Positions 1 through 14,147 of a stretch of DNA of 14,147 nt are shown piece after piece. Made by a program: the position numbers and the translations under genes. The stretch covers positions 1 to 14,147 of the forward strand of contig CBDDTI010000488.1 of the NCBI GenBank assembly GCA_965233585.1, written 5' to 3'. The stretch is from a bacterium. Its GTDB lineage: Bacteria; SAR324; NAC60-12. The notes under the pieces were generated by a model. That model was not told the DNA's origin. It worked only from the letters and a program-made list of their open reading frames with translations, and did not search any database. The stretch's first letter is position 1, and each line of letters begins with the position of its first letter.

Positions 1-339
1 GAACACGGAAATAGGCTTAAAGGGGAAATATAGTATTTCTGCTAATAGTAGCACGCAAAAGATCTCAAGAAATATCTACAATAATAGCATTTTATTACGA
101 AAACGGCACTTGAAATACCTCGTTTTCCTTCAAATATCATAGTTTTATTGATATAAAGTCAGTTCTATGTAAGTAATTGACGATTATTTTTATATAATAT
201 TGAAGCAGATGTTTTCTTCTATCATTGTATAACTATTGTGTCCAGTAAATTTTGTGAAATAAGAAGAAAACGAGGATTGAACATGCCTATCTTAAAACAA
301 CGACCAACTTCATGTACTCGACAAATAATGGTGCTTACA

Positions 340-430
340 ACGACGTCCGCGACTGTACAAACAAAAACACCGCTTTGCCCCCAGTCGCTTTATTCTCTTA
401 TAGCAGTTTAAGCTGAGAAGACGTTCATCT
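340..430 (+). promoter_or_regulatory. Putative H1 proximal promoter (also at +6525 and +13055)
   Basis: CpG-rich patch just upstream of the H1 ATG containing GTCCGC (345-350, H4-box-like), AAACAC (365-370, H1/AC-box-like) and a weak TATA-like CTTATAG near 397-403. Motif roles are inferred. Confidence 0.5.
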
Positions 431-442
431 CTACATCTGAAA

Positions 443-1015
443 ATGGCATCAACGGCAACCGCCACACCCAAGAAGGTCACCAAGGCAAAGAAGCCCAAGG
501 TTCCTGCAGCCCACCCGCAGTACAAGGACATGATTTCTGCAGCCATAACAGCGCTGAAAGAAAGGGGAGGTTCATCCAGGCAAGCCATATTGAAATACAT
601 CATGGCAAACTACAAAGTCGGTGACAACGGCACAGCAGTCAACGCTCGCGTCAAGACAGCTCTGAAAGCTGGCGTGAAGAATGGCACTCTCAAGCAGGCT
701 AAAGGCACCGGTGCATCTGGCTCCTTCAAAGTTGGCGAAAAGAAAAAAGAGGTCAAGAAACCCAAGAAGGCAACCAAGCCCAAAGCTGCCAAGCCAAAGA
801 AAGTAGCAAAGCCAAAGAAAGCACCAGCCAAGAAAGAGGGCGGAGAAACCAAGAAAGCTGCCAAGCCCAAGAAAGCCAAGACGCCTAAAAAGAAGCCAGC
901 TGCCAAGAAGTCGCCCAAGAAGGCTGCAAAACCAAAAACAGCTAAACCCAAAGCTGCACCAAAGGCTAAGAAGGCAAAGACCCCAAAGAAGAAGGCCGCT
1001 GCCAAGAAGGCATAA
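443..1015 (+). CDS. H1: Linker histone H1 (190 aa), copy 1
   Basis: Winged-helix globular domain (HPQYKDMISAAITALKERGGSSRQAILKYI...KGTGASGSFK), K/A/P-rich C-terminal tail with S/TPKK motifs, intronless, followed by a stem-loop. Confidence 0.98.
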   Translation: MASTATATPKKVTKAKKPKVPAAHPQYKDMISAAITALKERGGSSRQAILKYIMANYKVGDNGTAVNARVKTALKAGVKNGTLKQAKGTGASGSFKVGEKKKEVKKPKKATKPKAAKPKKVAKPKKAPAKKEGGETKKAAKPKKAKTPKKKPAAKKSPKKAAKPKTAKPKAAPKAKKAKTPKKKAAAKKA

Positions 1016-1048
1016 ATTGCACTTTTGCTGAGCAAAAGCAAACACAAA

Positions 1049-1087
1049 AGCCCTTTTCAGGGCTACCCACATTTTTAGAAAAGAAGC
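1049..1087 (+). terminator. H1 3' histone stem-loop (1049-1064) plus histone downstream element (1073-1087)
   Basis: AGCCCT-TTTC-AGGGCT followed by ACCCA, then TTTTAGAAAAGAAGC. Confidence 0.93.
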
Positions 1088-1645
1088 AATAAGTTGACAA
1101 AACACAATTCAAACATAGCTCCCACACAATTACCTGTTTAGTAAAACATACATTTGGATAATTTATACCTTTTTTTCGTAAATAACAAATAATAATACGC
1201 TGTTTTTATTTTGTTTTATCTATTTATTTCTTTTTTCACAGTTAATGTCAGAAAAATAATTATTTTTATTATACATATATTCTAACTCCAATATGATATT
1301 TATCAGGTGTGTTTTCCTTAAAACCCATATTAATCGAACTTGATATTTCTTCATAAATTTGGTGATTTTCAACTTGTTCATAAATAAGTCCGTTCGTCCA
1401 TCACTTTGTCAGTCTATTTATTCAGTTAATCTATGTCAACCTCTGCTTTATTTTGTACCATATGTCATATTTCAATGGATAACAAGGAATTATTTTTATT
1501 AATTTTATGAAATAATTGTTTTAAGCTATGAGGGAAATTATTTTGTAAGTTTTTTTATATCTTCAACTGTATGCCGATGTACAATTTATCCTTTTTATCA
1601 AAGAAAACCCGATGAAAATGCGACTTTCCAATATAGCAAAATTTT

Positions 1646-1834
1646 GTGCAAATTTGCACTTCCAAAAGCATTGAAACGATGTTTTACTTCAGCCAATCAT
1701 TGTACAGGGATTTGACCAATCATATGCGTTGATACAAAGCCGGTGGCCAATTATCGCCGTCGATACAGTAACGGCGGTGTTTACAAACAAAGGCAATAAA
1801 TAGAACGCTATGTGACCTTACACTTCATTCATTC
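1646..1834 (+). promoter_or_regulatory. H3 promoter (also at +6525)
   Basis: CCAAT boxes at 1693, 1716 and 1747; TATA-like AATAAATA at 1795-1802; initiator-like TCATTC at 1825-1834, about 30 nt downstream. Confidence 0.7.
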
Positions 1835-1850
1835 GACTCTAAATCGTTGA

Positions 1851-2270
<420 letters not shown>

Positions 2271-2299
2271 GCTGTTTCACACCACATACAAAAACAAAC

Positions 2300-2339
2300 G
2301 GCCTTTTTCAAGGCCACCTCATTTTTTTCGAAAAGAAGC
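2300..2339 (+). terminator. H3 stem-loop (2300-2315) plus downstream element (2325-2339)
   Basis: GGCCTT-TTTC-AAGGCC followed by ACC, then TTTTCGAAAAGAAGC. Confidence 0.95.
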
Positions 2340-3016
2340 TATATTGTTGAAAACTACCAATACGAAACATAGGTCCAACACACCATCAAAACTCAAATAT
2401 AGGTCCAATCAAACACAACACAAGAAAAATAAACCCCTATCTACATACTGTGTAACAATGTCTATGTAAGCTATATATTTCATATATTAATTACGCATGT
2501 ATATAAATGCGCATATACGAGAAATATTGTGACAATTGTCTTTTTTACTGACAAAATACACCCTACATATATTTGAAATTATAAATATCGCGATTTTTCT
2601 CCCACAACAGTTCAATCTTGTATATATGTCCAGAAAGTAGACCATTTTAACGCAGTTTATACACAAATTTCATCCTGTAATAATATAATTTCACTTGGAC
2701 AAATTGCAATCAAAATGGAAATTTAATATATTTCTCTTTTGCACATTTATTACATCAAATTACACATTTCTTAAAAACAAATACTGACTAAATTCCTTGT
2801 ATAATTCTTTTATTCAGATTATAGATAAATAAGGAGATCACTTTTCGCTGCTATAACTTTCTGCAAAAATATTTTAAAATCACATAAAATTGACAGTCAT
2901 AAAATATAATGTCATTTATTCATCAATTAATTTATTGATCACTCGTGAACAATGTTAATTGCTGTTAATTGCTTTTAATTACTCCAAGAGGATGTTTGTC
3001 CATGTTCAAATACCAC

Positions 3017-3485
<469 letters not shown>

Positions 3486-3521
3486 ACAACATCTGACCAT
3501 TGACCAAGTCAAACAAACAAC

Positions 3522-3560
3522 GGCCCTTTTCAGGGCCACACATATTTTTCGAAAAGAAGC
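3522..3560 (+). terminator. H4 stem-loop (3522-3537) plus downstream element (3546-3560)
   Basis: GGCCCT-TTTC-AGGGCC followed by ACA, then TTTTCGAAAAGAAGC. Confidence 0.95.
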
Positions 3561-4169
3561 GTTAAAGCTGTTTACAAATCAATAAAACACAAGATCACTT
3601 TCCCCTGCCCATGTAAAGAGATATATTTCCTTTTTATTTATAACAGTATCACTATAAGGTCTAATATATACATAATAAAATTGAAATACAACATAGGTGT
3701 ACAGTTTAACAAGGACAGATAATTTAACAATGAAATGCTTTTTAAATAATATTTAATATCTCTGTATATTTTATAAAACAATAACATTACATCTGATTTG
3801 AATATATCCATTATAAAGATGTTATACAATATACAACAAAATAATTTTCAAATCTTGGTACAGTTGTTCTGTAACATTTCCAATATATTCTAATGTAAAA
3901 TACAAAAGAACTGATGACATATTCACTCATCTTACATATAATCAGAATATGTGAATATGTATATATGTGAATATCATTCCACAATGTACTTTCGTTAATT
4001 CTATGTCAGGAAGACAATGCAAGTGTAAATGTAATATATACATGTGTGTTGCGTGTAAATATATATGTAGGTACAGTAACAATACATTATAAGTTTGGAC
4101 ATTCAAACATGTACATTATTCATGTGGTGTGGGACCCCTGTTTGTGTTTTGATTTAGTTCAGCTTAATC

Positions 4170-4208
4170 ACTTCTTTTCGAAAAGTTTGGATGGCCCTGA
4201 AAAGGGCC
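4170..4208 (-). terminator. H2B stem-loop (4193-4208) plus downstream element (4170-4184)
   Basis: The minus strand reads GGCCCT-TTTC-AGGGCC ATCCAAAC TTTTCGAAAAGAAGT. Confidence 0.95.
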
Positions 4209-4235
4209 GTTTGTTTGTTAGCAGAGTAAACAAGT

Positions 4236-4607
4236 TTACTTGCTGCTGGTGTACTTGGTCACAGCCTTGGTTCCCTCAGAGACGGCGTGCTTGGCCAACT
4301 CTCCTGGAAGGAGAAGTCGGACAGCAGTCTGGATCTCTCTGGAGGTGATGGTGGACCTCTTGTTGTAGTGAGCCAGTCTGGAAGCCTCTGCAGCGATTCT
4401 CTCGAAGATATCGTTGACGAAGCTGTTCATGATGCTCATGGCCTTGCTGGAGACACCAGTGTCGGGGTGCACCTGTTTCAAGACTTTGTAGATGTAGATG
4501 GCGTAGGATTCCCTCCTCCTCCTCTTTCTCTTCTTGTCCCCAGTACGCTGGGCCTTTGCCTTGGAGGCGGCCTTCTTGGATCCTTTGCTGCTTACTTTGG
4601 GTGGCAT
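4236..4607 (-). CDS. H2B: Histone H2B (123 aa), copy 1; true start is the ATG at 4607, not the ORF-track start at 5030
   Basis: [13 protein letters not shown]...[19 protein letters not shown]...[14 protein letters not shown] box sits at 4662-4668 on the minus strand, upstream of this ATG. Confidence 0.98.
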
Positions 4608-4917
4608 GTTGATGCTTTGCGTGCTAAACGAAAAGTGATGTCGTCGCAGTAAATTTTTCGCTTTTATACCATCGATCTGAGCGTGGCATTGAAACGATCT
4701 TTTAGTAATTAAGCGCGGACGTTTAAGTGAGCATACATCGAGCGGCGTCGTTACAAACTTAACCCGAGGGTGTTTATAAGAGCCGTGCGTTGATTGGTTG
4801 TTGTGTTTGTCTGGACTGGGTTTGTGTCGTGTGAATGCCAGCGGTGGGTATATAAAGGTTGACGGTGTGATTTTTGGTTTCATTCTGATTTGATATCGCA
4901 TCAAGAGAATAAGCAAC
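4608..4917. promoter_or_regulatory. Bidirectional H2B/H2A promoter (310 bp; also at 11133-11442)
   Basis: Outward-facing TATA boxes: TATAAAA on the minus strand (4662-4668) and TATATAAA on the plus strand (4849-4856). Also ATTGG/CCAAT at 4793-4797 and initiator-like TCATTC at 4880-4885. Confidence 0.85.
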
Positions 4918-5295
4918 ATGTCAGGCCGAGGAAAAGGAGGAAAGACGAAGGGAAAGGCAAAGAGCCGATCATCCCGTGCCGGGCTACAGTTCCCCGTCGG
5001 ACGTATCCACCGTCTGTTGAGAAAGGGCAACTATGCTGAGCGAGTAGGAGCTGGTGCACCAGTGTACTTGGCTGCTGTTCTCGAATACTTAGCCGCTGAG
5101 GTTCTGGAATTGGCAGGCAACGCAGCCAGAGACAACAAGAAGGGCAGAATCATCCCAAGACACTTGCAGTTGGCCATCAGGAACGACGAGGAATTGAACA
5201 AACTCCTCTCCGGTGTGACCATCGCCCAGGGTGGTGTCCTCCCCAACATCCAGGCTGTTCTTCTGCCAAAGAAATCCGCCAAGGCCTCCAAGTAA
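4918..5295 (+). CDS. H2A: Histone H2A (125 aa), copy 1
   Basis: [43 protein letters not shown]...[15 protein letters not shown]. No C-terminal SQ motif, so not H2A.X. Confidence 0.99.
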
Positions 5296-5325
5296 ACTGT
5301 ATTCCTCAATACAGCACAACAAAAC

Positions 5326-5364
5326 GGCCGTTTTAACGGCCACCAAAATTTTTCGAAAAGAAGC
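5326..5364 (+). terminator. H2A stem-loop (5326-5341) plus downstream element (5350-5364)
   Basis: GGCCGT-TTTA-ACGGCC followed by ACCAA, then TTTTCGAAAAGAAGC. Confidence 0.92.
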
Positions 5365-6967
5365 ATTTGAGTTGAAAACACTGATATCAAACCCAAATAT
5401 AGATCCCACACATCCCCTGATCACACAAACAATACTTCAATAAATGTAAATACATAGGAAATTAGTGCACTTTGAAATAAAATATTAGAAATGATAATGA
5501 ATAGAACAATTTATTGTAGAACACAGATAGATTTATCGCACATAGATCCCACATTATCATTGAATCTTACATATTTGTACCCCATGAAATGTACAGTGAA
5601 AAAGTAATGAAAGAAATCGTTTTATGGCAACGCATATTTATGTTTAATTTCACCGTATAACTAAGAATATTCATGTAAAGTATAAGTGTAATTATAACGC
5701 ATGAGTATAAAATTTTATATATGCATGATATGTGTAATCTCCTAAATAAACCTTCAGAAAATAGTGTTACTGAAATCTGCATTAGTCACAGTGAAAACAT
5801 GGCGTCAAAACGACGTTACGATAACGTCATTGTCATGACGTCATAAAGAACGCTACCAAGACAAAACCATGCAACTCCTTACAAGACTTGGTGCTACGTG
5901 AAAGACTTCTGCATGGTAGGTGTGAATTTTCTGTTTAACATGAAAAATATTTCAAATTGAATTGAATGTCCATTATTTCTTATAAATGAAACAGCCACTG
6001 TGATTCATCGATACACGAAAAAAGACACATATTCTGTAAATTAAGTGTAATTAGAAGTCTTATGGCGTGTTTGATGAGTGTCAAAAAATGAATATAATTA
6101 AGTTCAATGGAAAGCTGACAGATTTGCCGTGTTGAGTAGTAACGAAAAAAAAAATCAAAATTGTTTTCATATTTATTTGTTATAAATTTTTGTCCATGAA
6201 CATGAATATCAACAACATATTTATAACCTTCTGTGAGAAATAAACTGAATTTTCCATAAATGTTATTGAGCGTTTGTCATATATGAACAATATGGTCTGG
6301 TATTGAATTGAACAACGCAGTGTTTAGTAACATGTCAAACACTTCACTCAATATTATTTGTCGGATTGGCATATTTTACGTAAATCATTGTTATTTCTTG
6401 ATATTTCAAATAATGTGTACGACTTATTTCAGAATAAATATTCAATGTTATCACAAAATCGTGTACGTCAGATGTGACCCGGTATTCATTTTCAAACGTA
6501 TTTTAATTCACTTTTTAGGATTGAAGAACACGGAAATAGGCTTAAAGGGGAAATATAGTATTTCTGCTAATAGTAGCACGCAAAAGATCTCAAGAAATAT
6601 CTACAATAATAGCATTTTATTACGAAAACGGCACTTGAAATACCTCGTTTTCCTTCAAATATCATAGTTTTATTGATATAAAGTCAGTTCTATGTAAGTA
6701 ATTGACGATTATTTTTATATAATATTGAAGCAGATGTTTTCTTCTATCATTGTATAACTATTGTGTCCAGTAAATTTTGTGAAATAAGAAGAAAACGAGG
6801 ATTGAACATGCCTATCTTAAAACAACGACCAACTTCATGTACTCGACAAATAATGGTGCTTACAACGACGTCCGCGACTGTACAAACAAAAACACCGCTT
6901 TGCCCCCAGTCGCTTTATTCTCTTATAGCAGTTTAAGCTGAGAAGACGTTCATCTCTACATCTGAAA

Positions 6968-7540
6968 ATGGCATCAACGGCAACCGCCACACCCAAGAAG
7001 GTCACCAAGGCAAAGAAGCCCAAGGTTCCTGCAGCCCACCCGCAGTACAAGGACATGATTTCTGCAGCCATAACAGCGCTGAAAGAAAGGGGAGGTTCAT
7101 CCAGGCAAGCCATATTGAAATACATCATGGCAAACTACAAAGTCGGTGACAACGGCACAGCAGTCAACGCTCGCGTCAAGACAGCTCTGAAAGCTGGCGT
7201 GAAGAATGGCACTCTCAAGCAGGCTAAAGGCACCGGTGCATCTGGCTCCTTCAAAGTTGGCGAAAAGAAAAAAGAGGTCAAGAAACCCAAGAAGGCAACC
7301 AAGCCCAAAGCTGCCAAGCCAAAGAAAGTAGCAAAGCCAAAGAAAGCACCAGCCAAGAAAGAGGGCGGAGAAACCAAGAAAGCTGCCAAGCCCAAGAAAG
7401 CCAAGACGCCTAAAAAGAAGCCAGCTGCCAAGAAGTCGCCCAAGAAGGCTGCAAAACCAAAAACAGCTAAACCCAAAGCTGCACCAAAGGCTAAGAAGGC
7501 AAAGACCCCAAAGAAGAAGGCCGCTGCCAAGAAGGCATAA
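6968..7540 (+). CDS. H1: Linker histone H1, copy 2
   Basis: Translation identical to copy 1. Confidence 0.98.
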   Translation: MASTATATPKKVTKAKKPKVPAAHPQYKDMISAAITALKERGGSSRQAILKYIMANYKVGDNGTAVNARVKTALKAGVKNGTLKQAKGTGASGSFKVGEKKKEVKKPKKATKPKAAKPKKVAKPKKAPAKKEGGETKKAAKPKKAKTPKKKPAAKKSPKKAAKPKTAKPKAAPKAKKAKTPKKKAAAKKA

Positions 7541-7573
7541 ATTGCACTTTTGCTGAGCAAAAGCAAACACAAA

Positions 7574-7612
7574 AGCCCTTTTCAGGGCTACCCACATTTT
7601 TAGAAAAGAAGC
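7574..7612 (+). terminator. H1 stem-loop plus downstream element, copy 2
   Basis: AGCCCTTTTCAGGGCT ... TTTTAGAAAAGAAGC. Confidence 0.93.
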
Positions 7613-8375
7613 AATAAGTTGACAAAACACAATTCAAACATAGCTCCCACACAATTACCTGTTTAGTAAAACATACATTTGGATAATTTATACCTTTTTT
7701 TCGTAAATAACAAATAATAATACGCTGTTTTTATTTTGTTTTATCTATTTATTTCTTTTTTCACAGTTAATGTCAGAAAAATAATTATTTTTATTATACA
7801 TATATTCTAACTCCAATATGATATTTATCAGGTGTGTTTTCCTTAAAACCCATATTAATCGAACTTGATATTTCTTCATAAATTTGGTGATTTTCAACTT
7901 GTTCATAAATAAGTCCGTTCGTCCATCACTTTGTCAGTCTATTTATTCAGTTAATCTATGTCAACCTCTGCTTTATTTTGTACCATATGTCATATTTCAA
8001 TGGATAACAAGGAATTATTTTTATTAATTTTATGAAATAATTGTTTTAAGCTATGAGGGAAATTATTTTGTAAGTTTTTTTATATCTTCAACTGTATGCC
8101 GATGTACAATTTATCCTTTTTATCAAAGAAAACCCGATGAAAATGCGACTTTCCAATATAGCAAAATTTTGTGCAAATTTGCACTTCCAAAAGCATTGAA
8201 ACGATGTTTTACTTCAGCCAATCATTGTACAGGGATTTGACCAATCATATGCGTTGATACAAAGCCGGTGGCCAATTATCGCCGTCGATACAGTAACGGC
8301 GGTGTTTACAAACAAAGGCAATAAATAGAACGCTATGTGACCTTACACTTCATTCATTCGACTCTAAATCGTTGA

Positions 8376-8795
<420 letters not shown>

Positions 8796-8824
8796 GCTGT
8801 TTCACACCACATACAAAAACAAAC

Positions 8825-8864
8825 GGCCTTTTTCAAGGCCACCTCATTTTTTTCGAAAAGAAGC
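8825..8864 (+). terminator. H3 stem-loop plus downstream element, copy 2
   Basis: GGCCTTTTTCAAGGCC ... TTTTCGAAAAGAAGC. Confidence 0.95.
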
Positions 8865-9659
8865 TATATTGTTGAAAACTACCAATACGAAACATAGGTC
8901 CAACACACCATCAAAACTCAAATATAGGTCCAATCAAACACAACACAAGAAAAATAAACCCCTATCTACATACTGTGTAACAATGTCTATGTAAGCTATA
9001 TATTTCATATATTAATTACGCATGTATATAAATGCGCATATACGAGAAATATTGTGACAATTGTCTTTTTTACTGACAAAATACACCCTACATATATTTG
9101 AAATTATAAATATCGCGATTTTTCTCCCACAACAGTTCAATCTTGTATATATGTCCAGAAAGTAGACCATTTTAACGCAGTTTATACACAAATTTCATCC
9201 TGTAATAATATAATTTCACTTGGACAAATTGCAATCAAAATGGAAATTTAATATATTTCTCTTTTGCACATTTATTACATCAAATTACACATTTCTTAAA
9301 AACAAATACTGACTAAATTCCTTGTATAATTCTTTTATTCAGATTATAGATAAATAAGGAGATCACTTTTCGCTGCTATAACTTTCTGCAAAAATATTTT
9401 AAAATCACATAAAATTGACAGTCATAAAATATAATGTCATTTATTCATCAATTAATTTATTGATCACTCGTGAACAATGTTAATTGCTGTTAATTGCTTT
9501 TAATTACTCCAAGAGGATGTTTGTCCATGTTCAAATACCACAGCCAATCACAAACGATCTTACATTTATCACACCTATATGTCGAGCCGAACGATTCAAA
9601 ATACTGTGTTTACTAGCGCGTCGTCAATTATCTTATAAAAGGCAATTTCAGCTCGCTAA

Positions 9660-10010
<351 letters not shown>

Positions 10011-10046
10011 ACAACATCTGACCATTGACCAAGTCAAACAAACAAC

Positions 10047-10085
10047 GGCCCTTTTCAGGGCCACACATATTTTTCGAAAAGAAGC
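10047..10085 (+). terminator. H4 stem-loop plus downstream element, copy 2
   Basis: GGCCCTTTTCAGGGCC ... TTTTCGAAAAGAAGC. Confidence 0.95.
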
Positions 10086-10694
10086 GTTAAAGCTGTTTAC
10101 AAATCAATAAAACACAAGATCACTTTCCCCTGCCCATGTAAAGAGATATATTTCCTTTTTATTTATAACAGTATCACTATAAGGTCTAATATATACATAA
10201 TAAAATTGAAATACAACATAGGTGTACAGTTTAACAAGGACAGATAATTTAACAATGAAATGCTTTTTAAATAATATTTAATATCTCTGTATATTTTATA
10301 AAACAATAACATTACATCTGATTTGAATATATCCATTATAAAGATGTTATACAATATACAACAAAATAATTTTCAAATCTTGGTACAGTTGTTCTGTAAC
10401 ATTTCCAATATATTCTAATGTAAAATACAAAAGAACTGATGACATATTCACTCATCTTACATATAATCAGAATATGTGAATATGTATATATGTGAATATC
10501 ATTCCACAATGTACTTTCGTTAATTCTATGTCAGGAAGACAATGCAAGTGTAAATGTAATATATACATGTGTGTTGCGTGTAAATATATATGTAGGTACA
10601 GTAACAATACATTATAAGTTTGGACATTCAAACATGTACATTATTCATGTGGTGTGGGACCCCTGTTTGTGTTTTGATTTAGTTCAGCTTAATC

Positions 10695-10733
10695 ACTTCT
10701 TTTCGAAAAGTTTGGATGGCCCTGAAAAGGGCC
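10695..10733 (-). terminator. H2B stem-loop plus downstream element, copy 2
   Basis: Minus strand GGCCCTTTTCAGGGCC ... TTTTCGAAAAGAAGT. Confidence 0.95.
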
Positions 10734-10760
10734 GTTTGTTTGTTAGCAGAGTAAACAAGT

Positions 10761-11132
10761 TTACTTGCTGCTGGTGTACTTGGTCACAGCCTTGGTTCCC
10801 TCAGAGACGGCGTGCTTGGCCAACTCTCCTGGAAGGAGAAGTCGGACAGCAGTCTGGATCTCTCTGGAGGTGATGGTGGACCTCTTGTTGTAGTGAGCCA
10901 GTCTGGAAGCCTCTGCAGCGATTCTCTCGAAGATATCGTTGACGAAGCTGTTCATGATGCTCATGGCCTTGCTGGAGACACCAGTGTCGGGGTGCACCTG
11001 TTTCAAGACTTTGTAGATGTAGATGGCGTAGGATTCCCTCCTCCTCCTCTTTCTCTTCTTGTCCCCAGTACGCTGGGCCTTTGCCTTGGAGGCGGCCTTC
11101 TTGGATCCTTTGCTGCTTACTTTGGGTGGCAT
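10761..11132 (-). CDS. H2B: Histone H2B (123 aa), copy 2
   Basis: Identical to copy 1; ATG at 11132 on the minus strand. Confidence 0.98.
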
Positions 11133-11442
11133 GTTGATGCTTTGCGTGCTAAACGAAAAGTGATGTCGTCGCAGTAAATTTTTCGCTTTTATACCATCGA
11201 TCTGAGCGTGGCATTGAAACGATCTTTTAGTAATTAAGCGCGGACGTTTAAGTGAGCATACATCGAGCGGCGTCGTTACAAACTTAACCCGAGGGTGTTT
11301 ATAAGAGCCGTGCGTTGATTGGTTGTTGTGTTTGTCTGGACTGGGTTTGTGTCGTGTGAATGCCAGCGGTGGGTATATAAAGGTTGACGGTGTGATTTTT
11401 GGTTTCATTCTGATTTGATATCGCATCAAGAGAATAAGCAAC

Positions 11443-11820
11443 ATGTCAGGCCGAGGAAAAGGAGGAAAGACGAAGGGAAAGGCAAAGAGCCGATCATCCC
11501 GTGCCGGGCTACAGTTCCCCGTCGGACGTATCCACCGTCTGTTGAGAAAGGGCAACTATGCTGAGCGAGTAGGAGCTGGTGCACCAGTGTACTTGGCTGC
11601 TGTTCTCGAATACTTAGCCGCTGAGGTTCTGGAATTGGCAGGCAACGCAGCCAGAGACAACAAGAAGGGCAGAATCATCCCAAGACACTTGCAGTTGGCC
11701 ATCAGGAACGACGAGGAATTGAACAAACTCCTCTCCGGTGTGACCATCGCCCAGGGTGGTGTCCTCCCCAACATCCAGGCTGTTCTTCTGCCAAAGAAAT
11801 CCGCCAAGGCCTCCAAGTAA
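11443..11820 (+). CDS. H2A: Histone H2A, copy 2
   Basis: Translation identical to copy 1. Confidence 0.99.
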
Positions 11821-11850
11821 ACTGTATTCCTCAATACAGCACAACAAAAC

Positions 11851-11889
11851 GGCCGTTTTAACGGCCACCAAAATTTTTCGAAAAGAAGC
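11851..11889 (+). terminator. H2A stem-loop plus downstream element, copy 2
   Basis: GGCCGTTTTAACGGCC ... TTTTCGAAAAGAAGC. Confidence 0.92.
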
Positions 11890-13497
11890 ATTTGAGTTGA
11901 AAACACTGATATCAAACCCAAATATAGATCCCACACATCCCCTGATCACACAAACAATACTTCAATAAATGTAAATACATAGGAAATTAGTGCACTTTAC
12001 AAAGAAATAAAATATTAGAAATGATAATGAATAGAACAATTTATTGTAGAACACAGATAGATTTATCGCACATAGATCCCACATTATCATTGAATCTTAC
12101 ATATTTGTACCCCATGAAATGTACAGTGAAAAAGTAATGAAAGAAATCGTTTTATGGCAACGCATATTTATGTTTAATTTCACCGTATAACTAAGAATAT
12201 TCATGTAAAGTATAAGTGTAATTATAACGCATGAGTATAAAATTTTATATATGCATGATATGTGTAATCTCCTAAATAAACCTTCAGAAAATAGTGTTAC
12301 TGAAATCTGCATTAGTCACAGTGAAAACATGGCGTCAAAACGACGTTACGATAACGTCATTGTCATGACGTCATAAAGAACGCTACCAAGACAAAACCAT
12401 GCAACTCCTTACAAGACTTGGTGCTACGTGAAAGACTTCTGCATGGTAGGTGTGAATTTTCTGTTTAACATGAAAAATATTTCAAATTGAATTGAATGTC
12501 CATTATTTCTTATAAATGAAACAGCCACTGTGATTCATCGATACACGAAAAAAGACACATATTCTGTAAATTAAGTGTAATTAGAAGTCTTATGGCGTGT
12601 TTGATGAGTGTCAAAAAATGAATATAATTAAGTTCAATGGAAAGCTGACAGATTTGCCGTGTTGAGTAGTAACGAAAAAAAAAATCAAAATTGTTTTCAT
12701 ATTTATTTGTTATAAATTTTTGTCCATGAACATGAATATCAACAACATATTTATAACCTTCTGTGAGAAATAAACTGAATTTTCCATAAATGTTATTGAG
12801 CGTTTGTCATATATGAACAATATGGTCTGGTATTGAATTGAACAACGCAGTGTTTAGTAACATGTCAAACACTTCACTCAATATTATTTGTCGGATTGGC
12901 ATATTTTACGTAAATCATTGTTATTTCTTGATATTTCAAATAATGTGTACGACTTATTTCAGAATAAATATTCAATGTTATCACAAAATCGTGTACGTCA
13001 GATGTGACCCGGTATTCATTTTCAAACGTATTTTAATTCACTTTTTAGGATTGAAGAACACGGAAATAGGCTTAAAGGGGAAATATAGTATTTCTGCTAA
13101 TAGTAGCACGCAAAAGATCTCAAGAAATATCTACAATAATAGCATTTTATTACGAAAACGGCACTTGAAATACCTCGTTTTCCTTCAAATATCATAGTTT
13201 TATTGATATAAAGTCAGTTCTATGTAAGTAATTGACGATTATTTTTATATAATATTGAAGCAGATGTTTTCTTCTATCATTGTATAACTATTGTGTCCAG
13301 TAAATTTTGTGAAATAAGAAGAAAACGAGGATTGAACATGCCTATCTTAAAACAACGACCAACTTCATGTACTCGACAAATAATGGTGCTTACAACGACG
13401 TCCGCGACTGTACAAACAAAAACACCGCTTTGCCCCCAGTCGCTTTATTCTCTTATAGCAGTTTAAGCTGAGAAGACGTTCATCTCTACATCTGAAA

Positions 13498-14070
13498 ATG
13501 GCATCAACGGCAACCGCCACACCCAAGAAGGTCACCAAGGCAAAGAAGCCCAAGGTTCCTGCAGCCCACCCGCAGTACAAGGACATGATTTCTGCAGCCA
13601 TAACAGCGCTGAAAGAAAGGGGAGGTTCATCCAGGCAAGCCATATTGAAATACATCATGGCAAACTACAAAGTCGGTGACAACGGCACAGCAGTCAACGC
13701 TCGCGTCAAGACAGCTCTGAAAGCTGGCGTGAAGAATGGCACTCTCAAGCAGGCTAAAGGCACCGGTGCATCTGGCTCCTTCAAAGTTGGCGAAAAGAAA
13801 AAAGAGGTCAAGAAACCCAAGAAGGCAACCAAGCCCAAAGCTGCCAAGCCAAAGAAAGTAGCAAAGCCAAAGAAAGCACCAGCCAAGAAAGAGGGCGGAG
13901 AAACCAAGAAAGCTGCCAAGCCCAAGAAAGCCAAGACGCCTAAAAAGAAGCCAGCTGCCAAGAAGTCGCCCAAGAAGGCTGCAAAACCAAAAACAGCTAA
14001 ACCCAAAGCTGCACCAAAGGCTAAGAAGGCAAAGACCCCAAAGAAGAAGGCCGCTGCCAAGAAGGCATAA
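13498..14070 (+). CDS. H1: Linker histone H1, copy 3
   Basis: Translation identical to copies 1 and 2. Confidence 0.98.
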   Translation: MASTATATPKKVTKAKKPKVPAAHPQYKDMISAAITALKERGGSSRQAILKYIMANYKVGDNGTAVNARVKTALKAGVKNGTLKQAKGTGASGSFKVGEKKKEVKKPKKATKPKAAKPKKVAKPKKAPAKKEGGETKKAAKPKKAKTPKKKPAAKKSPKKAAKPKTAKPKAAPKAKKAKTPKKKAAAKKA

Positions 14071-14103
14071 ATTGCACTTTTGCTGAGCAAAAGCAAACAC
14101 AAA

Positions 14104-14142
14104 AGCCCTTTTCAGGGCTACCCACATTTTTAGAAAAGAAGC
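14104..14142 (+). terminator. H1 stem-loop plus downstream element, copy 3
   Basis: AGCCCTTTTCAGGGCT ... TTTTAGAAAAGAAGC. Confidence 0.93.
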
Positions 14143-14147
14143 AATAA

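Follow-up and report, generated by a model that had tools for sequence, protein, structure and literature searches.

A third conserved block downstream of both the stem-loop and U7 site of histone genes in a mollusc-like tandem array

The histone array and its host

The window, as we call the whole 14,147-base stretch of DNA that was analysed, consists of 2.17 tandem copies of a 6525-bp histone quintet unit. The genes for H1 (443-1015), H3 (1860-2270), H4 (3174-3485) and H2A (4918-5295) are encoded on the plus strand, and that for H2B (4236-4607) lies on the minus strand. The contig belongs to a 12-Mb, 747-contig assembly that is filed as a bacterium, and the histone array is DNA of an animal (mollusc-like) host that was carried along in the bacterial bin. 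The closest named relatives of the window H1 are those of molluscs, namely Mytilus, oysters and Aplysia, and the 90% cluster of the window H2B includes bivalve entries. When H4 was searched for in 88 genomes of the bin's phylum, the only one of the 88 that matched was the window's own assembly.

The same assembly contains a second, slightly different histone array, with a unit of 6585 bp, on another contig (C7), and this variant was found, with identical differences, in one of the four DNA runs whose contigs were examined. Further histone genes in the assembly are limited to an H3 variant on contig C731, which has no stem-loop.

Stem-loop, downstream element and a candidate long U7 site

A 16-nt stem-loop of the Rfam family RF00032 is located shortly after the stop codon in all 11 gene copies of the window (five genes in two units, plus the H1 of the third unit), each above the gathering threshold, with scores of 34.2 to 41.4 bits. 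In the first unit, the core of the stem-loop occupies 1049-1064 in H1 (family match 1044-1088, 34.2 bits), 2300-2315 in H3 (match 2295-2340), 3522-3537 in H4 (match 3517-3562, 41.4 bits) and 5326-5341 in H2A (match 5321-5366), all on the plus strand, and 4193-4208 on the minus strand in H2B (match 4169-4213). The purine-rich downstream element (HDE) follows, so that the metazoan histone 3′ processing signal is present in both of its parts. Its core, GAAAAGAAG[CT], is found at +14 to +24 in the five genes (distances with a plus sign are counted from the end of the stem-loop) and holds the complement of UCUUU, which is described as the conserved box of U7 (PMC5054213). In H1, this putative U7 site reads GAAAAGAAGC at 1078-1087 (+14 to +23) and is preceded by a T-run; the corresponding cores lie at 2330-2339 in H3, 3551-3560 in H4 and 5355-5364 in H2A on the plus strand, and at 4170-4179 on the minus strand in H2B, where the core is GAAAAGAAGT.

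A sequence-only reading of this DNA had also reported a short GYTG block after each downstream element, and this block is real. It takes the form [AT]GYTG[AT], lies 4-5 nt past the HDE core (an offset of 5-6 from the HDE end) in all five genes, and was recovered by a width-6 motif search that made no use of position, with a score that 3 of 200 shuffles reached. This second block (block 2) is AGTTGA in H1 (1092-1097, plus strand, a de novo width-6 site 4 nt past the HDE core), TGTTGA in H3 (2345-2350, plus), AGCTGT in H4 (3566-3571, plus), AGCTGA in H2B (4159-4164, minus) and AGTTGA in H2A (5370-5375, plus). Together, the HDE and block 2 make up a module of about 30 nt that is common to the flanks, and to this extent the earlier description of these flanks as otherwise non-homologous does not hold, although it does for the spacers around the third block discussed below, whose identity is at background level.

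Another set of histone genes comes from the genome behind locus L018 (G088), which is a further bacterial bin with a different mollusc-like host. Its proteins are 95% (H2A), 91% (H2B) and 100% (H3 and H4) identical to those of the window, with 67% identity in the globular part of H1, and the genome contains at least seven distinct histone stem-loops. There, the HDE is TTTTTCAAAAAGAATCT, followed by [AG]ATTGTTG at the same offset as block 2 in the window. Since the two hosts conserve the HDE and block 2 as a single stretch of about 30 nt, block 2 is most likely, and in the simplest reading, the 3′ portion of a long U7 site rather than a separate element, and the U7 site of these animals would probably be about 30 nt long and conserved between hosts. 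We found no U7 gene in the 12-Mb assembly, in which the best match to the Rfam family RF00066 scored 18.9 bits against a cut-off of 34 and pattern searches returned no candidate. A U7 site of about 30 nt that is kept between hosts would be an aid to finding the U7 gene of these animals.

A third block at a near-fixed distance

Behind the stem-loop and the HDE there is a third short block, at a fixed distance and in the direction of the gene. The complete 3′ module reads, in order, stem-loop, ACC(C)A, T-run, GAAAAGAAG[CT], 4-5 unconserved letters, [AT]GYTG[AT], a spacer of 13-19 nt, and a 17-mer, AAAYAKRGNTCCMACAC, which we call block 3. The 17-mer begins 47-54 nt after the stem-loop of H1, H3, H2B and H2A, always in the sense orientation, and its start lies 23-30 nt past the HDE core in these four of the five genes. 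In H1 it is AAACATAGCTCCCACAC at 1111-1127 on the plus strand (+47 from the stem-loop end at 1064), with a TCCC kernel at 1120-1123; in H3 it is AAACATAGGTCCAACAC at 2365-2381 on the plus strand (+50), with the kernel variant TCCA at 2374-2377; in H2B it is AAACAGGGGTCCCACAC at 4127-4143 on the minus strand (+50), with TCCC at 4131-4134; and in H2A it is AAATATAGATCCCACAC at 5395-5411 on the plus strand (+54), with TCCC at 5404-5407. H4 carries a degenerate form at 3586-3604 on the plus strand, made up of AACACAAGATCAC at 3586-3598 followed by TCCC at 3601-3604 (+64), and has neither the full 17-mer nor a PWM match. Counted over the five genes, a TCC[CA] kernel occurs at +56 to +64 in all of them: TCCC starts at +56 in H1, +59 in H2B, +63 in H2A and +64 in H4 (four of the five flanks), and TCCA at +59 in H3. 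In the second unit, the block lies at 7636-7652 (H1), 8890-8906 (H3) and 11920-11936 (H2A) on the plus strand and at 10652-10668 (H2B) on the minus strand. The coordinates and letters given in the sequence-only reading for the four motifs and for the degenerate H4 form proved exact, as did the claims that the motif is shared across the cluster at a near-fixed distance and that it follows the direction of transcription, flipping with H2B; every copy is in the sense of its upstream gene.

The motif clearly exceeds what is expected by chance. The degenerate 17-mer matches eight times in the window, four per unit, and in none of 200 dinucleotide-preserving shuffles. With up to 3 mismatches to AAAYATAGNTCCCACAC allowed, there are 10 matches against 0.24 expected, again all in the sense of the upstream gene. 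A blind motif search over +36 to +150 of the five flanks, with one site per sequence and no positional prior, returned the H1, H3, H2B and H2A sites that had been claimed and an unrelated site in H4, with z values of 5.1, 5.5 and 5.9 at widths 10, 12 and 17, and none of 100 shuffles reached the score at any of these widths.

The block is also largely confined to the histone arrays. Across the 12-Mb assembly there are 17 occurrences of the exact pattern, eight on this contig, eight on C7 and one elsewhere, and read backwards it does not occur in the assembly at all. A relaxed core, A[TG][AG]GNTCC[CA]A[CT], matches six times per unit, each time on the sense strand and no more than about 210 nt from a stem-loop, and the remaining roughly 12 Mb contain 178 copies; the reversed core, used as a control, has no copy in the two arrays and 249 elsewhere. 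Beyond the main four, the relaxed core adds a second, weaker copy in H3, AAATATAGGTCCAATCA at 2395-2411 on the plus strand, 30 nt past the first (core match at 2399), and a distal extra copy in H2A, GCACATAGATCCCACAT at 5538-5554 on the plus strand, at about +200, which recurs in the second unit at 12068-12084 on the same strand. A possible further H4 flank type with a motif-like stretch was also seen, in only three contigs and with 30 letters visible.

Block 3 shows no sign of RNA structure: RNAalifold on the four flanks gave -0.47 kcal/mol and three pairs, none of them in block 3, with no compensatory change. In Rfam at E <= 1, the only matches were to RF00032, and block 3 matched no family. 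We know of no convincing resemblance of block 3 to known transcription-factor sites.

These observations bear on the possibility that block 3 is a DNA-level protein site that serves the chromatin or transcription of the cluster, for instance as a 3′ enhancer, a boundary or insulator, or a nucleation site of the histone locus body. Its specificity for the histone arrays within the 12-Mb assembly, its presence as one copy per gene and its failure to form RNA structure would all suit such a role, and the fast change of the flanking letters between hosts, described below, might fit a fast-evolving zinc-finger reader. An enhancer or boundary, however, needs neither a fixed distance nor a fixed orientation, both of which are seen here, and the window promoters carry no copy of block 3 on either strand. 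We regard this role as distinctly unlikely.

A different role would be that of an accessory to a cryptic polyadenylation site, in a fail-safe or alternative 3′-end pathway for read-through transcripts. Such a pathway has precedent, as poly(A) signals that are conserved or cryptic are described shortly past the HDE for Drosophila and C. elegans histone genes (PMC1924863, PMC4896052), and three of the window genes do carry an AATAAA downstream, at +113 in H3, at +98 in H2A and at +44 in H4, a place that in the other genes is taken by the 5′ half of block 3. Block 3 itself contains neither AATAAA nor ATTAAA, so we rejected it as a poly(A) signal; no hexamer of this kind lies within 400 nt in H1 or H2B, and in the genes that have one, its distance to block 3 varies. 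An accessory role in polyadenylation is thus improbable in our judgement.

Conservation between flanks and between array variants

Among the four flanks that bear the motif, mean pairwise identity is 0.95 in the HDE, 0.50 in the link that follows, 0.83 in block 2, 0.56 in the spacer and 0.83 in block 3, and it is 0.52 and 0.56 in the next two 20-nt pieces beyond. With an identity of 0.83 between spacers at a background of 52-56%, block 3 is an island of conservation. The spacer that adjoins it is no more alike between genes than unrelated sequence of like composition, and MAFFT aligns block 3 on its own.

The comparison of this contig with the C7 array, which differ by 185 events (4.1% in ordinary spacer), provides a second view of conservation. 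From the end of the stem-loop to the end of the motif, a stretch that includes the HDE, there are four events in 326 nt (p = 0.003), and from the HDE to the end of the motif there are three in 177 nt, against 23 in 400 nt in the 100 nt behind the motif (Fisher p = 0.03). In the H1 flank, the arrays first differ 3 nt past the motif and then show ten events within 60 nt. The 17-mers themselves differ by two events in 68 nt, both at variable H2B positions, which at this low divergence is unremarkable (p = 0.47), and the four 10-nt cores differ by none in 40 nt, which is no different from background. The divergence between the arrays is too low for this comparison to decide whether the 17-mer itself is under constraint.

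Comparison with other hosts

The sequence-only reading had made the presence of the motif in the histone 3′ flanks of relatives a measure of its validity, and the outcome is divided: the TCCC kernel is kept in four of the seven G088 flanks, but the full 17-mer is absent from that host, and a third animal (G089, a soil contaminant) has neither. A PWM of the window core run over the seven G088 flanks gave a summed score at chance (p = 0.46), and the reverse test was also negative. It exceeded shuffles in two of the seven, those of H3 (p = 0.03) and H1 (p = 0.026); the H3 site alone falls in the zone of the third block, and the H1 site lies at +147. A blind search did return a third block of G088's own, ...AGCT(T)(T)GTCCC[AT][AG]T, at +55 to +80 in four of the five named flanks, with marginal support, as 1, 4, 1 and 20 of 100 shuffles reach its score at widths 6, 8, 10 and 12. 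The best 19-mer pair across species, block 3 of the window H2B against that of the G088 H3, agrees at 16 of 19 positions, which 3 of 40 shuffles equal.

What the two hosts have in common is the place of the kernel. In G088, TCCC starts at +57, +61, +65 and +66 in four of the seven flanks; it is found at +81 in one further flank, and two have none. We framed the kernel and C-patch tests after both flank sets had been seen, so they are exploratory, and the flanks of one host are not independent: with this in mind, TCCC is the top of the 256 four-letter words at +54 to +68 in both flank sets together, and its presence in four of the seven G088 flanks is reached by none of 5000 whole-flank shuffles and by 0.14% of shuffles confined to +41 to +90. 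Other 15-nt windows between +36 and +114 hold TCCC in at most one G088 flank. In the same exploratory setting, the patch around the kernel is C-rich and G-poor in both hosts, with a 5- to 7-fold enrichment of CCC at +41 to +90: nine in 250 nt against eight in the 1550 nt beyond in the window (p = 1.5e-4), and 13 in 300 nt against 13 in 1415 nt in G088 (p = 1.3e-4). In G089, the HDEs are ordinary and variable, there is no third block, and TCCC is found there in none of the five flanks.

Searches for further relatives added little. An alignment of H1 against species genomes matched 18 stretches, of which two were confirmed. A metagenome scan for the stem-loop plus HDE pattern gave a single match, inside a bacterial gene, which we set aside as chance, and a viral scan for the same pattern gave none. 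We also set aside 19 H4 loci on viral contigs, presumably viral or protist, as all are at most 97% identical to animal H4 (the 97% match covering only 30 residues).

The main rival to a functional reading takes block 3 for a neutral relic left by concerted evolution, in which gene conversion between flanks, seeded in the nearly identical stem-loop and HDE module, made the flanks alike. Paralogous flanks that are similar within a species, with letters little kept between species, are the classic signature of concerted evolution, and flank-to-flank exchange does occur, since the H2A and H2B flanks of G088 have a longer stretch in common (ATCAATTGAT ... ATACAGCT), which lies between their HDE and third block. 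The decay of the 17-mer in H4 would also be expected of a relic, and the extra copies in H3 and H2A keep the variable letter of their own gene, as local duplications would. However, conversion that starts from the HDE anchor should leave the spacer at least as alike as block 3, and the observed identities are 0.56 and 0.83. The state of the genes likewise runs against it: H1 has the most divergent stem-loop and HDE and a perfect block 3, while H4 has a perfect stem-loop and HDE and no 17-mer. Moreover, the position of the TCCC kernel is kept in the second host, even though the surrounding spacers differ. On balance, we consider a neutral relic rather unlikely, while giving it serious weight; if block 3 is one, it would still offer a clean case of non-homologous genes in one repeat unit evolving in concert.

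The change of letters at a kept position also recalls the co-evolution of HDE and U7, and one could imagine a small guide RNA as the pairing partner of block 3, be it an additional stretch of U7 or a different RNA; a linear and sense-specific element would suit such pairing. The spacer to the HDE and block 2, however, varies from 13 to 19 nt, and U7 is reported to be only 57-70 nt long (PMC5054213), with a 5′ arm that the HDE and block 2 would already occupy. We therefore think such pairing very improbable.

A possible signal for the end of histone gene transcription

Our preferred reading, which we hold tentatively and rate at somewhat less than an even chance, is that block 3 is a lineage-specific signal just past the U7 site that acts in a transcription-coupled manner, either in pausing or termination or in the binding of a protein or loading of a factor. 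The block is linear, sense-specific and specific to histone genes, its distance is tied to the processing signals, and the place of its kernel is kept in two hosts while the surrounding letters change, all of which fits a signal that is used during transcription of the 3′ end. Block 3 would then be a functional cis-element of the histone 3′ module, acting just after the processing signals have been made. Several facts count against a functional role: H4 retains no 17-mer, just TCCC at +64, the kernel of H3 is TCCA, the letters around the kernel are not kept in G088, and G089 has no such block.

Between 15 and 20 nt of nascent RNA are hidden within the polymerase. On a transcript in which the stem-loop that binds SLBP, the cleavage site, the long U7 site (T-run, GAAAAGAAGC, 4-5 nt and AGYTGA), the 13-19-nt spacer and block 3 would follow each other in that order, a Pol II whose active site stands on the kernel (+56 to +66) would have RNA outside it up to about +40 to +50, so that the stem-loop and the whole U7 site would just have emerged. 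At this point, block 3, whose kernel across species would be TCCC in a C-rich, G-poor patch, may slow or stop Pol II, or may load a factor, either on the DNA or on the C-patch of the nascent RNA, with the effect that cleavage and termination would take place before the polymerase enters the next gene. Candidate readers would include a poly(C) binder of the KH type, acting on RNA or single-stranded DNA, and a DNA-bound roadblock; how the block acts on Pol II, and through which factor, is what we infer.

Poly(C)-binding proteins are reportedly linked to transcription termination. KH-domain proteins of this kind (hnRNP K and PCBP1-4) are described as binding C-rich RNA as well as single- and double-stranded DNA (PMC9701828), and the kernel of block 3, a C-triplet (TCCC) in a C-rich, G-poor stretch of the sense strand, resembles their sites; a KH-type poly(C) binder could be the reader of block 3.

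The nearest element within the module itself is the HDE, which block 3 resembles in being linear, on the sense strand and at a fixed distance from the stem-loop. The HDE is common to all five genes, and it is purine-rich, whereas block 3 is C/A-rich and set off by an unconserved spacer of variable length.

Among known systems, the closest is the replication-dependent histone genes of Drosophila, where Pol II is described as pausing just 3′ of the HDE (PMC4896052, PMC9133132, describing Adamson & Price 2003). The role proposed for the pause in these accounts is to keep Pol II in place during the assembly of SLBP and the U7 snRNP, thus coupling cleavage to termination. A role in pausing or termination, as suggested in the sequence-only reading, therefore has a forerunner in flies. 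It is similar to block 3 in its place, as the pause lies tens of nucleotides past the U7 site on every histone gene and block 3 lies just downstream of the U7 site, with the 17-mer in four of the five genes. It differs in that the pause is defined by the behaviour of the polymerase, and block 3 by a shared motif. The distance is not matched either: in vitro arrest is given as 32-35 nt past the transcript end (PMC9133132), and, with cleavage presumed 5 nt after the stem-loop, our motif extends from about +42 to +59 from the presumed cleavage site.

That a third element should lie past histone genes is not unheard of, given the precedent of C. elegans, whose histone genes are described as having a three-part 3′ module made up of a hairpin, an AATCC element and a conserved AATAAA (PMC1924863). 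There, too, a lineage-specific third element comes directly after the second in all core histone genes, and its authors suggested that it serves to terminate transcription and is not a site of processing. In contrast to block 3, the third element of C. elegans is a canonical poly(A) signal.

Our search of the full-text literature, whose reach does not extend to the older mussel cluster papers of the 1990s-2000s, brought up no account of a third conserved element behind the histone genes of molluscs. Nor is a shared motif of this kind mentioned in the portions available of the Lucina histone paper, of a 2026 preprint on how histone 3′ processing evolved and of a 2026 review of histone gene organisation. 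A pause past the HDE is already known in flies, as polymerase behaviour only, and a shared sequence motif of this kind in mollusc-like hosts is apparently undescribed.

There is no settled account of how Pol II comes to a halt past histone genes. In human cells, Pol II occupancy is reported to fall sharply after the core histone genes (PMC3372504), and the downstream histone RNA is said to be attacked by CPSF73 and Xrn2, the latter being loaded onto the downstream product although it "does not effectively terminate transcription" (PMC9744234). Since Xrn2 does not effectively terminate at histone genes, a further termination signal is plausible. A stronger proposal, which we find doubtful, is that block 3 is a dedicated, sequence-defined terminator or pause, in which a positioned TCCC C-patch some 35-40 nt past the U7 site would be read, on nascent RNA or DNA, by a specific factor that stops Pol II, with the downstream RNA passing to degradation and the surrounding letters co-evolving with the factor in each lineage. 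If this were true, block 3 would be the first sequence-defined cis-element for the ending of histone gene transcription, the step that Xrn2 leaves unexplained, and a motif with a kernel shared by two hosts would give this step a handle that can be mutated.

Histone 3′ ends in the window

In all five histone genes of the window, the U7-site region has an uncommonly long and uniform layout, in which a T-run is followed by GAAAAGAAGC, 4–5 nt and AGYTGA (1071–1097, 2321–2350, 3545–3571, 5348–5375 and, on the minus strand, 4159–4186). At the U7 site, four of the five genes carry a perfect palindrome, TTTTCGAAAA, and the same layout, with slightly changed letters, is also present in the second host, whose DNA lies in another bacterial bin (G088). 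Among the five genes, only H4 has a canonical AATAAA 44 nt after the end of the stem-loop (3581–3586), and this hexamer occupies the place taken in the other four by the 5′ half of the conserved 17-mer that lies 3′ of the AGYTGA block. CCAATCA-type boxes were seen by eye to be repeated in the promoters of H3, H4 and H2A/H2B (1690–1760, 3018–3030 and 4785–4800).

Host DNA in bacterial assemblies

Although the assembly is filed as a bacterium, the whole window is mollusc-like animal DNA, and many other contigs of this 12-Mb bin look eukaryotic. The bin holds the histone array in two variants, on the window's contig and on contig C7, with units of 6525 and 6585 bp, respectively, and 185 differences per unit. 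A divergent H3 variant on its contig C731 (7590–7997) is 82% identical and has no stem-loop. About 230 nt past its stop codon lies AAATATAGTCCTATCAAAA, which is similar to the second H3 copy of the 17-mer, a likeness that may be due to chance.

In a third animal's histone genes (bin G089), a cluster of H4, H2B, H2A, H3 and partial H1 fills the final ~6.5 kb of contig C27 (156 kb), adjoining high-GC bacterial genes; this join probably reflects a chimeric assembly. Microsatellites, (GAAT)n and (TCAG)n among them, begin within ~60–90 nt of the histone 3′ ends of this cluster.

Among the G088 loci, L051 (contig C407, about 607–651) shows two tandem histone stem-loops, spaced 29 nt, before a single U7-site purine core (HDE). 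At L045, the 3′ flanks of the divergent H2A and H2B genes have ATCAATTGAT ... ATACAGCT in common in the stretch that separates the HDE from the third block, and this common run is a sign that different genes have exchanged sequence in their 3′ flanks.
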